Source of the DNA: Nitrospirota bacterium
GTDB taxonomy: Bacteria > Nitrospirota > UBA9217
Length of the DNA: 64,000 nucleotides
Direction: 5' to 3'
Assembly (NCBI GenBank): GCA_963749655.1
Contig: CAVVOB010000024.1
Span: forward strand, 156,926-220,925
The notes beneath the pieces are model-generated. The model ran no database searches and was not told the origin of the DNA. It saw only the letters and a list, made by a program, of their open reading frames with translations. This document shows, one piece after another, positions 1-64,000 of this stretch (the stretch's first letter is position 1; every line of letters begins with the position of its first letter). The translations under genes were made by a program, and so were the position numbers.

Positions 1-110
1 GCACCGTCTGCGGGGCGGACCTGAATAAAACAGATTGCGGTCATCAGCGGAATGCACCGGGAGACTTCGGTGCATTTTCAGCGTTGAAGGATTTCCTGAA
101 AAAACAATAA
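1..110 (+). CDS. C-terminal end of DUF177/YceD family protein (partial)
   Basis: Frame 3 reads TVCGADLNKTDCGHQ...FSALKDFLKKQ*, like the YceD C-terminal Cys motif; canonical position upstream of rpmF. Confidence 0.75.
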   Translation, partial: TVCGADLNKTDCGHQRNAPGDFGAFSALKDFLKKQ

Positions 111-128
111 AAGGAGCTTATTACCACC

Positions 129-314
129 ATGGCAAACCCAAAACACAGACATTCCAAGTCCCGCAGGGACAAGCGACGCACGGAAAAACAAAAACTCATG
201 GCCCCGAACCTTGCCGTATGCCCGCAATGTCAGGAGGTCAAGAAGCCCCATCATGCCTGCCTGTCATGCGGAACCTATAACGGCCGCGAGGTCGTGACTG
301 TTCAGCAGATCTAA
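129..314 (+). CDS. rpmF: 50S ribosomal protein L32 (Zn-ribbon form)
   Basis: MANPKHRHSKSRRDKRR, CPQC...HHACLSCGTY; AGGAG upstream. Confidence 0.97.
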   Translation: MANPKHRHSKSRRDKRRTEKQKLMAPNLAVCPQCQEVKKPHHACLSCGTYNGREVVTVQQI

Positions 315-397
315 TCAAGGCTTGCTCAAAGGCAAAGGGATGATACTGGACGGAGTACCGGTATGTCCCTTTGCCTTTTATATTGTAGGGAGTCGTC

Positions 398-1411
398 ATG
401 AAGATTGCCGTTGATGCGATGGGGGGGGACAACGCGCCGCAAGCCATCGTCGCCGGAGCGGTGCAGGCGGCGAAGGAATTCGGCGTCGGCATCATCCTGG
501 TGGGCATCGAGCAGGTTGTTCTCGAAGAACTGGCCAGACACCAGCAGGCAAAAACGCTTCCGATCGAAGTCAGGAACGCCACGGAAGTGGTGGATATGCT
601 CGACTCCCCTGCCACGGTCTTCCGCCGGAAAAAGAACTCCTCCATCCGGGTGGCCAATGATCTCGTTAAAAGCGGCGAGGCGGTTGCCGTCATCAGCGCG
701 GGGCATACCGGGGCTGCAATGGCCACCTCCCTGTTCGTGCTCGGTCCGGTGGAAGGAGTGGAGCGCCCTGCGATTGCGACGTTCATGCCTTCGCTTCGGG
801 GTACGTCCCTCATCCTGGATATGGGTGCAAACGTGGACTGCAAGCCGAACCATCTGCTGCAGTTCGCTATCATGGGTGATGTCTACGCCAAATATCTGCT
901 GAAGATCGCGAATCCCCGCGTGGGCCTGCTGTCCATCGGAGAGGAAGAGACGAAGGGAAATGAGCTGACGAAGGAAGCTTTCAAGCTCCTGACGGAGACC
1001 TCTCTCAACTTCATCGGAAATGTCGAGGGACGGGACGTCATGTCGGGCAAAGCGGACGTTATCGTCTGCGATGGTTTCATCGGCAATGTCGTGTTGAAGG
1101 TCTCGGAAGCCGTCGCTGAAACCGTGGGGCTCTTCCTGAAGGAGGACATCGAGAAAAGCCTCATCAGGAAACTCGGCTATCTGCTCGTGCGGCCGGCCTT
1201 CCGTAATCTGAAGCGCCGCGTCGACTACGCGGAATACGGCGGCGCGCCGCTTGTCGGCATCAACGGCATCAGCATCATCAGCCACGGACGGTCCTCGGAC
1301 CGGGCCATCAAGAATGCCGTACGGGTAGCCGCCGATCTCGCAAAGAGCGAGGTCAACAAACACATACACGAGGACATTCAAAAGAATATGGAGCTTGCCA
1401 AAACCAAATGA
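398..1411 (+). CDS. plsX: phosphate acyltransferase PlsX
   Basis: MKIAVDAMGGDNAP, LDMGANVD, VCDGFIGNV, SHGRS motifs. Confidence 0.97.
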   Translation: MKIAVDAMGGDNAPQAIVAGAVQAAKEFGVGIILVGIEQVVLEELARHQQAKTLPIEVRNATEVVDMLDSPATVFRRKKNSSIRVANDLVKSGEAVAVISAGHTGAAMATSLFVLGPVEGVERPAIATFMPSLRGTSLILDMGANVDCKPNHLLQFAIMGDVYAKYLLKIANPRVGLLSIGEEETKGNELTKEAFKLLTETSLNFIGNVEGRDVMSGKADVIVCDGFIGNVVLKVSEAVAETVGLFLKEDIEKSLIRKLGYLLVRPAFRNLKRRVDYAEYGGAPLVGINGISIISHGRSSDRAIKNAVRVAADLAKSEVNKHIHEDIQKNMELAKTK

Positions 1412-2388
1412 TCCATGCGCGAATTACAGGAACAGGTTCCTATGTACCGAAAAAGATCATCACGAATCAGGACCTGGAAAAACTCGTTGACACGAGCGAT
1501 CAATGGATCATCGAGCGGACCGGCATCAAGGAACGCAGGATAGCGGAAAAAGGGCAGACCACCTCGGACCTGGCCTTCGAGGCAAGCAAAAAGGCCCTCA
1601 AGGCAGCCGGTCTCGGACCGGAGGAACTGGACCTCATCCTGGTCGCGACGATGACTCCGGACATGATTCTGCCGAGCGTAAGCTGCGTGCTCCAGGAAAA
1701 ACTAGGAGCCCGAAAGGCGGCTTCCTTCGATCTCTATGCCGCCTGTTCCGGCTTTATCTACGGAATGTCCGTAGCGAACGCTTTCATCAAGGCCGACCTG
1801 TATAAAAACATCCTGCTGGTCGGCGCCGAAGTCCTGTCCCGGTTCACGGACTGGGAAGACCGGACCACCTGCATACTCTTCGGGGACGGAGCGGGCGCTG
1901 CAGTGATCCAGCGCCAGTCCGGCAAACGGGGCATTCTTTCGACGCACCTGCATTCCGACGGATCGCTCGGCGATCTGATCCACGTTCCCGCCGGCGGAGC
2001 CCAGCACCCGGCATCGCACGACACCATCCGCAAACGGATGCACTTCATCAAGATGAAGGGCAATGAGACCTTCAAGGCGGCTGTGCGGGCTCTTGAGGAC
2101 GTGGTTGAGGAAGCGTTGGAGCACAACAAGGTAAAACCGGAGGAGATCGATTTCATGGTCCCGCACCAGGCCAATCTGCGGATCATCCAGGCCATGGCGC
2201 AGCGCCTGAACATGCCCATGGAAAAGGTCGTGCTCACGCTGCCCAAGTACGGCAATACCTCTGCGGCCTCGATCCCCATGGCCCTGGATGAAGCGGTCCG
2301 GGACGGCAGGATCAAGGACAATCACCTCCTCCTGTTCGAGGCCTTCGGCGGCGGCCTGACCTGGGCATCGGCGCTGGTAAGATGGTGA
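1408..2388 (+). CDS. fabH: 3-oxoacyl-ACP synthase III
   Basis: AACSGF, PHQAN, YGNTSAAS, FGGGLTW catalytic motifs; ATGA overlap with plsX. Confidence 0.97.
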   Translation: MIHARITGTGSYVPKKIITNQDLEKLVDTSDQWIIERTGIKERRIAEKGQTTSDLAFEASKKALKAAGLGPEELDLILVATMTPDMILPSVSCVLQEKLGARKAASFDLYAACSGFIYGMSVANAFIKADLYKNILLVGAEVLSRFTDWEDRTTCILFGDGAGAAVIQRQSGKRGILSTHLHSDGSLGDLIHVPAGGAQHPASHDTIRKRMHFIKMKGNETFKAAVRALEDVVEEALEHNKVKPEEIDFMVPHQANLRIIQAMAQRLNMPMEKVVLTLPKYGNTSAASIPMALDEAVRDGRIKDNHLLLFEAFGGGLTWASALVRW

Positions 2389-2410
2389 AACAGGACAAAC
2401 ACCACGTGGC

Positions 2411-2518
2411 AAGCATCAAATTTCAAACAAACTCCAGATACGAAATGTAAAACGTTTCAGAGAGTGAAATTCCGTATTTAGAATTTATTTGTGATTTGTT
2501 ATTTGGAATTTGAAATTT
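2411..2518. repeat. AT-rich imperfect inverted repeat built of heptamer-like units (aaatttc / ttggaat)
   Basis: A-rich left arm (caaatttcaaacaaactcc) and complementary T-rich right arm (gatttgttatttggaatttgaaattt). Confidence 0.55.
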
Positions 2519-2537
2519 TCTGTAATCGGAGGATGTC

Positions 2538-3694
2538 ATGGACTATTTGCTGACAGAGGATCAGATCATGATACGCGATCTCGCACGGCAGATCGCGGTC
2601 GAGAAGATCGTGCCGGTGCGCGCAGAACTGGACGAACAGAACAAGTTTCCGACGGACATCATGAAGGCCATGGCCCAGGCGGACCTCTTCGGCATCTACA
2701 TTCCCGAAGAATACGGCGGCCTCGGCAAAAAGAGCCTCGATCTTTATATCGCCATCGAAGAAATATCGAAGGCCTGCGTCGGAGTTTCCACCAGCTACGC
2801 AGCCAATGCCCTCGGCACCTACCCCATCCTGCTCCACGGTTCCGATGCCCAGAAAAAGAAGTATCTGCCCGACATCGCGTCGGGAAAAAACCTCGCGGCA
2901 TTCGGACTGACCGAAGCGAACGCCGGCAGCGACGCCAGCGGCGTACAGACCACGGCCAAGCTCGACGGAAACGAGTATGTTGCTGAACGGCACGAAGCAA
3001 TGGATCACGAACGGCGGCGAGGCGGAGATATACACCGTCATCGCCATCACGGACAAGTCAAAGGGCGCCCGCGGCGCCTCTGCTTTATCGTGGAAAAAGG
3101 TACGCCCGGCTTCACCTTCGGGAAGAAAGAAAACAAGATGGGCATCCGCGCATCGTCCACGACCGAACTCATCTTCAACAACTGCCGCATTCCCAAGGAA
3201 AACCTGATCGCCAAGGAAGGCCTGGGATTCATCGTGGCCATGAAGACCCTCGACTGCTCCCGTGCAGGAGTGGGCGCCCAGGGCGTCGGCGTGGCCCAGG
3301 GCGCCATCGACGAGGCATCAAGTTCGCCAAGGGCAGGGTCCAGTTCGGCCAGCCCATCACCTCATTCCAGGCCATTCAGCACATGCTTGCGGACATGCAG
3401 ACCCAGACCGAGGCGGCCCGCGCCCTGGTCTATTCCGTGGCCCGCATGATGGACAGCGGAGCCAAGGACTTCTCCCGTGCTTCTGCCATGGCAAAGCTCT
3501 TCGCCACCGACACCGCCATGAAGGTGACCACCGACGCCGTCCAGATCATGGGCGGTTCGGGCTATATGAAAGAGTACCCCGTCGAAAAAATGATGCGCGA
3601 CGCCAAGATCCTCCAGATCTATGAGGGAACGAACCAGATCCAGCGCAACGTCATCGCCCTCGACATGATCAAGGAAGCAACGAGACAGAAATAG
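2538..3694 (+). CDS. acyl-CoA dehydrogenase, butyryl-CoA dehydrogenase-like (frameshifts, probably read errors)
   Basis: IPEEYGG, FGLTEANAGSDA, LNGTKQWITNG, KMGIRASST, MRDAKILQIYEGTNQIQR spread across ORFs 2538-3449, 2977-3207, 3383-3694. Confidence 0.93.
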
Positions 3695-3784
3695 CAGATA
3701 CCGAAGCGGTGAGGCGTAAGGAGTAAGGTGAACAAAAGCCTTCGATCGTTTCCGTCTCCCGGTCCTAATGATTCGGAGAAACCC

Positions 3785-4573
3785 ATGAACATCATCGTTC
3801 TTGTCAAACAGGTTCCGGACACATCGGAAGTAAAGATCAACCGGGAGACGAACACGCTCATCCGCGACGGCGTCCCGAGCATCATCAACCCCTTCGATAT
3901 GTACGCCATCGAAGAAGCGCTCCGTCTGCGCGAACAACACGGCGGCAAGGTGACGGCCGTGACCATGGGGCCGCCCCAGGCGGCCGAAGCGCTGAAAGAG
4001 GCCGTGGCCATGGGCGTGGACGACGTCGTGCTGCTGTCCGACCGGCGCTTTTGCCGGCGCCGATACCTGGGCCACCTCCTATACCCTTTCGCAGGGCATC
4101 AAGAAGATCGGCGAGTTACGACCTCATTATTGCGGGCAAGCAGGCCATCGACGGCGACACGGCGCAGGTCGGCCCGGAGACCGCGGACATGCTCGGCATT
4201 CCCTTCGTCGCCTATATAAGGAAGATCGAGCAGGTCGAACGGGAAGAAGATGGTCGTGGAACGCATGATGGACGAAGGATACGATGTGGTGGAGTCCTCC
4301 CTCCCGGCGCTGATAACCGTGGTCAAAGAGATCAACCAGCCGCGGCTGCCCTCGCTGAAGGGCAAAATGAAGGCCAAAAACCTCAAGGTCACGACCTGGA
4401 ACGCAAAGATATCGACGCTGACGAGAACATGCTCGGCCTCAAGGGTTCTCCCACGAAGGTCGTCAGGATATTCCCGCCGGCTCCGCGCGGCCAGCGGGAG
4501 ATTCTGTCCGGCACGATCGAAGAGCAGGTCGAGCAGGTCGTGAAGAAGTTGAAAGAGCAATCGTTTATTCTAA
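3785..4573 (+). CDS. etfB: electron transfer flavoprotein beta subunit (frameshifted)
   Basis: MNIIVLVKQVPDT, INPFDMYAIEEA, GKQAIDGDTAQVGP, INQPRLPS, GSPTKV across frames. Confidence 0.93.
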
Positions 4574-4661
4574 TGCAGGATTCAAGTGAAGCAGGATGTG
4601 ATCATGTCGTCCTTCCCGGCACGGCTTCTGGATTCGGTTGCATCTTTTCAAGGAGCTTCCC

Positions 4662-5855
4662 GTGAGCGTTCAAGTCATTTCCGACACCTGCACCGGCTGC
4701 GAGACCTGTGTCTCCGCCTGCCCCTTCGGCGCCATCGAGATGCGCGACGGCAAGGCCTTCATCACGGAAGGCTGCACCCTGTGCGGTGCCTGCATCGAGG
4801 CCTGCGAATTCAAGGCCATCGAGCGGACCGGCGAAGAAGCCGTGCCGCGGCAAAGGACCTTTCGGCGTTCAAAGGCGTCTGGGTCTTTGCAGAACAGCAC
4901 AAGGGAGAGCATCTCCAGCGTCGCGCTTGAGCTCCTCGGAGAAGGAAGAAAACTGGCCGACAAGCGCAAAACAAAGCTTTCAGCCGTCTTCATCGGCCAC
5001 GGCATCAAGGACAAGGCAAAGGACCTCATCGCCTACGGGGCTGACATCGTCTATCTCGCCGATGACCCGGCGCTCAAGGATTTTAACGACGATTCCTACG
5101 CCGCCGTCCTGACCACGCTTGCAACGCAGCACAAACCCGAGATCATCCTCGCCGGCGCAACGGCGATCGGCCGTTCGTTCTTTCCCAAGGTCGCCGCTAA
5201 GCTCTATACCGGACTTACGGCCGACTGCACCGTGCTCGATATCGACGCCGAGACCGGCCACCTGCACCAGACCCGTCCGGCTTTCGGCGGCAATATCATG
5301 GCCACCATCGTCACGCCGAACCACCGGCCCCAGATGGCGACGGTCAGGCACAAGGTCATGAAACCGTCCGTCCGCGACGATTCCCGGACCGGCGATATCA
5401 TCACGATCTCATACAATCAGTCGGGCAGCCTGCGCACGAAGGTCCTCAAGACCGTAGAAGAACTGGGCGAGACCGTGAATATCTGCGAAGCCGACATCAT
5501 CGTCGCCGGAGGCCGCGGCCTCGGCAGCGCCAAGAACTTCCAGCTGATCGAAGAGCTCGCCAAGGTCCTCGGCGGCGCTGTCGCGGCAACGCGCGGCGCA
5601 GTTGATGAAGGATGGATCCCCTATCCTCACCAGGTGGGACAGACCGGCAAGACCGTCTGCCCCAAGCTCTACATCGCCTGCGGCATCTCCGGCGCAATCC
5701 AGCATGTAGCCGGCATGCAGTCCTCTGAAGTGATCGTCGCCATCAACAAAGACCCCGACGCGCCCATCTTCAACGTCGCCACTTACGGCATCGTCGGCGA
5801 CGTCCACGAGGTCCTTCCCATCATGATCAAGAAGATCAAGGAAATGCGGGGATAA
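4662..5855 (+). CDS. etfA: electron transfer flavoprotein alpha subunit with N-terminal 2[4Fe-4S] ferredoxin domain
   Basis: GTG start after AGGAG; [12 protein letters not shown] / [11 protein letters not shown]; [30 protein letters not shown]; short compensated frameshift ~4850-4910. Confidence 0.94.
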
Positions 5856-5856
5856 C

Positions 5857-6793
5857 ATGAAAATCGCCTTCCTTTTCCCGGCCAGGGCTCTCAGTACGCG
5901 GGCATGGCCAAGGAGTTCATCGAACACTTCCACGGAATCCAAGGAGGTCTTCGACAGTGCCAGCCGACGCACTCGGCTATCGACCTTGCGGACTGTGCAT
6001 GCACGGCCCTGTCGAGAAGCTGAACCTCACGGAGAACACCCAGCCTGCGATCCTCGCTGCGAGCATCGCCATCCTGATGCCCCTCGAGCGGAGGGGGCTT
6101 TCGGCATCGGCGGCAGCCGGCCACAGCCTCGGCGAGTATACGGCAATAACGGCGGTGGGCGGTTTCGACTTCAAGGACGCGGTTTCACTGGTCCGGAAGC
6201 GCGGCAGTACATGCAGGAGGCCGTTCCCGAGGGAACCGGCCTCATGGCGGCCATCCTCGGCATGGACCGCCAGGACGTAGAAAAAACTTGCCTTGAAGCG
6301 TCCAAAAATGGTATAGTTGCCCCTGCAAATTACAACACCCCGGGCCAGATCGTCATCGCAGGCGAGAAAAAAGCTGTTGAAAAGGCCATGGAACTCGCCA
6401 AAGTCCGGGGGAGCAAAAAAAGTCGTCCCGCTTGCGGTCAGCGTGCCATCACACTGCTCCTTGATGACAACAGGCCGGAGAGCGGCTTGTCGCGGGAACT
6501 CGAGAACGTCACCATCAGCGACCTCCGCGTCCCGATCGTAAACAACGCCGACGCAAAGTTTCTGAGCAAAGCCTCGGAGCTGAGACCGTCGCTCATCAGG
6601 CAGATCAGCTCTCCGCTCTTCTGGGAAGATTCCATCACGGCAATGGTCGCAGGACGGCTTCGACACCTTCATCGAGATCGGCCCGGGCAAGGTGCTCTCG
6701 GGCCTGGTGAAGCGGATCGCCAAGGACGCCCAGGTGCTGAACGTGGAAGATCAAAAGAGCATGAACGATACGCTCAGCGCTCTCGGATTATAA
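5857..6793 (+). CDS. fabD: malonyl-CoA-ACP transacylase (frameshifted)
   Basis: MKIAFLFPG, TENTQPA, GHSLGEY, ANYNTPGQIV, EIGPGKVLSGL across frames. Confidence 0.93.
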
Positions 6794-6814
6794 CAACGGG
6801 ATCAGGAGCTTGAA

Positions 6815-7870
<1,056 letters not shown>

Positions 7871-8139
7871 GCATCAGATAATCAAGAATACGGACGGCGG
7901 GAGAGGGTTCGAAGCATAAGCAACGGCCTTTCATCAGCGCTCCCTCCTCTGTGTTCTGCACCACTTCCAAAAGCCAGAAGACCTCTCCCGCATGCACAGG
8001 GACCGGTTTTTTGGCTTTTCGGATTTTTTCTCCGTAAAAAAGTGAGGCCCCGATTTTTGTCGGCCGGCCGGCGCTGTTCGTATATATTTTTCATCCGTCA
8101 GGCTTCCCTGAACGGAACCCAGGCAGGAGGTATCCTCTT

Positions 8140-9383
8140 TTGAAGAAAAGAGTTGTTGTCACCGGCGTCGGGATGATCACTCCCGTCGGTCTCGATACGG
8201 AAACAAGCTGGGACAGGCCTCGATCAACGGCAAATCCGGCATCGGCCCGATCACCCAGTTCGATGATAAGACCATCCCGACCCAGATCGCGGGCGAGATC
8301 CACGGATTCGAGCCGGAAAAGTACATCGAGCCCAAAGAGATAAAAAAGATGGACCGGTTCATCCATCTGGCCATCGCGGCAAGCCAGATGGCCATGGACA
8401 TGTCCGGTCTCAAGATCACACCGGAGAACGCCGACCGCGTCGGCGTCATCGTCAGCGCGGGCATCGGCGGCCTGCCGGCCATCGAGAAATACCACAAGGT
8501 CTATCTCGAACGGGGCATCCGCAAGATAACGCCCTTCTTCATCCCCATGCTGATCATCAACGAATCGGCGGGCATGATATCGATCCGCTACGGCGCCAAA
8601 GGCCCCAACATCTGCGTCGTCACGGCCTGCGCCACGGGGACCCATTCGATCGGCGACGCCTTCAAGTGGATCCAGCGCGGCGACGCTGATGCCATGATCG
8701 CCGGCGGCACGGAATCCTGCATCTGCCCGACCGGCGTAGGCGGTTTCAACGCCATGAAGGCGCTTTCAACACGAAACGACGAGCCGGAGCGCGCGAGCCG
8801 TCCCTTCGATGCGGAACGCGACGGATTCATCATGGGTGAGGGCTCCGGCGTCGTCATCCTCGAGGAAATGGAGTTCGCGCTGAAACGCGGCGCGCGCATC
8901 TATGCCGAGGTTGTCGGCTACGGGGCCACGGGCGACGCCTATCACATTACGTCGCCGGCGCCGAACGGCGAAGGAGCCGCGCGGTGCATGAAGATGGCGA
9001 TCAAGGACGCGGGAATCGCTCCGACGGAGATGGGCTACATCAACGCCCACGGCACATCCACCAAGTTCGGCGACGAGCTCGAAACAACGGCCATCAAGAC
9101 CGTGTTCGGCGACTTCGCTTACAAGATACCGGTCAGTTCCACGAAATCCATGACCGGCCATCTGCTCGGCGCGGCCGGCGGCGTGGAAGCGGTCATCACG
9201 GTCCTCGCGCTTGACCGCGGGATGCTGCCTCCGACGATCAATCTCGACAACCCTGATCCGGAGTGCGACCTTGATTATATCCCGAATAAAGCGCGGCACA
9301 CGCAGGTGGACGTTGCCATGTCGAACTCCTTCGGCTTCGGCGGTACGAATGCCTGCCTGGTCTTCAAAAGATTCCGGAGCTAA
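8140..9383 (+). CDS. fabF: 3-oxoacyl-ACP synthase II (frameshift ~8220)
   Basis: [40 protein letters not shown]. Confidence 0.96.
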
Positions 9384-9384
9384 G

Positions 9385-10077
9385 ATGCCGCTCCTATCGG
9401 ACATTCAACTGCGGATCAGCCACCGTTTCCGCGACCAGGAGCTGCTCGAACGCGCCCTGACGCACAAGTCCTATGCTAATGAGAACCGGGTCCCTGCTCA
9501 CAACGAACGGCTCGAGTTCCTGGGCGACGCCGTTCTCAGCCTCATCGTCAGCGAACACCTGATGAAAAACTGTCCGGACTCGACCGAGGGGGACCTCTCC
9601 CGCCTCCGGGCTGCCGTCGTGAGCGAGCCGGCGCTTGCCGCTGTTGCGCGCGACATCGGCCTCGGCAGTTATCTCCTGCTCGGCAAAGGAGAGGAACAGA
9701 CCGGCGGCAGAGACAAGGATTCCCTGCTCGCGAACTGCCTTGAAGCGCTCATCGCATCCGTCTACCTCGATGGGGGCCTGCCTGTCGCCGAAGCCCTGGT
9801 CATCCGCCTTTTCGAAAAAACGGTCCAAAGGACCTGCACCTCCCGGGGCACCCTCGACTACAAAACGGAGCTCCAGGAGCTGAGTCAGGAGCGCATGAAA
9901 CAGCTCCCTGAATACCGGATCGTGTCCGAAACCGGTCCTGACCATCAGAAGCAGTTCACCGTAGAGCTCTCCATCAACAGTGAAATCTGCGGCCGCGGCA
10001 CAGGCAGGAGTAAAAAGGATGCGGAGCAGAAAGCGGCCAGGGAAGCGCTGAAAAAACTGACTGGCCGGGAAGCGTGA
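9385..10077 (+). CDS. rnc: ribonuclease III
   Basis: ALTHKS, NERLEFLGDAVL, dsRBD DYKTELQE...SKKDAEQKAA. Confidence 0.96.
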   Translation: MPLLSDIQLRISHRFRDQELLERALTHKSYANENRVPAHNERLEFLGDAVLSLIVSEHLMKNCPDSTEGDLSRLRAAVVSEPALAAVARDIGLGSYLLLGKGEEQTGGRDKDSLLANCLEALIASVYLDGGLPVAEALVIRLFEKTVQRTCTSRGTLDYKTELQELSQERMKQLPEYRIVSETGPDHQKQFTVELSINSEICGRGTGRSKKDAEQKAAREALKKLTGREA

Positions 10078-10175
10078 TTGCGGATTGTGCATCTCAACAA
10101 CGTGCGGATCATGCCGTGCAATCAGCGAATTTCCCCCATTTCTAAATCCGCATTTTCGACATAAAGCAACGTGAC

Positions 10176-11189
10176 ATGATCATCCCATTCTTCATCACCC
10201 ACGCCGGATGTCCGCACCAATGTGTGTTCTGCAACCAGAAGAATATCGTCGGCCAATATGAACCGGAAACGCCTGCAGCCGTATCCCATAAAATAGACGC
10301 TTATCTGGGACAACACAGCTCGCCGGAGTCCGTTTACGTTGCCTTCTACGGTGGAACGTTTACGGCCCTTCCGCTGGAGATGCAAAACTCCTACCTCGAA
10401 TCCGTCATGCCGTTCATCCGCGACGGCCGCGTCCGGAGCACCAGGGTTTCCACCCGTCCTGATTGCCTGAGCCGTGAAAAAATTCAGTTTCTCAAGGCCG
10501 GTCATGTGGCCGTCGTGGAGCTGGGCATCCAGTCCATGGACGATCGTGTCCTTGAGCTTTCCGGCCGCGGCCACACCGCAGAGGATGCGCGGAATGCCGT
10601 GGCCTTGTTAAAGGAATTCGGCATGGGCGTCGGCTTGCAGCTCATGCCCGGACTGCCCGGTGATTCTGAAGTTCTGTTCTCGGAAACCGTTGACAAAGTC
10701 CTTCAGCTCAAGCCTGATGCTGTCCGTCTTTATCCCGCGGTCGTTATCAAAGGCACCCCGCTCGAGGAGCTGTACCTCGCGCGGCGATACATTCCGCTGA
10801 CGCTGGAACAGGCCGTTGCCGTCTGCCGGGATGCCCTGGCGAAATTCAGGCGAGCCGGCATCCCGGTCATCCGCATGGGACTGCAGCCGTGCGTTGAGCT
10901 GGAAACGCCGGGTACGGTCCTTGACGGTCCGTTCCATCCTGCCTTTGGCCAGCTTGTGGAATCTGCTCTCTTCCTGGAGAACATGCGGATTGAAGTGCGC
11001 AGCCGGGAAAAATACGTTGGCAACACCGCTGTTTTTCTGGTGCACCCCAGGGATATCTCTACAGCAACAGGGCAGCGGCGTTCAAATATCGATGCGTTGA
11101 GGAAAGAGTTCGGATTTCAGGCTGTGCGTATCAGGGGAGACTGTGTCGTTCCGGCCGGGGGGACGCCTATCCTTCTTTCAGTTTCTTGA
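10176..11189 (+). CDS. Elp3/YhcC-like radical SAM protein
   Basis: CPHQCVFC, FYGGTFT, STRPD, VELGIQS, GPFHPAF; commonly follows rnc. Confidence 0.88.
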   Translation: MIIPFFITHAGCPHQCVFCNQKNIVGQYEPETPAAVSHKIDAYLGQHSSPESVYVAFYGGTFTALPLEMQNSYLESVMPFIRDGRVRSTRVSTRPDCLSREKIQFLKAGHVAVVELGIQSMDDRVLELSGRGHTAEDARNAVALLKEFGMGVGLQLMPGLPGDSEVLFSETVDKVLQLKPDAVRLYPAVVIKGTPLEELYLARRYIPLTLEQAVAVCRDALAKFRRAGIPVIRMGLQPCVELETPGTVLDGPFHPAFGQLVESALFLENMRIEVRSREKYVGNTAVFLVHPRDISTATGQRRSNIDALRKEFGFQAVRIRGDCVVPAGGTPILLSVS

Positions 11190-11466
11190 GAAGGAACAGG
11201 CTGAGTTGAAATTTTTTGCCTTCTTCTTCCAGCACGAGCTTGTAAAAATCGCACTTCTCGCAATGCTCGTATTTTTTCGCAAAGGTACCCTGGATTTCGC
11301 CCGCGCACATCGTTCCCGCAACAACCCAGCATGCCCTCCCGGCGTTCCTGCCGTCATGGGTTCCCTGCAGCTTTTTCTCCGTTGCCGAAGGGCAAATACC
11401 GAGGTCTTCATGGTTGCCGCCGGGCTCACGGCCGCATTTCTTTACTTCCCAGCAATTCTTCTTCAT
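11167..11466 (-). CDS. stand-alone two-CW domain, Cys-rich protein
   Basis: NCWEVKKCGRE...CP...GRACWVVAGTMC...CEKCDFY. Confidence 0.8.
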   Translation of the reverse strand: MKKNCWEVKKCGREPGGNHEDLGICPSATEKKLQGTHDGRNAGRACWVVAGTMCAGEIQGTFAKKYEHCEKCDFYKLVLEEEGKKFQLSLFLLKKLKEG

Positions 11467-11625
11467 CGTAGCTCTCGTTTCTTGCAGGTTTGAGCCCATT
11501 CCGGCATCCGGATTTTAACGACAGGCAAGACCGGCCACGCTTCAGGATCGATACGCCAGGAGAATAGAAATCAGGAAAACGGGAAAGAGTGTGGGGAACC
11601 GACGAAATCCCTTCAGGGACTTCGC

Positions 11626-11814
11626 TCACACCGGTTCTACAACAATGCGGTTTTTGACGAGCGAGACCTCGCGCACTTCGCCTTGCACCTTCTTTTCCTC
11701 ACCGAACAGATTTCGAAAAACGACCTGGCCTTTTTCAGCGCTGACCTGGTTTACTGATTCGAGAACGAGTTCTTCTTTTCCATTCTTTCTGATATACGCC
11801 TTGAGATCGCACAT
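11626..11814 (-). CDS. CooT family nickel-binding protein
   Basis: 62 aa starting MC, with ELVLESV and RNLFGEEKKV patterns typical of CooT; GGAG RBS. Confidence 0.8.
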   Translation of the reverse strand: MCDLKAYIRKNGKEELVLESVNQVSAEKGQVVFRNLFGEEKKVQGEVREVSLVKNRIVVEPV

Positions 11815-11841
11815 GCGCTCCAGCTCCTGCCCGCTCACCTG

Positions 11842-11871
11842 AAAAAAAAACGCCGCAATCACGACTCGGCG
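11842..11871 (-). terminator. intrinsic terminator 5' of cooT
   Basis: Minus strand CGCCG-AGTCGTGATTG-CGGCG followed by T9. Confidence 0.65.
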
Positions 11872-12082
11872 GAGTATCTTCTGGAAGTCTTGCTGCTCTC
11901 CGGAGGCGGTTGGCCGCGAAGAGCTGCTGTTCTTTGTATCATACCGCGGCACTCCGCCATATAGGCCAGCGTCCCGCAGGGAGATTTCTGTATTCGTCCG
12001 CCCCGGGACGACTGCATGTCCCTGTTCTTTTCCACCGACCGCTTCATAACCACTCCGCTGAAAAATCATCCGTCCTTGTTCT

Positions 12083-12111
12083 TCTATAACATAAGCTCCG
12101 GGAGAAATCAA
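12083..12111 (-). promoter_or_regulatory. sigma70-like promoter
   Basis: Minus strand TTGATT-N17-TATAGA with extended TG. Confidence 0.5.
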
Positions 12112-12467
12112 GGGAAATTACCTAACAGCGTTTTCGCAGTCCCTTATTCCCTGATGAACACCGCCGGAAATACATGCCCCGTGAAACATCATCGCTTTTC
12201 AACGTTACAAATCTGCACCCGTTCGGTCGGTGGAGCCCCCTCCGGCATCCCGACTTGCCGGGACTAAAATTGACGCGACTTCCCACCTGCACCCGGCGTT
12301 TACGAGTGCGGGTGCACGGAGTGCCAGGTGGAACTGCGAACTCGCGGGATTGCAAAAACATCATCCGGCCGGCAACAAATCGATGCGACGTTCTCACCGT
12401 TTTCATCGCAATAGCCTGACACCGTGCGATGTTCCCGGAATCCTGGCAATACAGAAACGTAACCGGT

Positions 12468-13312
12468 CTAATCCATGAAGACATAGTCCGTGTCGTGGTC
12501 CGTAACCATTCCCGGTCCGGTCTGATCGGGAATGAGAGGAAGAAGCTACCTTGTACGGATAGCGGGACAGGCCTGCAAGCTGTTCGGGAATGCCCCTTTT
12601 CCAGGCGTGCCCGATGCCGGCCAGCACGACCATGGTTCTTCCCGGATTTTTTTCCAGATACTCCATGATATGCCACGCCATGGTTTTGTCCCACACCATC
12701 TGTGCTTCGCAGAAGTTCAGGAATGTTTTGTCGCTCTTCGGCGAATGGCCAGCATAGGCTTTTCTGATGAACTCCATGTAGGTGGGATCGACGTTGCAGC
12801 TGATGCCTTGCGGGAGCTGACTTTTCTGGCGCGCATTCAGGGACGCGAATCCCCTCCTCGCAATGGCGTCCGCAATATCGTCAGGTATATTCAAACCTAT
12901 CACCGGAATCCTGTATTGCCGAAGGTACTCGAATATATCGCGATAGAGCGGCCATGGTTCACTCCAGTTGTCGTAATAGGCAGGAAGAAAATCATGGGTC
13001 TTCAGCGAGCCGTCGATCCATTGGGCCAGGACTTTATTATTCTCCGAACGGAACATCTCAATCCCCACAGCCAGCGGCGTGCCCGCCTTATGAAGAGCCC
13101 GGATGACGGCGAGCTCGTCGCGGTGGTGATCCGCGATGTCATGCACCTCGCCGACGAAAACGATCTTTGCCAGTTCGCACATCGCTGATCATGTTATCGA
13201 AAGGGATCTTCTTCCCGTCGCTTGCGCGAAACACCCTCTCATCGGGGACCAGCCAGGCGGCAAGGGCAAAACAGACGAATACGGACAGAATAATGAACGC
13301 TTTTATCTTCAT
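12468..13312 (-). CDS. ChaN (EreA-like) family exported protein (frameshifted)
   Basis: Signal-like N-terminus; VFVGEVHD, VGIEMF, AQMVWDKTMA, VLAGIGH. Confidence 0.8.
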
Positions 13313-13501
13313 ACTGTAATTGTTACGCCTCTTTGCAGCAATGTCAAGGATGAGATATGATGAATGCATGATCACCATCACGCGCTCACCAAAGAGACAT
13401 CATTGAACATCCTCATGGAGTGAGCTAGAATCTAGAGAAGGGAAAAAACCGAGTCGATCGTGCGGCGTCGGACAGCGTGCCGCACGGACAAGGGAGGATA
13501 T

Positions 13502-14365
13502 ATGAAAATAGGTTTCGTCGGACTTGGCATCATGGGCAGCCGCATGGCCGCCAATCTGCAAAAGAAAGGACATGAGCTGGTAGTCTATAACCGGACCCGG
13601 CAGAAGGCCGATGCGCTCGTGGCCAACGGAGCCCTCTGGGCCCCGACGCCGGCGGACCTGGCTAAACAGGTTACGGTCCTCATTACCATGCTTTCCAAAC
13701 CCGATGCCGTGGCTGAAGCGGCCCTTCTCGGCAAGTACGGATTCCTGAACCATCTTGGAGACAACGCCCTCTGGATCGATTGCAGCACCGTGAATCCCTC
13801 ATTCTCCCGGCTCATGGCCGCCGAAGCCAGGCAACGCAAGGTCAGGTTCATCGACGCGCCGGTAGGGGGTTCGAAGGGACCTGCCGAACAGGGACAGCTG
13901 CTCTTTTTCGTGGGTGGGGAAAAAAAAGACGTTGACGAGGTCCGGCCGCTGTTCGAAGCAATGGGGAAGGCGGTTTTTCACCTGGGCGGCAACGGCATGG
14001 GAACGGCTATGAAAATGGTGAACAACATCGTTCTTGCACAGGCAATGGCCGCCTTTTCCGAGGCGCTGGTCCTCGGGGAATCGCTCGGACTGACCAGAGA
14101 AACGCTGTTCAACACGCTCCTGAACTCTCCTGTTACGGCACCGTTCCTCGCTTTCAAGAGGACAAAACTTGAACAGGGAAACTTCGACGCCGAGTTCCCG
14201 CTCCTGTGGATGCATAAGGACCTGCAGCTTGCAGCCGATACCGCCTATGAAACCGGCGCGGTCCTGCCCCTGGCAAGCGCGACGAAGGAAATCTACGGGA
14301 TGGCGGTCAAAAACGGACTCGGAGAACAGGATTTTTCAGCGGTGTTCAAAGTATTGAGCAAATAG
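13502..14365 (+). CDS. 3-hydroxyisobutyrate dehydrogenase-family NAD(P) oxidoreductase
   Basis: GFVGLGIMGSRMA, DAPVGGS, MKMVNN, MHKDL. Confidence 0.92.
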   Translation: MKIGFVGLGIMGSRMAANLQKKGHELVVYNRTRQKADALVANGALWAPTPADLAKQVTVLITMLSKPDAVAEAALLGKYGFLNHLGDNALWIDCSTVNPSFSRLMAAEARQRKVRFIDAPVGGSKGPAEQGQLLFFVGGEKKDVDEVRPLFEAMGKAVFHLGGNGMGTAMKMVNNIVLAQAMAAFSEALVLGESLGLTRETLFNTLLNSPVTAPFLAFKRTKLEQGNFDAEFPLLWMHKDLQLAADTAYETGAVLPLASATKEIYGMAVKNGLGEQDFSAVFKVLSK

Positions 14366-14387
14366 GCCTTCTTCCGAAGCCCGGCTG

Positions 14388-15016
14388 TCAGCCCCACACA
14401 TCGACAGGGGGCACTGCCTTTTCCTGTTTCTCGATTGTCTTCAGCCAGAACTGGCGTTCGCTCTGGACCAGTTTCCGTTGCTGTCGATTTGCCGATCTTT
14501 TTTACGTGGACGGAGAAGTCGTCCTGGAGAAAATGAATGACGCGGGCCTGATCGCCTCCCAGGTCCTCGGCTATGAGCGGGATTCCGTCGTTCTTCAGAA
14601 ACTCACGGATAAAACGGCTGTTGACGTCGCCGACGCAGAAAAAATTGTCCCTCGACTCGGTGCCCAGATTGATCGAACCGCCGCCGAAGGCCTTTGCCTT
14701 GAGATTGGCCCGCCGTGCTCCGAGCTTCAGCATCTCGTTGATGATGAGCTCCATGGCGTGAATGCCGTACCTGCCCGCTTCGCTCATGCAGGTCGGAAGG
14801 TTCTTGGCATACCGCCGGTTGCTCAGCATGAAATGGTTCATACCGATGACCCTGTTGACAGGATCGTAGAGACAGGCGGCGACGCAGGAGCCGAGCAGTG
14901 TCCGGACCGTAACGGGCTTGTTCGTTGCGTAAAACTCTCCAGGCATGATATTGATGTGCAACCTCGATCCTCGTTCCTGTACCATCATGGGTAATCGTCC
15001 CCGACTCACGGCTCAT
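14388..15016 (-). CDS. cheD: chemoreceptor glutamine deamidase CheD (frameshifts at both ends)
   Basis: IMPGEF, TLLGSCVA, GMNHFML, KAFGGG, EDLGG. Confidence 0.9.
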
Positions 15017-15091
15017 CAGAAGTAACTTTAGAATTATTATAACCTATTTTTGCACTAAATTGCAGCAAAACTTCCGCATAAAACGCGCTTA

Positions 15092-16618
15092 TCACGACCT
15101 CTGCCATGCGAGCCACCGGAAAAAAAGCTTCCTGATGAGAGGAGTGAGCCTCGTCCGGTTGTAGGCGTCGGCAAGCTTCCTGATCGCCTCTGCCTGCGTG
15201 GGATAGGGATGAATGGTCTTGCCGATGGCGGACAAACCGATGCCCGCGGTGATCGCGAGCGTCAGTTCACTGATCATCTCGCCAGCGTGCCGGGCCACGA
15301 TCGTGGCGCCGTGGATCCTGTCGCTTCCCTTACGGAGATGTACCCGGGCAAATCCTTCCGTCTCGCCGTCGAGAAGCGCCCGGTCGACCTCGGACAGAGG
15401 CACGGTCAGGGTCAGGACGTCGATGCCCTCCTTTCCGGCATCGTGCTCGTTCATTCCTACATGGGCGACTTCCGGATCGGTATAGGTGCACCAGGGGACC
15501 ACGAGCGAAGAAACGGTTTGCCGCGCTTTGAACAGAGCATTGGCGATGACGATGCGAGCCATGGCGTCGGCGGCGTGGGTGAATTTGTAGGGGGAGCAGA
15601 CGTCTCCCGCAGCATACACACGGGGATTCGAGGTCTGCAGCCGGTCATTTACGAGGATGCCCTGCCGGCTGTCGTACTCGATCCCGCCTGACTCGAGACC
15701 CAACCCGTCCACGTTGGGCTTTCTGCCCGTTGCGGCGAGAATTTCATCGACCGTGAGCTCCATGGTGCTCCTGTCGTCCTGAACAATGATGATCCTCTCC
15801 GCTCCCCGCTGTTCGATCCTTTTGATCTGCGTTTTGAGCCGAAGCTCCACACCGTCCCGAAGCAGAGAACGTTCGATTACGGCCGCAGCATCGGCGTCCT
15901 CCCTCGGGAGGACCTGCGCACCTCGCTGAAGCATGGTGACCCGGCTTCCCATCCGGGCAAAGGACTGGGCAAGCTCGACTCCCACGGGGCCGCCGCCGAT
16001 AACGGCAAGCCGTTTCGGAAGCGCGGTGAGCCGGAAGATGGTTTCATTGGTCAGGCAGCCCTTCCCGTCGATGCCGGGAATTGGCGGGAGCGCGGCTCTC
16101 GCACCCGTGCAGATCGCCGCCTTCTTGAAACGGAGACGTTTGCCGTCGACCCCGATGGTGTCGGGACCAAGGAACCTGCCGCTGCCGATAAAGACATCGA
16201 CGCCGAGGTCCCTGCTGAACCGCTCTGCTGAATCATGGGAGCTGATGCCGGCCCTGATGCGGCGCATGCGCTCCATAGCCTTGCTGAAATCGACCTTTAC
16301 GTCCCTTCCCGGTTCGACACCGAATTCTTCGGACGCTCTGACATCATAAGCCGCCCGCGCCGCTCTGATGATGCCCTTGGAGGGAACGCAGCCGACATTG
16401 AGGCAGTCTCCGCCGAGCAGATGCCGTTCGATGAGAGCGACCTTTGCTCCCAGGGCGGAAGCGCCTGCAGCCGTCACCAATCCCGCAGTGCCACCCCCCA
16501 GAACGACAAGGTTGTAGTGATCGGCGGGTTCGGGGTTGGTCCATGCAGAAGGATGAACATTGGCGACCAGCTTCCGGTTGTACTCATCATCCGGCAGGAT
16601 AAGATCGGCATCATCCAT
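15092..16618 (-). CDS. FAD-dependent pyridine nucleotide-disulfide oxidoreductase (MerA/LpdA-like)
   Basis: GGGTAG, GGDCLNVGCVPSK, GGGPVG, HPYPT; no C-terminal Cys pair. Confidence 0.9.
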   Translation of the reverse strand: MDDADLILPDDEYNRKLVANVHPSAWTNPEPADHYNLVVLGGGTAGLVTAAGASALGAKVALIERHLLGGDCLNVGCVPSKGIIRAARAAYDVRASEEFGVEPGRDVKVDFSKAMERMRRIRAGISSHDSAERFSRDLGVDVFIGSGRFLGPDTIGVDGKRLRFKKAAICTGARAALPPIPGIDGKGCLTNETIFRLTALPKRLAVIGGGPVGVELAQSFARMGSRVTMLQRGAQVLPREDADAAAVIERSLLRDGVELRLKTQIKRIEQRGAERIIIVQDDRSTMELTVDEILAATGRKPNVDGLGLESGGIEYDSRQGILVNDRLQTSNPRVYAAGDVCSPYKFTHAADAMARIVIANALFKARQTVSSLVVPWCTYTDPEVAHVGMNEHDAGKEGIDVLTLTVPLSEVDRALLDGETEGFARVHLRKGSDRIHGATIVARHAGEMISELTLAITAGIGLSAIGKTIHPYPTQAEAIRKLADAYNRTRLTPLIRKLFFRWLAWQRS

Positions 16619-16739
16619 GGGAGGGAATCCTTTCGAAGCATGAAGGACCCGATTTCACGCATCAGGAAAAAATTTAAAAAATCAGTACCGCATCGGGCGG
16701 ACGCAGCGCGATCCGGCGCACAGCCGTGAGAATGAAAAA

Positions 16740-16985
16740 TTGTATGCACTCAACGTGGTGGCCGAAATAGACCGAATGGGCGATCTCAAGAATGGCCGTC
16801 GACAATTCGGTGTTGTTGACGGCGATCTTTGTCCCCAGTTCCTGGATCGTCCGCTTGCTGGCATTCACGTTATCGAGAACGTTGAGCCCGGCGAGGTCGA
16901 AGCCGAGATCGATACTGGCCAGGACCTTCTGCAGTACGCCTTCGATAAGGTCCTTTTCTTCCCTTGTTAAAACATCAGGTGCCAT
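16740..16985 (-). pseudogene. truncated HDOD-like N-terminal fragment
   Basis: ELSTAILEIAHSVYFG resembles HDOD L(S/T)AxxLxxANSxxFG; similarity stops right after. Confidence 0.45.
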
Positions 16986-17027
16986 ATCGTTGTCCTGCTC
17001 TTTCCTGATGCTGCATGCCTGCTTCGG

Positions 17028-17064
17028 TTAAGCGGGCGACCGCCCGCTACGCAATGGCCCCTAT
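17028..17064 (-). promoter_or_regulatory. candidate bacterial SECIS element
   Basis: AGCGGGC-GGTC-GCCCGCT hairpin, loop 23 nt after the in-frame UGA. Confidence 0.65.
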
Positions 17065-18015
17065 TCATGACGATCCCTGCCCTGCCGTGCAGCCGAAACA
17101 GTGCTCGCCCGCCGCTATAACCCGATCCGAAAGCGCATCGTAGTCGAAGGCTTCGATGCGGTGAGCCGGGGACTGCGCCGGAAGATCCAGAACCTGGTTG
17201 AAATCACAGTCGTACAACGTTCCGTTCCATCCTACGCTCAGAATATGCCTGCACATGACTTTATCGAGTGCGGCGGGATTGAAGGCCCCGGCAAGCTTGT
17301 CCAGATATCTATCGAGGTTCCCGGTGCGTTCGAGAAAATTGCGGAACCTCCCGATCGGCATGTTGGCGAAGGCATAGAGCCGCGTGAACGACAGGCCGAA
17401 GCGGTCTTTGAGCGACCGCCGGTATTCCGTTTCCAGAGCTTCCTGCGCAGGCGGGAGGAACATTCCCTGGGGATTGTACACGAGATTCAAAGGGAGGTCG
17501 TTGGATTCGCCCGCGCCGCACCCATATCCAAGGCTGTTCAACATTTTGAGGGCATTGATGCTTTTCAGGAAGGTTCCGCTCCCCCTCACCCGGTCAACGC
17601 CGTCTTCAAGATAAAAGGGCAGCGATGCGATCAGTTCAACCTGATGGCCGCAATAGAACTCCGCCAACCCCTCCATCCCCGGTTCAAAAAGGACGGTCAG
17701 GTTCGTCCGGACGATGACGCGGCGTCCGGCTTTTCTTGCCTCTGCAACCAGCATGCGGAACGAAGGATTGAGTTCCGGAGAACCTCCCGTCAGATCGAGA
17801 GTTTCGAACGGATGATTGGCAACAACATGCAGGACCTCACGTGCGGTTTTCTCATCCATGACCTCCGTACGGTCCGGTCCACCCTGAACGTGGCAGTGTT
17901 TGCACGCCATATTGCATCGGTAGCCCAGGTTGGCCTGGAGAATCTTGAGCTCCCGTGCCTTGAGAGGTCCTCCCTGCGCGGCCTGGAGCCGTTGTTCAAA
18001 CTTCGTCTGCGTCAT
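17047..18015 (-). CDS. arsS: ArsS-family radical SAM protein, probable selenoprotein (UGA at 17065-17067)
   Basis: CNMACKHC, DLTGGSPE, LYDCDFNQ, HCFGCTAGQGSS-UGA-IGAIA-stop; SECIS-like hairpin. Confidence 0.85.
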
Positions 18016-18062
18016 TCTATCCTGCCCTTGAATCCGAAGAAGAGTACGCCGAACCCGGAAAA

Positions 18063-18395
18063 CTACAGTGAATTTCGATCAACGGCATTATGCGCCTGGA
18101 TGGTATGGATGAGTGATGCCCCGCCCCGGATGGCCGATGCCACGTGCACTGCCTCGGTGATGTGCTCCAGGCCCATTCCTTCTTCGAGACAGGACCGGGA
18201 ATAGGCGTCGATGCAGTAAGGACACTGGAGCGCATGGGCCACGGCCACGGCGATCAGGACCTTCTCGCGCTTCGTAAGCGATCCCGGCTCGAGCGATGCA
18301 TTGTACCATTCCATAAATTTTTTGAACAACGTCGTATTGTGCTTCCCGACTTCCCCGAACCGGTCGAGGTCTTCCGCCTTGTAGTATTCCGTCAT
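18063..18395 (-). CDS. AhpD/CMD-family peroxidase-like protein associated with arsS
   Basis: REKVLIAVAVAHALQCPYCID, EAVHVASAIRGGA. Confidence 0.88.
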   Translation of the reverse strand: MTEYYKAEDLDRFGEVGKHNTTLFKKFMEWYNASLEPGSLTKREKVLIAVAVAHALQCPYCIDAYSRSCLEEGMGLEHITEAVHVASAIRGGASLIHTIQAHNAVDRNSL

Positions 18396-18515
18396 GCCCT
18401 GTCTCCCTGCCCTGAAATTGTTGTCACGAAAGAATTTTATGCTAAATTATACCACACGAGGGGATTGCTATCGAACGTATCATAAGGAATTGCGACGTCC
18501 CGCCTTTATCTGCCG

Positions 18516-19613
18516 TCAGGCGCCCCTGTTCCGCGCCGGCCGGATGAAAAGAAAATATACCATCGTCCAGTTGCCCAGAAAGATGAAGGCATTCGCCACC
18601 CAGCTCGATACCGCAAGCGTCGACACACCGGTGAGACCGTGGCCGATATTGCACCCTCCCCCGATCTCGGCGCCTATCCCCATAAGGAATCCGCCGAAAA
18701 GCCCTTTCAGCAGTTCTTTCGGCGGCGGTACCTTGAGCCCGAACTCGTGCAGCAGTCTGGCGCTGATGAAGGAACCCACGGGAACGGCAAGAACGTAGAG
18801 CGCGCTCCACGAAAAGGTCACGCCCAGTATGGTCCGCGATTCTGCGGGCACAACGGCAGAAAGGTTGTTTTGGTAATTGCCGAAAACCACTGCAAAGAAG
18901 AATTCCCGCACCGGCCCGGTGAACGAAAGACCCCGCGCCCGGCCGCCGAAATCTTCAGACGCCCACCAGGCCGCCACGGCCACAAGACCGACCAGCAATC
19001 CGGTGAAGGACCACGAGTACCCTCTTTTCGCCCTGCGGAACGGTTTCCCCTGGAATATGAACATCAGGAAAACCGCTGATATCGCGGTTATTACGATCCA
19101 CTTGTTCACCCCGAGCACGCTGTAGAGCGTCGGCGCCGGTCCTATTGCGGGAATCTCGACCGAGAGGAGACGTTTGTACGCCGGCCGCAGAATCCCGAAT
19201 TTCGTTGTCGCTATTCCGAAGAAGAAGCCGAAAACGGCCAGCAGGTAGGCGAGGTTGCCCTCTCCGACACGATACAGGATGCCGCTGCCGCATCCTCCGG
19301 CCAGCACGATCCCCAAACCGAAAATATACCCGCCGATCACATTGGCCCAAGGTACAAAACCCTGGCGCTCGAGCTCGCCGGCAACCACTCCGCCGGCGGC
19401 ATTGCCATGATGCAGCCTCCCCAGGTCTTCGAGCAGGTTTGCACCGATCATCGTGACCACCACGGCAAGCAGGTAGGCGCGCAGAAGCGTATAATCCCCG
19501 AACAGCACCTCGCGGTATGCGGAGTTCATGCAGAAACGGCCGCGCTGGAGCACGAAGCCGAAGGACAGGCCGATGACGAGGCCCGATATGACAAATGCCG
19601 TGGCCGATACCAT
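18516..19613 (-). CDS. YeeE/YedE family sulfur-compound transporter
   Basis: QRGRFC, GGCGSG, GGCNIG motifs; multiple TM segments. Confidence 0.9.
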   Translation of the reverse strand: MVSATAFVISGLVIGLSFGFVLQRGRFCMNSAYREVLFGDYTLLRAYLLAVVVTMIGANLLEDLGRLHHGNAAGGVVAGELERQGFVPWANVIGGYIFGLGIVLAGGCGSGILYRVGEGNLAYLLAVFGFFFGIATTKFGILRPAYKRLLSVEIPAIGPAPTLYSVLGVNKWIVITAISAVFLMFIFQGKPFRRAKRGYSWSFTGLLVGLVAVAAWWASEDFGGRARGLSFTGPVREFFFAVVFGNYQNNLSAVVPAESRTILGVTFSWSALYVLAVPVGSFISARLLHEFGLKVPPPKELLKGLFGGFLMGIGAEIGGGCNIGHGLTGVSTLAVSSWVANAFIFLGNWTMVYFLFIRPARNRGA

Positions 19614-19792
19614 GCTTCGCCTCCCTGAAAGAACACCCGCCGGAGTTCTTCACATGGTTCTCTGACCGTGAACTGCTGCGAAAAGCGCTCCCTTCAGGAA
19701 ACTGGTGGGCATTTCTCTGCAGCATTCTTCTTTATTAAATTATATCACTCACTCTGCGATCCGGTATCGAGGATGCTGCAGACCGGGGGGAA

Positions 19793-21166
19793 TCATGTCT
19801 TCATCTCTTTGATGCGACGGATCACTTCGCTGACAGCCTGCTGGGCGTTCCCATAGAGCATGTGGGTATTGTCAGCGGTAAAAAGCGCGTTCTCGATTCC
19901 CGAATAGCCCGCGCCCTTGCCGCGCTTGATCACGATCACGTTGCGCGCCTTGTCCGCATTCAGGATCGGCATGCCGTAGAGAGGGCTTGTGCGGTCGCTG
20001 CGCGCCGCGGGATTGACCACGTCATTGGCGCCGATCACGAGGGCAACGTCGGTCTGCTCGAACTCCTCGTTGATCTCCTCGAGATCGAAGATCCGGTCGT
20101 AGGACACGCCCGCTTCAGCGAGCAGCACGTTCATATGGCCCGGCATTCTCCCGGCCACCGGGTGGATGGCGTACTTGACCGTCACGCCGGCCTCTTCCAG
20201 GAGAAGCGACATTTCCTTTACCTTGTGCTGGGCCTGGCCCACGGCCATACCGTATCCCGGCACGATGATCACCTTCTGCGCATAGAGCAAGAGTGAGGCA
20301 ACATCGAGCGCCGACAGTTCCTTGAGTGAACCGGCTGCGGAAGCGCCTGACGTCTGCGACTCGCCCGAGATCGGACGGAAGAGGATGGCCCCGATCTTTC
20401 GGTTCATTGCTTTTGCCATGAGCTGGGTCAGGAGCGTACCTGCAGCGCCGACCACGATGCCGGCCACGATGAGCGCAGGATTATTCAGAACATATCCTTC
20501 GAAGCCCACGGCCAGGCCTGTCATGGCGTTAAACAGGGAAATCACCACCGGCATGTCTGCGCCGCCGATGGGCAGCGTGACCACCGTTCCCAGAACAAGC
20601 GACAGGACAAAGAACCAGATAATGGGATAGACCGTCATCCCCCCCGACCGGAGAAGCCCGATTCCCGACACGACGACGGCGACGGCCAGGACCAGGTTGA
20701 TCGCGTTCTGGGCGGGCATGGTGAAGGACTTTCGCATGATCCCCTGCAGTTTCGCGAACGCCACGACGGACCCGGCAAAGGACACTGCTCCGATCAAGCC
20801 GCCCGCGATCGCCAGGGACGAGACAATGAGGCCGCGAGTTCCGCCGCGGGCCATTTCGATGGCGGCTATGGAAGCGGCAGCGCCGCCGCCCATGCCGTTG
20901 AACAGCGCCACCATCTGCGGCATGTCGGTCACCTTGACGGTCCTGCCGAACCACCAGGACAGACCGCCGCCCGAGGCCGCAGCGATGATCATGAGCAGAT
21001 AATTGTTCATGCCCGGCCAGCCGAAGGTGACCAGGGCGGCCAGCGCCATGCCCAAACCGGCCCATGTCATGCCGCGCCGGGCAGTGACGGGCGATGACAT
21101 CCCTTTCAGGCCGAGTATGAAAAGAACTGCAGCGATGATGTAGCTTGTGTTGATGAGGATCTTCAT
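19793..21166 (-). CDS. pntB: NAD(P) transhydrogenase beta subunit
   Basis: IGGADMPVVIS, PGYGMAV, HPVAGRMPGHMNV, GANDVVNP. Confidence 0.96.
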   Translation of the reverse strand: MKILINTSYIIAAVLFILGLKGMSSPVTARRGMTWAGLGMALAALVTFGWPGMNNYLLMIIAAASGGGLSWWFGRTVKVTDMPQMVALFNGMGGGAAASIAAIEMARGGTRGLIVSSLAIAGGLIGAVSFAGSVVAFAKLQGIMRKSFTMPAQNAINLVLAVAVVVSGIGLLRSGGMTVYPIIWFFVLSLVLGTVVTLPIGGADMPVVISLFNAMTGLAVGFEGYVLNNPALIVAGIVVGAAGTLLTQLMAKAMNRKIGAILFRPISGESQTSGASAAGSLKELSALDVASLLLYAQKVIIVPGYGMAVGQAQHKVKEMSLLLEEAGVTVKYAIHPVAGRMPGHMNVLLAEAGVSYDRIFDLEEINEEFEQTDVALVIGANDVVNPAARSDRTSPLYGMPILNADKARNVIVIKRGKGAGYSGIENALFTADNTHMLYGNAQQAVSEVIRRIKEMKT

Positions 21167-21225
21167 GGTCGGGAATCGTCTCTATAAGTCTTCATTATTC
21201 GATGAAATAGCAATACGTCTTGTTT

Positions 21226-21296
21226 AACCGCTGAGTCGCAGAGGGCGCGGAGAAACTTCAGTGTAAACCCTCTCGGCGTCTCAGCGTCTCCGCGTT
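21226..21296. repeat. inverted pair of three ~9-mer units (cgcNgag)
   Basis: aaccgctgagtcgcagagggcgcggag ... ctcggcgtctcagcgtctccgcgtt. Confidence 0.7.
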
Positions 21297-21306
21297 GACG
21301 AGTTCT

Positions 21307-21588
21307 TCACTTCTTTTCGTTCTTGAACATCCCGAGCATGCGGTCCGTAACAATGTAGCCGCCTGCAGCGTTCGCGGCCCCCAGGAACACGGCGATGAAC
21401 CCGATGATCTCTTCGAGCGGCGTCTGCGCTTCTCCCAGGGCGACCATTGCGCCGACGAGCACGACGCCGTGTATGAAGTTCGATCCCGACATGAGCGGCG
21501 TGTGCAGGATCACCGGCACGCGGGATATCACCTCGTAGCCGGTGAACGCAGCGAGCATGAATATATAGAGCGCAGCAAAGCCTTCCAT
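21307..21588 (-). CDS. pntA: NAD(P) transhydrogenase alpha subunit part 2
   Basis: LHTPLMSGSNFIHG, GGYIVTDRML. Confidence 0.94.
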   Translation of the reverse strand: MEGFAALYIFMLAAFTGYEVISRVPVILHTPLMSGSNFIHGVVLVGAMVALGEAQTPLEEIIGFIAVFLGAANAAGGYIVTDRMLGMFKNEKK

Positions 21589-22715
21589 CAGGAACCTCCT
21601 TCGAGGACCTTTCTCACCCCTTCGTGCATGATCCGCCCCTGGCGGGTAAAAAGACTTCCCGCCACGATCTCGTCGTTCCAGTCCAGCGCCAGCTCTCCCT
21701 TTTTAATGAAAGGCGAGAGAAAATTGAACAGGTTTCTCGCGTACATTTCCGAGGCGTGGACCGGCATGCGTGAAGCGAGATTGATCGTTCCCACGATCGT
21801 GACCCCGTCCTTGACCACGGTTTCTCCCGGCCGGGACCCGTCCACATTGCCCCCGCTGTCGGCTGCCATGTCAACGATGATCGCGCCTGTCTTCATTCGG
21901 CCAACCATGTCGGCGGTGACGATAAGAGGGCTCTTCCTGCCCGGGATCGCCGCCGTGGTGATCAGGACATCGACCTGGGAGATCGCCTTCGACAGTTTCT
22001 CCTGCTGCGCCAGCCGCTCGTCCTGCGTCAATTCCCGGGCATAACCGCCGCTGCCCACGGCGGACACGCCCGTATCCACGAACCGCGCCCCGAGGGATTC
22101 GACCTGCTCCCGCGTCTCGGGCCGCACGTCATATGCCTCAACCACGGCGCCCAACCGGTGCGCGGTGGCGATGGCCTGCAGGCCCGCGACCCCCGCGCCG
22201 ATCACGAGCACCCTGGCGGGGCGGAGCGTGCCGGCCGCATAGGTGATCATGGGGAAAAATTTGGGGGAGATGACGCCCGCGATAAGGGCGCACTGATAGC
22301 CGGCCACCGTGGCCTGGGAAGAGAGCGCATCCATACTCTGCGCCCGCGAGATGCGCGGGATGAGTTCGACTGCAAAGCTCGTGATATTCCGATCGCACAG
22401 CAGGCGCGCCCGCTGCCGGTCCTCGTAGGGATGAAGGAAACCGATCAGAACGGTATCGGGCCGCATGAGCGCGATCTCCTCCAAGGACGGGGGTTGGACC
22501 TTCAAAACGACGTCCGATCGGGTGTATACTTCTGCTCCCGAGATCACGCACGTAGCGCCGAATTCCTCGTCGCTGAAAAAGCTGGCCGCGCCCGCGCCCC
22601 GCTCCAGGCACACTTCCGCACCCAGGGAGACGAATTTCTTCGCCACGTCGGGAACAATAGCAACCCGCTTCTCTCCCAGCGCTTTCTCTTTCATTACACC
22701 GATAGTAAGAGGCAT
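21588..22715 (-). CDS. pntA: NAD(P) transhydrogenase alpha subunit part 1
   Basis: PRISRAQSMDALSS, GAGVAGLQA, GGYA. Confidence 0.95.
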   Translation of the reverse strand: MPLTIGVMKEKALGEKRVAIVPDVAKKFVSLGAEVCLERGAGAASFFSDEEFGATCVISGAEVYTRSDVVLKVQPPSLEEIALMRPDTVLIGFLHPYEDRQRARLLCDRNITSFAVELIPRISRAQSMDALSSQATVAGYQCALIAGVISPKFFPMITYAAGTLRPARVLVIGAGVAGLQAIATAHRLGAVVEAYDVRPETREQVESLGARFVDTGVSAVGSGGYARELTQDERLAQQEKLSKAISQVDVLITTAAIPGRKSPLIVTADMVGRMKTGAIIVDMAADSGGNVDGSRPGETVVKDGVTIVGTINLASRMPVHASEMYARNLFNFLSPFIKKGELALDWNDEIVAGSLFTRQGRIMHEGVRKVLEGGS

Positions 22716-22929
22716 GAACTCCCCCTCCCCGCCTGCCGACAAGACGAGTTTGCTCCGGCTGCCGGGGGCAAGAACGACCATCTCTCTATCTTGTTTAATT
22801 ATACCTTCTTTTTCCTGCAGCTCGCTCAGCAGCAGAATCAGCAGTGCCCGGTTCCGGACTGCGGAGTTTGGACAGGATTGTCCTTCTGATTCCTTGACCG
22901 GATACTGCCATCGATTATAATAGAAGGAT

Positions 22930-23681
22930 ATGGAAAACGATCCCGATCATTTTGTCCGAAACCGTCTTGGCTGGCTCGTCCTGTTCGGCATTGCCATGGG
23001 ACTGCTGGAAGCGATCGTCGTAGTGTATCTGCGGGAGCTCTACTTCCCCCATGGCTTCCGCTTTCCCCTGCAATCCATGCCGCAGCGGATGGTCACGCTT
23101 GAGCTGCTGCGCGAGGCTTGCACGATAATCATGCTGGCGGCAGTTGCGGCTGTAAGCGTCAGGACCCTTCTGCAGCGATCCTCGGTGTTTCTCATCGCCT
23201 TCGGAGTGTGGGACATATTTTATTATGTATTCCTGAAGTTGCTCCTGGGCTGGCCGGACTCGCTTTTAACCTGGGACGTACTGTTCCTCATCCCCGTGAC
23301 GTGGCTCGGACCGGTTCTTGCGCCGCTTGTCTGTTCGGTTATCATGATCGCGTACGGCCTGCTCTGCATAAACCTGCGCTGGATTCACGGAACCGTGGAG
23401 AGCGGCCTGACAGGGTGGTTGCTCCTTGCTTCGGGCGCCGTCCTGTTTTGCTCACCTTTATTGCGGATTCTCTGTCAATCCTCGCCCGTCAGGAGCGATG
23501 GGGAGATTCAGCCGCCTTTCAGACAGCTATGGCAGCTCATGTACCGGGGAACTATCACTGGACGATCTTTCTAGCGGGAGAACTGTTGATAGCGGCGTCT
23601 GCGGTGATGATTTACCGAAAAACCATTCGCAAGGCTCGTGCCGGATACAGGCGAAACGTGCAGGAGAGAAAAAATAGCTGA
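22930..23681 (+). CDS. hypothetical membrane protein (frameshift ~23450)
   Basis: Hydrophobic; EAIVVVYLR, WDIFYY, WDVLFLIP; continues in second frame. Confidence 0.7.
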
Positions 23682-23694
23682 GGCAGGCGTATGG

Positions 23695-24450
23695 TCAGAC
23701 GATAATTCTTCTTCTCATCAGTTTGAAGGGGAACGGCGAAAGGACCGCCGCGGCTGTAATGAGCCAGACGATGCTCCCGAGCGCGTCACCGACAGCCCCG
23801 GAGGAGCATGCCCGGCAGACGACGACAAGGTGGTACAGCGGGGTGAACCAGGCGAGGTCCGCGACCACGCGCGGCATGGCGTCGAGGGGGAAGAAGATAC
23901 CCGAGAACAGGAACAGGGGGGTCATGAAGAGCGTGTAAAAATAACTGAAGGAATCTATCCCGGGAACGATGGCCCCGAACATGACTGAAAGCCCCGCAAA
24001 GATCAGTCCGCCTAGAAAAATGAAGGGGATCGCGAGCAGGATGAGCGGGGAATCGACCAGCCCGAACAGGGCGACCACGATGGTTATCGTGATCCCGAAG
24101 ATCACGCTCTTGGTCGCGCCCCAGAGCAGCTCGCCCGCGATAAGGTCGTCGAGGCCGACGGGCGTGGCGAGGATCGCGTCGAAGGTCTTCTGGAAGGTCA
24201 TCCTGATATACGTGCCGTAGGTGCACTCGTACACCGCGGCAAACACCGACGATGAAGCGACGATGCCCGGCGCGATGTACCGGATGTACGGCTGGCCGTG
24301 AATGTCCTTTACGAACGAACCGAGGCCGAGCCCCATGGCGACGAGGTACAGGGCCGGCTCCGCGAAGTTGAGCGCAAAACTCGTCTTGTACAGTTTGGTA
24401 TAGACCAGCCAGTGCCGCTGCCATACCCTGAAGGCGCGTTTAATCCGCAA
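23695..24450 (-). CDS. ABC-2 transporter permease (NodJ-like)
   Basis: FDAILATP, GELLW, LFSGIFFP. Confidence 0.9.
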   Translation of the reverse strand: MRIKRAFRVWQRHWLVYTKLYKTSFALNFAEPALYLVAMGLGLGSFVKDIHGQPYIRYIAPGIVASSSVFAAVYECTYGTYIRMTFQKTFDAILATPVGLDDLIAGELLWGATKSVIFGITITIVVALFGLVDSPLILLAIPFIFLGGLIFAGLSVMFGAIVPGIDSFSYFYTLFMTPLFLFSGIFFPLDAMPRVVADLAWFTPLYHLVVVCRACSSGAVGDALGSIVWLITAAAVLSPFPFKLMRRRIIV

Positions 24451-25171
24451 GGCTCCTCCCCGTCAGCTTGAGATAGACGTCCTCCAGATTCCCGCCGTGA
24501 ACGGACATGAGATGGACGGGCGAATCGATGGTCACGATCCTGCCCGAATCCATGATGGCCACGCGGTCGCAGAGCTTTTCCGCCTCTTCCATATAATGGG
24601 TCGTGAGCAAAAGGGTCGTGTTCTTCTTCTTGAGATGATTCAGCTTGTCCCAGACCGCCCGCCTGCTGTGGGGGTCAAGGCCCGTCGTGGGCTCGTCGAG
24701 GATCAGGATCTCGGGGTTGTTCAAGAGGGACCGGGCGAGCAGGAGCCGGTGCTTCATGCCGCCGGACAGCTGATCGATCTTCGCATCGGCCTTGTCCTGG
24801 AGCTCCACGAATTCAAGGAGCGTGCGGCCCAGGCGCAGCGAATTGTTCTTGCTGATGTCGAAGTACCGTCCGTAGACGATGAGGTTCTCGATGACCGAGA
24901 GGTCGGGGTCCAGGTTGTTGTCCTGGGGCATGACGCCGAGGCGCGACTTGATCTCGCCGGGGTTCACCGTCACGTCCATGCCCAGGACCGAGACCGACCC
25001 CGCCGTGGGCGGCATGAAGCATGACAGGATGCGCATCACCGTGGTCTTGCCTGCGCCGTTCGGGCCGAGAAAACCGAAAAACTCCCCCTGCCTGATCGAA
25101 AAGGACACGCCGTCAAGCGCGCGGAGGCCATTGTAGTTTTTAATGAGTGACGTTGCGGTGATGATGTCCAT
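24440..25171 (-). CDS. ABC transporter ATP-binding protein (NodI-like)
   Basis: GPNGAGKT, LSGGM, LDEPTTGLD, TTH. Confidence 0.93.
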   Translation of the reverse strand: MDIITATSLIKNYNGLRALDGVSFSIRQGEFFGFLGPNGAGKTTVMRILSCFMPPTAGSVSVLGMDVTVNPGEIKSRLGVMPQDNNLDPDLSVIENLIVYGRYFDISKNNSLRLGRTLLEFVELQDKADAKIDQLSGGMKHRLLLARSLLNNPEILILDEPTTGLDPHSRRAVWDKLNHLKKKNTTLLLTTHYMEEAEKLCDRVAIMDSGRIVTIDSPVHLMSVHGGNLEDVYLKLTGRSLAD

Positions 25172-25190
25172 AGATCCTGAAAACGCAGGG

Positions 25191-25323
25191 AACCACAGAT
25201 GAACACGGATGGACACTGATGAAAGGAAAAAACGGACGCGCAGGAAATAAAAATCCGCCTCCTGGCAATTCCGTTCGCGTCCTCAAACTTCTTATCCGTG
25301 TTTATCCGTGTTAATCCGTGGTT
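25191..25323. repeat. inverted pair of three decamer units (cacggat core)
   Basis: aaccacagatgaacacggatggacactgat ... atccgtgtttatccgtgttaatccgtggtt. Confidence 0.8.
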
Positions 25324-25336
25324 ACGATGACCTGTT

Positions 25337-26236
25337 TTATGAGTCCAAAGTCACCCGGTTCCTGCCCTCCTGCTTGCTGCGATACATCAGTCCGTCTGCA
25401 CGCTTTATGATCGAGTCGACCGTATCGCCGGCCCTGGCCAGCGTTGCTCCCAGGGAAATGGTCACGCGAAGCTCAGGCTCCAGGGGCAGACTCGACTGCT
25501 CGACGAGCGACCGGCACCGGTTGGCCGTGGATACGAGCTCGTCGCCCTCGACATTGGCGATGATGATGAGGTACTCCTCCCCGCCCCAGCGGCCGACGAC
25601 ATCGAAGGACCGCACGCAGTTCTGGAGCGTCCTCGCCACGGTCTTCAGCACCTCGTCCCCCTGGTCGTGGCCATACCGGTCGTTTACATTCTTGAAGCGG
25701 TCGATATCGATGAAGAGGACCCCGAATTTCCAGCCGTAGCGCTCGAGTTCCTCGATGCGGGAGCGCAGGGTGATCTCCGCATAGCGCCGGTTCGCGAGCC
25801 CCGTCAGTGCGTCCACGTACGCCATGCGCTCGAGTTCCGCGAGCCGTTCAAGGGCCACTGCCTGCGGCGTCGTGTTCGTAAAGACTTCCACGCCGCCGAT
25901 GATAGCGCCGCTCTCGTCACGGATCGGCGCCACCCGGATGGTTACCGGCACGCGGTGCCCGTTTTTGTGGTGCAGATAGAGGTCGCTGGTCCTGACGCCG
26001 CCGTCGCAGATCGTATCTGCCAGGGGGCAGATGCCGGTGCAGAGGCTGCGCCCTTCCTCGTCCACATGAACGAGGATGTTGTCTGAACAGAGCCTGCCGA
26101 CGACTTCGTCGGCCGTATACCCGGTGATGCGCTCCGCTCCCTTGTTCCAGTAGGTGAGCCTGCGGTCCTGGTCCACAAAATAGACGCCGTCATACAGATT
26201 GTCCAGGAGTGTCTTGTAAAAAGCATTGTTGATCAT
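25337..26236 (-). CDS. PAS-GGDEF diguanylate cyclase
   Basis: PAS (WNKGAERITGY), DALTGLANRR, DIDRFK, GRWGGEEY. Confidence 0.92.
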   Translation of the reverse strand: MINNAFYKTLLDNLYDGVYFVDQDRRLTYWNKGAERITGYTADEVVGRLCSDNILVHVDEEGRSLCTGICPLADTICDGGVRTSDLYLHHKNGHRVPVTIRVAPIRDESGAIIGGVEVFTNTTPQAVALERLAELERMAYVDALTGLANRRYAEITLRSRIEELERYGWKFGVLFIDIDRFKNVNDRYGHDQGDEVLKTVARTLQNCVRSFDVVGRWGGEEYLIIIANVEGDELVSTANRCRSLVEQSSLPLEPELRVTISLGATLARAGDTVDSIIKRADGLMYRSKQEGRNRVTLDS

Positions 26237-26258
26237 CAGGTCCTTACCAGCGGACAGG

Positions 26259-26534
26259 CTATTCCGGCGCATCGAGTCGTTTCTTTTCCGTGAGCGACTC
26301 CAGGCTTTTCAGGATTCCCCCGATCTTTTCCCGGAGGCGCAGCTTTACCGCCTGCAGCTGTTCAAGCTCCCCTGATGCGTCCCCTTTGCGGGCGAGCTCC
26401 TGCTCGAGCTCGACGATACGGGCCTCGAGCGTCTTGTTCCGGTCCAGGAGAGCCTGGATGCGCCGTTCGATTACGGCGAAGCGCTCCTCAAAGCCGGTCA
26501 CACTGCTGTCATCATCCGTTCTGGTCTGCACCAT
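26259..26534 (-). CDS. small coiled-coil protein, ZapB-like
   Basis: Heptad-rich (IERRIQALL...LEQEL...LREKIGGILKSL). Confidence 0.55.
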   Translation of the reverse strand: MVQTRTDDDSSVTGFEERFAVIERRIQALLDRNKTLEARIVELEQELARKGDASGELEQLQAVKLRLREKIGGILKSLESLTEKKRLDAPE

Positions 26535-26548
26535 GCTCTCCCGAGGCA

Positions 26549-28957
26549 TCAGGGGTTCTTCGCCTGCCGGTCGCTGTTCCCGGTCGTTGATGCGGCTCCG
26601 GGCCGCTGCGGGAACGGCTGCAGGTCGCCGGCGCCGCCGTAGATCCTTTTGTACTCTGCATAGTTCCGGAGCACCTTTTTTACGTACCCCCGGGTCTCCG
26701 CAAAGGGGATCCCTTCGACAAACACATCACGTTCGCTACCGTATCCGTATTTTTCGATCCAGAGCGATACAGCGTCCGGCCCGGCGTTGTACGCCGCGGC
26801 AACGAGCAGCGGATCGCCCTTGAAACGCTTCATGAGGTGGCTGATGTACCAGGTCCCGATGTTGATGCCCGTCTCGGAATCATACAATTTCCCGCGGTCG
26901 AAGCCCGCAAGCTTGATAAGCTGCGCAGCCCACTCTCCCGTGGCGGGCATGACCTGCATGAGCCCCCGCGCACCGGCAGGCGACTGGGCTGAAGCCGAAA
27001 ACTGGCTCTCCTCGCGGATGATCGCGGCGATAAAGTACGGGTCCTGGCCGTATTTCCTTGAATAGAGCAGGATCGAGTCCCAGTACCCCTGGGGGTAAGC
27101 CAGGAGCCACAGATCCCCGGAGGCGCCCGATGCGGAACCTTCGAGATATCGTTCGTAATTCCTGAGCACCAGCTGAAGCGAGCGGTAGTAATCGCCGAGT
27201 TCGAAGAACGCTTTGGAGAGTCCGATAAGCATGCCGCGTTTTTTCGGCAGACGGTCCTGCAAGGCCCATAGCTCACGGGCGGCCTCTTTCTTCATGTCAA
27301 GGTGCATGAGCTCCAGGGTTTTCGCAAAAGAAGGCACGGCAGACAGGACCTGCCTGGTCTCGTCGGTCCATACAGGCGGACCGATGTCGGTCTCGAAAGA
27401 AGCCAGGGGATCTTCCGGGCATGGCGTCTCCGTGCATGTCGACACGACCTCCGCATCGATTTCGACAGGGGCAACAGCGTCCTTTGACTCGATGCGGGCC
27501 AGGCGCTCCGAAGCGCGATACCCGTAGTAGGTGTAAGGACTTTTCTTCCGTACCCTGCTGTAATACGAAACCGCCCGCCCGGCGGCTCCCCGTTTTTCGG
27601 CCGACCTTCCCTGCCAGTAGCGGGCCTGGGCCACGAGAAACGAACGGGGATAACGGTTGATGAGCTCCTGGAGGCCCTGTTCCGCCTTTGCATACTCTCC
27701 AGCCGTATAGAAGGACCACGCCTTCCACCAGAGGGCGCTGTCGGCATACTTGCTGTCCGGGTACTCCCTGACGAGGCGGCCGTAGGACTTGAGCGCCTTC
27801 TCCATGTCGCCTGTTTCGCGGTAGATGTTGCCCGTAAGGAAGAGCGCATCGTCTGCCCAATCGGACTCGGGAAAACGGTCGAGGAGTTTCTGGAAGGTTG
27901 ATGTCCCGCGCTCCCAGTCCGCAAGCTTGCTGTAGGATTTGCCGGCCCAGTACAGGGCTTCGGGCGTGCGCTGGTCCACCGGATAATCGCGCACCATCTT
28001 TTCCAGGATGACCGCCGCGTCTCCCCGTTTCCCCAGGAAAAAGCAGGCTACTCCCGCCCGCAGCATAACTTCGGGCCGGATCTGCGGCGATGGATTCTTT
28101 TGAAGGACCTTCGTGAAGACGTCGAGCGCCATGTCGTACTGACTCGACCGGAAAAGGTTCACACCGCGCTCGTACAGATCGTCGATCGTGAGCTCGGGGA
28201 TTTCTGCGCCTCCGCCCTTCAAGTCCGCCAAACCCTGCTCGATCTCGCGGTCCGTGAAACGGTCGGGATACCGGACCCATACCGTACGGTAGGCGCGAAC
28301 CGCGTCCGCTAGCCGCGCCTCGGCGGTGTAAGCGCGGGCGAGGCCGAGGCCGGCTGCCGGTGCAAACTCGCTCCGGGGATTGTCCTGGAAGAATTTTTCC
28401 AGGACGTCGACGGCCGGGCCGTAGGCATAGGAGTTGAGAAGGGCAAGTCCCGTGCGAAAGGACGATTCCGGGACGAGAAAGCTGTTCGGGTAGTGATCCG
28501 TCACCTGCTGATAGAGCGCCGCGGCCTGGCTGAACCGGCCGCCCGCGGCATGGTGATCCGCAAGCAGGAACAGGGCATAGTCCGCCACTTCCGGGTACGC
28601 TTCCCGAACCCGAAGCATGGCTGCTTCAGCCTCGGAAGACCGCGCCTGAAGGATCAGAGCTTCCTCCGTAACGAAAAGCGCCCGCTTGTACCAGACCGTA
28701 TCAGGGAACTGTTCGATCACCTGGCGGGCGGCCGTGAGAGCGGCCTCGCCGTCGCTGCTCTTGAGAGCGTCCAGGGCGGATCTGAGCGCCTGATCAGGGT
28801 CTCCTGCAGCAGTGACAGCGACCCTGGCCTTAACGGCCGGTTTTGCAGAACGTGGGGGGACGACATCGGAAAGGTCGGGGCGATGGGACTGTCCGGAAGC
28901 ACAGGCCGTTAACAGCAACAGCGCACAGGGCGGTATGATCCTCTTCAGAAAGGGCAT
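26549..28957 (-). CDS. TPR-containing soluble lytic transglycosylase lipoprotein
   Basis: Lipobox LTAC; TPRs; SLT motifs IIREES, GLMQV, AAYNAG, ETRGYV. Confidence 0.92.
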   Translation of the reverse strand: MPFLKRIIPPCALLLLTACASGQSHRPDLSDVVPPRSAKPAVKARVAVTAAGDPDQALRSALDALKSSDGEAALTAARQVIEQFPDTVWYKRALFVTEEALILQARSSEAEAAMLRVREAYPEVADYALFLLADHHAAGGRFSQAAALYQQVTDHYPNSFLVPESSFRTGLALLNSYAYGPAVDVLEKFFQDNPRSEFAPAAGLGLARAYTAEARLADAVRAYRTVWVRYPDRFTDREIEQGLADLKGGGAEIPELTIDDLYERGVNLFRSSQYDMALDVFTKVLQKNPSPQIRPEVMLRAGVACFFLGKRGDAAVILEKMVRDYPVDQRTPEALYWAGKSYSKLADWERGTSTFQKLLDRFPESDWADDALFLTGNIYRETGDMEKALKSYGRLVREYPDSKYADSALWWKAWSFYTAGEYAKAEQGLQELINRYPRSFLVAQARYWQGRSAEKRGAAGRAVSYYSRVRKKSPYTYYGYRASERLARIESKDAVAPVEIDAEVVSTCTETPCPEDPLASFETDIGPPVWTDETRQVLSAVPSFAKTLELMHLDMKKEAARELWALQDRLPKKRGMLIGLSKAFFELGDYYRSLQLVLRNYERYLEGSASGASGDLWLLAYPQGYWDSILLYSRKYGQDPYFIAAIIREESQFSASAQSPAGARGLMQVMPATGEWAAQLIKLAGFDRGKLYDSETGINIGTWYISHLMKRFKGDPLLVAAAYNAGPDAVSLWIEKYGYGSERDVFVEGIPFAETRGYVKKVLRNYAEYKRIYGGAGDLQPFPQRPGAASTTGNSDRQAKNP

Positions 28958-29082
28958 AGAGCTGATGTGCAGACGATCCTCGCAAAAAGTATGATGACGC
29001 GCATGTTGGTCTATAATATAGTCCCCTGCAGTGCAAGTCAATAGAAGTTATGCGCGGCGAAAACGAGGGCTGAGGCGGGAAA

Positions 29083-29778
29083 TCAGGTGTTCCGGAGGAA
29101 CCGCGGCAGCTGGTCCCTGGCGGTCTCGAGGCGAAGGAGGAACCGCTCCTCGGGCGCAGTGATGGAGTCGGCGTTCTCGGACCGGGGAACAGGAGGCGTA
29201 TCAGGGCTGTAAACAAGCATATGAAAGGCGACCGAGGTGACGGGCTTGTCCGGAAGAGGCGGAGTCTCGAACTCGTTCACAAAATCGATCCACTGATCGG
29301 CCATCGCGATGTGCTTTGCCGTGATCCTGCTCCCGGAGATAGTCTGCGACCGTCTTCGCCGGTGAAGCGGATACGCCCGAACACACGTTCAGTTCGGGGA
29401 GCACGATGTGAGACCTGCCCTGATCATAGATCCTGCCCAGGGGAAAAAGACGGCAGGCAAGCGGCCGGCCTTCGTAGATGCGGCATCCCTTCCCGGTCCA
29501 AAAATGGCAGGCAGGATCGCGCGGCAGCATCACCAGCGGAAATCCCCTGTCCCGGCCGGTGTCGACGATATCAAGCAGGTCTTCGTAGCTCATTCTCGCG
29601 GCCCGGCAGATCAAGGGCGATCTCATAGGGGTTGAGGACCACGGGCGCGCTTTTCGTGCAGCAGTTGGACGTGCAGCCGTTGATGCCGCAGGAGAGCTGG
29701 ACGGGATCGGTATCCGATGAGTACCTGCGCGGAAGCTCCGGCGACGTAAAGTATATTCGGGGATTTACCTGACGACAT
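29083..29778 (-). CDS. YkgJ family cysteine-cluster protein (frameshifted)
   Basis: CGINGCTSNCC near start; CHFW...GCRIYEGRPLACRLFP. Confidence 0.8.
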
Positions 29779-29897
29779 GATCACCATTATAAAACAAAGG
29801 GGACACGGATTCTATGCCAAAATCCGTGTCCCCGTGACTTGTTTTCAGATTCAGAAGAGCTCCGCTGCGGGATTACGAACCGCCGCGGAAGTTCCAT

Positions 29898-30804
29898 TTA
29901 CTTCCCGATCAGCTTGCCGCCCGATCTCACATGCCAGACCACGAGAAGCGGGCTGGCCACGAAAATCGACGAGTACGTCCCTACGATCACGCCCATGAGA
30001 AGGGCCAGCGAAAAGTCGTGGAGCACGTCGCCGCCGAACAGGACGAGCGGGACGAGCACCAGGACCACGGTGAGCGAGGTGATGATCGTCCGGGACAGCA
30101 CTTCGTTGATGCTGTTGTTCACGACGCCGAAGAGCGGATCCTTTCTGTTGCGTCTTGAGGTTCTCGCGGATCCGGTCGAAGACGACGACCGTGTCGGTCA
30201 GCGAGTAGCCGGCAAGGGTCAGGAGCGCGGTGACGATGAGGAGGTTAATCTCCTTGTTCATGACGTAAAAGATACCGAGCACGGCGAGGATATCGTGGAC
30301 CGTCGCGATCGCCGCCGACACGCCGAACTTGAACTGAAAACGGAATGCGATGTAGACGATGATCGCGGCGATCGAAATCGTTATGGCCCAGAGCGCCTGG
30401 CCCTTGATGGCCTGTCCGATGACCGGTCCGATCTCGGTGATGCTCTCGACTTCAAAGGGATCTGCTGCGAACTCCTGCTTGAATACGGCCTGCACCTTGT
30501 CCGAAGTGCCCTCCGATTCCCGGAGCCGGATCAGGATGCTGTTTCCGTCCCCCACTTCCTGGATCGTCGATCCCTGAAAGCCGCTTTTTTCGAGCGCGGT
30601 CCTGGCCTGGTCGATGGGGATCTTGTTCTTGAACTTGAGCTGCACCGTCGTGCCGCCCACGAAATCGATGCCCAGGTTCGCCTTGCCGCGTCCGATCTGG
30701 ACCAGGCTGACGATGCCGAGAACGATGAGCAGCCCCGAGACCGCAAAGGAGACGGTTTTCCATCCCATGAAGTCGATGTTGGTTTTATGCAGAATTTGAA
30801 GCAT
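29898..30804 (-). CDS. secF: protein translocase SecF (frameshift ~30140)
   Basis: LGIDFVGG, GYSLTDTVVVFDRIRE, RTIITS, GTYSSIFVA. Confidence 0.95.
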
Positions 30805-30827
30805 TGCTTTCCTCCCGTGCAAACAGT

Positions 30828-30900
30828 AAGTGAAGAGTCAGGAGTCAGGAGTCGGGAGTTTTTCGTATTTTCTCCCTTACTCCTCCCGCCTCACTCCTTA
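30828..30900. repeat. heptamer repeat (gagtcag) with inverted degenerate arm
   Basis: gagtcaggagtcaggagtcgggagt ... actcctcccgcctcactcc. Confidence 0.6.
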
Positions 30901-30905
30901 CGGAT

Positions 30906-32477
30906 CTAAATGCTCAATTTCTCCAGCTTCCACTTCGTGTTGATGATGTCGAAGATCACCTTGGTACCGACCAGGGCGGAATAGAGGTTGATCATGATGC
31001 CGAGGCTGAGCGACACGGCAAATCCCTTGATGGGGCCCGTACCGAACATGAACAGCGCAGCGGCCGTAATGAGCGTCGTCACATGGGAGTCGAGGATCGT
31101 CAGGAACGCCTTGTCGTATCCCGAGTCGACGGCCGGCCGGGGAAGCTTGCCGGCGCGCACTTCTTCCCGGATGCGCTCGAACATGAGCACGTTGGAGTCC
31201 ACGCCCATGCCGATCGTCAGGATGATGCCGGCGATGCCGGGCAGGGTAAGCGTGGCGTTCAGCAGGGCCATGGCCCCGAGGAGCAGGACGAGGTTCAGCA
31301 CGATGGCGTAGTCTGCAATGACGCCCGACATCCGGTAGTAGACGACCATGAATACGATGACGAAAAGACCGCCGACGAGCGCCGCATGGACGCCCTTGTC
31401 GATGGAATCCTGGCCGAGCGACGGGCCGACGGTGATGTTCTGGATGATCTTCATGGGAGCGGGAAGCGATTCGCGCAGCACGATCGCCAGTTTGGCAGCC
31501 TCGTCATGGGTGAAGTTGCCGGTGATCTGGGCGTTGCCGCCGCTGATCCGGTCCTGGATCCGGGGGGCGGAATAGACGAGGCCGTCGAGCACGATCGCGA
31601 GCTGCTTGCCCACGTTGTCTCCCGTGATGCGGTCGAAGATCCGGGCGCCCTCGTTGTCGAAAGAGATGGACACGGCGGGCTTGTTGTACTGGTCGATCCC
31701 TACCTTGGCTTCCTTCAGGCGGTCGCCGGTCAGGAGCGTCTGCTTATACAGCAGGTACGGCCGCTTCACGATCTTGCCGGTCTCGTCCGTGTCCTCTCCG
31801 TAGAGTACCTCGCTGTCGGCGGGAACGTCGCCCGCCAGGGCCTTCTGAAGGTCGCCCACCGTGTTCAGCATCTTGAACTCGAGCCGTCCCGCGGTCTTGA
31901 TGAACGTGATCGCTTCCTGCGGGTTCTTGATACCGGGCAGCTGCAGGGAGATCTGGTCGTTCTGCTGCTTATAGATCTGCGGCTCGGCCACGCCGTACTT
32001 GTCGATCCTCCGGCGCGTACGCTCAAGGGCCTGGGTCACCGCCCACTCCTTGAGCCGCTTCACTTCGGCCGGCTTCATCGCGTACACGATTTCGCCCTTG
32101 GCCCTGTTCTTGATGTCGACGATCGCGTAGCTGTCCTTCACGAGCTTTTCGACCTTCTCGCTTTCGGCGTCGGAAGACTTCGCAACGATGTCCTGGCCCG
32201 TCCTGCTGAACGCAACCGGGATCTTCTGCTGCGAGGCGTTCGTCTGAAGATCGGCGACGATGTTGTCGATGGACGACTCCACCGCCTTGTCCGTGTCCAC
32301 CTGCATCACCAGGTGGCTGCCTCCCCTGAGGTCGAGGCCGAGCGATATTTTCGGCACGCTCCTGTGCCACCACCCGGGCAGGCTTTCCGAAATCGGTGTG
32401 GACGGCAACGAAAGGAACAGCGCTATCACGACCGAAAGGGCGATGAGCGCCACCCGCCACTGAATACTCTTTTTCAT
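30906..32477 (-). CDS. secD: protein translocase SecD
   Basis: LGLDLRGG, VGPSLG, GMGVDSNVLMFERIRE. Confidence 0.97.
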   Translation of the reverse strand: MKKSIQWRVALIALSVVIALFLSLPSTPISESLPGWWHRSVPKISLGLDLRGGSHLVMQVDTDKAVESSIDNIVADLQTNASQQKIPVAFSRTGQDIVAKSSDAESEKVEKLVKDSYAIVDIKNRAKGEIVYAMKPAEVKRLKEWAVTQALERTRRRIDKYGVAEPQIYKQQNDQISLQLPGIKNPQEAITFIKTAGRLEFKMLNTVGDLQKALAGDVPADSEVLYGEDTDETGKIVKRPYLLYKQTLLTGDRLKEAKVGIDQYNKPAVSISFDNEGARIFDRITGDNVGKQLAIVLDGLVYSAPRIQDRISGGNAQITGNFTHDEAAKLAIVLRESLPAPMKIIQNITVGPSLGQDSIDKGVHAALVGGLFVIVFMVVYYRMSGVIADYAIVLNLVLLLGAMALLNATLTLPGIAGIILTIGMGVDSNVLMFERIREEVRAGKLPRPAVDSGYDKAFLTILDSHVTTLITAAALFMFGTGPIKGFAVSLSLGIMINLYSALVGTKVIFDIINTKWKLEKLSI

Positions 32478-32601
32478 AACACATGCCTCCTGCTGGGATT
32501 CTAAATCTTCACAGTTGAACTGAGAGTAAGGATGTGAGGAGTCGGAGTCGAAGGATTGATTTCTCCGGAACCTTCGTCTTCTGCGGAAAACTCTTTACTT
32601 T

Positions 32602-32943
32602 TTACTCTTTCGGCTTGTCTTTCTGTTCCGTGATGACGTGGCCCACGGAGCCTCGGGTGATCTTGATCTTGACGCCCTCGGCGATCTTGACGGTCAGCGT
32701 CTCGGGCGTGGTGTTCTCCACCGTGCCGTAAATGCCGCCGCCGGTGACGATCTCGTCGCCCTTCTTGAGATCTTCCACCATCTTTTTGTGCTCCTTCATC
32801 TTCTTCTGCTGGGGACGGATCAGGATGAAGTAGAAGATGGCGAAAATAGCCACCATCATGATGAGGCTTGAGTATCCGCCTCCTCCCTGTGTAGCCGCGT
32901 CGCCGCCGGGCGCCCCCATTGCATATGCTGTTGCGATGAACAT
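32602..32943 (-). CDS. yajC: preprotein translocase YajC
   Basis: FYFILIRPQQK, GDEIVTGGGIYG. Confidence 0.95.
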   Translation of the reverse strand: MFIATAYAMGAPGGDAATQGGGGYSSLIMMVAIFAIFYFILIRPQQKKMKEHKKMVEDLKKGDEIVTGGGIYGTVENTTPETLTVKIAEGVKIKITRGSVGHVITEQKDKPKE

Positions 32944-32990
32944 GGTTCCCTCCTGAGAGATTATTTTCAAATATCAAAATGCAACTTCTG

Positions 32991-34109
<1,119 letters not shown>

Positions 34110-34110
34110 T

Positions 34111-34256
34111 TAGCCACGAATTGACACGAATTTTCACGAATTAAAATCTAAAAGAATTTATTAACGGTAAAACTCAAATCCGCAAGAACCAAGTAATTGC
34201 ACTTATCTTCGGGCCCGTCTTTTCAATTCGTGTCAATTCGTGAAAATTCGTGGCCA
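34111..34256. repeat. inverted pair of three decamer units (cacgaatt core)
   Basis: tagccacgaattgacacgaattttcacgaatt ... aattcgtgtcaattcgtgaaaattcgtggcca. Confidence 0.88.
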
Positions 34257-34267
34257 AAAACATTTTT

Positions 34268-35932
34268 TCACATCCGGTCCGGCGCATTCACCCCGAGGAT
34301 CCTGAGCGCGCTCACGATCACCGTCTTGACCTGCTTCATGAGAAAAAGCTTCGCACCGGTCCTGGCAATGTCCTCGGTGATGACGCGGTGCTTGAAATAG
34401 TAGTTATGCAGCAGGCCGGCGAGGTCCTGGAGGTAAAAGGTCAGCCGGTGCGGTTCGTATGCCAGCGCCGCTTCTTCGACGACCTCGGGATACTTTGCCA
34501 GCGCCTTGATGATGTTCTGCTCTTCCTCGAGGTCGAGCAGGGCCGGATCCATGGTTTCGCGGGTCGGCACGGGTATCGCTCTCGACTCAGCTTCCCGGAA
34601 CAGGCTGGCCAGCCGGGCGTGTGCGTACTGGACATAGTAGACCGGGTTTTCCCGGGACTGCTCCTTGGCCACATCGAGATCGAAGTCGAGATGGCTGTCC
34701 GAACGGCGGGTCAGGAAAATATACCGCGCCGCGTCCGCGCCCACGTCCTGGACCACGTCCCGGAGCGTCACAAAGGTGCCCGCCCGCTTGGACATGGGCA
34801 CCGGCTTCCCGTGCCGCAGGATCGCCACGAGCTGCACCAGAACGACATGAAGCGAATCTTTGGGATGTCCGAAGGCCTGGATCACCGCCTGAACGCGCGG
34901 GATATAGCCATGGTGGTCGGCGCCCCAGATATTGACGAGCGTTTTGAAGCCCCGGCCGAGCTTGTTCCGGTGATAGGCGATGTCCGTGGCAAGATAGGTG
35001 TAGCTCCCGTCCTTTTTCACCACCACCCGGTCCTTGTCGTCGCCGTAGGTCGTGGAGCGAAGCCAGAAAGCGCCTTCGCCCTCGTACAGGTTGCCGTTGC
35101 CCTTCAGTTCGTCGAGCGATTTCTGGACCGATCCGTCCGTGAGCAGCGATGCTTCACTGAACCACGTATCGAACCGGACGCCGAAGGCATCGAGGTCCGT
35201 CCGGATGTCGGCGAGCATGGCATCCTTGCTGTATGCGCCGAACGCCGCCTCGCAGGACTCAAAGGGGACCTTCAGGAACTCAGTGCCGTGCTTCGCCCGG
35301 AACCCCTGGCTGATCTCCTCGATGTAGCTCCCGTGGTAGCCGTCTTCAGGGAAAGGAAAGTCATTACCCAGGGACTGCTGGTACCGTGCGTAGACGGAAA
35401 GCGCCAGAAGGCGTATCTGTCTGCCGGCGTCGTTGATGTAGAACTCCCGGCTCACGTCGAAGCCCACCGCGGCAAGAAGATTGGCCAGGGCATCGCCTAT
35501 TGCGGCGCCTCTGCCGTGGCCCACGTGAAGGGGACCCGTGGGATTTGCGCTCACGAACTCGACGAGCACCTTCTCTCCCCTGCCGATGTTCCGCAGGCCG
35601 TACTGCGCGCCGTCGGAATCGATTTCAAAGAGCGTCTGCTTCCAGCGGTCCTGCTTCAGGAAAAAATTGATGAACCCCGGGCCCGCGATCTCCGTCTTCT
35701 CGATGAGCCCATCGTGGTCCTCGATGTTGCCGAGGATGATCTCGGCGATCTTCCGGGGCGGCTTGGACTCGGGCTTGGCGAGCGTAAGAGCCAGCGTCGT
35801 CGCCAGATCTCCGTGATTTTTTTCCCGCGGGGTGTCGAGCGTAATAGACGGCAGTGTTTCGAGCTTCAGGTCGCCTTTCTGTTTTGCCCGTTCGAGGGCC
35901 TGGAGCAGGATTTCAGTTACGGTTTGTTTCAT
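34268..35932 (-). CDS. argS: arginine-tRNA ligase
   Basis: SANPTGPLHVGH, WGADHHGY, MSKRAG, YVQYAHAR. Confidence 0.97.
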   Translation of the reverse strand: MKQTVTEILLQALERAKQKGDLKLETLPSITLDTPREKNHGDLATTLALTLAKPESKPPRKIAEIILGNIEDHDGLIEKTEIAGPGFINFFLKQDRWKQTLFEIDSDGAQYGLRNIGRGEKVLVEFVSANPTGPLHVGHGRGAAIGDALANLLAAVGFDVSREFYINDAGRQIRLLALSVYARYQQSLGNDFPFPEDGYHGSYIEEISQGFRAKHGTEFLKVPFESCEAAFGAYSKDAMLADIRTDLDAFGVRFDTWFSEASLLTDGSVQKSLDELKGNGNLYEGEGAFWLRSTTYGDDKDRVVVKKDGSYTYLATDIAYHRNKLGRGFKTLVNIWGADHHGYIPRVQAVIQAFGHPKDSLHVVLVQLVAILRHGKPVPMSKRAGTFVTLRDVVQDVGADAARYIFLTRRSDSHLDFDLDVAKEQSRENPVYYVQYAHARLASLFREAESRAIPVPTRETMDPALLDLEEEQNIIKALAKYPEVVEEAALAYEPHRLTFYLQDLAGLLHNYYFKHRVITEDIARTGAKLFLMKQVKTVIVSALRILGVNAPDRM

Positions 35933-36061
35933 TGATGAAAGGATTGTCCTTGTCTTTACAGGATGGAAAGTATATCGTATTGTTCAAAAAAGTCAATAAA
36001 ATAATCCCTTTACTTAGTGTTTATGCTGTGGTATTTTAAGCCAGAAAATAGGAGCCGGCTC

Positions 36062-36529
36062 ATGTGGGTCCAGATGACCGTAAATACCGTCCTTTTCGAC
36101 AGCAGGAACAGCAGCTATATCGTCGTGCTGAAGGATGAGACGGGAAACAAGATACTTCCCATCTGGATCGGAGCAGCCGAAGGCAATTCGATTGCCATGG
36201 CCATGAGCAATGTGAAGACCGCCCGCCCCCTCACCCATGACCTGATGGTCAACGTGTTCGACCGCCTTGAGATCGAGATCGCCCGGGTGGTCATCAGCGA
36301 TCTGATCGACAATACCTTCTACGCCTCGCTCTACCTTCTCCACAATAACAAGGAGTTTCACATCGATTCACGACCCAGCGATGCCATAGCCATCGCCATC
36401 CGCATCGGCGCGCCCGTGTTCGTGGAAGAGGACGTCATTGCAAAGCAGGATTCCTCGATGATCGACACGTGGATGAAGAACCTCGGGGAAGGCGGCGGTG
36501 GTGAAGGCGGGCCGGAGTATAATGCCTAA
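36062..36529 (+). CDS. bifunctional nuclease (DUF151) family protein
   Basis: LPIWIG, RPLTHDL, DSRPSDAIA. Confidence 0.92.
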   Translation: MWVQMTVNTVLFDSRNSSYIVVLKDETGNKILPIWIGAAEGNSIAMAMSNVKTARPLTHDLMVNVFDRLEIEIARVVISDLIDNTFYASLYLLHNNKEFHIDSRPSDAIAIAIRIGAPVFVEEDVIAKQDSSMIDTWMKNLGEGGGGEGGPEYNA

Positions 36530-36532
36530 GCA

Positions 36533-36798
36533 AATGCGGAATGCGGAATTCGGAATGCGGAATAAGAACAAGCCGCAAAAACAAAACCACTAATTTGCGG
36601 GTTTGCTAGCTCACCGGCAAATCTCCAGCGATTCACTTCCCGAAATAACACTTCTGATCCGCCATACCGCTTATGAATTACCATTCTGATCAAATCCTTC
36701 GGCTGTTTATCCGCGATTAAAACCAACAATCCCAATGATGACTTGTTCTGGGACATCCATTCCTTAGGTCCTAATTCCGAATTCCGCATTCCGCACTT
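36533..36798. repeat. inverted heptamer repeats (tgcggaa) flanking ~210 bp AT-richer spacer
   Basis: aatgcggaatgcggaattcggaatgcggaat ... attccgaattccgcattccgca. Confidence 0.85.
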
Positions 36799-36799
36799 C

Positions 36800-37399
36800 T
36801 TATATTCCCCATCTCGGCGAAAGGTCGTTCTCGACCCCCAGCGCATCCAGCACCCTGCCCACAACAAAATCAACCATGTCGGCGATCTTTTTGGGATGAT
36901 GGTAGAAGGCCGGCATCGCCGGAATGATGTGGCAGCCCAGCTCGGCCAGGGTGAGCATATTCCTGAGATGGACGGCCGACAGCGGCATCTCGCGGGGAAC
37001 GATGACCAGTTTTCTTTTTTCCTTGAGCGTGACGTCCGCGGCCCGCTCGATCAGGTTCGACGCGAAGCCGTGCGCGATCGAGGCCAGGGTCTTCATGGAA
37101 CAAGGTATCACGACCATGCCATCGACCTTGACCGAACCGCTCGCGATGGGGACGTACATGTTGTCCTCGTCGAAATAATTGATCTGTCCCTCCTTCGCAC
37201 CGAGGTGTTTTTCAAGGGCGAACTGGATGTCCGTTTCCGAGCCCTTGAGAAGGAGCCCTGCCTCGTCGTTCAGGATCGACAGACCGTCCCCGGAAATGGA
37301 AAGGTAAACCGAATGCCCTCCCTTGACAAGGACCTCGAGCAGCCGGTGGGCATAGGGAGCGCCGCTCGCTCCGCTGATCGCAACAGTATAAGTCGACAC
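36800..37399 (-). CDS. ubiX: flavin prenyltransferase UbiX
   Basis: ISGASG, ASGS, PCSMKTL, RAADVTLKE, PAFYHHP. Confidence 0.95.
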   Translation of the reverse strand: MSTYTVAISGASGAPYAHRLLEVLVKGGHSVYLSISGDGLSILNDEAGLLLKGSETDIQFALEKHLGAKEGQINYFDEDNMYVPIASGSVKVDGMVVIPCSMKTLASIAHGFASNLIERAADVTLKEKRKLVIVPREMPLSAVHLRNMLTLAELGCHIIPAMPAFYHHPKKIADMVDFVVGRVLDALGVENDLSPRWGI

Positions 37400-37449
37400 G
37401 GGTCACCTCGTTTAAAACTGATTTTCCGAATCAAAACCACACGCTTTAC

Positions 37450-37541
37450 ACCGCGAAGGCGCAAAGGTCGCCAGAGAGGCGAATGCCCTCCGGTCTTATT
37501 CCGGATTTACGCTTTCCTCGCGCTCCTCGCGCCTTTGCGGT
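37450..37541. repeat. inverted pair of ~9-mer units (cgcNaag)
   Basis: accgcgaaggcgcaaaggtcgcc ... ctcgcgctcctcgcgcctttgcggt. Confidence 0.7.
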
Positions 37542-37556
37542 AATCTTTTTCCGTCA

Positions 37557-38771
37557 TCATGCCTCTTCCGGCTTTTTAATCTTCAGCATCGCCAGCATGA
37601 TGCATGCCAGCAGCGCGAATCCCGCTCCCATGCCGAATGCCGCTGTGGAGCCCGCCTTCTGCCAGATAAGACCGAAGAGAAGCGACGCGGGAAAAGCGCC
37701 TGCCCCCACGATCAGATGATAGAGCCCGAAGGCGGAACCGCGAAGGTGAGCGGGCGCAAAGTCGGCCACCAGTGCTTTTTCCACACCCTCGGTCAGACCA
37801 AAGTAGATGCCGTACACTGCGAAGAGCGCCCAGGCGTGCCAATACTGGTTCGCCAGACCGAATCCGGCATATACCAGAGCGTACACCAGCCATCCCGTGA
37901 CAATGACTTTCTTCCTCCCGATGCGGTCTGAGATGATGCCGCCGGGCACGGAAAAACCCATCTTCACCAGATGCAGCACGACCCAGATCGTCGGCAGCAG
38001 CGCTACGGACACGCCGAGCTGCTGGGCGCGCAGGAGCAGGAAGGCGTCCGTGGAGTTGCCGAGCGTAAAAATCAGGATGATGGCGAGATATTTGCGGAAC
38101 CCAACCGGCATCTCGGCCAGGGAAGACCTGAAGTTGAAGAATGACGAAGGAGCGGCACGGCGGCTTTCCGATGCCTTTTCCTGAAGCCCGAACAAAAGCA
38201 TGAGAACGGCGAGCAGGCCGGGGATGAACGACAGCAGGAAGATCGTTTTGATGTCATCGTGGAACAGGAGCAGCAGGGCGGTCGCGGCAAGGGGCCCGAC
38301 CACGGCGCCGCTGTGGTCCATGGCCCGGTGAAAGCCATAGGCTTTGCCCCGGAATTCCACCGGCGTTGAATCGGCGATGATCGCATCGCGGGGCGACGTA
38401 CGGAGCCCTTTGCCGACGCGGTCGGAAAACCGGAGCGTCAGAACATGCAGCCACGAGGTGGAGAAGGCTATGAGAGGCCGGATGACGTTCGAGATGGTGT
38501 AACCGGCCACGATCCAGCCCTTGCGTTTCCGCACCCGGTCCGACACGTATCCGGAATAGAGCTTGAGCAGCGAGGCGGTCGCCTCGGCAATGCCCTCGAT
38601 AATGCCGAGGGCAGCCGGTCCCGCGCCGAGAACCGTGGTCAGAAAAACCGGCAGCAGCGGATAGATCATCTCGGAGGCGCCGTCGTTCAGGAGGCTGACG
38701 AAGCCGAGAACCACGACGTTTCGGGTCAGCCCCTTGCGCCAGCCGGAGGTTGTGGGTTGTCTTTCCGCCAT
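37557..38771 (-). CDS. MFS transporter
   Basis: DRVGKGLRTSPRDA, GIISDRIGRK; ~12 TM. Confidence 0.92.
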   Translation of the reverse strand: MAERQPTTSGWRKGLTRNVVVLGFVSLLNDGASEMIYPLLPVFLTTVLGAGPAALGIIEGIAEATASLLKLYSGYVSDRVRKRKGWIVAGYTISNVIRPLIAFSTSWLHVLTLRFSDRVGKGLRTSPRDAIIADSTPVEFRGKAYGFHRAMDHSGAVVGPLAATALLLLFHDDIKTIFLLSFIPGLLAVLMLLFGLQEKASESRRAAPSSFFNFRSSLAEMPVGFRKYLAIILIFTLGNSTDAFLLLRAQQLGVSVALLPTIWVVLHLVKMGFSVPGGIISDRIGRKKVIVTGWLVYALVYAGFGLANQYWHAWALFAVYGIYFGLTEGVEKALVADFAPAHLRGSAFGLYHLIVGAGAFPASLLFGLIWQKAGSTAAFGMGAGFALLACIMLAMLKIKKPEEA

Positions 38772-38921
38772 AGGTAATCGGGACTTTACCCGATTTAAGG
38801 ACAATTTTCAAGTGAATGCTTGCGTGATTGTCCCCGCCCGGGCGGAGCAGGAAACCCCCTCGGATTTCCAAGATTCGGATCTTCGCAGCAGCGCTTCACT
38901 GCCTCTGCGGTTGACGCCGCC

Positions 38922-40451
38922 TCAGGCAGCGAGGGACTCTCCCATTGCCGGCGCAGCGAGCATGGCCGACCTGCCGGCTGCAACCGGGACTGCCGGTAAA
39001 GCAGTCTCTTCGATCTGCCCGTCAGCTCCGATGGTGAAGAAAGCAATGGCATGCTGGAGCTGTTCCGACTGGGCAGCCAGCTCCTCGGACGCAACGGCCA
39101 TGGTGCCTGATGCTCCGGTAAACTGCTGGATCAGCCGGTCCAGCTGTATTGTGGCCTTGCTGATCTGATCCACGGCGGTGCGCTGCTCCGCGCTTGCAGC
39201 GGAGATCTCCTGAACGAGCTCCGCAGTCCTCCGGATGTCGGGCACGATCTGCGACAGTACTGCGCCCGCCGACTCGGCGACCTCGACGCTCGATGCAGAA
39301 ACCTCCCGGATGTCGAGGGCCGCGGCCTGGCTTTTTTCCGCCAGCTTTCTGACCTCCGACGCGACGACTGCGAACCCCTTGCCGTGCGTGCCTGCCCGCG
39401 CCGCCTCGATCGCCGCGTTGAGCGCCAGCATGTTCGTCTGGCGGGCGATCTCCTCGACGATCGATATCTTGCCTGCGATTTCCTTCATGGCCTTGACGGT
39501 CAGCGAAACCGCCGTACCCCCTTCCTGCGCGGCGCCGGCTGTTTTCAAGGCGATCTTCTCTGTTTCCCCTGCATTTTCGGCGTTCTGCCTGATATTGGAG
39601 GCCATCTGGTGCACCGAGGCCGCAACCTGCACTGCCGCTGCCGCCTGCTCCTGGGCCCCGCGAGACATCATGGCCGAATCGGAATGCACCTTCCGGCTTT
39701 CCGCCGTCACGGTGTCGGTCGTGGACTTGACGCTGGTGACCACGGACCTGAGCCTGGCCACCATCGTACTCATGACATGCAGCAGATACCCCAGCTCGTC
39801 GTTCTTCCCGACATCGATGGAAACCGTCAAGTCTCCCGATGCCAGACGGTCGGCAACAGCCACGGCCTGCCTGAGCGGCCGTTCGATGAGCCTGCGGATG
39901 AGATAGCGCACGCCGATTGCCACGGACATCAGCGCCAGGAGCGTGCTGAACGCAGTGATCATCAGCGATCTTCGCGCGCTTTCAGCCAAAGCCCGCCTGC
40001 TGTACCCCAGGGACAGGTGGCCGAGAAGGTTGTCTGCCTCGTCCTTGACCGCTGATTCATAGACCAGGAGATCCGCTGCATCCTTCGGAACGATTGAGGA
40101 TATGGTCACAGGATTGCGCTTCTCGTCGAAATAGACTGCATACACTACGTCAGGCGTCTTAATGATTTCCTTCACGAAACCGTCGAGAGCTCCGAGGTCG
40201 AAATTACGATAATAGTAGATGCCGGTTTTGGCCATATAACGCACCATTGCGTTACCGCGCGCATCCATTTGCTGCCGGATCTGCGCGACATTCGTTCTAT
40301 AGCCGATGAAGGCGAGCAGAACGATGAGCGCCACGACAAAGGCCAGACTCGACAGGAGGAACGTCCTGCCGATGGAATGGGTCTGGACAAAATCGTCCGA
40401 GGATACTGCAGGCTGCATGCGCTGTACGGTAGATCCCGTGAACGTGTCCAT
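38922..40451 (-). CDS. methyl-accepting chemotaxis protein
   Basis: Two TMs, [24 protein letters not shown]...[13 protein letters not shown]; start uncertain. Confidence 0.94.
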
Positions 40452-40462
40452 GTTCTCTCTCC

Positions 40463-41644
40463 TCACTCCTTGACGGGAACGACCCGCCCCCCCGATATTT
40501 TCGTGAGATAGATTTTCGAGAGTGCCTGGTGATCCTGTGGTGAAAAGGAAACCTCCAGGCCGCCCAGGTTCGTCTTCAGACTTTCGGCCGCTGATATAAA
40601 TGAGTCCCGCGTGAGAGGACCTTCCACTTTTGTCAGCGCCTCGGCGAATACAACCGCGTCGATGTATCCTTCGAGGTCGGTATAATCCAGGTCGCCGTGG
40701 CCGGCGGCCTTCATGTCCTTCTCGTACTGCCGGACGACGTGCAGCGACGGGTCCCGGGGAGAGGGCATGACCTGGGTAATCAGCACACCGTCTCCTGCAC
40801 CGCCGAGCTCCCGGGCCAGGGCCGCCGGTCCGACAAAGGACACGTTGAGAAAGACGGGGTTGAACCCCTGGCTCTTAGCTTTCTTGATAAAGGCGGCCAT
40901 GGCCTTGTACGTGCCCACCATGATTACCGCTTCGGGGTTGTACGCTTTCAGAGCGGCCAGGCCGGCATCGATGTTTTCGGTGTTCCGCTCGTATGTGCCC
41001 TCGCCCGCGATTTCCAGACTGCGTTTTTTTAGCGCTTTTACGACGCCGCCCTTGACCGACAGCCCGTACGCATCGTTCTGGATGAATACGCCGATCTTTT
41101 TCTTTCCCATTTTCTCCGTCAGGTATCTGACCTGCGTTTCCGCTTCATCGAAATAGCTTCCGCGCACATTGAAAATATTTTTCGCCACCGGCGTTCGCAG
41201 AAACTCGGCGCCGGTAAAAGGCCCCCAGTACACCATCTTCTCCTTGTTGATGATCGGGAGAATGGCCGTGGAGGTGGGCGTTCCCACGTAGCCGAACAGG
41301 GCGAAGACCCTGTCCTGGGCGATGAGCTTGTTCGTGTTCTCGACCGTGCGCTTGGGCTCGTATCCGTCGTCATAGCTGATCACTCGGATCTTCCTTCCCT
41401 TCACGCCGCCGGCCTTGTTGATCCTGCTGAAATATGCCATCGCCCCTGACTTGACTCCGGTCCCAAGCGCCGACGCCGGCCCGGACAGGGCATTCGACAT
41501 GCCGATCACGATCTCATGGTCGGTCACCCCCTGTTCTTCTGCTCCTGATGGAGCAGGGCTGGCCGCCAGAAAAAGGAGACCCGCGATATACAATGCGAAG
41601 ATCCTGAGCCAAATTCTTTGCTGTTTTACCTCGGCATCACGCAT
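40463..41644 (-). CDS. periplasmic substrate-binding protein, LivJ-like
   Basis: Signal peptide; [29 protein letters not shown]. Confidence 0.9.
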
Positions 41645-41817
41645 GATGCACCTCCTGACAGGTTGATGACCGGATGGCTGAGACGGTGCAAACATTTCTG
41701 TCCGGCAAGAAGAGCGCCGTTAAAAAGCAAAGCCTATGCGCTTGCGCAGACTGCACCACCATGCAACTACGTATACAAATACGAATATATAATACCTGAC
41801 GGAATGATCAATATAAG

Positions 41818-41833
41818 AGCAAGTTATATGCCA
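41818..41833 (-). promoter_or_regulatory. sigma54 (-24/-12) promoter
   Basis: Minus strand TGGCAT-ATAAC-TTGCT, matching consensus spacing, ~175 nt upstream of the binding-protein gene. Confidence 0.75.
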
Positions 41834-42141
41834 TCCACCTCAGCACTCATAAAAACAAACATTTAACATGGCTTGTATTACTTACGAAGAGTCCGTTTAA
41901 AGACATGCTGTCGCTTTTCCGACGCTAAACGCGCTTCGCATCTCTTACTCTGAACAACAAAACACAGGGTGCAAAATGGTTGCAGAGACACTAAATTGCT
42001 GTTTTCCAACTTTTCACCCGACATACCGAGCGAATTACAACTCTGCCTGAAAAACAAAAATCTTGCAGAGGCACGCAACTTAGTATAATATTCTGATGCT
42101 GTGATGGAAATCCAACGGTCCCGCGAGGAGGATTCTGGAAT

Positions 42142-42582
42142 ATGCCGGAACTTGTGATGGTCTCGAGCATCGAAAAGAAAGAGCAGCTCAAAACCTATTT
42201 GGAGGAGCTTTTCAAGAAGGAACGCTGGTCTGAGATAACGCAGGCAATAGGCATGCACTCGATCCTGATCGATCCGCAGCACACGATGGCCGATCAGGCG
42301 GACCTGTACCGCTTTGTCCTGAACATGATCAAAAGCCGTATCAACAAAGCCAAGGGGAAAAACTACGGTGCGTGGTATGGGGATTTTCCGAAGGTGATGG
42401 ACCGGATTGTGTCTGCAAAACAGGTCGTGACCGATGCCGCTGCTGCCGACGCGCTGGCCTCGCACCAGGCCGCTTACGGCCCTTTCAAGTCTGTTGACGA
42501 TTTCTTTTTCTGGGCACTTGACGACCGGCGGCTGCCCATGAAGCAGATCATGGCGTATATCCTGAAGACGGCGAATGAGTAG
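42142..42582 (+). CDS. hypothetical protein
   Basis: GAGGAGG upstream, coding-like codon usage, downstream terminator. Confidence 0.75.
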   Translation: MPELVMVSSIEKKEQLKTYLEELFKKERWSEITQAIGMHSILIDPQHTMADQADLYRFVLNMIKSRINKAKGKNYGAWYGDFPKVMDRIVSAKQVVTDAAAADALASHQAAYGPFKSVDDFFFWALDDRRLPMKQIMAYILKTANE

Positions 42583-42629
42583 CCTCTTCCCCCTCGTCGA
42601 GGAAGAGTCATCTGAAGATATCAGCACTG

Positions 42630-42668
42630 ATAAGGGAGAGAATCGAACATTCTCTCCCTTATTTTTTT
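42630..42668 (+). terminator. intrinsic terminator between convergent genes
   Basis: ataagggagagaat-cgaac-attctctcccttat followed by T run. Confidence 0.8.
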
Positions 42669-43695
42669 ACAGGGGCACCGCCCTCAACACTTCCTCGACC
42701 GTGATTCCGGTCATGCACAGGACATTCCGTTCACATCGTTTCCGCTGAAAACAGGGAGAGCATTCGCTGCCTGCGCGCACTACGCTGTGGGACGGCCCGT
42801 AGGGGCCTGTCCTCCAGGGCGCCGTGGGCCCGAAGAGAGCGACAACCCGCGCTCCTGCCGCGGCAGCCAGGTGCATGGGCCCGGTATCGGTGGTTATAAA
42901 GACATCAGCAAGGGACGAGAGGGCCGCCAGTTCCTTGAGCGTGGTCTCTCCTGCCCAGTTGAACGCCCCCTTTTCCTTCATCAGGGAAAGGATCCGGTCG
43001 ACCGTGTCGCGGTCCGCCCCGCTCCCCGTAAAGACAACAACAGCTTTCCTTTCCCGGATCAGACGGTCCGCGAGCCTTGCAAAATTCCGCTCCGGCCAGA
43101 GCTTCGTCATCCACCTCGCCACAGGATTCAGGATCACCAGCGGCCTGCCCGGCGCGGTATTCTTCAGCCGCTGCTCCATTGCAGCGCGCTCCCGATCGAT
43201 CGGCAGTGTGCACGCAGGCAATGGGTCAACGGCCCCCAGGTACCGGGCGACGTCGAGATAGCGCTCGAGCGCATGTTTTTCAACATCGTATGCGGGAAGC
43301 CGTTCGTTCAGGAAAAGAGAGGAGTACTCCCGCGTCCGGTCGAACCCGATTTTCCGAAAGGCCCGTGCGAGGCCGATGAGGACCCCGCTCTTCAGCAGCC
43401 CCTGAAAATCTATGGCAATATCGTACCGGGTGCGCCGCAGTTCGCGGATGAACGCGATGATGCCCTTCATGCCCGAAACGAAGGTCAAAGGATTCGCGAG
43501 GCGGTTGAACCACGTTTTCCGCTGCGAGATCAGCAGGCGATCGATGAGCGGGTGGCCTTCGAGAATGCCGGCAGCTGCCTCTTCCACCACCCAGGTGATC
43601 CGGCTGTCGGGAAAACGTTGTTTCAACGCCTCGAGGGCAGGCAGCGTCTGGACCACGTCGCCGATGGCCGACAATTTGATGATAAGAATATTCAT
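42667..43695 (-). CDS. GT9 LPS heptosyltransferase (WaaC/WaaF-like)
   Basis: KLSAIGDV, DFQGLLKS, DTGPMHLAAA, LFGPT. Confidence 0.92.
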   Translation of the reverse strand: MNILIIKLSAIGDVVQTLPALEALKQRFPDSRITWVVEEAAAGILEGHPLIDRLLISQRKTWFNRLANPLTFVSGMKGIIAFIRELRRTRYDIAIDFQGLLKSGVLIGLARAFRKIGFDRTREYSSLFLNERLPAYDVEKHALERYLDVARYLGAVDPLPACTLPIDRERAAMEQRLKNTAPGRPLVILNPVARWMTKLWPERNFARLADRLIRERKAVVVFTGSGADRDTVDRILSLMKEKGAFNWAGETTLKELAALSSLADVFITTDTGPMHLAAAAGARVVALFGPTAPWRTGPYGPSHSVVRAGSECSPCFQRKRCERNVLCMTGITVEEVLRAVPL

Positions 43696-43905
43696 GGCAA
43701 AATAGCGCCTTCAATCATAAGCCATCCCGGCCGGGCAGTCAACACAGAAGCGGCCTTGATCGTCGAATGCGGACCATACGACGCCGGCTTGTACGTCTGC
43801 CTTGCTTCGCACTGTCTTGGCTGTACTTCTTCGGCTTATCCTTCTAAGCAAAATGCGCTCTTTTATCTGGTTCATGCCGGTTTGGCAATCCTTCTTCAGC
43901 CTGCT

Positions 43906-44577
43906 TCATTGCTGCAGCGTATTTTCCGGCCTCGTTGACAAACGTTCGAGAATGACCGTGCGCCGGTAATCCAGAAGCGCTAGCAGTTTTTCCTCTTCTG
44001 CGGTCCGCTGGTTCTTGGCCTCAAGCCGGGCCCGTTCGCGGTCGATGCTCACCGGACGTGAAATCAGCGTTTTTCCGGCCTTCTCCCGGACGTTCCAAAG
44101 AGGAAGGTACTCAACGTTTGCAAGGGAAATCGTTCCGTGCTTTTTTCGTATGGTGATCATAAGGATGATGCCGTCTCCCCGAAGCGCTTTGGCTTGAGAC
44201 CGGTTTTTCACGGTGACTCCCACGTTCTGACTGGAGATGAAATTTCCGAGGCTGTACGCGATCAGGCCGAGCCTCCCGTCGCGCGCTTCATAGGATTCGA
44301 TCGATTGAAGCACATGGGGATGGTGCCCCAGGATGATGTCGGCTCCCGCTTCGATCAATGCCGTCGCCGCCTTTCGCTGCCAGGACGAAGGTTCGGTCCG
44401 GTATTCGTCGCTCCAGTGGAGAGACACGAGCACCAGGTCTGCTGCCTGCCTGGCTTTCCGGACGTCCGACGCCGCCAGAGCAAGGTCTTCCCCGGAGCCC
44501 TCCCTCAGAATGTTGATAGAGGGCATGCCTTTCTTTTTTCGCGGCATGCCGCTGTTCGTACCGTAGGTGTATGCCAA
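43906..44577 (-). CDS. CapA-family metallophosphatase, C-terminal half only (cut at junction)
   Basis: LAYTYGTN, VSLHWSDEY, IILGHHPHVLQ, YSLGNF; N-terminal half replaced by AT-rich DNA. Confidence 0.85.
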   Translation of the reverse strand: MAYTYGTNSGMPRKKKGMPSINILREGSGEDLALAASDVRKARQAADLVLVSLHWSDEYRTEPSSWQRKAATALIEAGADIILGHHPHVLQSIESYEARDGRLGLIAYSLGNFISSQNVGVTVKNRSQAKALRGDGIILMITIRKKHGTISLANVEYLPLWNVREKAGKTLISRPVSIDRERARLEAKNQRTAEEEKLLALLDYRRTVILERLSTRPENTLQQ

Positions 44578-45522
44578 TGCATTTAAAAATATAAAAATCG
44601 GTCAGATTGGTACAAGACCAAGACCTTTTTGGAGTGTAATTGCAAATGAAGGGGAGCTTCTGGAAAAATTCAACATACAAATTGTTCCTTATAATTTAAT
44701 AGATGTAGTTCTTTTGGCAAAAGAGGTAAAAGAAGAAAAGGATGAAAATTATAAAACTACATTATCTCATATCAGGGAAAATATTGAAGTCTTTATTGAG
44801 GAAGAAAAGCTTGAAAATATAGTATCTTTAAAGGAAGCAATAAAAAGGTTAAAAACAAATGACAACATTTCTGCTTTCAGTATCCAGTGCTGGACTACTC
44901 TTAATGAGATATATGGAATAGTACCATGTCTTGCAAATTCATTGTTGTTTGATGAAGGTATTCCTGTTGCATGTGAGAATGATATATGCGGCTCAGTGTC
45001 GGCCCTTATAGCTCAATCTGCAAGCTTTGGGAAAATAAAGTCATATTTGCAGATATCACAAACAGGCATCCGGTTAATAATAATGGAGAGCTTCTCTGGC
45101 ATTGTGGTCCATTCCCAATTTCGCTGAAGAAAAAGAGGTATAAAAGGCAAGCTTTTACGTCATGGTATTTTGAATAATGCCCCGGCAGGTATTTGCAGTT
45201 TTGAGGTAGAAGGTGGAGATATAACAATAGTGAGATTTGACGGGTCGGGAGGAAATTATAGGCTGCTGGCAGGTCACGCTCAAGGTATTGAAGGGCCGTG
45301 ACTATCGGCACTTATTTATGGATTGAAGTAAAAGACTGGACAAAATGGGAAGAAAAGTTAATTTATGGTCCCTACATTCATCATGTTGCGGCAGTGCATG
45401 GAAAGATTTCACCAATACTGTATGAAGCTGAAAGGTACATTAAAGGACTTACTTTGGATGCAGTAGAACCTGATGAAAATGAAATAAGGAGTTATCTTAT
45501 AGGCAGACTATATAAGTTATGA
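44572..45522 (+). CDS. L-fucose/L-arabinose isomerase-like protein, C-terminal part (5'-truncated, frameshifted)
   Basis: IGQIGTRP, IQCW, PVACENDI, LLWHCGPFP, GPYIHHV. Confidence 0.75.
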
Positions 45523-45729
45523 ATTAATTTATAACCTGGTCATATAATGTCTTTAAATTATAAATAAAATCAATCATTTTATTGTAATATTTGAATTATT
45601 TTGTAATGAGTAAATAAATTAAATAATGATAATTTCTGTAAAAGTATTATAATTACTTTATATTTATAATGTATAATATAGTTTTATAAAATAACTGAAT
45701 AAAATATTTTTATTTAGCGGATTTTTTAT

Positions 45730-45810
45730 ATGAAATTAAAAGTTTATTTTGAATCAAGTGTGGATGGTGGCTGTGTAGTGTATGTCGGATTACACTTAAG
45801 AATTCCTTAG
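45730..45810 (+). pseudogene. HicB-like N-terminal remnant
   Basis: MKLKVYFESSVDGGCVVYV resembles HicB start MKLKVxLExxxEGGYxVYVP; stops after 26 codons. Confidence 0.3.
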
Positions 45811-46004
45811 TTCCAATATCTCCCTGTCAGAAGAAGAAATGCTTCCAAATAAAGAAAAGATTATAAATGAAATAATAAACTTTTTATTACTTTAAGCTAA
45901 AAGGGTATAATAAAATCAAATAAAAAATAAAATAAAGTATAAATAATTAAAATTATTATAAATTAATATCAATAATAATTTATAAAAGAGGGAGGGTAAT
46001 AAAA

Positions 46005-46446
46005 ATGAGTAAAAAAATAAAGGTGTTATTTGCAGGTGAAGCGATTTACATGCTAACAACAATTTTTAAAGGCTGGAATTGTTTCAAATGGGTAAATTCT
46101 GGGAGCATGGAGGCCACTTTATTAATGCTCTAAAAGAAAATGGTATAGATGTGACTTATATACAAACCAATAGGGTTGCAGAAGAATTCCCATGGTCTCT
46201 GGAAGAGCTTAAAGATTTTGATGTTATTGCATTTAGTGATGTGGGCAGTAATACTTTTTTAATTTCAGAAAGAACAATGGCTGGAGAAAAAACGCCAAAT
46301 AGATTAAAGCTTATTGAACAGTATGTAAGTGATGGAGGGGGTTTTCTTATGTGGGGAGGATATCTTTCCTTTACAGGTTTAGCTGGTAAAGCATTTTATA
46401 AGAAAACTCCTATTGAAAAAATATTACCTGTAAATTTAATGGAAAT
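46005..46446 (+). CDS. class I glutamine amidotransferase-like (DUF1355-type) protein, 3'-truncated
   Basis: GGAGG RBS; KVLFAGE, EEFP, FSDVGSNT, GGGFLMWGGYLSF, ILPV. Confidence 0.8.
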
Positions 46447-47304
46447 GTCCCCGGTTTCTTCGCCCCGGGGATTGCAGCCCGAGCGGAGGCAGTCGCCGAT
46501 ATCGTAATGGACCAGGCCGGGCTTGACGGTGTCCAGGTCCACCATGGCGACGGCCTGGCCGGTGGCGGTGTCCAGCATGACGTTGTTGACCTTGGGGTCG
46601 CCGTGGATCGGGCGGAGACCGAGCTTGCCTTGGGCCAAGGCATGCGCCAGGACGGGCGCGAAGGCCCGGCGCTCGGCCACAAACCGTAGGCCATAATTCA
46701 CTTCGGGGGATGGGCGGGCGCCCCGGCGCCCCAGGACCTCGTCATAGTGCGCCAGGTAGCCCGGGGTGATATGAAAACCCGGCAGGGTGTCGGCCAACCG
46801 GTCGGGGGCCAGATCGCTCAGCAGGCTATGGAACCTGCCCAGGGCATAGCCGACTTCGTGCGCGTGCCCGGTATCTTTGACGGTGTCAAAGGTCTCGGCC
46901 GCGTCAATAAAGCTCAAGGCGCGCCAGAACGACCCGCCGGGGTCAATGACGTGGTCCCGGCCCTCCCGGGTCAAGAGCACGCGGGGCACCTCCCAGCGGC
47001 GGCCGCCCCCGAGGGGCGCGAGGGCCAGACGCCGGCGCACGTGGTCGCCCACGGTGCCGAGGTTCCCCATGACCAGTTCCGGCTGGCGGAACACGTTGAA
47101 GGTTGAGGCGTTGCAGGATAAAATACGGTTCTGCCGCGCCCGCCACCGTCACCAGGAAGGTGTCATTGACATTGCCGTTGCCGTATTCCCGGAGGTCCAG
47201 GACCCGGCCCTGGGGGGTGAATTGCTCGGCCACGGCAAGCAGATGGTCCAAGGATTGGCCTTTGCTCTGAGAAATTAGGTTATCATAGTGTTTACCGTAA
47301 TGGC
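46447..47304 (-). CDS. aminoglycoside phosphotransferase-like kinase, 3'-truncated, frameshifted
   Basis: GNGNVNDTF, ILQRLN, IHGDPKVNN, VDLDT, YDIGDCLRS. Confidence 0.85.
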
Positions 47305-47320
47305 TCACGCTCGGAAGTTC

Positions 47321-47405
47321 AAAATCCCCCTAAATCCCTTTGCCATAGTGGGACTTTCCAAGCAATTTCTTGAGTCCCCCTTTTAAAGGGGGACTGGGGG
47401 GATTA
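47321..47405. repeat. REP-like palindromic element (ccccct...aaggggg type)
   Basis: aaatccccctaaatcccttt ... cccccttttaaagggggactggggggatt. Confidence 0.6.
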
Positions 47406-47523
47406 TAAGGTTTTCCATAAGGAAATAATGATGGCAATTGCTCAGGTGGCGCCGGCGTCCCGCCTGGGCTGGGCGCCGGGTGCGCCCGGCGCCGCCTAAA
47501 GGGCGGGGAATGCCTGCCCGACA

Positions 47524-47760
47524 TTACTTTTCCCGGTTCTCGGGCAGATCATCGCCAACCATGCGGTCAGCGGCCGGATTCTTCACGCCATATCCTATTT
47601 GTCCTGCTCGGAGTCGGTCTCCGGATTTTGATGCCACATCCCCGTCTCCCGATAAGTGGGAGGGCTTTCCGCGTAAGCCGGTCTGTCTGGCATAGTCACC
47701 CGAGGCGCAGCCGACCATAAGCGTGCCAACGGTCAAGAGTAACCCAAACCAGGTTTTCAT
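47524..47760 (-). CDS. putative small lipoprotein
   Basis: GGAGG RBS; lipobox-like MVGC after hydrophobic stretch. Confidence 0.55.
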   Translation of the reverse strand: MKTWFGLLLTVGTLMVGCASGDYARQTGLRGKPSHLSGDGDVASKSGDRLRAGQIGYGVKNPAADRMVGDDLPENREK

Positions 47761-47791
47761 GGTTGTCCTCCCAGAATAAATTTAAGTAAGC

Positions 47792-47837
47792 GTAGGGTGG
47801 CCCGGCGGACCATATATGGCGGGAATGCCCGCCCTAC
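47792..47837. repeat. GTAG-type REP pair
   Basis: Minus strand GTAG-GGCGGG-CATT-CCCGCC plus an inverted partial gtagggtgg copy; variant at 47501-47522. Confidence 0.65.
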
Positions 47838-47861
47838 ATGACTTCTCTCTTATGCCCTCCA

Positions 47862-48128
47862 TCACCCCTGGCCCGGCTTCGCCGCCCGTATCCTGAGGGC
47901 GACCTGCTCTTCAAAATCCCGGGTGAGGCTTTCCAGATTACGGCTGGCCTGGATGGGACCGGAATCGCCCCAGCCTTTCCGCAGGGCCTCCTGCTTCTTC
48001 AGTCGGAATTCATCGACACTGGCAGCCATATCTTTCCAGATAAACAACTTCTGGAGGACGTGGCGTTCCGGCGAGGAAAAATCTTTCTCCAGGTCGAAGG
48101 ATTGGCCTCTTTGGGTGGTATAGATCAT
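47862..48128 (-). CDS. hypothetical protein
   Basis: 88 aa, protein-like composition (ERHVLQKLFIW...ALRKGWGDSGP). Confidence 0.7.
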   Translation of the reverse strand: MIYTTQRGQSFDLEKDFSSPERHVLQKLFIWKDMAASVDEFRLKKQEALRKGWGDSGPIQASRNLESLTRDFEEQVALRIRAAKPGQG

Positions 48129-48223
48129 CGGCGGATTTTAAGGGTTCGGCATTTTACCTCAGTCCCCAAGTTCTTGCTGAAGAACGAGAAAATACCGGTA
48201 AGGTGGGCGCGCCCACCCCAGAC

Positions 48224-48961
48224 TTACTCCATGGGGCGGAGGCGCACCTCGATCTCCGGGTGGTCTTTCAGCAGGGCCACCAGCCTGGCGGTATCCGTCT
48301 TGCCGAAGTGATAGGGGTAGAGGATTTTGGGTTTGAAGGCTCGGGCCGCGTCGGCCACCATCTCCGGGGTCATGGTGTAGGGGAGATTCATGGGCAAAAA
48401 AGCGATATCGATGTTTTGCAGGGCCTTCATCTCCGGGGTGTTTTCCGTGTCCCCGGCCACATAGACCCGCTTGTCCCCGAAGGTGATGACATAGCCGTTG
48501 CCCTGGCCCTTGGGGTGGAAGGGTTCGCCGCTTTCCCGCTTGTGCACCAGGTTGTAGGCCGGCACCGCTTCGATGGTCAGGCCCGCCACGGTCTTCACCT
48601 CGCCATTGGCCATGACCAGGCCCCCGGGCACCTGGCCGGCGGCGGCCTGGGTCAGCACGATCTGGGTGCCGGGCTGGCGCAGCATCTCAATCACCTTGGG
48701 GTCCAGGTGGTCCCGGTGTTCGTGGGTGATGAGGATCAGGTCCGCCTTGGGGAGCTTGCCGTAATCGGCGTACTGCCCCACCGGGTCCACGTGGATGACC
48801 TTGCCCCCGAAGGTGAACATCAAGGTGCCGTGGCCGATAAAGGTGATCTTGAGATCCCCCGCCCCGGTCTTGATGACATCCTGCTCAAATTTTCCTTGGG
48901 CGTTCACCACGCCGGCCCCCACCATCAGCAAAATACCCATCATCAGGCCTAACCGCTTCAT
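48224..48961 (-). CDS. exported MBL-fold metallo-hydrolase
   Basis: GHGT, VDP, THEHRDH, VAGDT, YPYHFG. Confidence 0.9.
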   Translation of the reverse strand: MKRLGLMMGILLMVGAGVVNAQGKFEQDVIKTGAGDLKITFIGHGTLMFTFGGKVIHVDPVGQYADYGKLPKADLILITHEHRDHLDPKVIEMLRQPGTQIVLTQAAAGQVPGGLVMANGEVKTVAGLTIEAVPAYNLVHKRESGEPFHPKGQGNGYVITFGDKRVYVAGDTENTPEMKALQNIDIAFLPMNLPYTMTPEMVADAARAFKPKILYPYHFGKTDTARLVALLKDHPEIEVRLRPME

Positions 48962-49035
48962 AGAGCACCTCCGGCATCCCCTGCACCTGCCGTTACCGGT
49001 TGATGAGACTGTCCTTTTTTCGCGTCGCAAGCCAC

Positions 49036-50452
49036 TTAGAGCTCTGAGCCAATTATAAGAGGCAAACCGGCGGTCGGAATAGGCCAAAAGAGAAAAATCA
49101 CTTTAACGGTCTCGGTGCCCCGGTCGATGGCCGCCGCGGTAATATCGCACAGGGTGCCCAGCTCTTCCGGGGTGATGCAGAGCGGCGGCAGCAGCACGAT
49201 GACATCCCCCAGGGGGCGCAGGATGGCCCCCAGCTGCCGGGCCGCCAGGATCACCCGGTGGCCGGTGCGCCGTTTCAGCGGGAAGGGCTCCCGGGTGCCC
49301 TTATCGGCCACCAGTTCGAGGCCCACCATCAGGCCCCGCTGCCGGATATCGCCGACGTGGGGATGCTCGGCCATGGTCGCCAGCCGCCCGGCCAGCAGCT
49401 CGATCTTGGCCGGCAGCCCCTCGATGACCCGGTCTTGGGCGAAGATATCCAGGCTGGCCAGGCCCACTGCGGCCCCCAGGGGATTGCCGGTATAGGTGTG
49501 CCCGTGGAAAAACGCCTTGAACTCCTCGAATTCCCCCAGGAAGGCCTGATAGACGTCGTCCGTGGCCAGGGTGGCGGCCAGGGGCAGGTAGCCCCCGGTG
49601 ATGCCCTTGGCCAGACACAAGAGATCGGGGCTCACCCCCTCGTGCTCGCAGGCGAACATCTTGCCGGTGCGGCCGAAGCCCACGGCCACCTCATCGGCGA
49701 TGAGGAGCACGTCGTGGCGCCGGGTCACCTCCCGGACTCGCGCCAGATAGCCGGGCGGCTGGGCAATCATGCCCGCGGCGCCCTGCATCACCGGCTCCAC
49801 GATCACCGCGGCCAGTTCCTGGTGGTGCGCCGCCACCAGCTCTTCCAGCCTGGCGAGACACTGCTCCCGGCAATCTTCCCGTAGGTCGCACCGGTAGCAG
49901 TAGGGGGCCGGGGCCTCCAGGGTGTCGAACAGCAGCGGCTGATAAATTTCGTGGAATAAGGGGATGCCGCCCACCGACACCGCCCCCAGGGTGTCCCCGT
50001 GGTAGGCGCCGCTGAGCTTGAGGAAACGCTGTTTCCGGACCTGGCCCCGGTTCCGCCAGAATTGGAACGCCATCTTCAGGGCCGCCTCCACCGCAGTGGA
50101 GCCGTTGTCCGAGAAGAACACCTTGTTCAGGCCCGGGGGCGCAAGCTCCACCAGGCGGCGGGCCAGGAGGATGGCCGGGGGATGGGCGATCCCCAACAGG
50201 GTGCTGTGGGCCAATTGCGCCAAGCTGCGCGGCGAGGGCCTGGTCCAGTTCCCGGCGCCGGTGCCCGTGGAGGTTGGCCCACAGGGAAGAGACCCCATCC
50301 AGGTAACGGTTGCCCTGGAGGTCATAGAGGTAAATCCCTTCCCCCCGGCTGATAATCAGGGGGGCTTCTTCCCGGAAGCCCTGCATCTGGGTGAAAGGAT
50401 GCCAGACATGCTCCCGGTCCCACTGCCTAAGAGTCTCGGGGTCGTAACCCAT
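49036..50452 (-). CDS. bioA: adenosylmethionine-8-amino-7-oxononanoate transaminase (frameshift ~50220; 3' end uncertain)
   Basis: VWHPFTQM, SSLW, YHGDT, ADEVAVGFGRTG, AKGITGGYLP, HGHTYTGN. Confidence 0.93.
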
Positions 50453-50464
50453 AGTGTCCCTCGC

Positions 50465-52061
50465 TCACGTGACGGCGACCGGGGCCGCAATCTTACGGCG
50501 GCCTCCCGCCCCACCGCTACTATATGCAAAAAGACGCCGGGAAGGAAGACCATCCGGCCGACATTTAGTCGGGACCATGGAGGAAAGGCGGTTATCCGCG
50601 GGCACTGCGCGGCTATAGGACGGTCCGCCGGCGCCATCCCGGCCGACTCGGGACTGGAAGGTGGATTCGGTAAGGCTCTCGGGCGATGAACGCCGGGGAT
50701 CGACCAGTTGCAACCGCCGCATCTTGTTGAACAGGGTGGTGCGGCTGACCCCCAGGGTGCGGGCGCTGAGCTGGCGGTTCCAGCTAAAAGATTCCAGGGT
50801 TTCCAGGATGATCTGCTTCTCGGCCCGCTCCATGGCCTCTTCCAGCGTCAGATGCTTGAAGCTTTCCCCGGAGGTTGCCGGCCGGATTTCTCTGATATTG
50901 GCCGGCAGAGATTCGGGGACGATGAACTCCCCGGGGCTCAAGATGACCGCTCGTTCGATGACATTCTCCAACTCCCGGACATTGCCCGGCCACGGGTATT
51001 GGAGACAGATTTGCAGGGCGCTCTTGGAGATGGCCTTGATCTCCCGGTGGTGAACCCGGTTGAATTGATTGATGAAATGGTTCGCCAGCGGCTCAATGTC
51101 GCTCAAACGGTCTCGTAAGGGCGGAATGGTGAAAGAGACCACGTTGATGCGGTAGTAGAGGTCTTCCCGGAAGTTCTGCTTGGCTACCTCGTCTTGCAGG
51201 GAAGTATTGGTGGCCGTGATGATCCTCACATCCGTCTGGATGGGGACATTTCCCCCCACGGGTTCAATGATCTTTTCCTGGAGGACGCGCAGGAATTTGA
51301 TCTGTAAATTGGGGGAGGCCGAGTTGATGTCGTCCAGGAAGATGGTGCCCCCGTTGGCCTCTTCAAATTTGCCCTTCTTATCCCGGATGGCGCCGGTAAA
51401 GGAGCCGCGCACATGACCGAAAAGCTCGCTCTCCAGCAGGGTCTCGGACAGCGAACCGCAGCTGATCTTGACAAAGGGCCCTTCCCGGCGGTGCGAGTGC
51501 GTGTGAATATAGTGGGCCAGCATGGACTTGCCGGTACCGGATTCACCGGTGATCAGCACCGTCGCCATGGTGTCGGCAATGGTGTGTACCATGTCCCAGG
51601 AGCTGGTCCATCTTCCGGTCCCCGAACACCAGGTTCTCATCCAGGTTCCAGGGCTTGATCCGCTTTTTCAAGGAGTCGTAAGAAGCCTGCAGCTTCTTCT
51701 GCTCCAGGGCGTGGCTGATGGTGAGTTTGAGACGCAGATCGTCGATGGGCTTGACAATGTAGTCGTAGGCCCCCAGTTTGATGGCCTCCACGGCCCCGGC
51801 AATGTGGCCGTGGCCGGTAATGAAAATGACCGTCGTATCGGGAGAGCGGCCTTTCAACTCTTTCAATAATTCGATGCCGTTGAGCCCGGGCATCTGAATA
51901 TCCGAGAGGACCACCTGATAATGATCGTCCTTGATTTTGGCCAGGGCGGCCTGGCCATCCAGCACCGCATCGACGCTGAAGCCCTCCAGAATGAACATCT
52001 CCTTAAGAGACTCGCATACCAGGACATCGTCATCCACGACCAGAACGTCTTTATTTGCCAT
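50465..52061 (-). CDS. sigma54-dependent response regulator, NtrC family (frameshift ~51600; 3' end uncertain)
   Basis: REC domain; GESGTGK, ESELFGH, GSFTGA, WPGNVRELEN; Fis HTH. Confidence 0.93.
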
Positions 52062-54077
52062 GCAATTCTCCCGATTCGGCATAGGGCAGAAGCACCCGGA
52101 CGGTGGTGCCCTGCCCGCGCTGGCTTTCCACCACTAACCGGCCATCGTAGCGCGCCAGGATTTTTTGGCAAATGGGTAAACCCAGGCCCAATCCCTGGGC
52201 CCCCTCTTTGGTGGAATAAAACGGCTGAAAGATCTGGTCCATCTCCTCAGGCGTGAGACCGGCACCGGTGTCCTGAAAGGAAATCTCCAACTGGCGGTCA
52301 TGCAGGGAGCAGTTCACCTCCAGGCGGCCTCCTTGGGGCATGGCCTGGAGGGCATTCTTGATGATATTGATGAACACGTAATAAAGGTCCGCCTCGGTGA
52401 CGATCTTTTCGAACTCCGGGGGGGCCGAGAAATCGATCTGCACCCGCTGGTCGCTGGCCTGAAACATCATGATCTTGATGGCGTCCTGGAGCAGGTTGAA
52501 CACCGTGTCGCTGGCTCGGGGCGGCCCCTTAAAAGGATTGGCCGAGAACATCAGGCTCTTGATGCTCAGGGACATCTTCTGGAGACCCTTCTGCGCCTCG
52601 GTGAGGTAGCGTTCCACACTCGCGGGGTCCTCTTTCTTGATGATGGCCAGGGACAGGTAACGCCGGATGCCGTCCAGAGGGTTATTCAACTCGTGGGCCA
52701 CGCAGAGGGTGAGCTTGCCCATGATGGCCAGATGTTCGTAAAGTTCCAGACGCTGTTTGAGCTGTTCCGCCTCGGTCACATCCTCCACCAGAAGCAATCC
52801 CCGGAGGGAGTTGCGTTCATCCGGCACCGGCAGCATTTTGATCGCCAGGTAGCGGACCGCGTTATCCTGGGCAGAGGACTTCAGGGAAGAGAATTCCCGG
52901 GGCTCCTGGCTGGCCAGGACTTGTTGAAAGGCCTGTTCCAGACTTTCCCGGTCCGTGGCGCTTAATCCCAGGTAGGACCAGGAGGTTTTGTCCCACCAGT
53001 TTCGCCTTGGCTAAATTGACCATCCGCTCCAGGGCCGGGTTGGACTGGACCACCTTGAGGTCCTGGTCCAGGAACGCCATGCCCACCGAGATCTCCTTGG
53101 TGATCCAGGAGGTCAACGACGGGATGAACACCTCCTCGGGCGCTTCCCTGGCCTCCAAGATCTCCACCAGCAGCCGGCCCATCAGCCAGCCCAGGAAGAG
53201 ATCCCGGGAGCCAAAGGGGTTTTTGTCCTCCTGGTCGGCGAGGTTGATCACTCCCCAAAATTTATATCCCGTGAGCGGGATGACCATGAAGCTGTTGGTC
53301 TGGTAGGTGGTGCGCCGGGGCATGAGGGCTAATTGCGAGTCCCGGCTCAAATCGGGGACCAGCAGAGGGCGCCGGTGGGTGGCCACGTAACCCATGACCC
53401 CTTCGGCGGTGATCATGGCCCCGGTCTTGGCCTCCGAATCGGGTCCCAGGGCCGCCAGCCCGGAAAACTGGCCCCGGACGGCATCATAGAGGAAGATGGA
53501 ACTGTTGGTCACCTGCAGCAATTTCTGGGCAGCTTCCAGGAAAATCCGGCCCACCTCTTTGAGGTCTTTCTGCTGCCAGGCCTGCTCCCGCAACTCTCCC
53601 AGGACCGCGGCCTCGGGAGTGGTGGAGACTAAATCCAGGGCCTGCCAACCCAGGGACTCGGCTCCCTGGAACACCGTCTCCAAATCCCGTTGAGACCTTA
53701 ACAGGCGCTGGTATCCCAGGGCCCGCTCGATGGCATGACGCAGGATTTCGGGCTGTACGGGCTTGGGGAGGTAATCGAACGCCCCGAGCTTCACGGCATC
53801 CACGGCGTCCTGATAACGAGGCAAAACCGGTGAACACAATCACCAGGGTCTCAGGGTGGTGGAGACGCAGGTATTGCACTAATTCCATGCCCCCCATCTG
53901 GGGCATGATCATATCGGTGAGGACCAGATCGTAGGGATGCGCCTGGATCGCCGCCAGGGCCTCCTTGCCGTTGGTGGCGGTGTTCACCAGGTAGCCGGTC
54001 GGGAATAAAATATCCTTTACCAACTCCAGGATAGCCGGGTCATCGTCCACTACGAGAATAATCGGTTGCTTTTTCAT
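52051..54077 (-). CDS. hybrid sensor kinase REC-GAF-PAS-HisKA-HATPase (frameshifted)
   Basis: ILVVDDD...TDMIMP; GAF; VAHELNNPLD; NIIKNA, DTGAG, GLGLGL. Confidence 0.88.
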
Positions 54078-54282
54078 AACTATTGCCGACTCCAAGGCTG
54101 TCGGAGCGGACTGGCAACTCCCCCCATAGTCCTGTTCGGGCTTTCTCAGGAAAAACTTAACTTTATTTCTCTGGAAGATCGGCATGGCGTTGCGTCCTTG
54201 CAATCCCTGAACCAATCGAGCCGGGCATTTCCCTCCCCTTGGCGGGAGAGGGTTCCGGGGAAGGTGGCGAGTGACTGAACCC

Positions 54283-55380
54283 CTAAGGGGTTGGCGTTTC
54301 CAGGGGCCCACCCGGCCCCACCACCCCGGTCCCATATTGCTGCTTCAGGAAAGAGCGGTAAGCCTGAGACCGCACCCGGTCCAACCAGTCCTCATGGCCG
54401 AGATACCAGGCGATGGTGCGCCTCAGCCCCTCCTCCAGACCCACCTGGGGACGCCAGCCGAGCTGGCTCTCAATTTTGCCGATGTTCAGGGCATACCGCC
54501 AGTCGTGGCCGGGACGATCCGGAACAAAGGTGATCAGCCGGGTAAGGTCGCCCAAATCCGGCCGCATCTCCCCCAGCAAGCGCAGCAACCGCCGCACCAG
54601 TTCCAGGTTGGGGACCTCCTGCCGGCCGCCGATATTATAGGTCTCCCCCACCCGGCCCTGCTCCAACACCTGGAGCAGCCCCTGGCAATGGTCCTCCACA
54701 AAGATCCAGTCCCGGATGTTGGTCCCCTGGCCATAGATGGGAATGGGCTTACCTTCCAGGGCCTGGCTGAGGCTGAAGGGGATCAGCTTTTCCGGGAACT
54801 GGTACGGGCCGTAATTGTTGGAACAGTTGGTGATGAGCACCGGCAACTGATACGTGTGAAAATAGGCGCGCACCAGAAAGTCGGCGCTGGCCTTGGACGC
54901 GGCATAGGGACTCCGGGGGGCGTACGGCGCCGCCTCGGTGACCGGCGGATCGTCGGGCCCCAAAGAGCCGTACACTTCATCCGTGCTGACGTGCAAAAAC
55001 CGCGGGGCCTCCGGCCCGGCGAAGTTTTCCCAGGCCCGGCGGGCCGCTTCCAGCAGGGTGAAGGTCCCCACCACGTTGGTGCGCACAAAGACTCCCGGGT
55101 CCAGGATCGACCGGTCCACGTGGGATTCGGCCGCAAAGTGCACCACCTTGGTGATGGGATACCGGGAAAACAGGTCCTGGACCAGTTCCCGGTCGGCCAC
55201 GTCCCCCTGGACCAGGGTATAACGGGAATCGCCGTGAAAACCGGTGAGGTTCTCGGGGTTGCCGGCGTAGGTCAGCAGGTCCAGGTTGATGATGTGCGCC
55301 TCGGGCTGCTGCCGCCGCAAACAATAGAGAAAATTGGCGCCGATGAAGCCCGCCCCGCCGGTTACCAGAACCCAACTCAT
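54283..55380 (-). CDS. rmlB: dTDP-glucose 4,6-dehydratase
   Basis: VTGGAGFIG, AAESHVDRS, STDEVYG, YAASK, NNYGPYQFPEK. Confidence 0.96.
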   Translation of the reverse strand: MSWVLVTGGAGFIGANFLYCLRRQQPEAHIINLDLLTYAGNPENLTGFHGDSRYTLVQGDVADRELVQDLFSRYPITKVVHFAAESHVDRSILDPGVFVRTNVVGTFTLLEAARRAWENFAGPEAPRFLHVSTDEVYGSLGPDDPPVTEAAPYAPRSPYAASKASADFLVRAYFHTYQLPVLITNCSNNYGPYQFPEKLIPFSLSQALEGKPIPIYGQGTNIRDWIFVEDHCQGLLQVLEQGRVGETYNIGGRQEVPNLELVRRLLRLLGEMRPDLGDLTRLITFVPDRPGHDWRYALNIGKIESQLGWRPQVGLEEGLRRTIAWYLGHEDWLDRVRSQAYRSFLKQQYGTGVVGPGGPLETPTP

Positions 55381-56246
55381 AGTCGGTCCCCATATGCTTC
55401 CCAGAACTGCTGGTAGGCTGCCTGCCAGGCGGGCATGCGGTCCAGCCCGGCCACCTGCAGCAGCCGGTTTTCCAGTACCGAGTTGGCCGGCCGGGGGGCG
55501 GGACGGGGAAATTCCGCCGTGGTGCAAGGGGTTACCCGCACCGTGATGCCGGCCGTCTGCCAGGATCAGGCAGGCAAATTCATACCAGGTGGTCTCCCCC
55601 TGGCAGGTCGCATGATACGTGCCGAAGGCCTCGGTCGCGGCCAGGGCCAGGAGCTGCGGCGCCAGGGCCAGGGCGCTGGTGGGGGTGCCCCGCTGATCGT
55701 GCACCACTTTCAGCTCCCCGTCCGGGGCGAGATGGCGGCCCCGGGCCAGAATGGCGGTGACGAAATTGGGGCCGGGAACGCCATAGAGCCAGGCCGTGCG
55801 CACGATGAAGTGGTCGGGGCACTGCTGCCGCACCCACTCTTCTCCCAGGAGCTTGCTCCGGCCATAGACCGACAGGGGCGCCGTGACGTCCCACTCCACA
55901 TAGGGCCCCGGCTTGGTCCCGTCGAAGACATAGTCAGTGGACAGGTGAATCAATTTTATTCCCAGGCGCCGGCAGGCCACCGCCAGGTTCCGGGGCCCCA
56001 GGGCGTTGACCCGGAGCGCCCCATCCGGGTCCGACTCCAGGTCGTCCACCCGGGTGGCCGCGGCGGCGTTGATCACCACCTCCGGGCGCTGCCGGGACAG
56101 TTCTCCCCACACCGCCTGGGGGTCGGTGATGTCCAGCTCATGGCAGGTCGGTGGCCGCCACCTCCCAGCCCTGCCGGGCGGCCTGCCTGGACCAGGGCCT
56201 GGCCCAACTGCCCGGCGGCCCCGGTAATCAAGAGCTTACCGGCCAC
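55377..56246 (-). CDS. rmlD: dTDP-4-dehydrorhamnose reductase (frameshifted)
   Basis: ITGAAGQLG, INAAA, STDYVFDG, YGRSKL. Confidence 0.92.
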
Positions 56247-56273
56247 GGCGCCCTCCCTTTCCTCGCCCCCATC

Positions 56274-56741
56274 TCATTCCAGCCGGAAGGGGGAATCAGG
56301 GTCGTCCTCAAACCGGATCTCATCCACCGCCTCGAGGCGCCCGGGGCCGCGGTAAAGACGGTTGGCGAAATTGCAGACAAAGCCGGGAATCTCACCCACA
56401 TTCTGATAGGCGTGCACCACCCCCGGGGGCACGATCAGCACCGCCGGGCAGGATGCTCCCAGGTGAAAATCCTGGCGGATCCCGAACGTGGGGCTGTCGG
56501 CCCGGTTATCCCACAGGACCACGCGAAAGTCGCCCGGCCCGGCGAAGCAGAAGAGATCGGTCTGGTCCCGGTGGGCGTGGGGGCCCCGCCCCACCCCCGG
56601 TTGGGTCACCGACAGATAGGCCATCACCGGGATATGTTCCGGCGCAGTTTCATCCTGGCGGAAAATTTCCGCCAGCCAGCCGCGCTGATCCGTATAAACC
56701 GTCAGGGGTCGGCAAATCACCCCGGAAATCTTGACTTCCAA
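56274..56741 (-). CDS. rmlC: dTDP-4-dehydrorhamnose 3,5-epimerase
   Basis: TTG start after GGAG; DQRGWLAE, RGPHAH, DNRADSPT, PPGVVH. Confidence 0.9.
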   Translation of the reverse strand: MEVKISGVICRPLTVYTDQRGWLAEIFRQDETAPEHIPVMAYLSVTQPGVGRGPHAHRDQTDLFCFAGPGDFRVVLWDNRADSPTFGIRQDFHLGASCPAVLIVPPGVVHAYQNVGEIPGFVCNFANRLYRGPGRLEAVDEIRFEDDPDSPFRLE

Positions 56742-56932
56742 ATTAACTCCTTCCCGTGCATGACCAGGCAATAGGTCAATTCTCCGGCATCTGAGCCTGG
56801 CGCAGTGAACCGGATACGCGCCAGCCTGCTTTCTCAGTACACCAAGTTTAACATATGCCCTTTCCGGTCTGAAATCAACAAAGAAATGTTCCGATCTTTG
56901 AACTTCCCGCCCCTTTGAGTAAGGCGGCGCCA

Positions 56933-57080
56933 CCTTCAAACCAGGGACCGGCCTCTTCGCTGCAGGCGGCACCCGAAGCACATCTATCCGGCTGGTGAAA
57001 AACGTTCCAACACCCTGAACGTTGATCCTGAGAGGAGCGCTGGCGCTGGTCCCCAGGCCGGTCCCTGGTCTGACCGAAGG
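56933..57080. repeat. long inverted repeat / candidate structured element
   Basis: Perfect 15-bp IR accagggaccggcct (56940-56954) / aggccggtccctggt (57055-57069), inner 7-bp IR at 57001-57023. Confidence 0.6.
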
Positions 57081-57155
57081 GGACCTTGGGTCGCCAATGC
57101 CCCAAAGCGGCAGGCGGACCCGCAAATCCGGACATGGCGCCTTGAGCCCCGGATA

Positions 57156-57813
57156 TCAGCTGCCGACGATGTAGGTGTAAATCGCCCGGATGATGGGATC
57201 AAAATAAGGGCTGAAAATAGCCTGGTGGGTGAGGCGCTCTGCCAGCGCCAGGGCCAGGACCAGATAGGGTCCGACCAGGAATAGCAGCGTCCTGGTCCGC
57301 TCTTCCATCTGGGGCATCAATTCAGAGACCAGATATCCCATGGCCATCGGCGGCACCGGGATCAGATTATAGATGGCCGTGGTGAGGTTAACCCCGACGA
57401 CCATCATAAAGACCCGGGGATTATATTCAAAGACATTAAAAATCATCACGATGCTGCCCGCGATGCTGGCCAGGAGCAGATTCGCCAACGGCCCCGCCGC
57501 CCGGGTCAACACCATGTAGAGCCGGGGATGCTCGAATTTACTGCGATCGATATCAAAAATCCGGGGCCAGCCGAAGCCCCCGATCAGAAAGCAGATCGAC
57601 CCCAGGACCCCCAGGTGCAGGAAGGCGTTAAAATGGAGGCGATCCCTGGCCCCCGGACGGCTGTCCCCCAAAAAATTGGACATAAAGGCCTGGGCCTCGG
57701 CATTGAGGGTGACGGTCACCAGCACCGACACGGCAAAAGGCCACCGCCGAATCAATGGTGAGGGTAGAGGGGTCGAGCAAAAAAGGCACCGGCCAGGCAC
57801 TTTCAGTGGACAT
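57156..57813 (-). CDS. site-2 protease (M50)-like membrane protein lacking metal ligands (5' frameshifts)
   Basis: FGW, AAGPLAN, YNLIPVPP motifs; HExxH absent. Confidence 0.75.
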
Positions 57814-57933
57814 CAGGGTTACCTTGATCCTTTACTCAGAAAATGGTTTAACGCCGCCCTTGATATAATAAACATTTTCCTGGTTTGCGGGTGACACTTT
57901 CTTACGGAGAGAGAAAAATTCCTTAACAATAGA

Positions 57934-57967
57934 GAGAAGGCAGGGGGTTTTGCCACCCTGCCTTCTC
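57934..57967 (-). terminator. hairpin terminator after OFA transporter
   Basis: 12-bp IR gagaaggcaggg / ccctgccttctc. Confidence 0.65.
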
Positions 57968-58042
57968 GAGATAGCTTAGTTTTTCCGTCCCTCACGTAAC
58001 CGCCTGAACCCTTAAGGTTAAGCGGGGTGAGGCCGTGGAGAT

Positions 58043-59332
58043 TTATTCGGTGGCGTGCATGGGCCGCTTGGTCACCCGGGAGATCACCACCGCGATGATC
58101 AGCACGATGGCCGACAGGATGAAGGCCCAGGTCAGGGAGCCGGTGATGTCCTTGATGGTGCCGGCCAGCCGGGTCATGAAGAAGCCCAGACCCCAGCCGA
58201 TGAACACCAGGCCGTAGTTCATGCCCAGGTTCTTGGGGCCGAAGAAGTCCGCAGTGTAGGCGGGCATCAGGGCCAGACCGCCGCCGTACTGCCAGTAGGC
58301 GATGCCCACGGCCAGGAACAGCATGAAGATGTTGCCGCTGGCAATAATGGTCGCCAACAGGAACAGCGCCACGGCCGATACCAGGCAGTTGATGGTGTAG
58401 GCGTTGTCCCGGCCGATCTTATCCGAATACATACCGGTGCCCACCCGGCCCAGGGCGTTGATCAAGCCGCCCCAAGACACCAGGATCCAGGTGTTGGCCA
58501 TGAGGAAGGGGCTGCCCTTGGCCGCGGTGGCCAGAATGGGGGCGGCGTTGGCGATGACCAACAACCCCGACTGGGTGGTGCCGATGAACATGATGACCAG
58601 GGCGAAGAACTGCCAGGTCTTGAAGATTTCCGACGGGGCCCAGTCGATGATGGTGCCCGCCGCCTTGGCCGGGGCCACGCCCGCCTTTACCGGGGCCGCC
58701 GGGGCCACATAGCCCGGAGGCGCCTTGGCCAGCTGGGAGCCGGCGATGATGACCACCGCCGCAAAGAAGATGCCCAGGAAGATCCAGCTGTAAGTCACGC
58801 CGCCGGTGGCAATCAGATAGGAAGCCAGAGGACCGATGTACAGGGCCGCGCCGCCGTAGCCGCCTACCACCAGGCCGGCAATCAAGCCACGCTTATGCGG
58901 GCCGAACCAGGAGAGAGCCGCCGGCGTAGGCGCCGCATAACCGATCCCCATGCCGATGCCGCCGAAGATCCCGAACCCGATTACCAGGCCGGCGTAGCTT
59001 TTCATCAGACCGGCGATGATACAGCCCACCGCCAGGAAGAGGCCGCCGGTGATGGCCCCCACCTTGGGGCCCGCCTTATCCTGGATGCGGCCGCCGGGGA
59101 TCATCAATAATGCAAAGATAATGACGCACAACGAAAATGGCGTAGCAGCTTCCGCATTGGTCAGGTAAGTCCAGCCGATCGCCGGACCCTCGGTAATGAG
59201 CTGGCCCGCTTTTTTGACGTCAATCAACGCCTTGGACCAAACGCTCCAGGCGTACAGGATGCCCAAACACAGGTTGACCGCGGTACCGCAAAATACCACT
59301 GCCCATGCTTTTCCTGGTACTTTGTCTGCCAT
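58043..59332 (-). CDS. OFA (oxalate/formate antiporter) family MFS transporter
   Basis: LGILYAWSV, GGRIQD, GIGYAAP, ADFFGPKNLGMNYG. Confidence 0.92.
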   Translation of the reverse strand: MADKVPGKAWAVVFCGTAVNLCLGILYAWSVWSKALIDVKKAGQLITEGPAIGWTYLTNAEAATPFSLCVIIFALLMIPGGRIQDKAGPKVGAITGGLFLAVGCIIAGLMKSYAGLVIGFGIFGGIGMGIGYAAPTPAALSWFGPHKRGLIAGLVVGGYGGAALYIGPLASYLIATGGVTYSWIFLGIFFAAVVIIAGSQLAKAPPGYVAPAAPVKAGVAPAKAAGTIIDWAPSEIFKTWQFFALVIMFIGTTQSGLLVIANAAPILATAAKGSPFLMANTWILVSWGGLINALGRVGTGMYSDKIGRDNAYTINCLVSAVALFLLATIIASGNIFMLFLAVGIAYWQYGGGLALMPAYTADFFGPKNLGMNYGLVFIGWGLGFFMTRLAGTIKDITGSLTWAFILSAIVLIIAVVISRVTKRPMHATE

Positions 59333-59463
59333 GAGATCCCTCCTTAAAGATAAAAAATGAAATAAGACTTGCGGGTAATGTGGTTAATGATTGCCGATGC
59401 CTTTTCCCTGATCCTCGAACCCCACCTCCTTGCCGGGAAAAATTTTTATATCGAAGTAATTAG

Positions 59464-59479
59464 TGCAAGGTGCCTGCCA
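59464..59479 (-). promoter_or_regulatory. sigma54 (-24/-12) promoter
   Basis: Minus strand TGGCAG-GCACC-TTGCA upstream of OFA gene. Confidence 0.65.
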
Positions 59480-59893
59480 AAGCTATAATAGGCATGAATA
59501 AATTCGAGAGTCAATGAAAATAGCTAAAATCATTAGCGATTATGAAAACTTTCACAAGCTTTCCGCTCCCCTTTCAGACTGCCGATATTCCCGCGCCTCG
59601 GGTCATTCTTCCCACTTGGTGGGGTGCTTCACCCCATCTGCTTGGGGCCAGGGCGTGGCGCGGCGCGCCCCTGGCGAAAGCCGTCTACGTCCCGTCCTCA
59701 CGCGGCGCCGAGACCGGTGGGACGGTGCGCCAACCGCCTCGCCGATACGCACTGGTATACCAAGCTCAGCTCGGGTCTCCAGGCTGCCGTGCAGGCCAGG
59801 ATTTCTGAGTGGGAAAGGATTATCGGGAAGCAGAGGACTATCCTGATAATTTGAGGATTCTGACGCTGCGTGGCTGGGAGGCGGCAAAAAAGC

Positions 59894-59922
59894 TTGCACC
59901 CGGCCGGAGTTTTTCCTATATT
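59894..59922 (+). promoter_or_regulatory. sigma70-like promoter of secG
   Basis: TTGCAC-N17-TATATT. Confidence 0.55.
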
Positions 59923-59933
59923 ATATTATTCAT

Positions 59934-60281
59934 ATGACTACCATCGTCGTGATCATTCATGTCATCGTGTCCCTGGCCCTGATTTCCATCGTGCTCTTGC
60001 AGCACGGCAAGGGAGCCGGGATCGGCGCAGCTTTCGGCGGCTCCAGCCAGACGGTCTTCGGCTCCACCGGGGCCGCCCCGTTTCTGGCCAAGCTCACCGC
60101 CATCGTCGCCATTATCTTTATGTGCACCTCCCTCGGCTTGACTTTTATGGGCCGGCAGCAAGCGCCCTCGGTGATGCAGGGGGCGGGGAAACCGGCGGCT
60201 ACCCAACCGGCGCCGGCCACTCCGCCGGCCGCCCCGGCCCAACCAGCCCCGCCGGGTCCGGCCGCACCCCCAAGCAAATGA
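59934..60281 (+). CDS. secG: preprotein translocase SecG
   Basis: VLLQHGKGAGIGAAFGG, FLAKLT; followed by tRNA-Leu. Confidence 0.96.
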   Translation: MTTIVVIIHVIVSLALISIVLLQHGKGAGIGAAFGGSSQTVFGSTGAAPFLAKLTAIVAIIFMCTSLGLTFMGRQQAPSVMQGAGKPAATQPAPATPPAAPAQPAPPGPAAPPSK

Positions 60282-60291
60282 TCACCCATGT

Positions 60292-60378
60292 GCCGAAGTG
60301 GTGGAACCTGGTAGACACGCCATCTTGAGGGGGTGGTGGGGAATACCCGTGCGGGTTCAAATCCCGCCTTCGGCACCA
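60292..60378 (+). tRNA. tRNA-Leu(GAG)
   Basis: GCCGAAG/CTTCGGC acceptor stem, TGGTAGAC D-loop, anticodon GAG, variable arm, TTCAAAT T-loop, CCA end. Confidence 0.96.
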
Positions 60379-60390
60379 TATTATTAATTT

Positions 60391-60424
60391 AGGCGTAATC
60401 TCAATAGGTTACGCCTTTTGTTTT
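60391..60424 (+). terminator. terminator after tRNA-Leu
   Basis: aggcgtaatc...ggttacgcct followed by T-rich tail. Confidence 0.65.
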
Positions 60425-60536
60425 GGCCTTCTGGCCGAATTCTGCACCGAACATTTGGCCGAACCAAACTATGAGATAGAACCGATTTTCCTCAATGATT
60501 TCAACTCGGTGCCATTCGGTGCAACCTTGGCCCAAC

Positions 60537-61250
60537 TCATTCCTGCCCCTGCTGACCAGCGTAAATGGATTCGCCTGGTTTTGCCTTCGGTCCCCGCAGA
60601 GTTCTGGTCAAATCCATCTTCCCTTCCCCCGGAATCCAATGGCCGTAAATATCCACCGTGATGGAGATGGAACTATGCCCCAACTGCTTTTGCACATAGG
60701 CGGGGGAGTAGTGGTCCATCAAGAGCATGGTGGCATAAGTGTGCCGCAGATCGTGGGGGTTGCGAACCCGGAGCCGGGCGGCCTTACAAGCCCGCTGCAT
60801 GGCCCGCTGGATCATGCGCTGCGTGATCCCCGGGAAGAGGTACCGGCCAGGTAACTTACCCTCAGCCATGCCTTCTTTCCGCATTTTCTTAATGTGGACT
60901 TCCAGCTTGCCCACCAGGGCTTCGTCCAGGTCAATCAGCCTCTTGCCACTCTTCGGCGGCCCAAACCGGCCCGCTCTGGTCGTCTCGGTGACGTTGTATT
61001 GACAGTTCCGGGAGTCCAGGTTATCCCCGCTCATCGCCAGGGCTTCCCCCAGGCGCAAGCCCGCCATGGCCATGACCTCCAGGATCAAGGGATAAGGGCC
61101 GGGAAGCTTTGCCCAGGCGGCTAAGAGAAATGCTTCCAGGTCTTGCCGATTGAAGGGGTCCGGCTCGCTGCGAACCCTCTTTTTCTTGGAAGGGAGAATA
61201 CGCTTGAGCAGCCCATGGGCCGGATTAACCTCAGTGTACTGTTCACTTAG
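60537..61250 (-). pseudogene. tyrosine recombinase/integrase, N-terminally truncated
   Basis: GLRLGE, PKSGK, HDLRH, LGHSS, DIYGH intact; no N-terminal binding domain or good start. Confidence 0.8.
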
Positions 61251-61311
61251 AAAAGCATGGGAACAAACCAAGAGACGTCGACCATTACCTTAAAACCAGA
61301 AGACATGATGT

Positions 61312-63229
61312 TCAGCGTCTCTTTTTTATGATCGGTTTTCCGTCCAAGTCATCCAGGATCTCTATCAAACAGCGTTTGCGGGCGTGCGTTGCCTTCAGAC
61401 TACTCAGGTATTGATCCCATTGCACCTGTTTATTCTGTCGGGCCATTACCTCTCCTGCTTTACGAAGGTATTTTGCCGCTTCCTGGTAGGCCTTGGGCTT
61501 GACCTGAGCGATCAGTCGTTCCGCCTTGTTCTTCCAAACGGCCACCGCCCGATCCGGCGCATGGGCTTGAACGGCGTTGGCGATGGCGTCTTCATCAACC
61601 CCGAGCCACCCGAAATGGCCTTTGGGACGCTGGTTCGTACCATTTCAGCACTTGGTCGGGCTTTTTCTCAAGAATAGCGATGTTAATCAGATCACCGATC
61701 AGAGGAAATCGATTACGCTTATCTGCCTCGGGCCGCTCCAGGCCGGATTCCGGCAGGGGCCAGCCCTTCTGCTTCCAGGGCAGCTCACCGTTTTCCAGGT
61801 AGAGCAAAAGAAATTCGCGTACTTGGGGCCAGGCCTCGTTTTCGTCGCAGGCTTTTTGGCATTCCGTGAAGGCCTGTCGAGAAGGATGACGTACGAATTC
61901 TTCGACCTGCAGCGCCGCCACCACCGGCCAGTTCTGTTCGAACGTGCGAATCTCCCGCATTTTATCTCGCAGGCCGGCGGATAGGCCGGGCCATTTGTTG
62001 CCGATATCTCGAAGGCCTTCCTTTATCCATTTTTCGGCGTCTTCATAGCGCCGCACTCTAATCAGCTGTTTGACCAGACGGTCATAGCTTCTACTCCATT
62101 TCGCCTCAGCGATGCACAGGGGGATGATCTCAGCCTCCCGGCCGGCTCGCTCCAGGGCATGGATGGCCCAATCGCTGAGCCGGTCTCGTTCGTAGTTGCG
62201 ACTGAAATCATCAGCGCCCTTAGTACTTTTTAACCCGTGCAATCGCGCCAGCAGCAGGTCTGCCAGTGTGTGCCAGACTGTTTGGGGATGTTGCCGGTGC
62301 AGGTATTCCACAAAGGCCTCGCACACCTCAAACTGATCCTCCAGCAAGGCATCCAGCGCCCAGGTCAGTTTATCGGCAGGATCAAGGGACGACCGGTCAA
62401 GGGCCTCGACGATCACCGGCATGCATTCGGCAATTTCTATGGCGGTTTCGCCTTCGTCGTCGCTCTCCTCCACCTGGTGAATGCCAGTCGTCACCAGCTC
62501 CCGGCCCAAGCTTAGCACTTCGTCGGTGTGCCCCGCCTTGAGCAGCGTCTCGAGCTTTTTGCGAATCATGGAATAGTCCGGCGTATAGCCCTCACTATTC
62601 CAGTAGTTCTGCCAGCCGGGCTCACTGCCGAGGTTGGGCGATTCTCTTACGCAGGCGCGTCACCAGGGCTTCGGTATTGCCGGGAATCACCTGTTTTCGG
62701 TCGGACAAATCCCTGGCCATTTCCGGGTACTGCCTGGCGAGCCATCATGAATCAGGTCGATGAGCTGGGCTTTAGTTTTGCTCTGGAGAAAATCGTCGAT
62801 ATCCTGTCGTATTATCCTGTCGGACATGACGGATTACCTGAAGTTTTCATCATCATCCCGACCTTCATCTGCCAACAGTATCAGGCGGTCGTCATCCTGC
62901 TTGGCTTTGGGAACGAGGCGGTTATTTTTCGACCTGCTTCAGGTATTCGATCACCACGGCCACCCCGTGCTTACAGTCGCGTTCGTAAGGACAGGGTGCA
63001 GATCGAATCCGGCAGGCCACCTTCATCCATGGCCACCCTGGTGGCATAGCGCTCCGAACCACTCCACCCAGGCAATCAGGCTGCCGTCTTCCGTTACGGC
63101 CAGATCGGCAACCCGTCCCTGCCGCTGATAATTTTTGCCCCGGGATCCAATGGTCCCGCCGGCCCATGCTTCGATATCATCCCAGGTCAGATCGGGAAAC
63201 CGGTCCAGTTCTGTCTTCTTTTTCGGCAT
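61312..63229 (-). CDS. SWIM zinc-finger protein with long helical C-terminus (several frameshifts)
   Basis: TIGSRGKNYQRQG, C-x-CPYERDCKH SWIM motif; C-terminal YQEAAKYL...HARKRCLIEIL. Confidence 0.8.
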
Positions 63230-63429
63230 TGGCTTACCTTTCTTGGCGTTCTCGTTTCGGAAACCGAATGTCGCAAATTGTAGTATGAGCTTGCCCTAAA
63301 TTATGCCGTGCTTCAGGTAGACTTTGGAAGGAGGGTTATCCATCCAGATAATCTTCGAGCATTTCATTGAATAATACGGCGGCCCCACTGCTGTCCGGCT
63401 TGCTTATTGAGTAGCAAGGTTGTGGTGTA

Positions 63430-63863
63430 TCAGGTGAAATATCTTTCCGAAAAGGGATTGCGGATGGGCTTCTTGGGCAGACGAGCCAGGATGGATTGAT
63501 AAACTTCACCAGCCATGGCCCGGAATTGTCTGGCCTCCTCCAGGGAAGGGACCTCAGCCTCTCCAGGGTAGCGAAACTCCCAGGCAAATACGGTCAGATC
63601 TCTGGCGGGATTCGAACTTCTTTCAGAGTAGGGTCAACGGCTTCGCAGGCGGCGGCCAGTTCATCGAGGTCGTGGGTCTTGCGGAATATCCGGTCATGGG
63701 CGGTTAGGAATCCCTTCAGGGTTTTCTCAGCGGCCTGCTGGCAATGAAACAGCATATCTTCAATAAACGGTGGGGATGTACCACAGTCGATGTCGGCTCC
63801 ACGCAAGTCGCTGGCCGCTTTTTTCAGCCAGGACCGCACCTCGGCCAGCTTCTCAGGCTGCAT
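63430..63863 (-). CDS. HEPN domain protein (frameshift ~63605)
   Basis: WLKKAASDL, FHCQQAAEKTLK, KTHDL, then FRYP in second frame. Confidence 0.88.
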
Positions 63864-64000
63864 AAAGGAGCCTCCCCTCCCGTAGCACCGTGGCTGCGGG
63901 AGTCAACAGATCACCTTTCTACCCACCTCAAACTCTGCCTAGTGAGAACAATAACCTCCTTGGGCACGCCCAGGCCACAGAGCGCCCGAAAGGCTTGCTG
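63853..64000 (-). CDS. minimal nucleotidyltransferase (MNT), C-terminal part
   Basis: RALCGLGVPKEVIVLT...TVLREGRLLYAA*, overlapping HEPN start. Confidence 0.8.

Follow-up and report, generated by a model that had tools for sequence, protein, structure and literature searches.

Which enzyme carries out the enoyl-ACP reduction step of FAS II in a Nitrospirota bacterium of the Thermodesulfovibrionia whose fatty acid synthesis operon holds an acyl-CoA dehydrogenase (ACAD) family gene, etfB and etfA between fabH and fabD? The initial annotation had proposed this trio as a candidate enoyl-ACP reductase. We analysed the window, a 64,000-nucleotide stretch of DNA containing the operon. Pfam calls, with tblastn for fabD, recovered the annotated gene order and shared direction, rpmF-plsX-fabH-ACAD-etfB-etfA-fabD-fabG-acpP-fabF-rnc-rSAM, with every gene on the + strand (identities are to orthologs in the relative genome G002):

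129..314, +, rpmF (ribosomal protein L32), first gene of the cluster (Pfam Ribosomal_L32p, 9.4e-23)
398..1411, +, plsX, intact (Pfam FA_synthesis, 2.2e-116; 84% identity)
1408..2388, +, fabH (KAS III), intact (Pfam ACP_syn_III and ACP_syn_III_C; 90% identity)
2538..3694, +, ACAD family gene, Bcd/CarC-like, frame-broken, proposed as the catalytic subunit of an enoyl-thioester reductase (Pfam Acyl-CoA_dh_N and _M on its first piece)
3785..4665, +, etfB, small/beta subunit, bifurcating type, frame-broken (Pfam ETF on two pieces)
4638..5855, +, etfA, large/alpha subunit, intact, 405 aa (Pfam Fer4 at residues 12–60, ETF and ETF_alpha)
5857..6793, +, fabD (malonyl-CoA:ACP transacylase), frame-broken (piecewise 63–89% identity)
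6815..7556, +, fabG (3-oxoacyl-ACP reductase), one frame change (Pfam adh_short)
7628..7870, +, acpP (acyl carrier protein), intact (Pfam PP-binding; 92.5% identity)
8104..9383, +, fabF (KAS II), start approximate, one frame change (Pfam ketoacyl-synt and Ketoacyl-synt_C)
9385..10077, +, rnc (RNase III), intact, closing the conserved block (Pfam Ribonucleas_3_3 and dsrm)
10176..11189, +, radical SAM gene, intact (Pfam Radical_SAM and Radical_SAM_C; synteny)

The fabH start overlapped the plsX stop (1408 versus 1411) and, as annotated, the etfA stop codon TAA (5853–5855) was followed by a single base (5856) and the fabD ATG (5857). Terminator-like sites inside the cluster were not in excess (14 found, 12.3 expected). 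Pfam placed ETF beta pieces across 3728–4665; ortholog homology of etfB stopped at 4569, and the open frame continued to 4665. As a single ORF, fabD had no Pfam match and was recognised piecewise by tblastn with an intact ortholog. The radical SAM gene sits after rnc in every full operon of relatives and is outside the ACAD-Etf module.

The order of the operon stood as annotated, but its intactness did not: five genes are frame-broken here, which the initial annotation overlooked. At least 15 frame changes fell within 6.8 kb, in ACAD (about three, near 2981, 3100–3138 and 3300), etfB (about four, near 4050, 4108, 4240 and 4406), fabD (at least five, near 5872, 5931, 6215, 6430–6487 and 6653), fabG (near 7288) and fabF (near 8216), with plsX, fabH, etfA, acpP, rnc and the radical SAM gene in intact frames. 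Such a concentration beside six intact neighbours could reflect real mutations in a decayed, non-functional copy, a reading that we regard as very improbable. ACAD pieces in three frames matched residues 1–385 of the intact G002 ortholog, etfB pieces matched residues 1–261 of G002 EtfB, and the pieces retained 63–94% identity to intact orthologs, two fabD stretches excepted (residues 1–36 and 171–203, with only 44–52% identity or two competing frames). Short homopolymers lay at many of the frame-change sites. The assembly, with completeness of 86.6% and contamination of 5.8%, shows no second housekeeping copy of the broken fabD, fabG and fabF, the sole other FabG/KAS/FabZ set being a separate cluster on contig C30. 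Because the orthologous operons are unbroken in relatives, for example in G002 (locus L021), these sequence comparisons indicate that the breaks are most likely assembly indels.

By homology, the trio resembles electron-bifurcating enzymes. One close counterpart, the electron-bifurcating caffeyl-CoA reductase-Etf CarCDE of Acetobacterium woodii (6FAH), likewise combines an ACAD, EtfB and an EtfA whose N-terminus carries a 2x[4Fe-4S] ferredoxin domain. Full-length EtfA had CarE (6FAH_A) as its best PDB match (1.8e-116), and the top five PDB matches of G002 EtfB were all bifurcating Etfs, from CarD (6FAH_B, 266 bits) down to 4KPU_B (209 bits), versus about 90 bits for canonical ETFs. The ACAD, in contrast, was nearer Bcd than CarC: the intact G002 ortholog matched C. 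difficile Bcd (5OL2_C, the closest solved ACAD) at 418 bits (2.3e-124) and CarC at 312 bits (4.7e-92). The trio also differs from CarCDE in its context, a FAS II operon rather than caffeate respiration, and in its proposed substrate, enoyl-ACP. With Bcd-EtfAB (C. difficile 5OL2; Acidaminococcus fermentans 4L1F/4KPU) it appears to share 2-enoyl thioester reduction and an Etf of the bifurcating subgroup, but its EtfA has the additional ferredoxin domain. The catalytic Glu of YEGT was invariant in both ACAD alignments (A1 and A3). In a tree of 89 ACADs (the 80 closest loci and nine Nitrospirota relatives), all formed one clade (SH-aLRT 100), separate from other Nitrospirota ACADs. No ACP fusions were present among the longer ACAD homologs.

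The arrangement recurred widely, bearing out the expectation of conserved fab synteny. Judged by the EtfA ortholog, synteny was conserved in 28 of 41 relatives, and six of ten fetched relative loci held the full operon (L021–L024, L027 and L028), with parts of it in L029 and L030 and etfB-etfA-fabD only in L025 and L026. Intact operons were found in G002, G001, G024 and G019 (family f1) and in G026 and G035 (family f3; identity about 60–73%). Of the 80 closest loci, 49 had the ACAD flanked by genes of the fab set, and several phyla were represented (by record titles Nitrospirota, Thermodesulfobacteriota or 'Deltaproteobacteria', Margulisiibacteriota, Saganbacteria, Omnitrophota, Ratteibacteria and Hyd24-12). 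Recurrence in six of ten relative loci and in other phyla indicates that the arrangement exceeds chance.

The position that the trio occupies is held by known reductases elsewhere in the phylum. The earlier claim that fabK takes this slot could be seen directly in the module-less relative G025, with plsX-fabH-fabK-fabD-fabG-acpP-fabF (FabK 500.6 bits); a second relative (G137) has plsX-fabH-[SDR]-fabD-fabG-acpP-fabF, in which the best NCBIfam match of the SDR is FabL. FabK (enoyl-ACP reductase II, FMN, TIGR03151) is likewise a flavoprotein and catalyses the same step, but it is an NMO TIM-barrel with no homology to the ACAD fold and Etf of the trio, and it uses NAD(P)H directly, without energy conservation. 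The best explanation of these gene orders would be that the trio replaces the FabI, FabK or FabL-like SDR of other Nitrospirota.

The distribution of reductases is consistent with such replacement. The annotated absence of FabI, FabK, FabL and FabV from the window extended to the whole 4.27-Mb assembly (86.6% complete), the FabV search having no positive control. Our census covered 151 Nitrospirota genomes, namely G000 and 150 others with completeness of 90% or more. The EtfA ortholog occurred in 86 of them and that of the ACAD in 83, and both were spread over the same 14 families. FabI was found in 48 genomes from seven families, all distinct from the module families, in which the census detected none. 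FabK exceeded its cut-off in four of the 151 genomes, none of them with the module; sub-cut-off FabK-like genes occurred in four module genomes (G010, G018, G162 and G174). FabL was above cut-off in 0 of 41 genomes, and FabV was found in 0 of 41 and 0 of 50 in a search without a positive control. The expected anti-correlation thus held within Nitrospirota (86 module versus 48 FabI genomes, disjoint), a split that amounts to few independent events because the module and FabI families probably each represent a few clades. Outside Nitrospirota it was only partial: among 37 genomes with a fab-linked ACAD, two had FabI and 17 had NMO/FabK-like matches (178–358 bits). Where etfBA was also in the cluster (25 genomes), 14 lacked both FabI and a FabK-like match; where etfBA was not adjacent (11 genomes), five had FabK-like proteins (259–310 bits).

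Because it lies in the reductase slot of anaerobes without the usual enoyl reductases, the trio probably performs enoyl reduction. Synteny, slot replacement and complementary distribution thus support the candidate put forward in the initial annotation, and we lean, at somewhat better than even confidence, towards the trio serving in FAS II of this Thermodesulfovibrionia lineage as an enoyl-ACP reductase of the Bcd/CarCDE type. Our literature search found no description of such an enzyme.

Could the trio instead be an ordinary Bcd-EtfAB or acryloyl-CoA reductase-like complex that acts on short enoyl- or acyl-CoA in fermentation, beta-oxidation or primer supply for FabH, and shares a locus with fab genes only because lipid metabolism is co-regulated? 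The ACAD is most similar to butyryl-CoA dehydrogenases and to models of acryloyl-CoA reductase, yet all three NCBIfam Acr models fell below their cut-offs (AcrC, 473.7 bits versus 640; the others, 336.9 versus 600 and 242.4 versus 475). Close Bacillota relatives (68–72% identity) encode ACAD-etfBA trios away from fab genes; the two examined were also outside crt/hbd/thl clusters. Published genome papers assigned genes of this kind to Bcd/Etf or to butyrate oxidation (PMC6349859; PMC5812927), and FadB-like genes and thiolases are present in G002 and G024. However, two small, 100% complete genomes (G036 and G027) each have a single ACAD, 81% identical to the operon-encoded one, and no ECH_1, real 3HCDH, Thiolase_C or HGD-D, that is, no thiolase, crotonase, 3-hydroxyacyl-CoA dehydrogenase or 2-hydroxyacyl-CoA dehydratase with which to make enoyl-CoA. 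Both keep etfB-etfA-fabD together (preceded by acpS in G036), encode FabZ and lack an ortholog of the FabL-like SDR. Retention of the module without these partners weakens the alternative, raised in the initial annotation, that it makes acyl-CoA primers for FabH. Across families, the ACAD is also better conserved than the other genes of the set (81% identity versus 57–59% for EtfA) and the only ACAD of four genomes (G024, G027, G035 and G036). An ordinary Bcd would leave the absence of known enoyl-ACP reductases from the 86 module genomes unexplained, and we judge this reading distinctly unlikely.

Somewhat less remote, though still improbable, is a different and unrecognised enoyl-ACP reductase, either a FabX-like FMN/[4Fe-4S] protein that draws on reduced ferredoxin or a reductase of the MDR or OYE type, which would leave the trio another fab-linked task, such as acyl-ACP dehydrogenation that starts unsaturated or modified fatty acids, or electron transfer between FAS flavoenzymes and ferredoxin. 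According to PMC8626469, Helicobacter pylori FabX is an NMO-family decanoyl-ACP dehydrogenase/isomerase with a [4Fe-4S] domain in place of the NAD(P)H site of FabK. This flavoenzyme converts acyl-ACP and trans-2-enoyl-ACP into each other; its fold differs from that of the trio, and it runs oxidatively, towards unsaturated fatty acids. FabX homologs accompany the module in many of these anaerobes, but the protein encoded in the window is a different one. FabX-like proteins (216 bits, full length, PDB 7E1Q and relatives) occur in most module genomes and could in principle reduce enoyl-ACP with ferredoxin; in a Margulisiibacteriota locus, the fab operon that holds the trio also includes an NMO-like gene (L109:14197-15171) whose product has a 4-Cys motif at its C-terminus, and the 17 of 37 genomes with NMO/FabK-like matches outside Nitrospirota point the same way. 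The ACAD fold, moreover, accepts phosphopantetheine-tethered carrier-protein substrates in MbtN (acyl-ACP dehydrogenase) and RedW/PigA (prolyl-PCP dehydrogenases). These NCBIfam models matched the ACAD weakly (RedW, 258 bits versus a cut-off of 650; MbtN, 85 versus 700), and the enzymes oxidise their substrates without bifurcating Etf coupling. Against this reading, the search of G000, G005, G014 and G017 yielded no FabX-like protein, and the 100% complete G002 has only a shorter, 278-aa relative (75 bits); G002 also carries an enoyl-reductase-like domain within a 2792-aa frame. Because FabX-like proteins occur in genomes with FabK or FabI as well (G025, G028 and G037), they do not track the missing reductase, whereas ACAD and EtfA follow the reductase gap family by family.

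If the trio is the enoyl-ACP reductase, homology with Bcd-EtfAB and CarCDE suggests that NADH would reduce the bifurcating FAD of EtfB. One electron would pass through the FAD of EtfA to that of the ACAD, and two rounds would reduce trans-2-enoyl-ACP to acyl-ACP; the second, low-potential electron would reach ferredoxin by way of the pair of [4Fe-4S] clusters in the N-terminal domain of EtfA. One round of elongation would thus consume 2 NADH and give back one reduced ferredoxin, so that fatty acid elongation may save energy at enoyl reduction. A FAS enoyl reductase must accept C4 to C16–18. We infer that the substrate would be enoyl-ACP rather than enoyl-CoA, at all chain lengths, and that ferredoxin would be reduced; nothing in the ACAD sequence points to ACP specificity, and its 418-bit match is to a genuine butyryl-CoA dehydrogenase.

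Two sequence differences were noted in the ACAD. Its presumed pocket helix is one residue shorter than in both Bcd structures, in a stretch that we take, from MCAD and VLCAD structures, to be the floor of the acyl pocket. Among 56 fab-linked ACADs, the positions of Arg17 and Arg28 were basic in 88% and 98%, respectively, whereas most or all of six Bacillota ACADs have Ala there.

The operon that the initial annotation described is real, with the gene order and spacing as reported. Pfam identified every gene except fabD, which could be recognized only piecewise and whose ATG lies one base past the etfA stop. What the initial annotation overlooked, however, is that five of the genes are frame-broken in the copy carried by the source assembly (G000).

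Genes of the operon in the window
129-314, + strand: rpmF (Pfam)
398-1411, + strand: plsX (Pfam; intact)
1408-2388, + strand: fabH (Pfam; intact)
from 2538, + strand: acyl-CoA dehydrogenase (ACAD; Pfam Acyl-CoA_dh_N and _M; frame broken)
3728-4665, + strand: ETF-beta gene (etfB), in two pieces (Pfam; frame broken)
4638-5855, + strand: ETF-alpha gene (etfA) with an N-terminal 2x[4Fe-4S] ferredoxin domain (Pfam; intact)
5857-6793, + strand: fabD (identified only piecewise; frame broken)
downstream, in that order, + strand: fabG, acpP, fabF, rnc and a radical SAM (rSAM) gene (Pfam)

At least 15 frame changes, many of them at short homopolymers, are distributed across ACAD, etfB, fabD, fabG and fabF (window 2538-9383), and none occurs in plsX, fabH, etfA, acpP, rnc or the rSAM gene of the same operon. 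The operon is intact in relatives, for example in the module-bearing genome G002 (ACAD, 385 aa; EtfB, 261 aa; EtfA, 405 aa; FabD, 310 aa), whose orthologs were used for protein-level comparisons. Because essential genes are among those broken and the pieces are mostly 63-94% identical to intact orthologs, we read the breaks as assembly indels. The position of many at homopolymers suggests an indel-prone assembly, and further genes of G000 (4.27 Mb, 39 contigs, 86.6% complete) may be broken likewise. Among public sequencing runs, 5-6% of the words sampled were contained in only two DNA runs, and no RNA run was listed; open-frame coverage did not discriminate as an indel gauge at this G+C content, and a promoter/terminator scan returned counts equal to the shuffled expectation. 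Downstream of the operon, window 12403-13182 (-) encodes a ChaN-type haem-binding protein and 13460-14365 (+) a 3-hydroxyisobutyrate/6-phosphogluconate-dehydrogenase-family protein, both unrelated to the finding.

The ACAD-EtfB-EtfA trio has no homology to FabI, FabL, FabV or FabK, its members belonging instead to the ACAD and ETF families. EtfA matched CarE over its full length, including the ferredoxin domain (PDB 6FAH_A, 1.8e-116), followed by the bifurcating Etfs 4KPU, 5OL2, 7KOE and 7QH2, and it carries the Pfam domains ETF, ETF_alpha and Fer4 and two CxxCxxCxxxC motifs (CarE/LctC subtype). The same bifurcating complexes supplied the best five PDB matches of EtfB (209-266 bits, versus 66-91 bits for canonical ETFs), and on this similarity EtfB was provisionally assigned to the bifurcating subgroup, in which a second FAD and an NADH site replace AMP. 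Its DGDTAQVGP stretch aligned identically with CarD and 5OL2_B; Garcia Costas et al. reportedly described this stretch in 2017 as a bifurcating-Etf signature. The top match of the ACAD was C. difficile Bcd (5OL2_C, 2.3e-124), with CarC at 4.7e-92. E363 in its C-terminal IYEGTNQ motif was invariant in two ACAD alignments (8 and 22 sequences); this YEGT glutamate is presumably the catalytic base, as in the MCAD/SCAD literature. In NCBIfam, all three subunits were closest to clostridial acryloyl-CoA reductase AcrABC (NF042972, NF042970 and NF042971), an identity that was rejected on the equivalog cut-offs (473.7 versus 640, 336.9 versus 600 and 242.4 versus 475). Judged by family, the trio is thus a CarCDE/Bcd-EtfAB-type complex, and the sequence comparisons suggest that it bifurcates electrons. 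The best 120 of 136 longer ACAD homologs included no ACP fusion; they included ACAD-Etf and ACAD-rubredoxin-ETF fusions at no more than 53% identity, and the result is uninformative for the clade.

Non-homologous replacement is known for the well-studied enoyl reduction step of FAS II (FabI, FabL, FabV, FabK), a major antibiotic target. Four genera of the window's own family carry the full operon, rpmF-plsX-fabH-ACAD-etfB-etfA-fabD-fabG-acpP-fabF-rnc-rSAM, and a second family carries it at ~60-73% identity. In G036 and G027, genomes from two further families, the ACAD gene has moved away and etfB-etfA-fabD remain together, with the holo-ACP synthase gene acpS upstream in G036. Among genomes without the module, G025 has an above-cut-off FabK between fabH and fabD, and G137 (family f16) has in this position an SDR whose top NCBIfam match is FabL. 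Given the trio, FabK and the SDR in the same place, three unrelated gene sets alternate in one operon slot of one phylum. The G137 protein (locus L158:7553-8362 (+), 269 aa) scored 161 bits on the FabL model against a cut-off of 328 and probably represents a divergent enoyl-ACP reductase of FabL/FabI-like type overlooked by standard models; f16 comprises one genus with 12 genomes lacking FabI, FabK and the module, and the slot SDR was seen in the single operon examined, that of G137.

The anti-correlation with fabI and fabK that the initial annotation proposed as a check was borne out in Nitrospirota. In a first sample of 41 genomes, 28 had an EtfA ortholog; FabI (E 1e-58 or better) was found in ten and above-cut-off FabK in three, all without the module. 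One genome (G011) had neither module, FabI nor FabK and also no FabG match, so its fab region seems to be unassembled. A larger draw, overlapping the first, took in G000 and 150 genomes of at least 90% completeness (151 in all); it yielded ACAD orthologs in 83 and EtfA orthologs in 86, all from the same 14 families. FabI was present in 48 genomes, which were all 48 members of seven other families, and in none from the module families. FabK exceeded its cut-off in 4 of the 151, and none of the 86 module genomes had FabI or above-cut-off FabK, with four of them carrying FabK-like genes below cut-off (164-258 bits); these counts are phylogenetically clustered and reflect few independent events. 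No FabL scored above cut-off in the 41 genomes. The FabL model, NF005975, ranks FabG paralogs (~180 bits) over the G137 slot SDR and is therefore non-discriminating, so the G137 protein itself was used as a search query. Searches for FabV (PF12241) gave no match in sets of 1, 41 and 50 genomes, and none in 14 control genomes either, so that absence is not established by this model.

Several candidates for a hidden canonical reductase were rejected. The SDRs on contig C30 of G000 and at G002:C2:1224385 are second FabG genes next to a KAS, the SDR on G000:C23 is pteridine-reductase-like, and an NMO match on G000:C13 was too weak to be FabK (42 bits within a 490-aa frame). A second lipid-type cluster (L035, G000:C30:108476-112168; L068, G002:C2:1222000-1227500) comprises a KAS, a FabZ/FabA-fold gene, a methyltransferase and a FabG that reaches or approaches the TIGR01830 cut-off; it may encode a pathway devoted to some special lipid or polyketide.

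Bcd-EtfAB-type proteins could instead serve fermentation, beta-oxidation or, as the initial annotation allowed, supply of acyl-CoA primers to FabH. The companions of a butyrate-pathway Bcd in crotonyl-CoA formation (thiolase, 3-hydroxybutyryl-CoA dehydrogenase and crotonase) are present in the module-bearing relatives G002 and G024, which have FadB-like genes in addition. The small, 100% complete genomes G036 (one contig) and G027 argue against all three roles. Each encodes exactly one ACAD, of the fab type (81% identity), and FabZ; whole-genome searches detected no crotonase, real 3-hydroxyacyl-CoA dehydrogenase, thiolase or 2-hydroxyacyl-CoA dehydratase, and no ortholog of the G137 FabL-like SDR. 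With no visible enoyl-CoA source and a FAS II complete except for its reductase, these genomes count against the fermentation and beta-oxidation readings and disfavour primer supply as well.

The main rival to the trio as enoyl reductase is a ~370-aa NMO-family protein found in most relatives, which scored ~100 bits on the FabK model and aligned end to end with structures of H. pylori FabX (216 bits), and which could be a ferredoxin-driven enoyl reductase. H. pylori FabX is described, in part of PMC8626469, as a decanoyl-ACP dehydrogenase/isomerase with a [4Fe-4S] domain in place of the FabK NAD(P)H site. However, the FabX-like protein also occurs in genomes with FabI and FabK and was not found in G000, G005, G014 or G017; its distribution therefore does not follow the reductase gap. 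FabX-like NMO proteins were also observed in strictly anaerobic lineages (L153:2846-3949 (-), L154:3204-4322 (-) and L109:14197-15171 (+)), the last of which has a C-terminal 4-Cys motif and is encoded between the acpP and fabF genes of a fab operon in Margulisiibacteriota. PMC8626469 gives oxygen as the only known electron acceptor of H. pylori FabX; a candidate acceptor for the anaerobes' protein is the Etf/ferredoxin system encoded alongside it.

The association of the trio's ACAD with fatty-acid synthesis genes extends beyond Nitrospirota. A pattern scan returned 592 relatives, and in the best 80 of these (64-90% identity) the ACAD was flanked by fab genes at 49 loci, with record titles from several phyla; together with the full operons in Nitrospirota, this supports the conserved synteny that the initial annotation proposed to check. 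These 80 ACADs and nine from Nitrospirota relatives grouped as a single clade, separate from the remaining Nitrospirota ACADs (SH-aLRT 100, with long outgroup branches). By record title, the lineages include Thermodesulfovibrionia, Desulfobulbaceae, other Thermodesulfobacteriota, Margulisiibacteriota, Saganbacteria, Omnitrophota and Hyd24-12. We carried out a census of 50 such genomes, MAGs of unreported completeness, comprising 37 with the ACAD among fab genes (fab-linked) and 13 without, after four non-linked loci were dropped. FabI was detected in five (two fab-linked genomes and three non-linked Bacillota) and above-cut-off FabK in one, from the non-linked set (Clostridia). Of the 37 fab-linked genomes, 17 had NMO/FabK-like matches of 178-358 bits; at least one of these matches, a Margulisiibacteriota protein encoded within the fab operon, lies closer to FabX and has a 4-Cys tail. 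Neither FabI nor a FabK-like match was found in 19 of the 37, or in 14 of the 25 whose fab cluster includes etfBA; where the ACAD lies in the fab cluster without etfBA, FabK-like genes (259-310 bits) occur in 5 of 11 genomes. Given linkage across phyla and the FabK-like matches in 17 of 37, the fab association is general and complementarity outside Nitrospirota is partial.

An Etf-less arrangement, plsX-ACAD-fabD-fabG-acpP-fabF, with an ACAD of the same clade was seen at L096, L125, L126, L132, L135, L137, L138 and L142, all in Thermodesulfobacteriota or 'delta proteobacterium' MAGs; FabK-like genes (259-310 bits) are present in five of the seven censused, L096 being uncensused. Two Bacillota MAGs (L098 and L116) carry same-clade ACAD-etfB-etfA trios (68-70% identity) isolated among unrelated genes. 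Their neighbourhoods contain no crt/hbd/thl butyrate cluster, which speaks neither for nor against a Bcd role there. Among six Bacillota genomes, FabI was found in three and FabK in one.

The initial annotation's interpretation, a candidate electron-bifurcating enoyl-ACP reductase, withstood every test run. On balance we lean towards the trio being the FAS II enoyl reductase of this lineage. More tentatively, and at somewhat less than even odds, FAS II of many strict anaerobes may operate with an electron-bifurcating enoyl-ACP reductase made up of an ACAD-fold subunit and a CarDE-type Etf, spending 2 NADH to obtain one reduced ferredoxin per two-carbon elongation. A bifurcation scheme for Bcd-EtfAB/CarCDE is described in part of PMC6085437. 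In an analogous cycle, NADH would reduce the EtfB flavin, from which one electron would pass downhill through the EtfA flavin and the ACAD flavin to the enoyl thioester while the other would reach ferredoxin uphill, by way of the iron-sulfur domain of EtfA. Behind this scheme stand redox potentials of ~ -10 mV for the enoyl/acyl couple and -320 mV for NADH.

The substrate carrier would be ACP instead of CoA. Fab-linked ACADs differ from Bacillota ACADs in having Arg17 and Arg28 and in net charge (-0.9 versus -3.7), differences that are only leads towards an ACP carrier. In one stretch, the presumed acyl-pocket floor, the ACAD is one residue shorter than the Bcd structures, likewise only a lead. 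A predicted complex of two ACAD chains, two FAD and ACP, computed from the 22-sequence ACAD alignment and an ACP alignment, scored 0.00 without controls and is evidence neither way.

A full-text literature search, with most subscription journals outside its coverage, found no description of an ACAD/Etf enoyl-ACP reductase. A 'putative Bcd' adjoining EtfAB in Margulisbacteria and Saganbacteria was read as Bcd/Etf, with no FAS link in the part of PMC6349859 concerned, and Nitrospirae genes were interpreted as butyrate beta-oxidation in part of PMC5812927. If the enoyl-ACP reductase assignment is correct, many 'Bcd/EtfAB' calls in metagenomes (butyrate fermentation, beta-oxidation) would need re-reading, and the 'missing' reductase would be supplied for whole lineages of environmentally important anaerobes. 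The trio would be a further non-homologous enoyl-ACP reductase class, presumably untouched by FabI or FabK inhibitors. Were it also bifurcating, no earlier enzyme of that kind would be known to act on an ACP-bound substrate, and biosynthesis would recover energy that FabI, FabK, FabL and FabV dissipate: the large drop in free energy between NADH and the enoyl thioester would yield reduced ferredoxin during anabolism, of real benefit to sulfate reducers and others living near the thermodynamic limit. The proposal is directly testable, since by record title the module occurs in genera with cultured members (Thermodesulfovibrio, Desulfobulbus, Desulfopila and Thermodesulfatator).

Outside the window, an ETF_alpha-like stretch at G000:C3:12566-12946 is 36-44% identical to EtfA residues ~281-401 and has counterparts in at least 12 relatives. 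The stretch and its counterparts are each embedded in a giant open frame (~2640-2690 aa), and these frames are conserved throughout the family.
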